Positions 1 through 64,000 of a stretch of DNA of 64,000 nucleotides are shown one piece after another; the first letter of the stretch is position 1, and every line of letters begins with the position of its first letter. The DNA comes from Anthoceros angustus. Its lineage: Eukaryota > Plantae > Anthocerotophyta. The position numbers and the translations under genes are program-made. The notes below the pieces were generated by a model. It made no database searches. It worked only from the letters and a program-made list of their open reading frames with translations, and was not told the origin of the DNA. The DNA lies in contig VJWM01000016.1 of the NCBI GenBank assembly GCA_010909165.1, positions 806,001-870,000 on the forward strand, in the 5' to 3' direction.

Positions 1-983
1 TAACCTTGCCAGGCAGGAGTTGAATAAGGCGAGAGACCACATTGAAGTTGGCTTGCGGAATGAGGTTCACACACAGCTAGCGCACACATATTTAAAGCTT
101 GGTATGCTCTTGTCCAAGGAAGAGAAACTTGGTCTTGATGGCACAGTCGAGCCACTGTCATTTGAGTTGCCGAAGACTGATATGTCCAGGGACAATAAAG
201 GCAGTGGGAAGAAGAGCAGTTTGTCAGCAAGGGATATGATAACGAAAGCTCTAGTGCTGTACCAGTCTTTGGGAGATCTTCGTCTGCAGGAGGCCGCATT
301 TGCACAATTTCAACTCGCATGCCATGAGAGGGACTGTTGCATCAGGAGTATGGCCAGCCAAGGGGAACAGCATGTGCATCAGAAGGTGGAGGGGGCCAGT
401 TTGCAAGCAGGGAAGCGTCACGCATCCCTTTCAGAGCTTTATTGGGAGAAAGCTTTAGAATTCTATAGACCTGACACTCACTGCGACATGTTTCTGGAGA
501 TCTTAATGCAAAGATCAGCTCTCTGCTTACATATGGCACCTTTGACTCACCCCAACGCAGTAAGTGCCCGCGCCCTACGCTCCTTATGCATAGAGTAGAC
601 AAGCGCCTGCCATTTTATTCTTTTGTTCTCGTCTTACATTCTCATCTTGGTGACAGGTGCTGGACATGGCTTTCACACACCTGCTTGAAGGAAGAAGGAA
701 TACTTCCAAATCACGGGACACAGAGGGGAGGCGAGGCCAACCTTCACCCGCTGTATACACAACATTCGTCGACCAGCTGCGTGCTGTGCTGAAAAAGATG
801 TTAGCAGTGGCTATCAAGCATTCTGGCAACTCCACCCGACGCACTGACAGCAACACCGGAGGAGCTTCTGTAACCACCCCGAGAGGAGGAGCGAACGTCA
901 TCAAGGTGAAGGAAGTATACAGACATGCGCTCGAGAAGGAACCCGACTTCCAGACTTTGTACACCCTGTGGACGACAAACTAA
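1..983 (+). CDS. 3' part of an EDRF1-like (erythroid differentiation-related factor 1 family) helical/TPR-like protein; gene starts before the window
   Basis: ORF 20-559 joins in phase 0 over GT-AG intron 560-656 to ORF 657-983. Segments AHTYLKLGMLL, ALVLYQSLGDLRLQEAAFAQFQLA, WEKALEFY and LDMAFTHLLEGR resemble plant EDRF1-family C-termini (recognised from memory). Confidence 0.7.
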
Positions 984-1608
984 CATTCACGAGCCCCGGA
1001 CTCTGTTCAATGTAATATGATGCAATCAAGAACGCGTCATGTTGATGTAGATTACTCCTCTATGCGTGAAAAGCGGCCGAAATGCAAATCGAACCGTGAT
1101 GTATATATGTGCAGGTGGCTGCAGCGCTGTGACGGCGCTGCAGCCACTAGATGTGTATCCAGGGAATCTGCAGGGACTGTACCCTAATGTGAAAAACCCT
1201 TGCCTGGATGCATGGAATCTGGATGACGAATTTGAGGTCTGCTTCTGTAGTCAGAATGGTGGCGGCATCGGAGTTCAATCGGATGTCCACGCTGGAGACG
1301 GCGCAGCAAGCCGGTGTGTAGAGCACAATGGTGCAGGTTAGCTCGCGGACGCCACTGTTGCATCTCCTTCGCGACAGCTGAAGAGCGATATGCCAGTGTT
1401 GCTGAGGAGGCTGCCGTTTCGAAGAGGAAGAGTTGCTTTGATGGATTTGTCGGGAACCTGGTCGAAGTCAGCATCCCTGTACCTGCCGCTGCCTCGGTTT
1501 GCTTCAGCTTCCAGCTCGACTTCGCAAGCAGGCACAAGGTTTACAGCACCGCGAGCTTCGCAACGCGAAAGCGTCTTGGACCGTCCACTGGTTTTCAACA
1601 TTGTGCAG

Positions 1609-2439
1609 GAGAAAGTGACCCCGTGGTCAAGCTCTCGCCCGGCCTCTCAACCCATTCCACCCCTTTCGCCGCGGCACATTCGTTGCTGGAATCTGTGGCA
1701 GCTGGACGGCCTTTCTCTTGAGCAGATAGAGGTAGGCCTTTCTCTTGAGCAGATAGAGGTAGGCCTTTCTCTTGAACGGACAGAGATAGGTGAATAGCTG
1801 ATGGCCTGTTTGGCTCTGTTGCAAGCTATGTTCTTGACAGTCAGGTGTTAGGTTTTCGGGGTATGTTGGTGACGGACGGGGCTTTATGTATGTGTGTGTG
1901 TGCAACAGAAGAAGCTCCATATCAAGAAGGAGACCATTTTCAACCATCTTGTTATCTGCATCAAGAACGGGATTCGAATCGATTGGGTTGATATATGTAA
2001 AGAAGTTGCTTTTACTCCAGACGTTGTGCGGATACTACAACAGGCATCTCGCCTCGTCTCAGACGGGGGGACTTTGCTGAGATGCTGTCCTCGTAACTCT
2101 GTAAGGCATTGCGGGCCTTCTACTCTTGTCGCTCTTCTTTGTTTTCTTTTGCACCTTGCTGATCCCCGGCATAATGAACAGGTGACGGACTCTCAGTGTA
2201 CACTATTCCGGACCATGCAGTTCTGCAAGATGACCGACGAGCAAATTATGCTCGCCTCATGGTCGGCTGTCTTGCCGACACCTGTGCTGGAAAGTTTCAA
2301 AGACAAGTTGTCTATGAATTCTTACGACGAGGACGACCTGGCCAAGGAACAAGCTGAGAGCCCTTTCCTGAACAACCAACTCGCGGTGGCAGGTACTGTA
2401 TATATTAGACATAGGAGATATGGCCATGCAAAGGTTTAG
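1609..2439 (+). CDS. Protein or fragment with a RecQ/RecQsim-type C-terminal helix-turn-helix (HTH_40-like); N-terminal exons not resolved
   Basis: Exon from 1609 (WNLWQLDGLSLEQIE, donor GTAGGC) splices in phase 0 to the exon at 1909 (KKLHIKKETIFNHLVICIKNGIRIDWVDICKEVAFT). This matches the GLSxxxIA..xxTIxxHL..G..IDW pattern of RecQ C-terminal HTHs. No helicase motifs nearby. Confidence 0.5.
1708..1788 (+). repeat. 3 x 27-bp tandem repeat spanning an exon/intron junction
   Basis: Unit ggcctttctcttgagcagatagaggta at 1708, 1735 and 1762 (third copy diverged). Confidence 0.9.
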
Positions 2440-4079
2440 GTCATCTGGAAAAATGTTGTCTTCGTTTCCCGTCCCCGATGATGACGTCTGGTCTGATACT
2501 CTAATTGCCGGACAAGACTTGCCGTCACGGCTAACGCTGTGGAAGTGTTGTCCCGTTCACCGGCCAATCGGTATTTCGTCATGTGGTTCTATTGTATGCA
2601 AAAGTAAGAGCGTCGGCTGTTTCCATCTTTTTTGTTCCGGTGGTGCTCATGACTTTCGTGGGCTCGTTTTGGTTTTTTTTTGTGTCCGCAGAGTGGAACA
2701 GATGATACCCATCCACCGTCCGGTGGTGGCGTTTGCCATGATCTGTGTGCTTTTCAGGAGCTGCGCGGTCACGTAATCTTAGGGGAAATATCCCCGCCCC
2801 GCGTACCCTCCTGAGCCACATGTTGCGGCGGCGGGACCTATGCGTGGCGGCATGACTTGTACGCGGCCCGACTCCACTGCAGCGCCGCTGCCTTCCTGGA
2901 AGCGTGGATGAGCCAGTGTATCGTCATCTTCTTTCATTCAAAGAATCAAGGTGGAGTTCTCTTACACGTAAGAGAAGAAGTCGAGCAGCAAAGATGCACT
3001 TATTCCACCTTATTTTATCCCGTAGTTCTAACCTTGTGTAGACATGGCCATTTGCAGCCATGTTTGTATGTATATCCTTTTCGTACTGTACAAGCGTATG
3101 GAGTGACTGACTGTGAAGGAGGGAGGGACGCACGCCGCATGTGAATCCTGTGTTGGAACAGGGAAGGGCTTGTTGGACGCTGGGCGGGCGCGAAGTCCGC
3201 AGTCCTACCCCACACCAACTCCTGACCGAGTATACCGCCTTGGTGGGGGCGTCTCGGGTCGTTCGGAAGTCCTGACTGCCGCCCCCCTAAAAGAGGAGCA
3301 GCTAATGTGAACGAGGGCGGGCGGGTCACTAACGTGGCAGCGGAAGCCTGGCAGTCGGACTTCGGAGTGTATTCCCGGGCCAGCCGGTGATGAAGTGACT
3401 GCAGTATATGTACTGGGGTGGGGCCCAGAGCAACGAGTACTGTCCAGTGCAGTTCCCTTGTCGGGCAGTGGTTACGGCACACCTAATGGCATGGGGGGCC
3501 CCGTAACCGTAACGGTAATGCGATTTAGTGGTTAATGTTAATACTGGGTGGGGTAGGTCGGTGTCAGTGACGCGCGCGAATGGCGGAGCCCGTTGTTTAA
3601 TTCCTTGGGAGCATGCAAAGCACGTGCGTATTTGGGTCCGGGTGCGGGTTCTGGAGGTAGCCTCATGAACCTTGAGGTAGGCTTCCCTTCTTCCTGCTCA
3701 AGTGTGGTCTCGTCTTGCCATCTCCTCAAAATGCAGGGGCCTCACAGGCTGTGCATTCCGCCTCGCCTCTTCCTCTCCTTCCGCGGCTGCATCTGATCAC
3801 CACCGGCCACAAATCACCTTCTCTTCCTCCACCTTCTTGGCCTCGGCCCCGCCCTTGCCCTTCGCCTTGCGCTTGCCGCCTCCTGCAGCAGCAGCAGCAG
3901 CAGCAGCAGCAAGGTCGCCGTCTCCTTCCTCCGATGTTGGTGTCTCCGAATTGTCTTCCCGCATAGAACCAGCCGGCAGCGAGCAAGCTCGGAGCGCATC
4001 TCGGAGGCTTGGCCAGGCCAGGCCAGGCTAGGCCAGGCCCGGCCAGGCCAGGGCTTGACCAGGCTTTGACCGGGCCCCC

Positions 4080-6182
4080 ATGGCGCAGGAAGCCAGGGAA
4101 TTCTTTCCCATGGCGAGCGGGAGCGGGAGTGGGAACGGTAGCGCCTCATCAGGTGGAGACAGGGACATGGCGGACGCCGCAGAGCCGCCGCAGGCCCAGC
4201 TTTCCGGCTCCCCTCCAGCCCCGGACATCGGTGACAAGTCCCCCCTCCGGGTTACGCCACAGACACAGCAGCAGCAGCAGCAGGCACATGGACCGGTGGA
4301 GCCTTCCCCTTCTCTCCAAGCCTCCTCCAGCAGCGCTGCCGGGGACACCGCCGGCCCCCGCTTGACGGACGAGGACTACCAGCTCTTTCTGCAATTTAAA
4401 GGTAGGCTCCCTTCCCTTCCCTGCCCTTCCCTTGAACCGATCCGTCCCCTCCCCTCAATTTGCTGGAATGCCGTGAACCTGCGTACTCACACCTTTCCTT
4501 TCCTTTCCTTTCCTTTCCGGTGATGCAGGTTTGCTGCAGCAGCAGCAGCACGATGCTCGCCTCGGCTTGCTCACCCACTTCCCCAAGCCGCACTCTCCGG
4601 AAAGGCGTCTCCAACGCACCGCATTGGAAAATGCGGAGCCCGTTGCTTCCTCACCTGTAAAGCTCCTGGATCTGCCCGCCCTTCCCTTCCCTTCCTTTGC
4701 TCCTGCATCTTGACCTGACCTGACCTGACCTGACCTGATCTGACCCTCTGTTTGGTTGTGTCCATGGCCTGTTGGCGTACAGGGCGATCAGCATCCCAAC
4801 CGCCTTGCTCAAGCTCAAGCTCAAGCTCAAGCCCAAGCTCAGCACAGCGCGTCGTCGCCTGCCTCCGGCCTGTCCCTAGCTATCCCCGTGGCTGCCGACG
4901 GCCAGCGTCTGCCTTCAGGTTTCGCGCACCATGGCGGCTTCGGGTCGCCGATTCCTGGGCTGCACAGGCTCAACGGCCGCAGCACCATGATGCAGGCCCC
5001 GACCCACACCAGCCAAAGTCCCAACGGGAGCCCCGCGCGGGACCCCTCCGCCCTTCTCCCCCAAAGACTGATTTCGCAGGGCATGCTGCCGCGAGCCTCT
5101 TCTCCGCAGACGCCACCGGCCAGCAGGTATGGCCCCGCCCTGCTCTCTCTGCCCTCGATGGTTGCGATGGTGACTAAAAGCTTGGTATATGGTATGGCAA
5201 CACAGGCCTTGCTTACCGCATGCTCCCGGGAAGCTAACAGCCCAGCTCACTATTTTCTATGCTGGCACGGTGAACACTTACAACGATGTGCCAGAAGACA
5301 AGGTGGGTGGGTGCGTCGGTGCGTGCTTTTGCATGCACTACAGCAGGATGTGTCACCTTCTCCACAGGATTGCGGAACGAGGGGGATGCTGATGGAGGGT
5401 GGCAACTTGTGGCCTGCAGGCACGTGCAATCATGCTTCTTGCTGCGAGTGGAAGCACATTCACAATGTCACCAGCGGCCTCATCGAGTCCGGGCACCACC
5501 GCCATGCCCACCAACCTCACTATCGCGCCTCCCTCTTCCTCAGCCTCGGCACTCAGCTCGTCCCCGAGTACTCCTGCAGGGACATCTCAGACTGCGAGGC
5601 CGTTCACTCCAGGTAGCCCCTCCCTCCTCGACTCGACTCGACTCGACTCTGCTTATCGGAGCTTAAACCCTAAACGCCGGTCTCACCTGTTCCTCCTTCC
5701 GCAGAACTACCACAAGCCCGGAAGCAATCGCTGGCTCGCTTTCTGGAGAAACGCAAAGGGAGGTAGGTGAGGCTTCACCCAGGCCATCTTCCCCAGCGCT
5801 TGCCATCTCCACGCACAGGTCTGACTCACAAGATTGCAGTCCTTGTGATGTGGATCACAGGCAACGTGGAAAGGCCCCCTACGACATCGAGATGCGAGGT
5901 GCCTGTCCAAACGATTCCGGAGCTCGCATGAGCCCTCTCTCACCCTCTCAACAAAGGGCCGCATCACCAGGGTGTAGCGAAGCTTCATCCCCTTCCTCCA
6001 TGCCAGCCCAGCAAGCACCCGGCTCCGGCCTCGGCCCCGGCCGCGAGGATCAAGGACATTCCTCCCCGGCCCGTGCAAAGCGCAGCGGAACCGACCGTGG
6101 TTTGGGGAATCAATCCCCGGATGCTACCATCAACACCTTGCCCTCCAACTCCCAGCAACAACAGCAACTGCACGTTCACTAA
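4080..6182 (+). CDS. JAZ: JAZ (TIFY + Jas domain) jasmonate-signalling repressor, multi-exon
   Basis: AQLTIFYAGTVNTYNDVPEDK (TIFYAG at 5249-5266) continues as QARAIMLLAASG. Jas motif ELPQARKQSLARFLEKRKGR (5702-5762), split by intron 5763-5860 from QRGKAPY. Long low-complexity N-terminus. Confidence 0.92.
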
Positions 6183-6997
6183 CACGCCGTATCAACAATC
6201 TAAGCTCCAGCCGCATCGCTGCAGCTCCCCTCCTTCCCAACGGGTTTACGGTTGTAGATCAAGCTTCCGGGATAAGGCCCTCGGCTTCTCATTCTTGGAA
6301 ACATGAAATGCTAAGCTGACCTCGGAGTTGTGGCCCAACAGACGATCCCAATTCCAGTGTCGATTCCGGCTTCTATTGCACAGACCTGGTCCCCTTGTAA
6401 CTCAGGGACGCCTGGTCCGTACGAGTATATTTCCGAGTCTCGCCAACGTCCATGCTACTCTCGTGTACGGCGTCTAGTCCATTACGTTATGAATATTTAT
6501 GTGCGAAAGGTACCAGGAACGCCAGTTCTCACCGTCACGCTCATCCGAAGCAAAGCGTGTGGGGCCTTCCCTGTCCTTCAACCCCCAGTCTCTCCAACAA
6601 TATCTGATACACAAACGGGCAGCGAAGGAGCTCGGAAGGAGCAAGCTACAGCCGCGTGCCCTGGGTCACCATGACATTGTCTCTTGATGCACGTGGAAAC
6701 AAGCCGACGTGGGACATACCAACCTTTCTCTTTACACTGTGTTAGCCCGCCCCTGCGCCCGCCCATGTGCTGCAATTTCCCGCGAGCCATTGGCGGGGGC
6801 AATGGAAATCCGACGCAGCGCCGGGCTGCACACGCAACGCCACCACGTGCATGACAAGGATCACGGCAATTCGCCCTCACGACCAAGCGAGGGAGAGGCC
6901 AGCGGAAGCCAGCCAGCTCTTGCCCATGCCGCGTACCGTGCAGTACGCGGGCGGCAGATTCGAACGAGGCCGGCCAGTGGGAGAGCGGTCTTGGGAA

Positions 6998-9853
6998 TCA
7001 GCCGGGGCCCGTGTTTCCGGTCTGCTCACGGGATGCATGACAGTCCAACAGCAAACCCATGGTGCCCACCACGCCTCTGTCCGGAACCATGGCCCGGGCT
7101 TCCATGTCTCTCAACACCTTCCCGGCCTCCTCTACTTGCCCAGCCCGCACCAGGCCCGCCAGAAACGCGTTGCAGAAGGCGTCGTTGGGGCTCATCAGGC
7201 ACCGCCGCATGTCCTGTATCATGCTCGTCACCTCGTCCATCCTCCCGGCCGCCTGCAGCCCCGACACCAGGCCGCAGAAGAGGGACGCGCTGGGGATGAA
7301 GCCAGAATCCCGCAGCTCCTGGTATAGCTGCAGAGCGTCTTGCCACCGTTCATGCTTACAGAAGCCCTGGATCATGAGGATGTGAAACCCCGCGTCTGCA
7401 AACCCTCGCACCTTGGCCTCTTCGAACACCTTGGACGCCTCGGCGCTTCTGCCGGCCCTGGACAGGGAGGAGAGCAGGCTGCTGTACGTGTACTCGTCGG
7501 GCTCTGCGCCCAGCAGCTTCATGTCCAGGAACAGATGATAGGCCTTGCCCGTTTCTCCTGCCTTGCCCAGCACGTCTATCAGTATGTTGAAAGTGATGAC
7601 GCCAACGACCCATCCTTTCTCCGCCACCTCGTCTGCGAGTTTCACTGCTTCTGTAACCCGGCCCGATTTCGCTAGGGCTCCGATCAGGACCTGGTACAAG
7701 GCCAAGTTGGGTTCCACTCCCCTCCCCTTCATGACGAGGAAGAGGCCCATGGCTTCGCTCACTTTGCTGGCCTTTGCAAGAGCGTCGATGAGAGACGAAT
7801 ATGTGAATACGTCGGGTGTGAAACCTTCCTGTTGGAGCTGCTCGAACATGACGTAGGCTTCGTCCACCTTGCCCGCCCTGCTCAGGGCATCGATGACTGT
7901 GTTGAAGGTGATCAAGTCGGCCACCACCTGCTTCTGCCTCATTTCCTGGTACAACAGCATGACATCCTCCACCCTTCCCGTCCTTCTGTGGCCGTCCATT
8001 ATCGCATTGTAGCATTTCACGTCTGGGAGAACTCGAATTTTCATCTCCTTGAATATTCGAACCGCGTCATCCATGTAGCCCACCTTGGCAAGCCCATCCA
8101 GTATCGAGCAGAAAGTGGCACTGTCAGGGGTGGGAGCCTTACTCTTCATCATGTCCTCAAATAACTCCAACGCGCTATCGACTTTTCCATCTTTGCTGAG
8201 GCCAGAGATGAGGGTGTTGTACACGACCACGTCCGGCACAAGACCCTCCTGCTTCATGAGCTCAAACATTTTGAAAGCATCTTCGTATTGACATGCGACA
8301 AAGTGGGCTTTCATCATGGCAGAGTAAGTCACTACACAGGGATCAATTCCCTGGTTCTTCAACTCTTTAAAGAGCTTGACAGCCTCGTCAACCTGTCCCA
8401 ACTTGCCAAAACTTGTGATAAGGCTGCTGTACGTATATCGATCAGGCTGATAGCCTGAACTCAGCATCTCCTTATAGCAGCCGTGAGCATCCATGATACG
8501 CCCACCCCTTACCAGGATGGCAATCAGACAGTTGTAAGTGACACCGTCTGGCTGACAGCCAAGCTGTTTCATTTTCTTGAAAAGATCTACGGCAGCGTTA
8601 GGCTTCTTGGCTTTCCCAAAAGATTGCATCGCTGTAGTGAAGGCAAACACATCCTTCTCCTGGCCCTTTCCTTCAACATTCTCCAAGACAAGCATCAGCT
8701 CGTCAAATCGACAAGCTTCTCCAAGTCTCGTCACCATTGCATTCTTCGTGTAACTGTCATGTTCATACTCCGGTTGTCCACCAGCCCACTTGAAAAAGTT
8801 CCAAGCCAAATCTAAGCTTTCCACCTGCTTGACTACTTCACGAACATGATAAGGCTTTAGCCGCATATGTAACTGCTGCAGTGACCGTTCTGTAAGTGGC
8901 CCCCAATCTTTGTCTCGAGTCACAATATGGACAAGATTTTCAATTTTTACATCAGCTGACCAAGGTGAAATGGTCTTCGACGGATCAATGTGATCCTCCC
9001 CAGCCCCAAATGCCAAACCTGCCGTCTTCGAATTTATACCAAAAGAATGGGTACTCTCGGCTTTAGAAGACTTCTGGAACTGCAATCGCCTCCTTTCTCG
9101 TCTTGCATGGGAGGCAAACTCCCTGACAAGAGAAAAGCCACTGTACAAAACTCTGCGACCAGAGAACTTGTGTGACAAGGACACGGTACCCTGCTGGGAA
9201 TACCCCGCTATCAAGGTATTCCACCTCACCACAGCCTTCTGACCAAGTCCATCAAACGCTCTTTGAGCTTCATCCAAGCTGTTACACTTTCCATACCTGT
9301 CCAACAAGGAATTACATACAAACAGATGCGGCTCAACTTCACTGGCCAATACATCAGCATGGACCTGCTGCCCAGTTTTCAAGTCTGCTCCCCTTGCACA
9401 AGCCTGCAGGGCTGCCACGAATGCATGCCCATTTCGCTTCACACTTGACCTGCGCATCCGGTGATACAGTTGTATGCCCTGCTTAGCCTGCCCGTGGTTA
9501 ACATGTACAGAGATCATGCAAGACCATATGAAGGTATCAGCATTGGCAACCACGGTACACACATCCATCGATTCTTGCAACCTGCCATGAGAAGCAAACA
9601 TCCGCATCACATGGTTGCACAGGAGCGAGTCCGACTCATACCCCGCTTGCACGGCCAAACCATGTACACGGCGACCTAGAACCAGGTCCCTCTGCACCAC
9701 ACATTTTTTCAGCACAGCATAAACCAAAGATTGGGCAACACGGCAGTCCCTCTGCACCAGAACTCCCAGGGCCTCAACGGCCTCGGTGAGCCGCCCCTGC
9801 TGACATAGTTTCCTCACCGTTGAAACTGGGGCAAGTAAACCTGGCCACTGCAC
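6998..9853 (-). CDS. Pentatricopeptide repeat protein, 951-aa ORF: N-terminal PLS-type repeats then a long P-class array
   Basis: PLS-type motifs (FVAALQACA, FVCNSLLDRYGKC, WNTLIAGYSQQG) in about aa 1-222. Then AWNFFKWAGGQ and many 35-aa P-type repeats (PDxVTYNxLI, PDVVVYNTLISGL). Confidence 0.92.
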   Translation of the reverse strand: MQWPGLLAPVSTVRKLCQQGRLTEAVEALGVLVQRDCRVAQSLVYAVLKKCVVQRDLVLGRRVHGLAVQAGYESDSLLCNHVMRMFASHGRLQESMDVCTVVANADTFIWSCMISVHVNHGQAKQGIQLYHRMRRSSVKRNGHAFVAALQACARGADLKTGQQVHADVLASEVEPHLFVCNSLLDRYGKCNSLDEAQRAFDGLGQKAVVRWNTLIAGYSQQGTVSLSHKFSGRRVLYSGFSLVREFASHARRERRRLQFQKSSKAESTHSFGINSKTAGLAFGAGEDHIDPSKTISPWSADVKIENLVHIVTRDKDWGPLTERSLQQLHMRLKPYHVREVVKQVESLDLAWNFFKWAGGQPEYEHDSYTKNAMVTRLGEACRFDELMLVLENVEGKGQEKDVFAFTTAMQSFGKAKKPNAAVDLFKKMKQLGCQPDGVTYNCLIAILVRGGRIMDAHGCYKEMLSSGYQPDRYTYSSLITSFGKLGQVDEAVKLFKELKNQGIDPCVVTYSAMMKAHFVACQYEDAFKMFELMKQEGLVPDVVVYNTLISGLSKDGKVDSALELFEDMMKSKAPTPDSATFCSILDGLAKVGYMDDAVRIFKEMKIRVLPDVKCYNAIMDGHRRTGRVEDVMLLYQEMRQKQVVADLITFNTVIDALSRAGKVDEAYVMFEQLQQEGFTPDVFTYSSLIDALAKASKVSEAMGLFLVMKGRGVEPNLALYQVLIGALAKSGRVTEAVKLADEVAEKGWVVGVITFNILIDVLGKAGETGKAYHLFLDMKLLGAEPDEYTYSSLLSSLSRAGRSAEASKVFEEAKVRGFADAGFHILMIQGFCKHERWQDALQLYQELRDSGFIPSASLFCGLVSGLQAAGRMDEVTSMIQDMRRCLMSPNDAFCNAFLAGLVRAGQVEEAGKVLRDMEARAMVPDRGVVGTMGLLLDCHASREQTGNTGPG

Positions 9854-10132
9854 TCAGGCCCATTGAGATGAGATAACGGAGATGGAAATGCTCTGGCGAC
9901 CACTCAAGCTGATTCCGCCTCATCAGTTGACAGCAATCTGACAAGCCGACCCTCGGTACTCCGCTCGCCTCCAGTCGAGGATTATGACCACCCAAACTAA
10001 AATCCCACTACACACACGAATTTCAACAGGCGGGCACATCTACCCAAGGTGAACGTTCGTCAAGATTGTTCTTCAACTTGGAAACCTACAGCACGTCCAA
10101 GTGATCTAGGCACATTGTCAAAATTCATAACA

Positions 10133-11781
10133 GAAGAAGAAGAAGAATTTTATTGAAGTCCACTAAGACTTAACAACTTGCACCATGGTATGCCTAAGCT
10201 ACTTGCACCAAGGGCATCCATTCCCTTTAAGCACCCCATCTAAGTATCGATAGTCCACTAAGGACGGATTTCCATCATGGGACTTGGTACTTAACAACTA
10301 ACACCATGGTATGCCTAAGCTACTTACACCAAGGGCATCCATTCCCTTTAAGCACCCCATCTAAGTACCGATCCAAGTGCAGGATGCTTAGTAAGCACGT
10401 TCTTATAAATGTGTGTCCATTTGGCACATTTTCCTACCTCTACAACAGCCCGTTTTCTTATCCAGGAACTACGAGTAAAAACTTATTCAAACTCCATCTC
10501 GCGGCCTGTTTTGCTCGGCTGTTCACTCTACCTATGTTACCTATAGCCCGGGTTTGCCCCTTTGGATTTGTGCATTTCAAGAAGCTTTATCATATAGGAG
10601 TACTACATTGTATGTTTTGTGAAAGCATCTTTGTCTTCAAAGAATACTATTATTTATCATTAATTAATTTAATAAAATAATAAACTAGAGACTCACAAAG
10701 TAAAGGGGAAAAAAAAGAAGAGATATCAAGCTAGTATCCCTTTGCCGACCAGCAAATATGCGATATATATAGCATATGTGGTATACGAGGGCTGATGCTA
10801 AAATTATGATAACAAGGTTAGAATACTACTATGTATTTGGCATGTGTCATATATGGAATACCGATCTGGTCACGCGTCATCCACATTTTTTTAGGGTTGT
10901 GGACAGAAAGAAATAGTCCCGCCGTATACGGCGGAACTATTTCGTTATGTCACGCATGACCACATTGGTCTTGGCTGCGGCCCCCCGGTGTACCGATCTC
11001 GTCAAGCTGATGATGCACACAAACTTTTCACGATGTACACAAAAACGTTTTTTCTCTCAGGTTTAGGGTTGCGTTGCGTCTTCTCATGGGCATTTTGCGA
11101 TCCATGGCGGTATGTGTCTTATTCGCACTTTTTACCATTTATATTTGCGCTTACCGCACTCATCGCTTGTGCTCAGGTCGAGTGTGTTTGCCTCATGCGG
11201 TTGCGTGTTTGGCACTGGCTACATACAAGGCTGCAACGTTTCCTGCTGCCTATGGGGGTGCAGTTTCACATAGCACTAAGTACCTTGAAATAAGCTTGTA
11301 CCAGAAGGACCAACACAAAGAAGGCCGCGTGTTAACATGTATGTGTGGTGATCGGAACCCTAAAACCCTAAACTACAAAACATTTGCATGACACAATGGG
11401 AACACCAATGGGACCTGCATAGAACCTACCGAAGTTGTTGTGGCACATATTATATGTATATTGTATGCAAGAATCTTAACATGCAGTGGCATATTTCCGT
11501 AAAGTACACCCAAAGAAACAAAGTCACACACACAAAGCCGTGTGACCAGAACGGTATTCCATAGTCATAAAATGGCTTAGGCCAAATGGACGCACCTTTA
11601 TAAGAACCTCGTGATTAAGCATCCTGAGCTTAGATCGGTACTTAGATGGGGTGCCTGAAGGGAGTGGATGCCCTTGGTGCAAGTAGCTTAGGCACACCAT
11701 GGTACAAGTTGTCAAGTACCAAGTCCCATGATGGAAATCCGTGCATAGTGGACTTAAATAGAATTCTTCTTCTTCTTCTTC
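10133..11781. mobile_element. Non-autonomous foldback/MITE-like element with long terminal inverted repeats
   Basis: Arm 10133-10425 is the reverse complement of arm 11581-11781; both end in (GAA)n-aatt(t/c)tatt(g/t)aagtccacta. The left arm has an internal direct duplication. No coding capacity; TSD not identified. Confidence 0.75.
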
Positions 11782-12191
11782 ATACCAACCCCATTAGAAT
11801 AGAAGGTAGAATATCCTTCCACATCAACGCTTGATCATGGAAGAGGGATATGAGATTGTCGATGGTGATCTCTCGTTATGCTAAGCAATAATATAGTTTG
11901 ATTAAAAATTATAATTATAAATAATAAAATCTGGTCTTTCATTGGTAAAAACTTAAATAAAATAATTAATAAAAATATGGGATAAAAAACGATTTTAAGC
12001 GTATGATATTATTTAACCACCACTGTTTTAAGAGACTGTAAAAAACACTCCATACTCCACTTGATCTTAGTGGGTGGCCGTTTTGGAGTTAAATCGCCAC
12101 TGGACCATCCAAACAATCCAATCTCCGGGAGCTCCGGAATGCCGTGTGCATCGCTTGAGAGTAGGACTCGGAGTGCATACCGCAGAACAAG

Positions 12192-14919
12192 ATGGTAGGG
12201 TCATCGCCTCTGGAGGATAGAGATGCTGCGGTTGGTGAATTTGAATCTGGATCCGGTGCTCGGGGAGGGCCTTTGTTGATGCCTGCATTGGGAACGGGGG
12301 TGATATCTGTACGAAATTTTCAGCGCTCGTGCATCACTTTACTTTCGGTAAGGAGCTCACAATGTTATCGCACAGTTTTCATGTTGTGGAATACCAGAAT
12401 TACTGAATTTTGGGGCATGCAGGTGTTGGAGTCAGAGTTAGATGATAGCTTGACACAAACTCTCTTTGACGACGATACCAGGTACAGGTTCACTGTTTTG
12501 GACAGAAACTTCTCTGCTCGCAGCTGTTTTCTGATGAAATAGAATAGGGTTATAGTGTGTACCGTATTTTGGAATGATGAGCTCCTTGTGATCAAGCTCT
12601 GGGTTGTCCGAATTGGAGCATTTGATAAAGATGACGTTTCTAATTCTCAGAGTCGACGACCTTAAGATCGTGACTGATGCTGAATTGGTTGACAAGGCTC
12701 TTGCCGAGGTCCTTGAGGTATGATGGCTTTGAAAACCCGGTTATCTTGAGGAGGTTAGTGGTTGCTAGGGTGTACACCAGACGTCTTGCAAACAATCTCA
12801 TTAGCTCTGCAGGGGAGAGTTGCTCTGGTGGAGTCTCCTCAGTTGGACGATACAGATGCAGAATTGTTTGATCAGGGTCTGGAAGTAAATACGCCGCAGA
12901 GGTACTTGTTGTGCTGGATCATATGCTGTTGTTTAGCAGAACACCTCTCCTGGTCTTGCGATGCTTGTTGACTTGATGTGTACGAGATGCTTGTTAGACT
13001 TTGTGTCCTAATGCTTTTGATACAGTGTTGTTGAAGCTGGTCCAGATGATGGAAGGACGGGTACAGAACCTAGGAATGACGACGACAATACAGAAGAACT
13101 TGACATTCCTGTTCCTTCATCGTCCATGGTCCCAGAGGCTGAAGGGACTGGAGGTGCTGGCTCAAGTGAGGCAACTGGAGGTGAAGGTGGACGCCAAAAA
13201 AGAAAAGAAAAACAAGGAGGCAAGAAACGTGGGAGACCTTATGATAGATCTATCCGAAGCATAACTACGGTTATATGACTAAACTATGTGTAAATTCATG
13301 AATCAGATGGCTGGGTTTGGATTGAGTGATTAGCTAATGTTTTGGATCGAATTGTTGCGTGTGTGCAGAATGGTGATGACAAGAGAACAGAAGCACTAGC
13401 AAGACTGAAGCAAGAAAGGGAGAGTGCCCGAGACAGCTGCAGCTTGAATATGCTGCTGTAAGGCGTAGTTTGGCTTGTCATATCTAATTTTGCAACGTTA
13501 TGTTAGCTCTGAGGATATGGCTGCTGCACATGCTGAACTTGAGTGGCTGAGCTGCATTTGGTGCTAGCCAGTTCACTGTAGTTGATAAATAACTGCATGG
13601 TGGGTTGGACAGGGTCAAGAATGAGCGTGATGCAAGGGAGAATGTTACAACTAAGCATCTGACGGGATTTTTTACGTCTTCTCTGCAGGTTGGCATTTAT
13701 AAGGAATGTGTCTCACTTTACACATCTCTGCACATGCAGATACCACGATCCGTCTGTGCTAAGCTTGGTATTTTCCAATGCATGGCTGTGATATGTGATC
13801 TCATTGACCATTTGTATTTCTCTGTGGTGCAGATGGAAAACGAGGATACTGGGGACCAGTTCCTTCTAGTTGGACCATCAGAGGTTGTCCTGCATCTGGA
13901 GATTTATCATGGCTTGAAGCGGCACATAAAGGTCTGAAAATCAGCAGAGGTGGCCCCTGCCTTTAATAGTGATGTATTTGGCATCAGCCAAGGTTTTCCC
14001 AGAGCTTGTGCTTATGTGACCGACTGTATGCAGACTCAAGAGTTTCTGGTGCTTGGCAGTCAACCCCTCACTGCACTCCGCGACAAGATCTACTGTCTAA
14101 CCAATGACGTTGCAAAGAAAGCAGGGATGCACATGCCCTCTGGGTATTTTCTCATTGAGGTAACCTTAAGCTGTTTGCTGCAAACTAACTGTGCCTTAGC
14201 AGCAATTTCCTGGCATGAAGATGAGTCTCACATGGCAATTCAAACAGGACGTGTTCTACAATGACATGCGTGACCCCAATGCCATTGACTACAGTGTGCC
14301 GTACCTTCGATGGATTAAGGAGCAAAAAGAAGCCCTTGCAAACCCCTGTAAGAGACGTCCTGACAAGACTTTTGATGAGCATGGATTTGCCGTCCGCTGT
14401 CGACGACGACGTCTTCCCAAGCTTCCGACCTTGAGCACCACAATGATGGCGGAGACAATCTTCCTGGACCTGAAAATCAGAATAGGAGCACCTTATTTGT
14501 ACTGCCATCAGGTTGGTTTCCTCCCCTCCTCCATTGCTTCAACCAGTGGAAAGTTGGTGTCAGGCTTAATAGAGCCAAAGCAGTGCTTATTTTGTCATGG
14601 TGCAAGTTTGTATCACTTGACTGTGCTTCTACAGGGGGATTGCAAGCACACTATCATATTTCGAGATTTGCGGTTGATCCACCAAGACGACGTGCAGAAC
14701 GCCTTATCGTATCCGGTCCTCAAGTTTATACCGAAGCTAAGGTACAGGAAGTGTTCAATCTGCAGCATCTATCGCGCCAAAAAAGTCACCTATGAGGATA
14801 TGCGGGCGCCATCGAGTCCATGCTTCTTCTGCGATAACTGTTACTACGTTCTGCACTATTCCGAAGGAGGGGTATTACTGTATAGTGACTTCAAAGTCTA
14901 TGACTACTACCATGAGTGA
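12192..14919 (+). CDS. SRD2: snRNA-activating protein complex subunit 3 (SNAPC3/SNAP50; plant SRD2), multi-exon
   Basis: [53 protein letters not shown]|[30 protein letters not shown]|[16 protein letters not shown], and the C-terminal Zn-finger [10 protein letters not shown]...[18 protein letters not shown] introns. Confidence 0.92.
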
Positions 14920-15434
14920 TTTCTCATTTTTCTTGCCCGATACGTCACGTAGAGCTCATTGACATGAGCATTTGAACACCGGTTTCACAATTTATCGGCC
15001 AGCCATCCCTGACCATGGTGGGGTTAAAGTAAGGATATTTTGTGTTGAGAAATGCGTGGGAGGAACGCTCCCAGGTATCACGCATGTGACCGTGATCATG
15101 ATCTTGCCTGGCCTCTGTATGATCCAAACTGCTAGCCACAGGTGGCCTGGACAGGAGATCTGCATTGTGGTGAGTACTTCAGGATAATGTACTGGACTAT
15201 GGCCCAGCGACTTACTTTGCCACTCAACCTAGTATTTGTCATCAACCAGCTGTAAGGACAAAGAATGGATGGGTGAGGAGAACGCTGCACCGCATGGTTA
15301 CCAGGGAGACGGAACTCCACCATCTGCTTCCGCGCAAATTCGGCATATTCCGCCCAAACCGGCGTCTGGTCAAAATTTCAAAAATGGAAGGAAAAAAAGC
15401 AAGTTTTTCGATGGATTCTTAAATCCTCCCGAAC

Positions 15435-16130
15435 AATAACATCCCCTTTTGAGCGAGGTGGGGCAGTCACGCAATTGTTGATAAAAACATCACCAAACAC
15501 CAGCACTAGGCCTCCAAGTAGCCTGTCGTCCTTCCACTCCACGAGACGACTCACGTCCTTCCACTCCACGAGACGACTCGCATCCTTCCACTCCATGGGA
15601 CGACTCGCGTCCTTCCACTCCACGGGACGACTCGCAGTCAGCACGTCTGCCGCTGCTGTTTATTGTAGCAAGAGTCAACAAGAATACATGAGAGATGAGA
15701 GAGAGCTCCCCATTTTTGCCTAAGCTAGGAGCTTAGCTCTCTCCCCTCGATCTCCTCCTCAAACAGCTCTCCTCTAGGACGCTCACACTCTAGGCTCCCA
15801 AGGCCTCTAGGCACCATAGTCCTATCCTCACAAGAGTGTAGCTCCCAAGTGCTACGATCCTTCTAGACATGCTCACACTCCAGGCTCCCAAGGCCTTTAC
15901 GCTCCAAAGTCCTATCCTCACGAGTGTAGCTCCCAATGCTAGGATCACAGGATGTTCCCCTCTAGGGCTAGCCTCATCTTCTTCTTTTATAGGGAGGCTT
16001 ACATCATTCTCAAAAGTACCTGCCTAAAGCAGACTTTCTTCCTTAAGCCCTAAGCTAAGTCTTACCACCACACTTACAACTTACTAGACTAGATCCAGGG
16101 CTGCATGCCTCTCATGCAAGGCTTCTTACT
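15435..16130 (-). mobile_element. Solo-LTR-like insertion (copy A, 696 bp) with 5-bp TSD
   Basis: Flanked by CGAAC at 15430-15434 and 16131-16135. On the minus strand it reads AGTAAGAAGCC...CTATAAAAG (TATA-like)...AATAAA...GGGGATGTTATT. Homologous to 31335-31986, 43583-~43980 and 44384-45055. Confidence 0.8.
15528..15635 (+). repeat. 4 x 27-bp minisatellite inside solo-LTR copy A
   Basis: Unit gtccttccactccacgagacgactc(a/g)c, head to tail with no spacers. Confidence 0.9.
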
Positions 16131-19100
16131 CGAACAGTGTAATTTTGCAGGGATTTTGAAATTCAAAATAAGCCTCATAACAGGTTAGAATGTTAGTGAA
16201 CTTGTAAACCCTAAACCCTAAACCCGTAAAGTTAGTGAGCGTGTAAACTGCAAATGCCGTAAAACCATGTATTTTGAAGTGTTACAGAAACTCGCAAGCG
16301 GGTGTCTTTTTGGGTGCACCCCCTGTCCTTTTCATGCTTCGAATAAGACATGTTGTATATGCAGATAATTCAATTATGGGGATTATAGGTTAGACGTAGT
16401 GGAGCTTCTGGCTCAAACCGCTCTACTTCATATTGCCTAGATAAAGATAAAAGACATAATCAAGTTTATCCGTAATGCCTAATACATGGAATATCAAGGA
16501 GTTGAGTGAAGAGCTTTATGAATGTTGTAGCCTCTGATTGCATTGCATTGCGTGCAGGAAAGGAGAGAAATTGGATCGGAGTCGGATTGATTGCTTTATT
16601 GAATGAATGATAGAATGCAGATGTGTATGTTGTGCTCCTCATCAAACATCGTAATGCATTCCCAAGCATAACGTAAAGGCCAATGCACGTTCCTCTAAAC
16701 ATGTTTTTCTTTGATCAGGCGAGGCGACATCTCTTTCTCATGGTAAACATTAGGTCTACTAAGTTAGGAGGGGACCTAGGTCTTGTTCATCCTTTAACGG
16801 CTAGTGTTCATACTGCCATCATCGTTGGTGGTAGTCTACGAAATAAACTAGGACGTAGTTTGAGGGCTGAAGAGCCTGCAGTTCTCAACAACTGTTCTTT
16901 TGCCTTTAACAAGTGGCCTTGGGCCTCCAACGGTCTCTCTTATACTGGTGTCTTCTCTATCAAAATAGATACTCAAATCATGTACAAAAGCTCCTCTTGG
17001 ATAGACAGGGGAATCCCTCTTTCTTCATGTAGGTCTTTATCGTAAGCGGAACATACTAAATAAATAAGATAGACAAAACAATATAAGAATTAGACTGAAA
17101 ATGATAATTAGAATAATTAAAATCAAAATAAAATTAAAAAATGACTACCCCATTTAGACTTGGCCTTTGTGTCCTTGTGCAATACACAAGCAAAAGTAAC
17201 ATGGTCATTGTACAATATGCAATCATAAGTAACATGGTTAGCTAAAATCAGCCCGTCCTCCATTTGTCCATACTCAACAAGCAGCCATTTGTCCATGAGA
17301 CAGCCTGTCCTCCATTTGTCCTCCTCCATTTGTCCATACTCATGTCTGAACCCCCTTGTTTGTGTACCTGGAGCAAGTTCAGCAATCGAGGACGACCTTC
17401 TCTTCAAAGGCAAACGAACTTCAACATTGGTGCTCAAGGAACTTCATCTTTTGTGGCCATGCTATTAGAAAACTAACATGCATTTGGGCATCTGGCATAT
17501 AGCATTGATATCCGCCACGCTATTGTTCACTCTATAGCAGAGCACTTTCCGCCAAATTCCAAGTCAGCAAAAAATGCACAACTTGCCTGAAGAGCAGGTA
17601 ATATAAAGATGTGCTCATCCCCCTCCACTCCTGATCTATACATCTCATGGTACCCTTATTGGGTACATTAATCAGAGATTATGAAGATCACATGAAGCCA
17701 TTTGGATTAAGCCCTTTCCACTAAAAAAAACTGTATTCACTTCAGAGGGATTTAGTAGTTGCAGGGCGACGAGTTCATGAATGCACTGCCAAACTTCGGT
17801 ACTAGTCGAGTGCATACTTGGGAACCATATCAAGCGTATGTCTTCATGCGGAGGTAAGCTATAAGAGGCCATGGATGTGCTCGCCAGAGAGCACACAACT
17901 GAGCTTTGATTTACCACTTGAGACAACCATTTGAAAGAACATTATGCAAACCATCTCTATCCAAACATTTTTCCTTTCTAGTTCAAAAAGTAGGTTATAA
18001 ATTATATTATTCTTGGTCTGATCTTCCTCTACCTCCGTGGTTTGCAGGCCGTTTATTCTTCCTGCATATGACATTGTGGGTGCAGTAGGTGACTTTAGGT
18101 AGGGAGCTTATTTGCTCCCCTTCACCTCGACCCCTGGTCCTCTTTGGTTGTCCCCTCCTAGATGGGCTTTTCCCATCGTTTTTTCACCTCAATAAAATCT
18201 TCTTGGTCTGATTATGTTACCATGATTCTTCACCTCATTTTCATCTATGCATTATATTAAAAAAGCTATTGGAATTGAATACATATCAAGTAAGGTTTTT
18301 CAAGGAGCAAGAATAAAAGGTCTAAATACTCCAATTTTGAGTATGCAAATATCAAAATATTAATGAAAAAATTATTTATATTCTACTTTAATGTAGGTAA
18401 AGAATTCACACTTTAGAAACTAATATTAGACTAATATTCACAAGGAATAATCCACGGAAAGCACCTGAGCTGATCTAGATAAAATACTGGTAACTATAAA
18501 TTTTAATTAATTATTTTTTTAATAATAAAATCAATATGTTGGGAATTATGCAGTTCTAAACCTTTGAAATTCTAGAGGTGGTTTTTGCATTATTTCCAAG
18601 CGGTCTTCAGGGCATTTACGAAGTTGTACAATAGCATATTACAAGTTGGTGGAATGCCAACTTGAATGAAGAAGACAGTTAAAGTATATTGTGGATCAAC
18701 TGTAGATTGGATATATGGAACTTTCAGGTGAACAAAGAAAGTTGCAGATTGGGTATATGGAACTTTCAGATGAACAAAGTTGAAAAGCGTAGACATTATA
18801 TCTTGCTAACACACATAATAGTACCTAATCTGCAATTGATCCGCAATATATTTCAATTGACTTTCTTCATTTAAACTTGTAAACATACTTCAATTGTCCT
18901 TCTTCATTCAAACTTTGTATTCGATTCAATCCGTAGCATACAAAAGTGTACAGCTCCGAAAATACCCTCAAGATACTATTTTGTGTGCCACCAAGATATA
19001 ATGTCTATTGGATACTATTATGTGTGCCGGCATCATCAAGATATAATGTCTAATAAATCTTAACAATTACTACAATAATAATGAGTCTGTCATTAACCAT

Positions 19101-19531
19101 GATATATAAATACACAATTAAAATTATTATAAAAATATAGTATAATATTTATACAGATCATATTAAATACTTAAATAATACTTTAGAATTTTAATTTAAA
19201 ATCTTTGAGTAAGAACTAAAAATATTCAATATATCTTCCTAAACACAAAATTTTTAAAACAATTATAAACCATAGCTAATAATAGTCTTACTATACCTAC
19301 AGTAATCATAAATACCCAATTAGGCATTAACCTTATCCTATTCGCAAACATGATTCGCCAACATAATTGCACCCAATTCGCAGTCGATCTTCAACGTACT
19401 TCAATTGTCCTTCCTCATTGCAGCTTGCGTTCCACCCAACCTATAACCTATAACATATCAGCATACAACCATCAGAGAAGCTCACAAGATCACTTTTCAG
19501 CTCTTCTGCTTACCTGTTTGTGTGTCGAATA

Positions 19532-20472
19532 ACTTCCACAACCTTCCACAGCAGGAAGTTCCTACAAGAAAGTAGCTTGCACTTGAAGATCTCCCTCAAC
19601 ATATGCACGCCCAGGTGTCCTGCATCAGATTAAGAATAAAACCCTGAACCACTCTTCAGCACAGCAAGGACGTGCACGCACAGCAAGGACGTGCACGTCC
19701 CTCTGTCCACATAGGGCACTCAGATGAGCTTATCCACAATATCAATGGTGATATCTCCCTGTGCAAGCGAAGCTGCGAGAAGCAAAGCAGTAAGATATTA
19801 GCTGCTCACTGCGGCTGAGAGCTTCACCTGCACACACACAGGTGAGTGCTAAATCACGGCACCAAGAAAGGAAATCAAATCCATGAAGCATTGCAGAGGG
19901 ACGAGAATACCAGAATCTCACTGTTCGTCCAGGGAACCCGCCTTTGGCATTGACTGCAACAGGAGGACAGTTGGTGCCCAGTGTGCACTCCACATCTGCA
20001 CCGAGCTGCTTTAAGCCCGAGACAAGGTCCCCAGATTGGCCTCTCCCGCATTGAATCGGCCTATAGAACCCACAAAGGTGGCTTGGTTGGCTGAACGGTC
20101 CTCGGACACATCCAACCCCAGGGCCGTCATGGAACTCAACATGTAGCGCACGTCATCACTGTCCAGGATGGTATCCACAACAGTCGTGCCCTGGCATCAC
20201 GAATTCCTCAGCTCCCAAGACCCACACCAATCCAAACACCAAGGACGCAAGCAAGAAAGGGAGCAACATCCAGGTGCGGGAACAGGCACACCCCACCTCG
20301 GAGAGTGCTGCCGGAAAAAGCAGACGGTTGGAGAGGGACTAGGAGCCGGGAGCTCGACAGTGCAACTGATCGCCTTCACAGGCTGCAACACCACCGTCTC
20401 CAACGCTGGGCTGGGACCAGCCTGTTGGCCGTTGGGCGCGTGCGTGGCAGCAGAGATGGCCATGGCCGCCAT
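19532..20472 (-). pseudogene. EPSPS: EPSPS pseudogene, truncated and internally deleted (copy 1)
   Basis: Matches exons and introns of 47935-50250 ([43 protein letters not shown], EGDxSSASYFL). It has frameshifts and stops, lacks the GNAGTAMRP segment and has no 3' exons. Confidence 0.88.
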
Positions 20473-21083
20473 CTTCGCGCAGCGCCAGCGACAGCAAAGA
20501 CACAGAGAGGGACCGGAAATGGCGGGGATCGGCAGTCGGCTCCACAAAACTAGCCCAGCCACCTCTTGACGACCAAACGCCGTTGCGGGCTGAGTCATGT
20601 CGGAGGTTGAGACGTCTCAACCTCCGAGCGAACTGAGGAAGGGAAGGAGGAAACGCGGTGGGATCCGATCGCCGGTAGTGACTCTTGAGCGAGCGAGCGA
20701 CCAAGAGGAGAGCTCCAGTTCCACTCTGCAAAAGGCTCGGCTAGTCCATATCCAAGCACAGGGTTAGCCAGCCCTCCTTCCGTCACTGCAGGCTGCCCTA
20801 CCTCCTTGGTCGAACATCCAATGCTGGCGTCACAGCAATGGTGTCTAGTCTCAAGGTGCGTGTGCTTCATGTCAGCACCAGCAATATACACGGTGTGTCT
20901 GTCTGGCCGACAAAGAAAAAGCCTGGAAGGACCTACAAACTGGAGGGACACGAAACGCCCGACACCACTCCGTTTTCTAGAGTTGTCAATCGGTGGCAGT
21001 GGAGGACGGAGTTGAAAGCTACCAAAAGCAGCAAGCCCGGTCGCGGCAAACTAGAGGCAATGTCAATGTTGGAGTCATATCCA

Positions 21084-22366
21084 TCAATTTCGAACTCTAC
21101 AATTTTTGCGGATTTCACCAATTGTGCCCAGCTTGACTGCAACGGAGCTGAGCCTGATCATGGCGTTGGTGAACTTGAGCGACCAAAACGGGTCGTTCTG
21201 GGAGTTGAGTGTGGCAGTGAACTGCGTGAGCACATCGTTGTGGAGAACTTGGTCTGAGGTCATGAGGCCCTGGTTGGCCAGCAGATTGGTGTAGTAGTTG
21301 TTGTCGAATACGAGGGGCGTGCTCACGTCCAAGGGCACCGTAGTGTCGGGGTTGGCGTTGGGCGGGCACAGTTGCTTCAGCTTGGCTGCGTACACCGGGT
21401 CCAGTGAAGAATCCGTCCTGGAAGTGAGGTTGAAGTTGTAAAGGCGGCTGGAGAAGGAGGAGCAGTGCGCCCTCCCGATGGTGTGCGCTCCTGCAATTGC
21501 AAGCATCGAGTAATAATGCAGACTCAGAACGTCATTCCACTTCCATGGCAGTGATCGAGCTGGGCCAGGCGCACTACCTGAGAGCGTGATCATCTCGTCC
21601 TGAGTGAGCCCTTTATTTGCGAAGCTCTGCGTGAGCTGCTGCACATTGGCGGTGGCTGGAGGAAGGTTGAGCAGCGCATCCGGGTTGAGCGAGATCCTAC
21701 CGTCTCTGCGCCCGGTCGGTACCTGCCATGTTGGTCCCCCGGACTGCGGACAAGCACAAACAAGGTAAGGACTCACTAACACATCTCCAACTGCTCGCAA
21801 CTGTTTGTAATGTAAACGACAACCATCGCGGGGCTCACGGTTTTGATCTCTTACAATCACGACCGAGTCCCGCGCAGCAAGAGCCACGATGTCCGCACAC
21901 GACACGATGCCCGGGCAGGCAGCTTCCAGAGCCGTCTTCGCCGCATCGATCACCTGGTAGCCGCGGATGGACAGATTGGGAGTGGCATCCTTCTCGGCCA
22001 GGGGAAACCCGGACGTGGAGTCGAGGAGCAAAGAACCGTCGCATCCCTGCAGACACACGCACATGCGGAATGTGTAGCATACTTCATCACACACGCAGTT
22101 GAAAAGCTTTAAGACAGCAGCATCTCCACCTGCACAAAACAGTCGTGGAAGTGGAGGCGGAGAAGCGAAGCCGGCAGAGTAGGATCGCTATTCGCAAATT
22201 TCTTCACCGTGGTGTTCACAATACTCTCGGCACTGGGACAGTTCACGTTGTAGAAGCCGACGAAGAACTGCGCCTGCACCGTCCCGAGCCCCAGCAGCAG
22301 GACGACGGCTGCTACCGCGGCCCCCCTGCTGTGCTCCGCCATGGCCATGGATCCCGTCCCGCTCAT
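21084..22366 (-). CDS. Class III secretory peroxidase, 4 exons
   Basis: Signal peptide, [12 protein letters not shown]|[32 protein letters not shown]|[24 protein letters not shown]. Canonical three-intron structure. Confidence 0.97.
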
Positions 22367-23036
22367 TCCTTCCTCGACCTCAGCAGCTTCTTCACCCGGG
22401 AGTAGACCGACACGCCGGCAGTGTGATGCGGAGCGGATCCTAACACCAGCGGAGCGCCGGAAGCTTCCGGCATCGCAGAGTCAGAGAGCGCTACAACGAC
22501 CTGCGCTCATACAGCTGTAGCGGTAGTCGGACTCCACAGACTTTTTTGTTGCACCTGCTTCGAACTGCAGAATCAGCCACTCCCGGCCACATCATTCAAT
22601 GCTGCAGCCTGCAGCAGAGGCGGCCGGACTGGACGCCGCGGCGGGACGTACGAGCATTCAAGGAAGCAACAACTGCACTGAATGCGCTTGCCGTGCTGCT
22701 CTCGGGACTCATCCGCTTCGTGTTTGCACTCGCTTTGATGGCAGCCAGGCTGTTTACTGGACATGTGACACCTCCACCAACCCCCCTGCGCTCGTCCTGC
22801 CCCGTCTGGATGCATTCTCCACAGCATGTCTGTTTTGTACACTGTACACTCCACGCCGCATTCAAGGCTCCGTCCTTTGCTGTGGCAAGCTTCAAATCTC
22901 CAACTTGCTGATGTTATCTAAACGCGCTCAACAAACTTTTACTCCCATCCCCGCAGAAACTGGTCCACAAAAATTCTCCCGAATGCGCGAAATGTTGGAA
23001 GCAAGGTAGACCTCACACACAACACAAACCCTAGCC

Positions 23037-23831
23037 ATGCTGAGGGCAACCTTCCTGAGCAGGACCTTCCGGACGTGCGAACTGTCCGGCCAGCTCGGTC
23101 GGAGGAAGGTGATCCTCAGCGGGAGCAGGCTGAGCACGTCGACGATGACGCAAGCGGCAGGCGGGAGCAGCAGGAGCCCGTCAGAGACGAAGCAGCTCGT
23201 AGACCGGATGCACGCACTGCTGGACGGGCAGCCTATGCATGCGTGGGATAAGCTGTGGGCGGAGAATGTAGTGCCGTGGGATCTGGGGAAGGTGACTCCG
23301 GTGGTGGCAAGCCTGGTGCGGGAGGGGAAGCTGCCGGAAGGCCGAGCCCTGGTCCCCGGGTGCGGAGCCGGGCACGATGTCGTTGCCCTGGCCGGGCCGG
23401 CAAGGCACGTCGTCGGCCTGGATATTTCAGACACGGCTGTGGCCATCGCCAGATCCCTGTCTGCCGGTGTCGCCAACTCGGAGTTTGCGGAGTTTATTGT
23501 GCACGACTTTTTCACATATGCTCCTGCAGCTCCCTTTGATCTCATCTTTGATTACACCTTCTTCTGCGCCATGGACCCTCCGTTGCGGCCAGCGTGGGCC
23601 AAGAAAACGGCAGAGCTGCTTGCACCAGACGGCCTCCTGGTCACGCTCATGTACCCTATAGCGGAGTACGCTGGTGGCCCTCCGTTTGCTGTGTCCGTGG
23701 AAGCGTACGAGCAGGTTCTGCTCCCCCTGGGATTCAAGCCTGTGTTTAGCGAGGAGAATCGCCTCAGCGTCGAGGCTCGCCAGGGTCGCGAAATTCTGTC
23801 GTTTTGGAGAAGAAGCAAGTCCAACATGTGA
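23037..23831 (+). CDS. HOL: Thiol/thiocyanate/halide methyltransferase (HOL/TPMT family), intronless, 264 aa
   Basis: WDKLW..VVPWDLG, RALVPGCGAGHDV (SAM motif), GLDISDTA, DFF, FDLIFDYTFFCAMDP..RPAWA, GGPPFAVSVEAYEQVL. Confidence 0.93.
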   Translation: MLRATFLSRTFRTCELSGQLGRRKVILSGSRLSTSTMTQAAGGSSRSPSETKQLVDRMHALLDGQPMHAWDKLWAENVVPWDLGKVTPVVASLVREGKLPEGRALVPGCGAGHDVVALAGPARHVVGLDISDTAVAIARSLSAGVANSEFAEFIVHDFFTYAPAAPFDLIFDYTFFCAMDPPLRPAWAKKTAELLAPDGLLVTLMYPIAEYAGGPPFAVSVEAYEQVLLPLGFKPVFSEENRLSVEARQGREILSFWRRSKSNM

Positions 23832-24053
23832 TAGACGTCGAGCCGCGTAGTATAAACCCAGTTGGTTTTAGGGATAAGTCTACCCTAAAATGCCCGCTAT
23901 CGTTTTAGCACAGCCACTGAGCAGTTGTCGTCGGTTTATAATGTTTTCATGTTCTCCGTTCAAAAGCTACTAAGCTACTTATAACACGCATTGCCTAATG
24001 TACTGATACACCAAAAGGAAACGGCTTCCCGACCCCGTGAGCGGGTCGTGGAG

Positions 24054-25948
24054 ATGGACACCACCGTTGAGCTCCTGACAGAGCAAGAATCCGCCGTGTA
24101 CGATCGCCAAATTCGGGTGTGGGGAGTTGATGCTCAGAGACGGTGCGTGTCTAACAGGATCTGTCATGCCATGCCGGGATATTGATGGTTGGCGGGTTTT
24201 CAATTGTGCTCCTGATGCTGCAGGCTAGGCAAGGCCCGGGTGCTGGTGGTGGGAATTACGGGGGTTGTTGCGGAGGTGAGACTTTTCGTTTCTTGCAGCT
24301 GCTGCGACTTCACGGTTGTCTGACACGGCAATTGGTGGCATTGCCATGGTTGACTTCTGCTTCTCCTGCGGTGTCTGGTGTTGTGTGGGTTGCTCGGTGA
24401 TGCTCCGAAATGCTGCAGACGTGCAAGAACATTGTGCTAGCAGGAGTCGGGGCTGTGACGTTGCTGGATGATGCGCCAGTCACTCTGGCTGCAGCGCAGT
24501 CCAACTTCCTCATCCCGTGGGAAGAGCTCGATCGCTCTGGGCAGACTATTGGTGCCGTTTGTGCCGATTCTTTGAAGGATTTCAACCCTATGGTGAAGGT
24601 GTCAGTGGTGACAGGTGAGTGGCCTCCCTCTACTTGTTACAGCTTTCCCCTTCTGTCAGCTCAGGACCGATGCCAGCGATGATGATGTCAAGTAGGGATG
24701 CAGGTGGCGTTGCCGAGAAGCCTGATGAGTTCTGGGACAGCTACGATGCAGTAGTTCTTGGGCGTGTTCCTCTGGATCTCAGGGTTTGGTGCTTAGTCCC
24801 GTTTGTTCTTCAGCTTGTCTGTTGTTCTGGTGCCCTGTCTGTCTCAGGGTGCTAAGTAGCAGGACTGACCCCCGGATGTGTAACTTGTGTGGCAGATTCG
24901 CATCAACTCCGTCTGCCGGCATCGGCCAAAAAAAGTCGCTTTCTATTGGGTTGAGTGTCGAGGTTCATGTGGAACCATCTTCGTGGATCTGCATAGGCAT
25001 TCATATGCTCCTAAGGTGCTGGGTGCATGCTTCCTATCCACATTTGCTGCTTCTAGCTGTAATGCCTTTCCACTGAGTTCATGCCTGATTTTCTCCTTCT
25101 TCACGCAGAAGGAAGGCGATGCCATGGATGCTATCTCGGAGATAGTGTTTCCAAGCCTCTTGGTTTACTCCTTCTCCCTTTTTGGTTGCTTTGCTTAATT
25201 GTTCTTCCTGACTGGCACCACTGATTTGAGGGTTAAATGCTTGGACAGGAGTCTTTGAGCGTGCAATGGAAAAGCTTACCGAAACGAACCAGCAAACTTT
25301 TCTTTGCCATGAGAGGTACTGCTGATAGGCGTGTGGAACTGAATTTGGCACCTGTAACCTTGTGTTGTACAACTTTACATTCTGTTATCATGCAACGCGA
25401 ATATCGAGAACTCATTCTGACCCAATCCTTGGCTCACAACTGGGTTCTTCAGTCATCGAAGAATTTGAGCAGGGTAAGGCAAATGAACCCAGCCACGATG
25501 GAGCTGCTGGAATACAAACTTTCAGCAAGATACTGTGCAAGGCCCAGGCAAGTCTTCTGGCAGGTTCTACCAGAACTCTAACAGCTCTCAGAAAGGTTTT
25601 GTAGTTCAGAAAGCTTAAAAAGTGTGGTCACACTCTTCTCCTGCAGGGAGTTTCGGAGTCCCTAGTTCCTGAATCTCTTCTGCGAAGAATACTCAGTGCA
25701 GGCACCAGAGAGCTACCCCCGGTTTGTGCCATCCTGGGCGGTATTTTAGGACAGGTCAGAAACTTCCTTTAAGTCTTTTGGGATGCTGTCCGTTGCGTAA
25801 CGTGTGGTCTTGCTGAACTATTTGTGCTCTTGCCTCACAGGAAATATTGAGGGCTGTGTCGGGTAAAGGAGAACCCCTTAGAAACTTCTTCTTCTTTGAT
25901 GCTCACGATGGGAAGGGTGTCATCGAGGCCATCCTACCAGCTGTATGA
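24054..25948 (+). CDS. SAE1: SUMO-activating enzyme subunit 1, about 10 exons
   Basis: LTEQESAVYDRQIRVWGVDAQRR, KNIVLAGVGAVTLLDD, SLKDFNPMVKV, ELPPVCAILGGILGQ|EILRAVSGKGEPLRNFFFFDAHDGKG. Consistent GT-AG introns. Confidence 0.93.
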
Positions 25949-26307
25949 TGTGGGTCGGATTCATATGTGTCCCTTCGTGACTTGTCTGGCCTAGGGTTCT
26001 GTAAGTCAGGAATGGCGAAGGGACAAAAACTCGTAACTGGAAAGTGAGTGATTCGGTTGGGAAATCTCTTTGGGTTTTATTATCTTGTCTACCTATTTTG
26101 TGGATACGGCTGACAATGAAACAACCACGTTTTTCCACAAACGTGCGTTGAAATTTGGGTGCCTGATATTACATAGTAGGCAAGTGAGCACCTATCTATG
26201 TACATTTTACATGTAATGCGCGCCGGATACATCGCTCGCGTCCGAGGTTGTAAGTGTGAAGCACCGCCAGCATGCAAGCTCGCTAGCACTGTGGTGGTGC
26301 GGCAACG

Positions 26308-29300
26308 ATGGCTGCGGCGGAAGTGGCTGCGCTACCGCTAGGCGCTCCAGTGGCGGTGGAAGTAGAGCCTCAAGCCAGTTCTTCACCAGATGCGAAGAAG
26401 GATGACAATTGGCGGCCCGCGCCTGAGCAGCCCCAGCCTCTGAGGGAGGCATTCGTCCAGAACGCAGTGAATTTTCTCTCGCACCCGAAAGTGAAGGGCT
26501 CCAGCGTGCAGCATCGCCTCAAATTCTTAGAGACCAAGGGCCTCACCAAGGACGAGATTGATGAAGCCTTTAGGCGAGTTCCGGTGTGTAAATCGGCATT
26601 CCCTTGTCTGATCAAGGAATGATTTTGCCTGTTGAAAGCAAGGGGATGACCGGTGCACGCATCGCAAGTCATGGTTCAATTCGGCGTGCTGATTTTGATG
26701 TTGTGATCGAGAGCAATGTAGGTGCACTGACGGGGCTCCTTTGTGCTGTAGGATCCACCCTCAGCTACCACGGCCATTCCACTCGCACCTCGAGGTACTT
26801 GGTAGATCAAATTTGGTTGTCATCTCCACATTTGATAACTGTGAGGAGGCGGCTGAGGTAGGCAGTCTTGTATGAGCAGAATCAGCTGTATCCGGAGCTG
26901 CACCTGGCTACCAGATTGCACCTGGCTACCAGATTGCACCTGCTTCCCAAGTTGGACCTCTAGCGCAAGCGCTCCCCACTCAGCAGCAGCAGCTAGCGTT
27001 AGCGCCGAAGCGGCCGGGATGGACACAAATGGTTGTGGCGGTTGGCGTGCTTGCTTGTGCTGGTGCTGGCACTGGTGTGTTGGTCAAGGTAGGGTCTTAT
27101 GAACTTCCTCGGGTGCTCTTTCCAGGTTATTGATTTTGAGCTTGGTTTTACTGTAAGGTGTTCGTGATTTTGTGCATGGTGCGGTCATTGTTCGCAGAGG
27201 TGGCTGATTCCGAAGTTGAAGAACTGGATTCGACGCGTCGCACTTGATGGAACACCTGAGCAAAAGAAAGCGGCCCAGGAAGATGATGCTGCAAATGTGT
27301 CAGCAGTGACAGCAACTGCTGCTGCTGTGGCAGCGGCTGCCTCTGAGGTGGCAGCAGCGACACAAGAGATTGTTCGCTCCCGGGTTGAAGGTTGTTGCTT
27401 TTAAGCCCTCGCTGCTGCTTCCAGCTAATACTAGGTACTTACCCTCGCAATGCTCATTCCTTTGCTCCATGCCACAGAGCGGGAGTATCGGAACGAGTTT
27501 ATTAATGCACTGGACGCACGGACAACCAGCCTGAAGGCAGCCCTGACTGTCGTGCAAGAGGCAATGCAAAATATCGAGGCATCACGACAGGTTTCACCAG
27601 ATTCCCGTGACCTTCTTAGAGACCGGGTAAACACAGGTTCCGAGAGTTTCAACTGGGCAGCTCGGCCAGGTTGGTTCATTATGCGGATTGTGATTGTCAT
27701 TCAAATGGTTGCCTGTAGAAAATATAGCTCACGTCTGTTTATGGGCACAGTTGCGGCAACCAACTTTGAAGCTCAATATGCAGCCAGGAATTCCATCGTA
27801 AAGGTGTGGTGCTTCTCGTCGAATAACCGATTCATCAACCATATCTCATTCACTGTTCTCTTTCTGGAACATTTACACTCAGCTGTTCGTGTTTTCTGTG
27901 TGTTTTATGTGTCTAGTCTGCCAAGGGTGGCCTCGCAACAGAGCTACACAGGCCTTCATCCGGCCATCATGTGCAGACAGGTTTAATTTGTGAAAAGTCT
28001 TTTCTTGGGTTCATATATTGAGTAAAGATCAATTCATCCGACTTCAGTGGGAGATACAGCTGCTGGGACAGCTTATTCCAACTTGATGTGCGTCTGCCTG
28101 TGCAGCAAACCTATTGCGCGGCGCTGGGATGCATGGTCCTTCAAGAATGGATGAGGTTTGTCCAGTCATGAAGGCTTTGAAGTGTCTTGAATGATGGGTG
28201 GGTGGGCCACTGTTTGTGTTTGACTGCCACCTCTTATGTCGGACTTCACTTTAGATTGGCTTGGCTACCTTGGTTTCTCTTGAGCCTCACAACTTCCCTT
28301 TCAGTGGTGTTTTCTTTGGTCCTTGAAAGAAGCATATCCTAGCACCCAGTCAGCTTTTGTGGTATTCGTCTAGTTTTCATCACCTGAATGTGAGAGCAAA
28401 GTTGACCGAGGTAGTAGTAGCCATCATGCTAGGCAGCATGTAGTAAGAACGGCTTTCTGTTTGATTTTGAGCTTGGTTTTACTGTAAGGTGTTCGTGATT
28501 TTGTGCATGGTGCGGTCATTGTTCGCAGAGGTGGCTGATTCCGAAGTTGAAGAACTGGATTCGACGCGTCGCACTTGATGGAACACCTGAGCAAAAGAAA
28601 GCGGCCCAGGAAGATGATGCTGCAAATGTGTCAGCAGTGACAGCAACTGCTGCTGCTGTGGCAGCTGCCTCTGAGGTGGCAGCAGCAGCGACACAAGAGA
28701 TTATTCGCTCCGGGTTGAAGGTTGTTGCTTTTAAGCCCTCGCTGCTGCTTCCAGCTAATACTAGGTACTTACCCTCGCAATGCTCATTCCTTTGCTCCAT
28801 GCCACAGAGCGGGAGTATCGGAACGAGTTTATTAATGCACTGGACGCACGGACAACCAGCCTGAAGGCAGCCCTGACTGTCGTGCAAGAGGCAATGCAAA
28901 ATATCGAGGCATCACGACAGGTTTCACCAGATTCCCGTGACCTTCTTAGAGACCGGGTAAACACAGGTTCGAGAGTTTCAACTGGGCAGCTCAGCCAGGT
29001 TGGTTCATTATGCGGATTGTGATTGTCATTCAAATGGTTGCCTGTAGAAAATATAGCTCACGTCTGTTTATGGGCACAGTTGCGGCAACCAACTTTGAAG
29101 CTCAATATGCAGCCAGGAATTCCATCGTAAAGGTGTGGTGCTTCTCGTCGAATAACCGATTCATCAACCATATCTCATTCACTGTTCTCTTTCTGGAACA
29201 TTTACACTCAGCTGTTCGTGTTTTTCTGTGTGTTTTTATGTGTCTAGTCTGCCAAGGGTGGCCTCGCAACAGAGCTACACAGGCCTTCATCCGGCCATCA

Positions 29301-30757
29301 TGTGCAGACAGGTTTAATTTGTGAAAAGTCTTTTCTTGGGTTCATATATTGAGTAAAGATCAATTCATCCGACTTCAGTGGGAGATACAGCTGCTGGGAC
29401 AGCTTATTCCAACTTGATGTGCGTCTGCCTGTGCAGCAAACCTATTGCGCGGCGCTGGGATGCATGGTCCTTCAAGAATGGATGAGGTTTGTCCAGTCAT
29501 GAAGGCTTTGAAGTGTCTTGAATGATGGGTGGGTGGGCCACTGTTTGTGTTTGACTGCCACCTCTTATGTCGGACTTCACTTTAGATTGGCTTGGCTACC
29601 TTGGTTTCTCTTGAGCCTCACAACTTCCCTTTCAGTGGTGTTTTCTTTGGTCCTTGAAAGAAGCATATCCTAGCACCCAGTCAGCTTTTTGTGGTATTCG
29701 TCTAGTTTTCATCACCTGAATGTGAGAGCAAAGTTGACCGAGGTAGTAGTAGCCATCATGCTAGGCAGCATGTAGTAAGAACGGCTTTCTGTTTGATTTG
29801 AGTCCAGGTTGTGGCAAAGTTGGAGCGAGGTGAACCTTTTCCTGATATACGGGTATGCTATCCTGAAATTTGAGCTGGAGCTGTGGTGTGACGACAAGTT
29901 CTAGTATGTTTGCACTTCACTGCCAAACAGCTGAGATCAACCGATTGGATGGAGTGCAGGCTGTTGATGACAAACCTCCCAATCCCATGCAAGAGCCATC
30001 ATCCCCTAAGTTGCAACCCAGGCAAAAGGTCTGTAATGTGTGGACTCCTTACAAAGGGCAAAATGGGTATCTGATTAGTGGTCGTACTGCTAGGCAATCT
30101 CTCCTGATTGTGTCATGGCAACAAGGTCTCTGGTCTCGTTTACTGGTTTCTAGTGATTTCAAGTGCTCTACCAACCAGCTAGGCATGTTCTGACATGGTT
30201 TTTCTCTACTGTTCGCATGACTCTTTTTTTGGCAGCCTTGGGAAGTAGCTGTATCAGCAGCCCTGAAACCTCGTGAACCTGACACGCTTTCTATTGGGCA
30301 GTCTGCTATGGTTAGCGAGAGACTTGATGCTGTCGATTGGCCTTCCTCTTCGTGGGCAGCTGGATCTGTCTACCCTTCCGCTGAAGGGCCTTCCTCTTCG
30401 TGGGCAGCTGGACCAGCTGCTGGCATAACTGAACAGGATTCTGCTGGGCGTGGGAAGCACTCTTCCACGGAAATTGGAGTCCGGACCAACAGTCCAGGCC
30501 CAGTAGGCAAGAGGTGGGTTCCCCCACCCATGCCACCAAGTGCCCTACCAGCGCTCATCTCCTCTGCTCAGCTGGATGGAGAGCGAGTGGAGTCTGGCGT
30601 TGCCTCGTCTGAAGTTCCAACAGCTGTAAAGCAGGAGCCGGTCGACAAGTTCGAGGCAGCGGTGACGATTCCAGCAGCTGGAGACAGCCCAGGACAAGCA
30701 GAAGCTGCCCCGGAGAGTGATAATCCTCACGAGAGCGGAGGCGCAGGATCAGCGTAG
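26308..30757 (+). CDS. PEX14: Peroxisomal membrane protein PEX14, multi-exon, with an internal tandem duplication of five exons
   Basis: Pex14_N motif LREAFVQNAVNFLSHPKVKGSS..RLKFLETKGLTKDEIDEAFRRVP, AVGVLACAGAGTG, IPKLKNWIRRV, KLERGEPFPDIR|AVDDKPPNP, KPW, WVPPPMPP. Confidence 0.9.
27130..29802 (+). repeat. Near-identical tandem duplication (27130-28460 / 28461-29792, ~1331 bp) inside PEX14
   Basis: Direct comparison. ttgattt(t)gag occurs at 27130, 28461 and 29793. Copies differ mostly by 1-bp homopolymer indels. Confidence 0.95.
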
Positions 30758-30767
30758 AAAGTTCGAG

Positions 30768-30858
30768 AGCTAGGAGATTGAACACTGGGATCAGCTAGGA
30801 GAAAGAACAATGGGATCAGCTAGGAGATTGAACAATGGGATCAGCTAGGAGACCGAAC
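30768..30858 (+). repeat. About 4 x 25-bp minisatellite just after the PEX14 stop
   Basis: Unit gctaggaga(tt/aa/cc)gaaca(c/a)tgggatca. Confidence 0.85.
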
Positions 30859-31334
30859 GATGAGAGGACAATCGTTCATCTGGGAGACAATGAAGGCGAA
30901 AATTGCTTGACATAGGAGATGGGAAGCTGGCGGTGGTGATCTCGAGATTGAACCAATGGTGGGATACTCGGTCCCTTGCTCTCCGTCTGTGAAAGGCGAG
31001 GTGAAGCGTCTCCGCATGTACGAATGATGGACAGAGCTGAACAAGCTCGGCAACATTACCTACCATCAAAGTTGAAGCATGATCGGAGATTTGGTTTTGA
31101 AAGATAAGCAGTGCTTCGTGCGGTCATTGTGGAGAAAGGAGAAATTGAACCTGTGCTCTTCGTCTGTAATGGGAAAAGTGAAGCGCCTACGCATGTACGC
31201 GTGATTAACACACTTAATCAAGGTCCCAATCACCTAACAGACTGGTGTGGAATAGTACGGGCACGAAATGATTCGGAATTTTTTATGTTAACCCCGGATG
31301 GATTTTACGTGTCTTTTCTTTCCTTAAGGCGTTT

Positions 31335-31986
31335 AGTAACACTCCCTTTTCAGCGAGGTGCGTTGTTGCTGCTGTTTATTCCAGCAAGAGTCAGTAAGAA
31401 TACATGAGAGATGATAGAGAGCTCCCCATCTTTGCCTAACCTAAAAACTTAGCTCTCTCCCCTCGATCTCCTCTTCAAACAGCTTTCTTCTAGCACGCTC
31501 ACACTCTAGGCTTCCAAAGCCTTTAGACACGTTAGTCCTATCCTCACAAGAGTGTAGCTCCAAATGCTAGGATCACAGGATGCTCCTCCCTAGGGCTAGC
31601 CTCATCTCCTTTTACAGGGAGGCTTACATCATTCTCAAAGTAAATGCCTAAAGCAGACTTTCTTTCTTAAGCCTTAAGCTAAGTCTTACCACCACTACTT
31701 ACAACTTACTAAACTGGATCCAGCAGCCATGAATCTAGTCTAGTAAGTTATGTGATTAGTGGTAATAAGGCTTAAATGAGGCCCTGAATCATGTTTAGTA
31801 AGTTATGTGACTAGTGCTAGTCAGGCTTAGTTTAGGGCTTGAAGAAGATAGTCTGCGTAAGGCAGTTACTTGGGGAACGATGTAAGGCTCCTAATTAGGG
31901 GTAAGGCGAGCTCTAGATGGGTCATCCTAGTATTGATCCTAGTACTGGGGCCATATTCTTGTGAGGCTAGGTTGTGGAAGCCTAAA
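31335..31986. mobile_element. Two head-to-head pieces of the solo-LTR family (31335-~31725 like copy A; ~31735-31986 inverted), the second split by the DNA transposon
   Basis: Starts AGTAACACTCCCTTTT (family terminus). The orientation switches near 31730, and the inverted piece continues at 43583. Confidence 0.75.
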
Positions 31987-34349
31987 AACAAGGTCTCCTA
32001 AGACCTGGAGACACACCCCTCTTTTTAGAGACAGAGGTCGAAATGACCAAATTTTACATTTGAAATCAAATCAAATCGTGATTTCGTGGGTTTTCGACAC
32101 AAGGGTCAAAAACACACATCGCAGATAACCAGGTTTTCATAACACCATTTCTAGCTTTATCATGCCATTTGATCTTGCAAATAATGGTCCTCGGTTGGAT
32201 CAAGTTTGAAAATACCCGCGTTTTCAGCACTTTCAAGGACACTTTTCCAAAATCGGTTAGTCTTTCAAAATCGCCAAGTTTGTGACGCTTTTTGAATATA
32301 TGTACTAAGGGTCAAAGTCCAGACGAGACTAATGTTGTGGATACATTTCATTTCCTTCACATGCCCCTCATGTCCAGACATCCCCCGAACGGTGTCTTTA
32401 AATATGTGGCAACGTGAAAGTTCAAGTTCAATATGTCTCTACATGTCACTATACATAATACAACAAATGCATCAACACATGTCATTTGGTATCCAAGTGG
32501 TGAATTAGATGTATAATTTAGCCAAATGTAAACTAACTAATCGCCTTCTACGCATTTGCCATCCGAAATACACGACACAAGGCGAGCTTAAAACCCGAAC
32601 ACACATCACTAGACCAGACAGTAGGAGCCAGTGATTTACTTCACTTATAAAAGGGATAGCTTAAACACCGCCAAGTCTTGTCATGAGCAGTCGAGCAGGA
32701 CAAGGCGAAAGAAAACAGTTGGCCAAAACCCGGATGTCCGGTGAGCACCAGCCCACACAATGCCCATATTGACCATGCTTTAAACGATGTACCCCACGTC
32801 AAAGACCAAAGTGTGTGTAAAGGATTCAACAAAAGCACTATTCCCGATTGAGTGAGCATCTGTTGCGAGAAACCAAAACCAATAGTGCTCATTCCTAGGC
32901 TAGTCTCCGAAGCTGTACACTCTCTACGCCTGAATGCACCACCTGAACAAGAAACCAACACTAGCGGCAGTCAAACCAGATGTGCCATTTGCTTTTGCAT
33001 CAACACCATCAAATATCCGCAGAGAACACAACCACAAGCAACGATGTAAACATCGATTCGGTAATCTCGAAGGCGAAACCATACTTGCCATCCTCACTCG
33101 GGCTCGGCCTTCACGGTCGCTCCCTCCACGCCAAGGCCTTGGCTTTTCCTGCGACCATCACTGTGGCTAGCTCCCTCGCCTCCTTCTCGCCCATACGTCG
33201 TCTTGACATCCAACTCCTCCAGACAACTCCGCATCTCCGGCTTCACCGCCAAATATGGTCTCGAATCTTGTAGCTCCCTTTTCATTGTCTTCACCTCCTC
33301 CCGGCAAGTGAGAGGTCACGGGTTATATCCCTTGGCTTTCCACCCTCATCCCCTCGGGAAGGGTCCACACCCCTAGCGGCTCCCTTAAGGCCACCGACAC
33401 CCACCTCCCCTTGAACCAACAGGCTTGGGGTGAGGAAAGCAGGTGCCAGGCGGATCGCAGCGACATTGCCTCGCGTGTTGGACCCCTGAGGCCCCGAGGA
33501 GGTCTTCCTCCTAGCCCTCTTCTGCGATGTCGTGAGATGTCACCGTGGGGTGACGTAGCCGCCTCGTTCTCATCGCAATCGTGGAGAACTAGCCGCACAA
33601 AGGCGGGTGCCACAAGTCCGAGGTTAGTAGCGGCGGCTCTGACCAGCAGGCGAAGCGAGCACCGGCCAGGCGAGCGGTGCGCCCGGCCTGGCACCACCAG
33701 GCGAAGCCTTTTGCTGTTCCAATCTCCGATAGCGCTGCAAATGGTCCTCCTCAACCAACACGCACCACTCGCCACCCAAGGCCACCACGCCCCGCTCACC
33801 CCCAGTGGCACTCAGTAGCCAGATCGCCAACCACGGCAAGCGCAGCTCTTGGAGCGTGATGGAAAATAAAAGAAGAGTGAGGGCAAGAGGGGGAGTACCG
33901 GCCGGAGGAGGGTTTACGCTCGGTCTCTCCCCATTCCTTCCCATCCTACATACAATTGTCGAAGCGCCACACTGCGGCCGAAAAAAGTACACGGGCCATA
34001 CACCGACAAGTGTGAAACCTTACAAAAACATGATACGTGTTACAAGCTGTGCCGGATGTCCGGTGGAGAAGCCACGAGACTCAACCACATTTGCCAACAC
34101 TCCAAAAGCACACATCCTAATAAAACAAACCACCTTCACATAACTAGAAATCACCGTCTATGACCTCAGCTCTCTCCCGACCAACATCAAAATTCTGAAT
34201 TCTAGGTGGGTTAGGATCTGGCTCCTCACCGGAGTCCACACCGCCATCAAGTCCACCAAATAATCAACAGATGCATCAGAGGATTCAATGTTGTCCAGGT
34301 CTTCCGAATCAATCCGCTCATCACCAGTTTCATCACCATCACAGGAGGA

Positions 34350-37198
34350 AGCACCGCTTCCTCACTAGGCTCGCCGTAACTCAAAGACCTTCCTCTTCAA
34401 CATATCCATGGTGTTTTTGCTTAAAGTCCTGCTCCTCGTCAACACAAAATCGTAACCCATGATCGTGGTCTCCAAAAGCTTGATGGCTTGGACATGTTTC
34501 TTCAAAGGATTCCGCGCCTACCTTTCCGTGACTGGTGGGTACTGCACCCATTCCTCCGAGTACCTACCCTCAAGTGCATTAGGGTTTTCTGCGCCACCGG
34601 TGGATTTGTGCTAGCGGGTCGGCTTCATGGTCCACCTCCACAACCTTGCCTAGCAGAAGGCCCTCGGGGTCATCTGCGGCTGGACCGCAATCATCATGCC
34701 CGCTTGGATCTCGATAGATCCTCGGCTTGTTGTTCCAACCGTTCCGCCTAGCGGCGATCCTGCGGCACCGATAAATCTCTCGGTCCTGTCCAAATATTCG
34801 TCTTGCTAGTGCTGCATCCACCACTACTTCGTCCGGAAACATCACGGGAGGTTCTTGAGCATGCGCTTCCCGGTTATACCATGTCCATGCCATTTCCAAT
34901 GGACGAAGATGACCTGACGCTACTAAACCCGCTATTGCCAACTGCTCCTCCCAAAAACCATCCCACCAAGATAGCTGCAACGCATTGAAGATTTCTGTGG
35001 AAGTTCTTAACTGTCTATTGTCTTCCACTCCAGCCATAGCCTCGGGACATACATGTGGATGCTCCTTTGCTCCTTGCCCTTCGCCTCACATGCGGTGGTA
35101 CCGGTGGAGCCGCAACAATCTCCTCTCGCACTCCATCCCGTGGTGAACACCACCATCCGGGGTCCATTGTGGTGTGGAAAATTGCTTGCACCTCAAAGAC
35201 CGCCACAAACTCATGACTAGGCAACTCCTCCCGAGTGACCTTAAATTGATGTTGAAAACGTGGTTGTGTAGATCGTTGCGGGGAGAACCTCCGGGCGGCC
35301 ATAAATATTGCTTAAAATCAGGCACCTCCTTCATGAGATGGACCTTCGGCGTAGGAGTACAAGCCCTCTCCAAGCAAGCAATCAACTCCGGCAATGTGTA
35401 TGCCTCTTTCAAGTTCAGCACAACAGAAAAACGGGAAAACATTTGATCAATCGATCATGGGTATGGCCAACAATGAGAAACCCCACTTTAACCTTCTTAA
35501 AAATACCAATGGACACCAACATCGCAATACGCCAACACCTCCTGGTTCTTGTTACGAGCCATTGTATTGTCCATCTGCAGTAAAGAGTTTCGTGCAATTG
35601 CCCTCCCACAAATTAATCACATGCTGGATTACGAATTGTGCCGTTAGGATCATTCCGAATATTGGGTAGCTCGGTACACATAAGTGCGCATGAATTTGTT
35701 GAACACCAAAACCCCAACCACATGGATGTAGATTAGGGCACTATCCACATCTTTGGGCACTCTACGGAAATGAGGCAACTCAGTTTTTTTCTGGTCCATA
35801 CCATCTATCGCAATCCCTATGTACTTGGTCGGTTGAGCCATACACTTCCCGCGATGCTTCGCCATTTTCCTCCGCTCCATCTATTGTTGATCCCGGTGAT
35901 AATTGAGGAGTTCTCTGTTTCTATCTGCACATACAAGGGCCACCATCAGGACACGCACGCGCAACAACGCAAGTGTTCCCCCTGGCCCAAAGTCATCGTG
36001 CCAAACCCTAAGTCTCCTAAGGCCATAGGGTTTGCGCCCTCTACCGATACCACGGCCATCCAATCACCGGACATCCGGTGCTTGATGATAAGGTAGAGGA
36101 TTCTCGGTTGTACCTTGCTCTTTGTCGTTCCCGGCGTTTTTTATTTTAGCTTTTAACTTCTCACAGATAGCACAGACGGAGAAGCGGTTGGATCTTGGTA
36201 TTTTAACAGACCTGAAGTGCCGTATCCACAACTTGCGTAAATAGTAACATACATGTGCGGTAATCGCTCTTGCTGTCTAGCATACTCAATATAAATCTCC
36301 TCCTTCGTGAATGTATCGGTGTTAAAGACTTCCCTATTGGGTAGCCTTTCCACATTTCCTTTGAAAACAAATCCATCCACATTACACTGTAGACCATACG
36401 GTAGGTATTTTTCCGGCCAGGCTCGGCAAACCTCGTCCCCTTCTCAGATGCGAGCATTCTACTGAGTGCCCCAATGCAAAACACACGGCAAAATGCCCTC
36501 ACACACACCGAAACCTTTCCGTGTGGTAGCTTGTTCAACCATCCGGTCACGACACCAGTTTCGTCATCTTCGATCACATCAATCTGGTCCTGCAAATGCT
36601 GTTCCTGCTCCCCCTTACTCATCGAAAAAAAGGCCACGCGACAGGCTTTTAGCCTGCCATGTCCCAACTTTCCTATGCACTTTCTCCCACAGCACTGCCT
36701 CCTCAGGTCTGCACATAGCTTCGCCCGACTACAGTGCTTCGCCAAAACATTGTCCACCTTATTCCTTGCAGCATGGTTCTTGGTGGAACACATAACCCCA
36801 TCCATAGACTGCAACTCCAACCCCCTCGACTTGGGATTAGCAGGGAGCAGCATTTCTGGCAATTCTGCCAGGAGGCCTCGTTCTGCCTCCTCTCCAAACA
36901 GTGCAATCGGATCTCGTACCACATTTGGTCTCCCCCGCCTTCCACTCCCAGAACCTCCTTCACCCACTCCTGCAAACTCCAAACCAAAATCAACAATGCC
37001 ATAGACCTTCTCACCACAGTCCGGCGACTCAGCAACACTCTCTGTTTCCGATTCCGTGCTATTCTCGGTTGTGGCCTGCGGTGAAACACAACGCGTTGAA
37101 AATACTCCTGCGACCCACATGGATCTGTAGGCGCCACCTTGTCTCCCTCTGCGCGGCCAGGACACACCCGCTTGGCCCGGGGATTTGGATCTGGGCAA
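34350..37198 (-). pseudogene. Degenerate DDE/D transposase of the DGMDQ / LQxDN / GHTHxDIDQxFS family (DUF7869-like)
   Basis: Across frameshifts: Cys-rich QCCGRKC...VCVRAFC, KYIGIAIDGMDQKKTELPHF, TLYLQMDNTMARNKNQEVLAY, GIFKKVKVGFLIVGHTHD.IDQMFSRFS, and C-terminal LLLGKVVEV...IHRW. Confidence 0.8.
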
Positions 37199-38094
37199 AA
37201 CATCCTCGCCAACTTCTTCGCACCCGGTGACTTGAACAAGCCAGGGTAAATGGTACCTGGTGCAGGCTGCCGAGGCGGGCCAAGATTGCGGATATCGGGG
37301 GAGGGATATCGAGGGCGCCGCCTCTCTTGTTCACGGCGGCGGGCACGAGCTACCGCCGATCCACATGGTGCAATTTCTTCGCGCGCGCCTCGTTAAGTGT
37401 CCACCAGATCGAACAAAACAAGTCTCCATCGCTTGCGACCTCGTCCGCTATACCACCGCAGGCGGTGTCATCCAAGTCGATGTGTGCCCAGCTTCTTGAC
37501 TACAGACATTCACCGGACGTCCGCGGTTCCCTTGGTTGTCCACTCAAGCGCCGCCAAGTCCACGATGTCGGACTCGGACACATGCCCGAGATCTTCATCG
37601 ATCACTAGTCGCGTTCACCAAATCAAAGAACTCTTCCTCTGCGAGGTCACCGCCATTGCGCTACCAAAGAGTAGAAGAAAGTGCTCACAATGTGCTCGGC
37701 GGGAAGACGCGTAGCTAGACATGTTCAAACTTGTATCCAGCCTCGTGGCCCGCTCGTAATCAATTATGTGATTGGCCGGATGTAAATTGCGGCTCTGATC
37801 CTGAAGTCTCGTTAATTGCCTTATGATTGCAAGGATCGAGGCGAGGAGGTTATGCAAAGGCGAAACATGTTTAGCCGATGGCAAAACATGGAATATTCTC
37901 ATAAATATGCTTTACTACTTGTTTTGCCGATGTGCCTTTGGAGCGCGAATGAAGGCTAAACTTGGCGACGATCGCATTGGATGATTTCCCATGCGAGTGG
38001 AATTGCGAATTGTCACGACGATGCCGAGTCGCTCTCTTGCACATCGTGACCCCACATAGTCATACTACCTTCCTCCACCGCTGGAAGACCGATT

Positions 38095-41000
38095 TTGGCG
38101 CCAACTGGTGAGATGGTGGATATATTGAGCGAGGGACAAAGCGATGATTTGTCTCTTATCCCTCGTATTCAGCGGGAATCGGAGTGTCTTCGAATTCTGC
38201 GTGGTTTCATTGAAGGTCAACACCGCTCCAACCTCACAGCCATCCGTGTTTCACGAAGAACATACCAGGTCCCGTTGATGTGCGACGCGCTGTTTCGACA
38301 ATCCTTAATGCTTGCAGTCAATTATGTGCTCACCTCATGTTATACTTGCTAGTATGTCCAATGTTCTCCTTGCTACAATGGGTTGTTTGGCACAGATGGG
38401 CCCTCAAACAGAAGCGGAGCAAAGGCGCCAAACCCGATGGAGCGCTAGCGGGGGAGAAAAAACGGACCAGGCGGCAGGCCTTTGATTCGCAGGGCCCCAT
38501 GGAGACTGTGACCAGTCCGGATCCGAAGGCATCAAGATGCATACCCCGACACCTGTGAACCCGCGCCCCACGACAACGTCCCCAACTAGAGCAACTTTCC
38601 AAAGTCCTTACAAGCAAGCAGACATCGACATGATCGGAAGGATGCTTCAGGACAACTCTCCTTTCGATATATCTGACACGAGTTGGACTGTGCAACAACG
38701 TCCTGCAGGACGGTTGGTATTTCTGTACCTCTTGGGTGCTGGACAAGCCAGTTCAAAGCCCTCATGTCTTGGTGCTGTTTTGTTCACGCAATTCGTGGAG
38801 AAGGATGACCAAGGGTATGTCATTTTTTTGTGTACACTGAAGACAAACCAGCTTCTGAAACTTGACCCCAATGTCGTCCGAGTCTACTCAGCTGTGATCA
38901 AGAATTTTGACACGGTGGCTTGCCAGCCGGAAAGCGTCCGTGAAGAACTGCAGGCTTGCAGAAAAATGATGGGCACAGAGTTTTCCACAAGGTAATGCAC
39001 CAAGTATGTTTAGAAGGCGTTAGGCAGGCTGCTGGTACTCTGTCGGATTCAGGTGTAAACCCACCCGTCGCCGCAGTGGGTGGTAGTGGATCATCGGCCG
39101 GTGAAAGCAGCATAGGACGGCACATCGACTTGACGGGAATTCAAAGCATCCAAGCGGTGCATCCGCCGGCAAGCACACCAGCAGTGCATCTGCCAGGAAG
39201 CAACAACAGAGCACTGCATCAGCCGGGAAGCATCTTGAAGATGGCGGAAATCATTTCACAAGGGCATCTACAGGAAAGCAACCAGCTTCACCGGGATGCA
39301 ACCGAGCAAAGGCATCCGAGGGAAGCATCCTGCAATGCCATGGTGGGGAAACATCCTAGCATTGCATCTGCTCAGAGGTCTGCAATACAACCAATTGCAA
39401 ATGATCCAGCAGCATCGGCGTCGGTTTCCGTCGGCCCCCGAGCCAATGCGTCCGGTGTGCACCGGACGTCCCGGGTTTTGACTATGGCCAACAGACTTGG
39501 TGATTCTTCAAGGCTACAGAAGGAAGCTAGCTTGACCGGGTATGACGAGGATATGGAGAACGACGGTGAGGACACAGAGGACTATGCGATGGCGTCCTAC
39601 CCGCCGAGGAGGACGAAGATGATCAAGACGGTGAAGATGGCTCAGAAGCCTGGAAGGAGACCTGCGAGGCTAATGACGATGAGCATGACCTCGAGGTCCT
39701 GTCCCCACTGCATGATTGCTCACAGCGGTCTTGGCTTGTCCGGATCGCAGGAGGGTGCAGCAGTCGCCCGTGGGAATGCATCAAAGGCGGCGAGGAGGAG
39801 GGAGAGATGGCAAACCAATCGATGAGAAGGCGCGGGCCAGTAGTGGCAAAGCCAAGAAGGCAAGGGCAAACGGAGAAGCCTGCAATTGCAATTGGGAGCG
39901 AAGAGTCGGAGGAGGAGGATGAACCGCTTCCGTGTTTGTGGAGATTGCCAAGGATAGCGCGGTGGCTACAGACGATGTGAGCTTCGCCATCAAAGCGTAT
40001 GCAAGCCGGACGTGGAAAGGGACGTATCGCAATGAAGAGAGTGTGGGAGTCTACTCGCCAATCAAGTGTTGCACCCCAGGAATTGTGTCGATGTGGTGAG
40101 GAAGTTGGATCTCGCATGGGTAGAGGCTTTGATGCAAAAGATGAAGCATTGTCCACTGGGTGGTGTGTTGCCCATGGTTGTGGTTGTGGATCCGTCACAA
40201 TGTGCTACACAAGAGAATTTCAACGTTCAGAAGGTGGACAGGGGGGATTACATTTTTTTCGTCTTAGGGGAAACCATTCCTTCCGTGCAAGGTCCCTACT
40301 GCCTCATCTGCACTCCACCGTGGAAGAGTACAAGTGGATGGATGCATATGTGCTCATTGGACTCAGAGGGCGAGATGAGGATCGTAGCCACGGACCACAA
40401 CACCATAGCGACGCCAGAAGACATTTACCTTCATGGACCGTGTGCGTTACATCGTGAGTTCTTGTCTCGGAGGTCGAAGGGTTTGAAGTGTGACGTGGAT
40501 TGGAAGCTAGATGTGTATGCACGACAGGTGATCCCCAAGTGGGATGCGACCAAGCATGGCCCCAAGGTGCGATATCACGCCGTGGACAATAGGACCTTTG
40601 GATTATTGTGTGGCTAAAGTTGACGAAGTGTGGAGGTATGTGGACGAGATTTTGAGAAGTGGGAATGTAAGCAACTACGAGCGGATAGATCTTGCCCGAG
40701 CACTAGCGGTAACAGCGAAGGCTACAAGGAAGTCGAGGAAATGCAGCCGCGAGAGATCTTGTGGTCATCGATGTGAAGGAATCGGATGTTCTGTGAGAGT
40801 GTGGAAGTGTTTTCGTGGTATCGAGCACTCAAGCAACAACAATTTGAAGACGGCATGCATGAAGGTTTTGGCTGGAGAAATGAGCTTGAAGCAAATGCAA
40901 GAGTGGGTGGAGAAGGCCAAAAAATTGAACCTCATTCACATCACCCTTGCGAAGAACCTGAATTGTGAGACTTTCCAGCAGGTTAGGGATCGATACCCTC

Positions 41001-42490
41001 AATACAGCACGGTGGAGCAGATCAGCAACTTTCAACCGGCATTCAAAAATATGGTAAGTGACATGGACGGCAAGCACCGGCCACCCGGTGCATGTGATAT
41101 GTACTAAACAGAAATATGCTTGTTTGCGCATGGTTTGTTTCCACGTCTGACAGTTGGAACTTTGCCATTGCGTGCAGCGGGCCAATGCCTGTCTCGAGTG
41201 GAGTGCACTCCCTGACAATTTCAAGGAACATGTTTTGAAAGCCAAAGCTTGGAGGATAATGGCAGATGAGCAGCGACAATTGTTGGAGGCCTCCAGTACC
41301 GAAAAGTTACAGACTTTCAGGGATGACGCCGGAGAACCTGCAGGGTAGGTATAGTATGTGGCAACATCGTGCAGATGGCCCAGTTTCTAGAACCCCGTCC
41401 GTTTGCCATGATTCTGTTGGACTTGCCCCGGGGGTTGAATTTGGATGCGAACTCTAGGGAGTATGACACGCGGTTCACTCGTCAGGAATTTGAGAAGATC
41501 ATAATGACATTCCAAGGCATCACAACGTCTGAGGTTTTTCGAGTCGTGGTATTCCATTCGCCTGATGATATGTCCATGGTTCGTGAAGTTTTGCTTGCAG
41601 CATGTAAAGGTGGTGTCACGTCGTGCTTCTGGCACAAAACTAATGTGACGGCACCCTCCACAGATAAGCTGTATGATGCAGGTGATTACATCACCACGGG
41701 CGCAGGCTCCTTAAAGCAGGATTGTCTGCCTCAGCATTTCTCCCTCAGTGCAGCAGCTGATGTTATGAATGACGGAGGGTTGACAACTTGCTTTGAGAAG
41801 GTCATGGAACATAAGCTATGTTACAACACGAGATGATAGGGTGGTTTCCCCTACGAAGCCCATTAGATTGTTGAGGAAGTTGATTGAGTACACAATGGAA
41901 GGCGAGTGGATCCTAGATGGTTGTGCGAGGCTCTGGTTCGGTATGGTAGCGACCCTCAAGTCGCCGCAATGTCATTTCGATGACGTAGATCCCGAGCGGT
42001 GCAATTCATGGGTTTGCGGCTCAATACGATGGACAAGCGCCAAGCGAGGAGGAGGAGGTGGGAGGCGTTGGCGGGTATGCACCCAAGGCGTGCGACAAGA
42101 GCCCATGGTGAACACATCGCGGTGGCGAGGTTTTTGTGGGTGCAGGCGGCGTGCGGACAAGAAGGCGCGATGCACAATTGAGGCGTGTCGATCCACTTTC
42201 GGCTGGTGTTGTAGGACATCCGTCGACAAGTGCAGGGGAGGTTAGTGAGAAACGCGCAGCGCACATTGGCGAGATGGCTGCGAAGAGGCTTTTGCAACAT
42301 TGGGGGCGATGGATCGAGGTCCATCCTTGAGGACGAGAAGTATGATGGCCGATTGACTCTCCGGACAACTTCGCGTGACCAAAACAAACTTGTAGCATCC
42401 GAATCGGATTGGGAGAGAGTTGTGAGGGCTAGGAAATGCAGGGCGACCGGTTGGGTTAACGTTGCTTTTGTGTTGGACTCAAAGCTTTGA
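38095..42490 (+). pseudogene. Degenerate transposon cargo gene: unknown N-terminus, low-complexity linker, ParB/Srx-like domain, beta-class amino-DNA methyltransferase
   Basis: LDLAWVEALMQKM...FFVLG(G)NHSFRAR...EMRIVATDHN (40090-40400). Phase-0 GT-AG intron 41054-41153. MILLDLPRG (motif IV-like), FWHKTN, PTKPIRLLRKLIEY..EGEWILDGCA(G)SGS (motifs X/I) and RNVISM.VDPE. Several frameshifts. Confidence 0.65.
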
Positions 42491-43582
42491 GACAACTTAC
42501 GTCTGACAGCCCCATGTCTTACAACACCGGACAGCCGGTGATAAAGGCATTCGGTGTCCATTGTGTCCGATTGATCCAAGCTCGGCTTGCGAACCATTTT
42601 TGTTCACGATGGCTTTTCGGGCAAGGGAGAAACATGGTCGGCTGAACAACATTGCATCAATGAGCATCCTCATGCATATCCTTCAATCGAACACCGGAAA
42701 AGGGGATTGAGAACTACGCCACGCCGCCCAATCGCCATTTCCTGAGCACCGCGTCACGGCGCATTGGTGTGCATGAGTTGGCCCCTGCGAGGCGAGGCGT
42801 AGGGAAGGCGGTAGTGGCACCCGATTCGAGCTTCGTCCATGTGCGTGAAGTGTCATGGCCGAGACCTTATCGGAATTGCATTTCGCACATCGACCATGCC
42901 GGGCGCTTATACCAGACCAACGAATAGCGAAATGCATTGCTATAAGAAATTCGGTCTGAACACGGCCACACGGGGTCTATTGTGGTGGAAAGCCTTCGCC
43001 GCGCGGGTGATTAGTCGCGGACATGATGAATGCATTCATCATATGCATGTAAAGGGACGATGTCACGATGCGTGTACGACCGCATTGAACCCGCAATTGT
43101 AAATAGATTGCCGCAGGTGTGTCCGAAAGGCCGGTATGAAGTTGAGATTTCATCCAATTTCGGTAGTGCAACCTCGGGCTGCACACTAAAATGGATTCAT
43201 ACCATTCGCACATTCACGGATGTCCGGGTCATACAAGTCTGATACAATGTCGTCGCTCTTTTTTGGTGATCGGACCCTTAAACTCATTTTGTGGACCTTT
43301 TTTTAATATCCATTTTGTGCGGCCTATAAATTGCATGTATCTGTCTTAAAGAATTGGCAGAAATTCATGAGAACTTGGAGGAGTGTAGACCATGTGAAGG
43401 TCTTATTACCTTAAAACCATTGAAATGCATGGTTTCATTCTTAAAGTCACATCTTTATCATGCAATTTTTTTAAAAAATTCTGCAAATTATGAAATTCAA
43501 GCTTTTTTATTTCCAGGTCCCAAATTTCACCCCCTCAAAACCAGAGACGAGGAGCCGTCTCCCACTCTTAGGAGACCTTGTT

Positions 43583-43980
43583 TAAAGGTCAGTGGGAGCC
43601 TAGAATGCGAGTTTTAGAGGAGAGCTAGGTGTCATGGGAGCCTAGAGTGTGAGTCTATAGAGTGTGAGCCTAGAGTGTGTGCCTAGAGTGTGTGAGTGTG
43701 AGCCTAGAGTGTGTGAATGTCAGTGGGAGCCTCGAGTGCGAGTGTGTGAGTCTATAGTGTGAGTGTGTATAGAGGAGATCTGGCTGTCGTGGGACCCTAG
43801 AGTGTGAGAGTGAGCCTAGACTGAGAGCGTGAGCCTAGAGTGTGAGGGTGTCTTCTAGAGAGCTGGGTGTCCTAGGAGTCAGAGTGTGAGGGTGTCTACA
43901 AGAGAGTTGGGTGTCATTGGAGCCTAGAGGAGAGCTGGGTGTCTAGAGGATAGCTCTCAAGAATATGAGGGGAGAAAGCT
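43583..43980 (+). repeat. Continuation of the split LTR-family copy, expanded into a degenerate gagcctagagtgtgag array
   Basis: Reverse complement of the gctcacactctaggctc motif of copies A and B, repeated many times. Confidence 0.7.
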
Positions 43981-44383
43981 AGAGAGAGATATGTACCTCA
44001 TTTGGTACTAAAAATTCAGTGAAAATATACCTCATTTGGTACTGAAACTCAGAAAAAATATACCTCATTTGGTACTAAAAATTCAGGAAAAAAATACGGG
44101 CGTGTATCCCTTCCTTTTGACTATCGTTCGGGACCACCATTGTCCAACCCGGATGTCTGCAGTATGACATATGGGCCCATTGCCATGCAGACACATGACA
44201 CTAGACCTGGCTCGGTTCGGAATGCGTGCCTTGTAGACACATGACACCATACCTGGCCTGGTTCATAATACGTTTGGTCCCATTTTTTCAGGTTTGGAAT
44301 GCGTTTCTTCCCATTTTTTCACCTATTTTATCCTTTTAAAAACGACAGATAGATCACAACGAATGCTGTTTTTTAATCACAAT

Positions 44384-45055
44384 AATAAGAAGCCTTGTAT
44401 GAGAAGCATGCAACCCTGGATCTAGTTTAGTAAGTTATAAGTAGTGGTGGTAAGACTCAACTTAGGGCTTAAGGAAGTTAGTCTGCTCTAGGAGTTACTT
44501 TGGGAATGATGTAAGCCTCTCTATAAAAGCAGATGAGGCTAGTCCTAAAGAGGATCATAGGACCTAGAGAGGAGCATACTATGATCCTAGCATTGGGAGT
44601 TACACTCGGGAGGATAGGACTATTCCAGCAAGAGTCAAGAATATATGAGAGATCATAGAGAGCTCCCCAATCTTTACCTAAGTTAGGCGCTTAGCTCTCT
44701 CCCCTCGATCTCCTCCTCAAACAGCTCTCCTCTAGCACGCTCACACTCTAGGCTCCCGAGGCCTGTAGGCACCTCAGTCCTATCCTCACAAGAGTGTAAC
44801 CCTAAGTGCTAGGATTCTTCTAGACATGCTCACACTCTAGGCTCCCAAAGCCTTTAGGCACCTTAGTGCGGTGCTGGTAGCTACTTGGAGGCCTAGTGTT
44901 GTGCTGGTAGCTACTTGGAGGCCTAGTGTTGTGCTGGTAGCTACTTGGAGGCCTAGTGCTGTGCTGGTAGCTACTGGAGGCCTAGTGCTGTGCTGGTATC
45001 CGGTGATGTTTTTGCCGCTGCGTGACTGCCCACCTTGCTAAAAGGGGGTGTTACT
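44384..45055 (+). mobile_element. Solo-LTR-like insertion (copy C, 672 bp) with 5-bp TSD and an internal inversion
   Basis: ACAAT at 44379-44383 and 45056-45060. Termini AATAAGAAGCC...GGGGTGTTACT. TATAAAAG at 44522. Segment ~44622-44866 is inverted relative to the rest; 30-bp tandem array at ~44872-44998. Confidence 0.8.
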
Positions 45056-45160
45056 ACAATACCCTTATTGGGTGCATTAAAAAAACGTCGTATATTTGAA
45101 AATATCGAGGTTGGAGACACCCACCAAAGACTCATTTTGAGTCTTTGCGTCCACCTGGGG

Positions 45161-46927
45161 TTAAACGAAGGCGGTGTCAACTTCGCCATAGGCAACACCC
45201 ACTTCATCATCCTGATCGTCTTCGTCATACACCACTCTCATGTACAACTGTACGGTCCCAACTGTCAGAGCTGGTAGTCTATTTACACCCTCAGGGCCTG
45301 CTTCTACTCGTAAAAACGGCCACCTTAGCCGCTCGGCTGCTTCGCATTCTTCCATGCCGTCGCCAATCACACAAAACCTGGTTGCTGGATGAGAGTATCG
45401 CTCTTTGATTCCTCGGAAGCAAGCTAACTTGTCAACAACACGGGAGCTGTAAACTGCAGAATGGCACAGACCAGACAAAAGCCGCGATCAGTCTCGTCCT
45501 TCACAAAGCGTAAGACGGACACGAAAGTAGCACAGGATGACATGGAGCTGCTTACTCTTGTCACATTCTATGAATGGGTCGAGCTTGAAGAGTAGGCACT
45601 TTACAATACTTGGTATGAGAACCCCTGATGTCACCAATACGTTCACACTACGACTCCTCCTCGTTTTCTCCGTCATGGGTGAACCATTTTGGTCGACCAC
45701 GACTGCTGTGTCGTTCCGGCCATCACGATCACCTTCATGTACCTTCAGGCAGTCGGCTAGGAGTGCCCTTCCTGCGAGGACCAAAACGGACCAAGACATG
45801 TTCAAATGAGCATTTCACAACATACATCGTCAGGGAGGCAGGACGCGAGATACACCGAGAAAGCACATACCTGCAGAAAGCCATCCGTCTGTGTACTTGT
45901 CGGTTGCCTCATACAGCCTGTTCCATTCGGCTAGCTCTTCTTCCGGCAATAATCTTTCCAATCCCTGAAAGTGTACAAAACAACGGTGAGTCCGCATCAA
46001 TCATAATGACACTCCTCCACACTGTTACTGGAACCCAACCCAAGGAGGCACCCTATTACCTGAGAGTACAGATGACTGACCCATCGATGGCGGTACGCAA
46101 ACTTCCTCAGACTCACAGCATCCGACGGAACCTTAAACCCGTCTGCGCCAAAGCTGTAGCCAGACAAATCTGCCCCATCATCATATTCAATCAGCGAGCT
46201 GATATTCGGTTCACAAAATTCCTCAACCTGCTTGCAGATCACCCCACAGCCTGTCTAGTGAGCAAACCACACCAACTACACTTCGCTTCCAGACCAAAAC
46301 CCCAAGCTGAAACGTCGCAACAGTACGTGTCCATTAAAGTGCAACTACCTCCTCGAAAAAGAAATGGGAATCGCAGACACGAAATATGAGCCTCTCCCAG
46401 CACCGCCCCAGCAAGGCTCCCAACTCCGGGTCCTTGGCTTGGCCATACAACTTCCCATACGTTCCCTTCTTCAGCGAATTGAAAATGATAAGCGTCTCAT
46501 CGAGGTCCCACAGAAACACCGTGCATGCCTCGGACTTGGACCGGCCGTCCTCCGACGCTAACCGTCCGGCCGAAACCTTGATTTGCGGACTCTTCATCAA
46601 CGGCGCCTTGTTGCCTGCGTCCAAATCCTCTTCAGTGCCCGACGCCCGGAGCTTCTTCCGGCACTCTTCCTCAGCTTCAGTTTCTGCCTTCGCCTCGGCT
46701 TCTGCTATCGCTCCTGCTTCTGCTTCAATCCCTTTCACTCCGCCCTGACTGGCCTCCGGCTTCAGCTTGAGGGCACGCGAGGGAAAACAGCACCTGCTCC
46801 TGCCCTTCTTACTAGACGAATTTGAAGCAGCGTCCGCGTTGGCAGCTGGGGAACCATCCTCCCCACTCATCAGAAACATGAACCGCCTGAAGCCGGCTCT
46901 CAGAATCCTTTGCCCCGTCCTAGCCAC
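45161..46927 (-). CDS. EYA: Eyes absent (EYA) HAD-family protein phosphatase, multi-exon; start codon uncertain
   Basis: VFLWDLDETLIIFNSL (DxDxT), YDDGADLSGYSF..DGF...LRKFAYRHR, NVLVTSGVLIPSIVKCLLFKL, FCVIGDGMEECEAAE..WPF. Confidence 0.93.
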
Positions 46928-47934
46928 CTCTTTCTAGGGCTTCCTGCCGGCTCCCTTCCTCCGCTAGTCCAATCCCTGCACGTCTTCCCATACGCATATC
47001 CTCCCCATGCCCACCAAGCCTGGAGGCCTGCGCTCTCCGTGCTGGCAAAAGCTGCGGCTAAACCACTCCCTGATGAAGCTCAACCAGATGCTTCCCTGAA
47101 GCACTCTCGTTCTGACGAGCACGAGCAGAAGTTGGCGGGTCGCTACCGGACGACGGGCACCAGCCTGTCGCCCCCGTGAAACGAAATGCGCTTGTCGGGA
47201 GAGGCGTAAATAATACCTACGAGTTGTTGCCGTTGCTGGGAAGAAGAGCTTTCCTGTAAACACAGAATGACGTTTGTTGTTGCATGGAGGCATCACTGCC
47301 TAAGGAAGTGAGTGGCTGTTGCCTGGAGACGAGGCCACCGCGACGGGCAATGCCGGTTCTCCGGTGGACGCCCGTCGACACCGTGGGCTGCACGACGTAC
47401 GAAGCTTCCAGACCAGGCATCTGAAACGAGAAAACGTCGTCGCTTCAACCCTAATTTCGTCATCACTCTGACCGAGGCGGAGGCAGAGGAGAAGGCGACG
47501 CCAAGTGCGCAGGGTGGCAGGTGCGCGGCCGGCCGGCCGGCACGTAGCCATCTGCGCGCATGCAACCGTGTCTTCCATTTGCAAGCACGCGAGAGATGCC
47601 GGCCAGCGCAGTACAGTACAGTAGGTGAACATTCCCTCGTCGTGCATTCTTGATCAGCCACAGGCAATTTGACTGGTAAGCCAAACTGATCCCAACTTCG
47701 ACTATCACTCAACACTCTGTTGTTGACACACTTCTTCCACCAACTGCACTTCCCGTAGCCGGTAGGTGTGCTGGTTACCGGCAAGCTTTTGCGGCACCCA
47801 CCATGCCGTGAGAGAACGAAGGGGCGTTGATGACGGATTGAGGCGAGAAATCGAGGCCGCGGCAATCTGCCACATTCAATTCTAGAAAGGTCTTGTATGG
47901 TGGACAATTACTATTGTCAAATACGTTTTTTAGT

Positions 47935-50250
47935 CTAATGCTCCGTGAGGCCTTCCAAGACTTGGAAGTAGTTCGGGAAGGTCTTCCTTACACACTTCGG
48001 GTCGTTGATGGTGATGGCACTGTCTCCGGCGGCGGCCAGGGAGAAGGCCATGGCCATGCGGTGGTCATCGTAGGTGTCGATGGCAGCGGATTTGATGTAC
48101 TTCGGGGGAGTGATGATGCAGTAGTCAGCTCCTTCCTCCACATGGGCACCAAGCTGTTGCATGCCATGCGCACAAGGACGATGCAGTTTAGAAGCCAAGA
48201 TGTACGTACGTGGTTACGTATGAAAGGATGGACACAGGAGAACCAGCAGGCAGCGCACCTTGGCGAGCTCAGTGCAGATGGCGATCATTCGCTCTGTTTC
48301 CTTCACTCTCCAACTTCCAACTGCACCCAAGCTCAAGCAAAGCAAGCACATATGCTGAGGCCTATGAAAGACAAGTTTATTATTTCACAGGTTGCGTTGT
48401 TTTCGGGCTTCAGGTTTCTCACCATCTCGGATTGCCGTGGGGCCGTCGGCGAAGAGAGCAACCACAGCTAGTGTCATGGCAACATCAGGCATGGCATTCA
48501 TGTCCACATCGATTCCTTTCAACCGTTTGCCGGTGGCCTCAGAGATGGGAGCACCTGTTACCGTGACACTGTGCTCTGTCCACTCAACCTTGGCTCCCAT
48601 CTTCTCCAACACCTCAGCGAACTTTACATCACCCTGTGGGCAAAGGCACGACGGCGGTCAGGACCACAACGTTGGATATGATACCAGGAAGATGACTTGG
48701 AACACACCAATGTGACCAACAACCTGGAGGCTGCTTGTTCCACAACCTTCCACTGTCACTTTTCCCCCTGTCACAGCAGCGCCAGCAAGAAAATAGCTTG
48801 CACTTGAGGCATCTCCCTCAACATACGCACGTCCGGGAGTCCTGCATCAGATTGAGAGCCGAGGCACCACCATCAGCATCCAAGTATGAGCATGCATCAG
48901 GAAGTATAAAACCCTGAACCACTGTCCGGCACGGCAAGGGGTGCGCGTTGTACTTGTAAGTCTGTCCACCTTTGATGAGAAAGCGCTCCCAGCCTTCATA
49001 TCGCTCTACTTTCACTCCAAATCTTTCCATCAACTTCAAGGTCATGTCCACATAGGGCACTGAGATGAGCTTATCCACAATCTCAATGGTGATATCCCCC
49101 AATGCAAGCGGAGCTGCGAGAAGCAGAGCAGTAAGATATTGGCTGCTCACTGCGCCTGAAAGCTTCACCTGCACAGACAGAGGTGAGTGCTAAATCACGG
49201 CACCAAGAAAGGAAATCAAACCCATGAAGGATTGTAGAGGGGCGAGGATCAGAATCTCACTGTTCCTCCAGGGAGCCCGCCTTTGGCATTGACTGCAACA
49301 GGAGGACAGTTGGTGCCCAGTGTGCACTCCACATCTGCACCAAGCTGCTTCAAGCCCGACACAAGGTCCCCGATTGGCCTCTCCCGCATGCGAGGAACGC
49401 CATCCAAAATGTATCTGCCAAGAGCACCAACACGTGGGGTTTAAGCTTGCAAGTCCACCAGAAAAAAACAGAATACGGAACACTGCAAAATTTGTGACGT
49501 CAATGACAAGCAAAGCGTGGCACAACATGCAGACCTGGCGTTGCCACCAGCCACGGTCACCGCCGCTGTCAAAGGTCTCATAGCTGTTCCAGCATTCCCT
49601 AGAAACAATTGAATTTCTTGCTGAGCAGTCTGTCCAACGGGGAATCGGCCTCCAGAACCCACAATGCTCACTTCATTGGCTGCACGGTCCTCGGACACAT
49701 CCAACCCCAGGGCCGTCATGGCGCTCAACATATAGCGCACATCATCACTGTCCAGGAGGTTATCCACCACAGTCGTGCCCTGGCATCACGAATTCCTCAG
49801 CTCCCAAGACTCACACCCAATTCACACCAAGGACGCCAGCAAGAAAGGGAGCAACATCCAGGTGCGGTAACAGGCAGAACCCACCTCGGAGAGAGCTGCC
49901 AGCAAAAGCAGACGGTTGGAGAGGGACTTGGAGCCGGGCAGCTTGACAGTGCCATTGATCGCCTTCACAGGCTGCAACACCACCGTCTCCACCTTGTCGG
50001 CGGCAGCCGTGGAAGCCGACACCAGCAGCCAGTGGCGGGCAGTCTGCACCCGCACCCTGCTCGGAAGCGGCCGCTGAAGCTGCAGCTGCAGCTGCTGCTC
50101 GTCCGCAACCACATTCCTGACAGCACCCAGCACGGAGCAGGATACCCGGAGCGGGCGCTGCCATCCCTGCACCTCCTGCGCAGGCAGCTGGGCAGCTCCG
50201 AGTGAAGCAGGTGGCGCCCTGAGAGCGCCCATGGCCGCCATTCTCCACAA
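47935..50250 (-). CDS. EPSPS: EPSP synthase (AroA) with plastid transit peptide, intact, 8 exons (copy 2)
   Basis: [19 protein letters not shown]|[111 protein letters not shown]. All junctions GT-AG and in frame. Confidence 0.96.
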
Positions 50251-51364
50251 CCTTCAGGTGTCAACAGCACAGCATACCAAATGAAAGCTCAGCACTCAGC
50301 TGTCAGCTGGATCCTGCCCTGCCCATATCAGTCTACTTGCAGCCTGCAAACACCGCCTCGTGCATCAAACCAACTCCTCGGAACACGCCTCTTCCAATAA
50401 TTCAGCAGCCGGGGAAGTACAAACACACAACCGGACACTCGGCTGCGACTGCCTTGGTGAGGTGAGAGAGAGAAGGGGGAGGCCAATAATGCTCCATTTT
50501 CCTGCTGTAAAGATTTCCCTTTCCTCTACTCTACTCCATGTTATCTCCATGGATGCAATGTAATGCCATGCTGTTAGGACTCACAAACATCACAGTCAGA
50601 GCTACGCCACAGGATCAACACAGTTAGCAGACACAAGAAGCAGAGGCAATGGATGTCGGCTACAACAGCACCACTGGCTTGAGGTAAATAGTAAAGCTAG
50701 TCACTCACTCATATCAGCTAGACAGGACAATTATATGGTGCGCAGAAGCACTACATGTGTAGTATAGACTAGGATAGCCCTTGGGGCTTGGCATAACCTC
50801 GAGGACATGACTCTAATCTCCATATATTCAGCATCCTATATACTACGAGAAAGTAGCAGAGGCTTGCACTTGCCCATGTCTGCAGAATGAGCGGACTATG
50901 TAGGTCTCGCTGGCAGGTATCACACAAGCGGACATAGTCTTGCCTCCAGAGACGTTGCTACTTTTATTCATTCGAGGTTTCAGAAGCCAGAGCTAGCTTC
51001 TCACAGCATGCATCTTCTTCCTCTTTTTCCTTTGTCACACAGCGGCTTCAACACCAAGTTTGTGGTGTGTGGTATGTGTGTACGTAGCTCCCTTCCTAAT
51101 TCAGACGTAGATACAATGCTACTCTCTACCTTGCGTGAAATTTCATCCCTCTTCTCTCTCGACAACCCACGACAAATCCTTTACATCAATGCCAGACAGT
51201 ACAGCAAGTTTCTTGTTAGCTCCAGCTGACTCTCTGAGCCTGTCTACTCCTGTGCACCTGCCTGAAGCTGCATCCACATTTGCCACGAGGATGCATGGAG
51301 ACGCCTGCTGCTAAACCTGGCTCACAAGACTGTCAAAGCATTCCGCTAGGACAAAACGAGACTG

Positions 51365-51800
51365 TCAAAGCACCGTGTTACGCTTCCTACATCCCCATGA
51401 GTTTTGGCAAGGTACCTGGAATGGAACAGGCCTTGAGAAGCAAGCAAGAGTAACATTGAGAACTAAAATCAGCCCTTGTTGCTCCAATCTTCCATACAGA
51501 GCAATCGCCTTCTGACCCAGCCCGTGCCCTGCATTCCCAGCCATCAGCATACTCAAGCCTGACACTGAGGTCAGGTCATGGATCCACTTGTCGCCCCACA
51601 AGTTTTGTTCAGCCACACATCTCTTGGGAACACTGTACAACAGCGAAGATGACACAGCAGATCTCGATTGTGTCCGAGCCGAGAGGGTCAAGCACCATCA
51701 GCATGTCACCACATACAAGTTCGTGGTGTGCGAGAAGCATACATGATCTAATCCACATCTCAACAGCGAAAACTCTCTTTAGTTTGACACTTATGTAATT
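51365..51800 (-). pseudogene. Degenerate PLS-type PPR fragment
   Basis: MLMAGNAGHGLGQKAIALYGRLEQQGL resembles WNxMIAGYAxHGxGxEAxxLYxxMxxxG; short and interrupted. Confidence 0.55.
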
Positions 51801-52421
51801 AGAAAACATAGAGATGAGTGATCAACATGGGAGATGAGTGATCTTCAGTTTAAAATCAGAGATGGGACAATGGCACGTCCTAAATGAGAGACATCTCTCC
51901 CAGCCTGGGCTGATCAGGAAGGTAGAACAACGCATGCCTCGCATGTGAGAGATTTAGAAGTCATTCCACCAGCGGCACGCTCTGCACTTTAAAGAGGAAC
52001 GCAAATCTGCACTTGCCTTGTGAAATCAAAAGCTACAGCTACAGCTCTACAATTGGCTCGTTCTTTCCTCCCTACCCTCTATGAGCTAGCACTTGTTCAC
52101 TAGTGAACACAAGGAGGCTGTGAGATGTTTCTTCTGCATGCAGCATGCGCACTTGAACTTACGAAATGACCAGGAAAGGACAGATGAGAATGCACCAACC
52201 GTGCCTGGCCACCACTACTTTCTTGTGTCAATTGCAGTCGAGCCTGAACGTCCGAAATGAGTAGGAAACGACAAATGAGAACGCATTGGAACAATGAGAA
52301 GGCGTTGGAATGCACCAACAGTGTCTCTCTCGAGACCATACCTGACAGCGGATTGAAGCTGTCATCGCCACACCAACTCCCGCTGGCCAGGCAAGTGAGC
52401 TCCGCTGGCCAGGCAAGTGAG

Positions 52422-55400
52422 CTATGGTGAAGACCAGTACAGTCCTCTTGTGAGGGTGGACTTAAACTCCGGACACTGGAATTTCTTTTCGATGCCCTGT
52501 CCTGATGCGCTTGCGACTTTGACCTCCATATCCGTGACCTTGCCAATCACGCTTGTTAAGATGCTGAACACATCTGCCGTTTTAGGGCCGTCGACGATGG
52601 CTTGCATAAAAGCTATGATAAAGTTTGCGCCTTTCTCGGTATCTCTGAAGGATTGTTGTCCAGGACTGGTGGAGTAAACAATGAGACAATCGGGCAAAGA
52701 TTCCGGGGCTCGGACTTCTCCGGCTCTCTTGCTCACCACTTGGCTCTGCTCAACTTCAGAGTCCTCGGCTTTTTTGATTTTGGTAAGGCTGTCAAATTGT
52801 CGACAAGCATTGATCACAAAGACCTTAGGCTTGTTTGCAAGATACCTGGATTCCGAGATGGGCTTCACGATATCATCATCAACATATAGCTTCTCGCCAT
52901 TTTCTTCACTCATGACGACGTAATCTCGTCCATTTTCATCGATCCCCCCATGGCCATTAATGCAACACAGAAAGCAATCGTCGTTAGCCAGGGTAGGGAG
53001 CTTGGCAAGTCTCCTAAGATAAGATTTGACGTCCTCAGATTGGTTCACCACTATATCTGTATGGAACTTCAAATTCTTGAGAAGAGCTTCAAGTCGCCCT
53101 CTGTCGACAGCTGCACCAGGTCTTTTCTCTTCTATGCTCACAATAACTGCCCAACCTCTCAGTTTGCCTGCTTCCACATTGTCGTTAGGATAACACTCTG
53201 CAAAATGTTGTCCGCTCTCCACTGCCTGCACTTGCGGGGATAGCTGTGTAGGAGTTCCCCGACATACGCTGCTGTTTTTTGATTTCGATCCTACAACAAG
53301 TGCAACCTCAGAGCATGCAAGGAACAATGTATATTACAAATTTGGCAGTCATCCTACTAGAAACTACTTCTCGAAAACCTGGACATTCAAACGCATTCAG
53401 ATGGTTCAGAAATCCTAACCTTCAGACTCTAGTTCGGCTCTGGCCAGATCCCTTTTTCGCCCCAAGATGATATGGCCATCTACCACGGTTGCATACTCCT
53501 TGTTGGCCTTTAAAATAGGTGGCTGGGCTTGTGTACTGGTGGAGATAGGTCCCCAAGACTGCGTGTAGTGTGCAGAGCCCTTTTCTTTTGTAGCAGCCAC
53601 CTCCTTGATAAGCTTATTTGTTAGAATGCACTGATGTTTTCTGTGTCTACAAGGCGTGAGGGACACTACACATTCACGCCTCAGGACACCTTCAACTAAG
53701 GTAACCCCTGCACAACCTTCATACGAAGCACAAAATGAACGAATTTGAGATACAATATGCTCTTGCAAGAACGATAAGGACCTCAAATAACCTTCGATGG
53801 ATCGAGCTAATATATCTATGTAACAACCTATTTCTGCATTAAATTCTACAAAGATATCAAGAAACTCTGCAGATATGAGAAGCATGTTCGGCTGCAGCTT
53901 TACGGTCGAATCAATCCATCTAACATCCTCATCAACCCAACCTTTCTCCAAACAATAGGTGTACAATAAAACCTATCACACGTACAGACAAAAACAATGT
54001 AGACGTGGTCAATAACAGAAAGCATTCACAAACCAGCGTTGCGAGTAGGACTAAGGAAAGATTCATCTTTGAAAGAGTTACATACTTGCAACCGAGGGAA
54101 AAATCCTGGTGTGAGAAATGTGCAATCTTGATCATCACATTGTAAACGCAAACCGATGAAGATGTAATCAGTAGAATCATCCTCTGCAGGCCATTTCAGT
54201 TGTCGTTCTGCTCCCGCTACATCTTCTCCATGCATACATAATGGTATAAAGTAACGCACTTGATCTTCTCCATCTCTACTTTCCAAACAAAGGTGTAACT
54301 CAAGAAGGAGTTGGATAAATTGTTCTTCGCTCACAATGGTCTCTTCAAGCCCAACCTTGTTCAAAGACATCTTTAGAAGCTTGCTCAACCCACACTTGCT
54401 TATAAACCCATTTTGAAGCCAATCTCGTCCATCACCAGGTTCGCCAAATATTCCAATCAATTGACTAAAAACCCCCATTCCCAGCCATTGGAGGTTAAGC
54501 ACCACAAGCCCTGAAATCTCAAAATATATGATTTCCCCGGAATCCTTAAGGTACGATGCAACCACTTTCCAACTATCCTCCTTTACCATGAAATCCAAAA
54601 GAAATCTTTTATAATCCTCCGAAATATGTGGATGCCGTAATGCCACCTTACATGTGTTATGGAATAACTCAATAAACTTGTCAGTACAAATGATTGGAGT
54701 ACCTTGTTGCTCTTCAGCCCACCTTTGTACATGTGTCCTTGTTTGCTCACAAATATTGGGAACTGGAGCCAACTTACTAACAACTCGATGCAACTTCTTC
54801 TCCATACTAGTGCGCAATGCATACACATCTTCCCAACTTTGTCCATTGATAAAAGTAGGTTCATACGATAACTCCACCAAATTCTTAAATTTTTTTTTCA
54901 CCGATGACATCTCTTCACATATTGCAACAGAATGCTTATCCCCTTGAAGTTTGTCACCAAATGTTACGATTACATTTACATAAGGTTTCACTTGTTGACT
55001 CAAAGGTTTCCCCTGTTGTTGACCCAATCGTGCATTGGAAGCAATAAATTTTAACCAATAAATAAATTCTTCACTAAAATCTTTTCTATGCTTCATATCT
55101 ATGGTTGAAAAATTCCCACCGAACTTGAATGGATTGTAAACAAATAAGAAGACAGAAGAATTATTAACATTAGGAAAAACAAAATCATGAAGCGCGTGAT
55201 ACTCTCTGTGGCCTGCAAGGTCCCAAATTGTAATCCTTAATGCGGGAGCATCTTTTATCACCTTCACTTCAAATCCAAGTGTTCGAGGTATCTCTTCCGA
55301 AATTGTTTCGCGTTCCATTTCACCATAGTCTTCGTGTGTCTCCATCTTCATCAGAGTATTTCTTATGGTCGTTTTGCCTGAAACAAAATCATTTTAGTGA

Positions 55401-58400
55401 TCATTCCTAACCGGCACGGAGATATGAGCAATATGCATACACGTCACTCGCTCTACATTCAACATGCCCTATGCCGCTTACCTGCGTATGGAAATCCACA
55501 AAGTACAAGGCGACATGATTTGACGGGCATTGTGGAATTCCTGCCAGAGCTCTTCTATATTCCCTGTTTTGCCGCAGCACTTCATCCACTGCAGCACCTT
55601 TCCCTGTCTTTTCCACGCAGTGTTTTCGAAAGATATACGCTCCAGATTGGTGTTCACCTGCAGAGTCTGCATGAGCTCTCGAAACATATCGTCATCCAAC
55701 CCCTTCCAGTCATCCAAGACCAACGTCTTGAGGTAGCGATTGGTCTGCAACGCCTTGTAAAACATCTTCGAGAGGTTGCACGATCCCGCACGCGTCTGAA
55801 CTAGGTGCAAACTTTTCACGAACTGGCACCTCTGCAGGATTGGCATCAGTTTGGAGTAGTCGTCGTTATGGCTAGAGTAATTCTGTCGGACTGTCACAAG
55901 AGTGATGCTGCTGTTGTCACACATTCCCTCCAATCCCTGGCTTATAAGACAGCTAGATAGCTAAATGCGTTAAAGTGGTGTTGGCGCGCAGCATGCGGGC
56001 CACAGCTTCTCCCAATGAAGCGTCGATAGGCTCGTGGCCAGATCCAACTATGTCTAGCCGGAGTTTTCTGACAGACTCGTTGGCAGAAAGAGGCTTGGGA
56101 GCAACACTCCCAGCCTCCTGCTCTGCGTCCTGCATACCAGGGTCAATGATCGGGCCAACAGCATGGCCGTTATCCCTGCCTGCTTTGGCTTACGTCGGTT
56201 AAATCCTATCTGCAGGTACTCAACCGTGGTGTTTTGTGCCAGAGCATTCCCTATCTTCAACGCTCCCGCCTCATCCATGCCTATATTGCAAATCCCCAGG
56301 TTGCGAAGTGTGGGACTGCTAGTCAGGATGTCAGCCAGGTGGGCTGCTCCACCACCTTCCACTAGAGTGTCTCCAGAAACATACAAGCTGCGGGCACTTT
56401 CTCCTATGGTCGGGTTCCCAGAAAGATACAAGCTGCGGAGCACCGAGCGGCGATTCTCTCGCAGGGCTGCAGCTATGCGACCCAGTCCATCGGCAGTCAT
56501 GCCAGTGAATCCCATATTAAGAATTCGCAAGGTGCGGCTCGATCGCAAGGTAGCTGCCAGTGCAATGCAGGCTGCACCTGTTCCAAACCCACGGTACCCA
56601 TGCAAATCCAGCAATTCCACTACTGCATTCGAGTTTAGACTTTCCAAGAACGCCGTTGCCTCTGCCACGGTCACTCTGCAATTTCGACGATATAGAGGGT
56701 CGAGCTCGATTGATCTGAGCGTGGGACATTTACCCATAGCTGTCATAAGGCGCTTGCTAAGGCGCAAGCGCAGTTCCTGTTCCGCCTTTGGATGTTCAAC
56801 GTCCATCTCGAACAAGTACCCATAGGCGTCCACACGAGGAAGCCGACTTAGAGTAGGCGAAGGTGACTCGAGCTCCGCAAGCAGGGCAAGCAGCTCCTCA
56901 GACACAGGAACTGGAATGGTGACAACAAAGACAGGGAATGGAGTCAAAGCGGCAGACTGCATTCATGATTCAAACGTCTTCATAGTTTCAACAAAAACAA
57001 CAGCAGCTTGGAAGTTGGAATGTAAGTTGTTCCATACCTGCGTCGCCTGAAGAGGTGGCCAAAGTGGCCATCGCCGGTAGTGGCACCTGTTCCGAACCTG
57101 CAGAAGTGAGAGAAGTCAGCTCCCTGTCATGTGTACCTAGTTTTTGGGTTCTAACTTGTGAGACATACAGATGAAGGACAAGGGTAGCTAGCTAGCTTGG
57201 GGCACCTACCCTGCTGTCCAGCGCTTCTTCTCTGTATGTTCTTTGTGAGAGCATTCTGGATGTGTATCCCTTTGCCTTCACTGGACCAGGATGTGTTCTT
57301 GATGGAAATGTTCTCCAGGACGTTTTTGCAGTTGGGTCCCAGAGACCGCATCAAGTCCCGGAACATGTAGTCATCCAACCCATCCCAGTCGTCCAACACA
57401 AGCGTCTTGAGGCTGGGGTTGTTGTGCAACCCGCGGAAGAACTCCTTGGTGAACCTGCTGGTCCCGTAGGGTTTCAAAAATCTTAGGCGCAGCTCTTCCA
57501 GAGTCTTGCACTTCTGCAGAATCTCCATCACCAAGGGATCCAGCTCCTCCTCCTCCACGGAATGGTAGTGCTCCAGAAGCAGTGTTGTGACGCTGCTGTT
57601 GTGAGCCAGTCCCGACAACCCGCGGGTCACAAAAAAGCTGGTTACGTTCAGGACCTTCAAAGTGGTGTTCGATCGAAGCATGGCAGCCACAGCTTGTGCG
57701 AGCCCGGCCTCCACAACCACACCCTTCCCCCCTGCCAGCCCCAGTACCTCAAGCCAGAGCTCGGTGATGGACTGGTTAAACGGAGGAGCAGCACTTGGAC
57801 CGTGAGACTCCTCCTCCGACGAGGACACATCGCAGCTCAGGGCTCTCAAAACAGGGATCAACATTGCTGCCTGCTCAGGGTCCTTCTGCACGTTATATCC
57901 GATATCAATCCTGTTCAGAGTTCTGCTGCGAGCCACAGCGTCTGCAATCACCACGGCGCCCGCACCATCCATCCCTATCGAGCACATCCCGAACACTGTC
58001 AAAGCACGACAGTTGGACAGGATGCCGGCAACCTGTTGCGCCCCGGCAGCATTTCCTATCTCATTCCCATCGAGGTACAACACGCGGAGGACAGATCCGC
58101 TGTTGTCTCGCAAGGCTGCGGAGATATGCCCCAGGCCTTCCACTCTCAGGTCGAGCCCCCGCAAGTCCAGAGCCCCCACGCTGCGGCTGTGTCGCAGGAC
58201 CACGTCAGCGAGTGCAGCGCACGCTTCCGTCGTCCCGAATCCTTGGATGTGGTTCAAGAAGAGGCTTTCCAACACCCGATTGCGCTTCAACCCGTTCAGC
58301 AATGCCAATGCCTCCACGTCCCTCACGCTGTACAACCCGAGCTCCCCAAGGGATTCAGATTGATCGTCTTGAGGCTCCGGCAGTTGCCGATGGCGGACAT

Positions 58401-58568
58401 TATCCGCAAGCGCAGCTCCCGCCTGGACGCGTCTGAATCACGCTCCCGGCCAGGAAGTAGCTGCCCCAGGAACCCGCAGGAGGAGATCTGGCAGGGTCGG
58501 GGAGACGGACTCGAGGCTGACGAGCAGGAAACCAGCTCGGCGGGAAGAGGCGGAGGCGGTTCCGCCAT
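52422..58568 (-). CDS. LRR-LRR-Roc-COR-caspase (peptidase C14A-like) gene, TORNADO1-related; LRR part carries about 7 small frameshifts (assembly error or decay)
   Basis: Predicted exons 58568-57210, 57097-57038, 56910-55482, 55377-54086, 53972-53420 and 53290-52422; all introns GT-AG, 104-129 bp, phase-compatible. Roc: LCGFPYA|GKTT, RTLG, WDLAG, TFGD. COR: FFPRLQ|V, FCASYEGCAGV..EGVLRRECV..LTPC. Caspase: RPGAAVD, CINGHG, KPKVFVINACR, YSTSPG..SFR, QCP..STLTRGLY. Confidence 0.85.
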
Positions 58569-58771
58569 AGCCGAAACTTTAGCAGAGCAGGGAAACCAGC
58601 TCGGCGGGAAGAGGCGGAGGCGGTTCCGCCATAGCCGAAACTTTAGCAGAACGTGCGAGCAGGACAACCAGGTCGGCAGGAAGAGTCGGTTCCGCCGTAG
58701 CCCAAACTTCACAACAACGTCACAGCTTCTCCGACTCATGCCGAGCCACCGGGCTCGGAAGAGGCAAGCGC

Positions 58772-58839
58772 AGGACAACAGAACCGAGGGCTAGGACAAC
58801 AGAACCGAGGGCTAGGACAACAGAACCGAGGGCTAGGAC
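58772..58839 (+). repeat. 3 x 21-bp tandem repeat upstream of the Roco-caspase gene
   Basis: Unit ggacaacagaaccgagggcta. Confidence 0.9.
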
Positions 58840-60440
58840 ATACAATGCCCGTAGGCTTCTATGCAGATGTCTCTGGCTTCTGGCAAGTAGGAAGGAAAGG
58901 CGTGATTTTGATTCCTCACTGCTGGCCGGCGCGGAGCAGCACGCAATGGAGCAAATTGGGCAACGTGCATGCCAGCGAGGGGCGTCGACTTCTTTACAAT
59001 CACTATACATTACATTACTTGCGTCACATGGCTGCCAGCCCTTCAGTCAACATTTTTCATTCCTGCACGATGTCTGCCGAATGTTGTCGGCTTTCACGAC
59101 TTTCTCTTGTGGACGACCACGGCCTTCCAGCTTCCAGCCTCCAGGAAATCCTGACGTCAGGATGAAGTGCTCTACCCAGGTGGCGGATGGTACATGGACA
59201 AAAGCTTTTTATGTTGGCGGTGAATAGTAGTGAAAGAGAGAGGCATTGTAAGGGCATCATCTGGGGCGGTTCCGGCAAGAGTTCTTGTCTGAACGACTCA
59301 CGGCCTTGTCTGGACCTGCATTCGATGTTGACATGGCTGGACTCCATCCTCCTCTTCAATGATGCTGGCATACATCTACAATCCATAGTGTGCTTGATTT
59401 TTGTGGGACTGTCACGTTCCAGGATTTACACATCGATCATGCGTCCACTGCAGAAGGCGTGGGGGAGGGAATGAAAACCTGCTTATCTCGGCTGCTTCCC
59501 ACTCAAAGCCCAGGATCCTCACACAACTATTGCCACAGAAGCTCCTTGCTTCTCATCCTGCTCACAAGTTCCTCCCCCAGCCAGCCATTTTCTGGGACGA
59601 GCTAACCTACTTCGCCTCCAGCTTTGGCTGTTTACAAACGCCTGACTCCTCGCTGCGACCTCTGCGTCTGCGTCGGGGTTCTTGTTAGAATACCTGTCGA
59701 CCCACCAAACTGTTGGATCCCCCATGGATCCTGTGGCCACGCCCATCCAGGCGTAAGACCTTCGATGACGAGCACGGGCACAAGTTGGCGGGTCGCTACC
59801 GGACGACGGCCTTCCAGCTTCCAGCCTCCAGGAAATCCTGACGTCAGGATGAAGTGCTCTACCCAGGTGGCGGATGGTACATGGACAAAAGCTTTTATGT
59901 TGGCGGTGAATAGTAGTGAAAGAGGCATTGTAAGGGCATCATCTGGGGCGGTTCCGGCAAGAGTTCTTGTCTGAACGACTCACGGCCTTGTCTGGACCTG
60001 CATTCGATGTTGACATGGCTGGACTCCTCCTCCTCTTCAATGATGCTGGCATACATCTACAATCCATAGTGTGCTTGATTTTTGTGGGACTGTCACGTTC
60101 CAGGATTTACATCGATCATGCGTCCACTGCAGAAGGCGTGGGGAGGAATGAAAACCTGCTTATCTCGGCTGCTTCCCACTCAAAGCCCAGGATCCTCACA
60201 CAACTATTGCCACAGAAGCTCCTTGCTTCTCATCCTGCTCACAAGTTCCTCCCCCAGCCAGCCATTTTCTGGGACGAGCTAACCTACTTCGCCTCCAGCT
60301 TTGGCTGTTTACAAACGCCTGACTCCTCGCTGCGACCTCTGCGTCTGCGTCAGTTCTTGTTAGAATACCTGTCGACCCACCAAACTGTTGGATCCCCCAT
60401 GGATCCTGTGGCCACGCCCATCCAGGCGTAAGACCTTCGA

Positions 60441-64000
<3,560 letters not shown>

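Follow-up and report, generated by a model that had tools for sequence, protein, structure and literature searches.

Between positions 58568 and 52422 on the minus strand of the window, the 64,000-nucleotide stretch of Anthoceros angustus DNA analyzed here, open reading frame (ORF) pieces carry two ribonuclease inhibitor-like (RNI-like) leucine-rich repeat (LRR) blocks, after which come a Roc GTPase with its COR-A and COR-B parts and a caspase domain. The best explanation, which together with the mechanism proposed below has a probability of roughly 0.6, is that these parts make up one polypeptide of ~1,400-1,850 amino acids, in which RNI-like LRRs are followed by a TORNADO1-type Roc, COR-A, COR-B, a short linker, and a C14A-like caspase-type protease, and which belongs to a small, fast-evolving plant gene family. 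The union of LRRs, Roc-COR, and an animal-type caspase in a single plant gene is unexpected since, to our knowledge, caspases are said to be missing from plants.

Splicing was read from run X1, short RNA assembler contigs from a related sample that differ from the window by 1-5% and none of which spans the LRRs to the caspase; X3 denotes DNA contigs from the same sample. Exon 1 (57210-58568) opens with an ATG at 58568 and encodes an N-terminal leader and LRR block 1, which can be read directly from the sequence as a paralogue of LRR block 2. A GT..AG intron of 112 nt (57098-57209; X1 joint 57097|57210, from 57095->57208, cut +2) separates it from exon 2 (57038-57097), a 60-nt linker translated as GSEQVPLPAMATLATSSGDA and covered by X1 contigs. 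Intron 2 (56911-57037) is a prediction, its acceptor at 56912-56911 being the sole AG between 56960 and 56895 that keeps the frame open. Exon 3 (55482-56910) carries LRR block 2 (Pfam LRR_6), strand beta-1 of Roc, and the N-terminal half of the P-loop (RLVLCGFPYA-G), whose Gly codon is interrupted by intron 3 (55481-55378; GT..AG, 104 nt, phase 1; X1 joint 55377|55482, from 55376->55481, cut +1). An X1 contig (55035-55376 + 55481-55604) bridges exons 3 and 4, and X3 DNA contigs reach into this intron from either side. Exon 4 (54086-55377) encodes the Roc GTPase, with KTT of G1, DLAG of G3, and TFGD at the G4 position, together with COR-A and the beginning of COR-B (IGLRLQCDD...FLTPGFFPRLQ). 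After intron 4 (53973-54085; GT..AG, 113 nt, phase 0; X1 joint 53972|54086, from 53970->54084, cut +2), exon 5 (53420-53972) supplies the remaining COR-B and a linker ending in AELESE-G. Intron 5 (53291-53419; GT..AG, 129 nt, phase 1) precedes exon 6 (52422-53290), which holds a linker and the caspase up to a stop codon at 52424-52422, and a further intron of ~98 nt lies in the 3' UTR (52243-52341; X1 joint 52242->52341). Exons 55377-54086, 53972-53420, and 53290-52422 give an unbroken Roc-COR-caspase reading of 903 amino acids. The initial annotation had joined all parts by phase-compatible GT-AG introns and had proposed looking for the 54086/53972 splice, which is present in X1 RNA; phase compatibility stands for introns 54085-53973 and 53419-53291, but the LRR-to-Roc join is out of phase in the window as it stands.

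The Roc-COR part, judged by sequence comparison and modeled structure, is TORNADO1-like with a predicted fold like that of LRRK1/2 and prokaryotic Roco proteins, in agreement with the earlier assignment. BLASTP aligns it with TORNADO1 at 28% identity over 355 amino acids (E 1e-26), and the alignment continues through the 54086|53972 splice. Pfam matches to Roc, COR-A, and LRR_6 are weak; those to Roc-COR gain support from a profile search against PDB sequences, which retrieves M. barkeri Roco2, C. tepidum Roco, and LRRK2, and by Foldseek, which ranks LRRK1, LRRK2, MbRoco2, and CtRoco as the best matches to an AF2 model. COR-B gave no match by Pfam or PDB profile search, and exon 5 is homologous to moss-like Roco loci and to the part that precedes the caspase in two proteins of another organism, P0002 and P0005. 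The P-loop is intact in the RNA version, as is the DxxG motif. The closest Roc-COR relatives are moss-like genes, 31% identical, with a different C-terminal region.

The protease encoded by exon 6 is, by sequence and model, of the caspase type. Its Peptidase_C14 Pfam match has an E of 1e-31, the catalytic His and Cys are encoded at 52952-52950 and 52805-52803 (VINACRQ), and both S1 arginines, typical for Asp-specific caspases, are preserved alongside this dyad. An AF2 model (pLDDT 86) has only animal caspases among its best 50 Foldseek matches. All PDB sequence matches are caspases, and the domain is not a metacaspase. In phylogeny the domain falls in a plant clade (support 100/98), outside of which the nearest sequences are animal caspases.

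The LRR half of the window copy is broken. Compared with X1 RNA, the window lacks one nucleotide at ~58526, 58444, 58343, 56139, 55601, and 55533 and two at ~55960, making three frame breaks in exon 1 and four in exon 3. These breaks had been missed when the window copy was first read. With the RNA letters restored, the LRR frame runs on into a canonical P-loop (GFPYAGKTT). Given its seven breaks, the window copy either suffers from local mis-assembly or is an allele or paralogue in decay. Should the seven breaks be real, this copy would be a pseudogene or decaying member of the Roco-caspase family that yields no full-length receptor, and at most an LRR-less Roc-COR-caspase from an ATG at 55530; this reading comes only a little short of even odds. 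Seven indels against an expressed RNA version within ~3 kb speak for it, as does the adjoining EPSP synthase gene, where 8/8 exons are intact at similar GC, indicating that the assembly is not error-ridden in general and that the breaks may be real. The long A run of the Roc exon was also called correctly. A DNA contig from sample S1 has a further frame-breaking indel at 55609, which demonstrates that broken family copies exist. Against decay, each of the seven differences is a short deletion on the window's side and six of them fall in short G or C runs, in keeping with consensus or polishing error where the DNA is GC-rich, duplicated internally, and multi-copy; over the LRRs, X3 depth climbs from ~70 to ~230-270. 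Once in the correct frame, moreover, ~950 LRR codons run without a stop, and in the 3' half 903 codons stay open and synonymous changes are in excess.

Substitutions between X1 and the window are distributed differently along the gene. Among the differences listed, the LRRs show 0 synonymous and 15 non-synonymous changes while Roc-COR-caspase shows 14 and 19, respectively (Fisher p 0.002 among these same differences). Several alleles or paralogues with differing indels are present in one sample, which likewise suits an immune-type gene. The caspase clade, in turn, contains caspases followed by NB-ARC-LRR ORFs on the same strand, and liverwort proteins in which a caspase is combined with alpha/beta-hydrolase modules. 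A logic of sensor, GTPase switch, and proximity-activated caspase is reasonable, with indirect support from the NB-ARC-LRR neighbors of this clade and from the scored LRR substitutions, all of which change amino acids, and with a precedent in the bacterial LRR-AP-GTPase-COR-effector proteins described below; by analogy an immune or death function is plausible; the interpretation given in the initial annotation is to that extent partly supported. Initiator caspases are activated by induced proximity. In the full-length protein, the LRRs would detect either a ligand or a host protein that has been modified, and detection would alter the nucleotide state of the Roc-COR switch and, through COR-B, whether it is monomeric or dimeric. 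The caspase lies directly behind the COR-B dimer interface, and two protease domains might be brought together or released and would then become active through induced proximity and autoprocessing. Proteolytic signaling or cell death would result, most probably as part of immunity.

The fused protein could instead serve development or membrane trafficking, like TORNADO1 and the LRRKs, with the caspase as a substrate-specific processing protease. TORNADO1, the nearest named Roc-COR relative and the one characterized plant relative, functions in Arabidopsis leaf patterning and not in immunity (PMC4104024), and the Roc-COR-caspase half is under purifying selection. Such a role is nevertheless unlikely for a multi-copy family with some broken members in which 100% of the scored LRR substitutions are non-synonymous, whose caspase clade is attached elsewhere to the NB-ARC-LRR and hydrolase modules typical of bryophyte NLRs, and whose bacterial counterparts are conflict systems.

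Less probable still is that the main product is an LRR-caspase devoid of the GTPase, made through a joint at 57038|~53587 (exon 2 to mid exon 5), with the Roc-COR form arising as a separate transcript from ~56962. This GT..AG joint is found in one X1 contig, is in frame, and has a depth near that of the canonical joints; the exon 2-exon 3 joint at 57038|56910 was not seen among the X1 RNA contigs, and 56962 offers an alternative ATG in frame. However, coverage holes between contigs prove nothing, and the 57038|~53587 joint, with a 46-nt side in a single contig, could derive from a paralogue. LRR block 2 and Roc strand beta-1 are also both encoded in exon 3, meaning that an LRR-Roc-COR-caspase product exists regardless.

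The single polypeptide depends on intron 5, which the initial annotation had named as the key junction. No tabulated joint covers 53420|53290; its support comes from two X1 contig ends that overhang by 17 and 10 letters, each overhang being unique in the window and matching exactly the far side of intron 53291-53419 (53273-53289 and 53422-53431). X3 DNA contigs keep the intron (e.g., contig 53276-53593), as they do introns 3 and 4. Thus, in the RNA of the related sample, COR is fused to the caspase by splicing. In addition, P0002 and P0005 are single ORFs that each combine COR-B homology with a caspase, and at locus L001 Roc-COR is colinear with COR-B and caspase. As COR-B and caspase share one uninterrupted ORF elsewhere, the fusion is independent of the splice model. 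That intron 5 is retained to give two products, a Roc-COR protein ending at the in-frame TAG at 53417-53415, 3 nt inside the intron, and a caspase made alone, perhaps from the in-frame upstream TTG at 53327, is most improbable when contig ends cross 53420|53290 exactly, X1 depth in the intron-holding bin is about a quarter of that in the next bin, the relatives' ORF is intronless, and the head of the caspase exon has no ATG. The outcome named beforehand as refuting the fusion, Roc-COR ending at this TAG (53415-53417) with the caspase apart, is contradicted by the same contig ends. With spliced RNA, a relative carrying both domains in one ORF, and an intact dyad and S1 arginines, the proposed LRR, Roc-COR, and caspase architecture is upheld; the earlier observation holds in its essentials and is, overall, partly confirmed.

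As to novelty, a literature search found no description of LRR-Roc-COR-caspase proteins in plants, in line with the earlier proposal of a new system, but the architecture is already catalogued in bacteria. There, caspase is one of at least 24 C-terminal effector domains of LRR-AP-GTPase(Roc)-COR conflict proteins, of which a genome encodes several paralogues (Kaur, Iyer, Burroughs, Aravind, eLife 2021, PMC8195603). The plant protein shares their domain order, variable LRRs, Roc-COR switch, and C-terminal effector, but is encoded by a eukaryotic gene of six exons with a TORNADO1-type Roc-COR and a caspase of the plant clade nearest animal caspases. Given the plant type of both parts, it seems to have been put together independently and not acquired whole by transfer.

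Like TORNADO1, the protein places RNI-like LRRs at its N-terminus, ahead of Roc, COR-A, and COR-B, and where COR-B begins the two have a FLTPGFFPRLQV motif in common; unlike TORNADO1, which has no protease domain, it carries a caspase after COR-B and a duplicated LRR part. By analogy, its combination of repeat sensor, NTP-dependent oligomerization switch, and proximity-activated caspase may be likened to the animal apoptosome and inflammasome (Apaf-1/caspase-9; NLRC4 or NLRP with caspase-1), and its caspase fold and active-site residues match those of animal caspases. The switch, however, is a Roc-COR GTPase and not a STAND ATPase (Pfam finds no NB-ARC or NACHT domain in the gene), and the caspase is covalently attached instead of being recruited by CARD, DED, or PYD. 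Roc-COR also accompanies cell-death or immune modules, or diversifying LRR exons, in DAPK1, a Trichoplax Roco with CARD/TIR, and the brown-algal LRR-ROCO candidate receptors (PMC4104024, PMC3341825, PMC11378527), though these lack a protease domain in the same chain. Closest on the caspase side are liverwort ‘caspase family p20 domain-containing’ proteins from Marchantia polymorpha (Mp6g00860/Mp6g00900), M. paleacea, and Riccia fluitans, which belong to the same clade (100/98), are 31-34% identical, and share the [IV]N[AS]CR motif, but whose N-terminal partner is a SERAC1-like alpha/beta-hydrolase in place of LRR-Roc-COR.

The minus strand of the window carries, from 58568 down to 52422, a series of long ORF pieces whose Pfam matches, all on this strand, follow the order LRR_6 (56054-56962), Roc and COR-A (54026-55351; E 4e-4 and 1e-3, both under the gathering score) and Peptidase_C14 (52422-53327; E 1e-31). 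The two introns named in the initial annotation, which had joined these pieces into one polypeptide, are sound: that at 54085-53973 (113 nt, phase 0) and that at 53419-53291 (129 nt, phase 1; TAG at 53417-53415 lies inside it and in frame) both run from GT to AG and are phase-compatible in the spliced translation. Exons 55377-54086, 53972-53420 and 53290-52422 form an open reading of 903 aa from the P-loop Lys to the stop codon of the caspase. The Roc P-loop is itself interrupted by an intron (55481-55378), the beta-1 strand and GFPYA-G closing the LRR exon and -KTT opening the next, so LRR block 2, with which an ATG at 56962 is in frame, and the GTPase are physically one gene. The Roc domain contains DLAG (DxxG), and its P-loop, GFPYAGKTT, is complete only with the extra base found at 55533 in the RNA of a related sample.

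For this sample an RNA run (X1) and a DNA run (X3) are available, and X1 contains 49% of the sampled words for 52422-55400. Contigs of X1 are spliced at 53972/54086, 55377/55482 and 57097/57210, the last joining exon 1 (LRR block 1, 57210-58568) to a 60-nt exon 2, and an intron of the 3' UTR (52243-52341) is spliced as well. X3 contigs keep the introns: one (53276-53593) spans the intron between COR-B and the caspase, and two others (55120-55470 and 55441-55724) enter intron 3, that of the P-loop. Since the DNA contigs hold the introns, X1 represents genuine spliced RNA. No joint is tabulated at the COR-caspase junction because the contig overhangs there are short. Two X1 contig ends do overhang this intron, with TGTTTTTTGATTTCGAT (before 53419) and TCAGACTCTA (behind 53292); both strings are unique in the window (53273-53289 and 53422-53431), and their positions match the far side of the intron exactly as a 53290/53420 splice predicts. 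On this basis the COR-caspase splice is taken as demonstrated in a sample differing by 1-5% from the window.

Relatives on contigs from another organism bear on the same junction. In one locus (L001) a Roc-COR ORF precedes a second ORF (P0002), to which the COR-B exon (53420-53972) and also the caspase exon (52422-53290) of the window gene can be aligned, and the ORF P0005 of a second locus (L002) likewise aligns with both. Because COR-B and caspase lie here in one uninterrupted ORF, the fusion proposed in the initial annotation is conserved, independently of the splice model. Separate Roc-COR and caspase genes are ruled out by the RNA junction evidence together with these single-ORF relatives; the fusion architecture is real and conserved, and it is expressed and spliced in the related sample. 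A search for further COR-B-caspase fusions by a word index with P0002, covering proteins of similar length, returned its own paralogue alone. Upstream, a joint between exons 2 and 3 is predicted at 57038/56910. In one X1 contig, by contrast, the exon 2 donor at 57038 is spliced to an AG at about 53587, within the COR-B exon. This joint is GT..AG and in frame, and its product would consist of LRR block 1, a linker and the caspase and lack Roc-COR; it may be an isoform or derive from a paralogue.

In the window copy the LRR half is doubtful, and the initial annotation overlooked that its reading frame is broken. Set against X1 RNA, single bases are missing from the window at about 58526, 58444, 58343, 56139, 55601 and 55533, plus two at about 55960, and at each of these seven sites the frame resembling the paralogous LRR block changes. 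With the X1 letters the reading becomes continuous and the P-loop canonical, the first stretch (58527-58440) being only partly reconstructed. A consensus error of the assembly specific to this locus would fit the character of the breaks: all are deletions, six of the seven lie in short G or C runs, the stretch is GC-rich and internally duplicated with tripled DNA depth, and the correct frame is without any stop codon. The same features speak against real decay of the window copy, a reading we place a little under even odds; in its favor are the long A run within the Roc exon, which is correctly read, an X3 DNA contig that has a different frame-breaking indel (a 1-nt deletion at 55609), and the adjacent EPSP synthase gene (47900-50260, minus strand), an assembly-quality control that is intact across eight exons and includes an N-terminal transit-peptide-like leader. 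This intact neighbor also weakens a generally error-ridden assembly as the source of the breaks. The X3 contig deleted at 55609 additionally has the insertion at 55533 and is thus frame-broken; the absence of the 55609 deletion from the RNA of the same sample indicates that several alleles or paralogues of differing integrity coexist.

The C-terminal domain is a caspase/hemoglobinase fold with a His-Cys dyad, as defines C14A. All 60 of the PDB sequence matches listed are caspases (113 matches lie at E ≤ 0.001), the best being Spodoptera caspase-1 (E 1e-11). An AlphaFold model of the domain (pLDDT 86, pTM 0.84) retrieves only caspase-3/6/7/8 and CED-3 among the top 50 Foldseek matches, and its neighbors in the ESM Atlas are animal caspases. 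Identity as a metacaspase (C14B) or orthocaspase is rejected, no metacaspase occurring among the 60 listed PDB matches or the Foldseek top 50. In the alignment His113 (52952-52950), Gly114 and Cys162 (52805-52803) are conserved, and the domain is accordingly predicted to be active-site-competent. Arg56 and Arg215 occupy the alignment positions of the S1 arginine pair found in Asp-specific caspases, a specificity that the protease may share. The QACRG motif reads NACRQ in the window copy, its Gln replaced by Asn, a substitution that most of the plant clade also has.

Searching exhaustively without a profile, the caspase exon as query, turned up no close relative: the top match has 34-38% identity (E 3e-29), only 53 matches fall below 1e-10, and no annotated full-length protein with this exon appeared among 1.84 billion representatives. 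The best matches are ORFs on contigs of a single sequencing run, SRR33208241, L001 and L002 included. Among relatives that have a name, liverwort ‘caspase family p20’ proteins come first, ahead of insect, fish and mollusc caspases. In the Marchantia proteins an N-terminal SERAC1-like alpha/beta-hydrolase precedes a caspase domain of animal type at the C-terminus. The liverwort entries, P0010 and P0151-P0156 (Marchantia polymorpha Mp6g00860/Mp6g00900), P0019 (M. paleacea) and P0020 (Riccia fluitans), have automatic annotation only. A maximum-likelihood tree unites four groups in one clade (100/98 support), separate from the other rows, which are mostly animal: the window domain, further Roco-linked caspases, the p20 proteins of liverworts, and caspase ORFs adjoining NB-ARC-LRR ORFs. 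Some members of this clade are without the His or the Cys; the window copy retains both. The ORFs adjoining NB-ARC-LRRs stand ahead of them on the same strand at L004 (8001-16614), L005/L006 (591-6749) and L007 (139-5984), loci on other contigs, and in L007 an alpha/beta-hydrolase-like ORF lies between the two. Judged from ORF order, L004-L007 are candidate caspase-(hydrolase)-NLR genes, and their source organisms are probably bryophyte-grade; no descriptions of such genes were found in the searchable literature.

The switch module has the Roc and COR-A features of Roco proteins. Beyond the Pfam matches, a profile built from the Roc-COR-A exon and its homologues and run against PDB sequences matches M. 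barkeri Roco2 (E 1e-6) and the LRRK2 Roc, and for COR-A the COR region of C. tepidum Roco (E 5e-6). For an AlphaFold (AF2) Roc-COR model (pLDDT 67.5) the top 10 Foldseek matches are LRRK1, LRRK2, MbRoco2 RocCOR and CtRoco. COR-B had no match in Pfam or the PDB profile search, and hhalign to TORNADO1 was non-significant; the putative COR-B segment is conserved among related Roco loci. Membership of the TORNADO1 family is indicated by the RNI-like LRRs (LRR_6 match) and by TORNADO1 itself, matched at E 3e-17 and, with the spliced sequence, at E 1e-26 (BLASTP, 28% identity over 355 aa, including the FLTPGFFPRLQV motif). This alignment crosses the 54086/53972 splice, and residues ~405-456 align with the beginning of the COR-B that Pfam recognizes in TORNADO1. 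With its added caspase domain and an identity of only 28%, the gene is a divergent TORNADO1 relative, not an orthologue. The Roc-COR sequences closest to it (31%) come from AT-rich metagenome contigs, where they form exon-like ORFs that end at the same PRLQV boundary. In these loci (L008-L011, about 5179-11022) an LRR ORF lies upstream, and COR-B with a region of ~390 aa and no caspase lies downstream. Overall, the Roco part is of plant type, and the caspase has been added to it. Pfam matches nothing in the ~390 aa C-terminal region of these loci, which may represent a different effector carried by the same Roco chassis. The Roc-COR matches also include a Sphagnum protein.

The same overall layout is found in bacteria, where LRR-AP-GTPase-COR-effector proteins include caspase among at least 24 effectors (PMC8195603). 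In these AP-GTPase conflict systems the domain order LRR, AP-GTPase, COR and effector, in one chain, is that of the window gene (Kaur et al., 2021), and this kind of system is therefore already known. The architecture had initially been put forward as new; for plants no description of it was found, and in general the claim has to be qualified given the bacterial counterpart with a caspase effector. Common descent with the bacterial systems is unsupported, as the nearest Roc-COR and caspase relatives of the window gene are eukaryotic. Whole-gene transfer from bacteria is likewise unsupported: the nearest Roc-COR sequences share a plant exon boundary and TORNADO1 motifs, and the nearest caspases are from plants and animals. 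The plant protein seems to have arisen independently, through the combination of a TORNADO1-type Roco with a domain of the plant caspase clade. To NLR/STAND receptors the likeness is in layout only, and no ORF piece of the gene has a Pfam match to NB-ARC or NACHT. Current papers continue to describe plants as lacking caspases and using metacaspases instead (for example, PMC12521494). The literature search returned nothing relevant on plant Roco-caspase proteins, caspase-NLRs or bryophyte caspases.

Sequence differences between X1 and the window are distributed unevenly along the gene. Scoring covered the differences listed by the contig comparison, a partial sample that may mix paralogues. The Roc-COR-caspase part has 14 synonymous against 19 non-synonymous differences, a synonymous excess over the 25% neutral expectation (one-sided binomial p 0.02), and the LRRs have 0 against 15; the contrast between the two parts is significant (Fisher p 0.002). 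In this partial and possibly paralogue-mixed sample, the pattern suggests that the switch and effector are under constraint and that the sensor is diversifying, which an immune receptor would be expected to show.

Roco GTPases are the class that includes LRRK2, and in the C. tepidum Roco protein cycling between a COR-B-mediated dimer and the monomer is governed by nucleotide state. Initiator caspases are activated by induced proximity. In the window gene the caspase follows COR-B after a linker of ~100 residues, a spacing at which the COR-B interface would control protease pairing. The LRRs would act on Roc-COR by setting its nucleotide or conformational state, and the nucleotide-dependent COR-B interface would in turn control the meeting of two protease domains. 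An immune or cell-death function, as the initial annotation proposed, is a plausible candidate role. More broadly, non-seed land plants may have true, probably Asp-specific caspase-type proteases that act as built-in executioners of intracellular immune receptors and that evolution has exchanged among Roco GTPase sensors (the window gene), receptors of the NB-ARC-LRR kind and hydrolase partners, a reading to which we assign a probability of about 0.35. If true, plants would have a receptor-fused caspase death pathway that parallels animal apoptosome/inflammasome logic with a GTPase, not a STAND ATPase, as the switch. The proteases responsible for the ‘caspase-like’ activities of plant cell death have long been sought. 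In this plant gene family a caspase domain of animal type, its active site intact, is wired directly to putative ligand-sensing LRRs and a Roc-COR switch, and sister caspase domains appear wired to NB-ARC-LRR receptors. The family offers a testable system for a Roco GTPase that gates enzymatic output through dimerization, for receptor-fused caspases as executors of plant immunity or cell death, and for the extent of parallel immune-receptor logic in bacteria, animals and plants.

The surroundings and composition of the gene show further peculiarities. GC content shifts sharply within it, from 0.50-0.61 in the LRR exons to 0.38-0.42 in Roc-COR and 0.46-0.48 in the caspase (window 55400-58600 versus 52400-55400), which points to either a chimeric origin of the gene or GC-biased conversion between its LRR paralogues. 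A tandem duplication of ~59 nt that includes the start ATG (window 58552-58611) is present as one copy in the RNA sample. Upstream, at 58780-58860, the 21-nt unit GTTGTCCTAGCCCTCGGTTCT occurs three times, and the DNA sample is without 42 nt of this repeat. At 59100-60600 near-identical ORF fragments lie on both strands (e.g., ...FQPPGNPDVRMKCSTQVADGTWTKAF...), which indicates a duplicated repeat or transposon remnant directly upstream of the gene.
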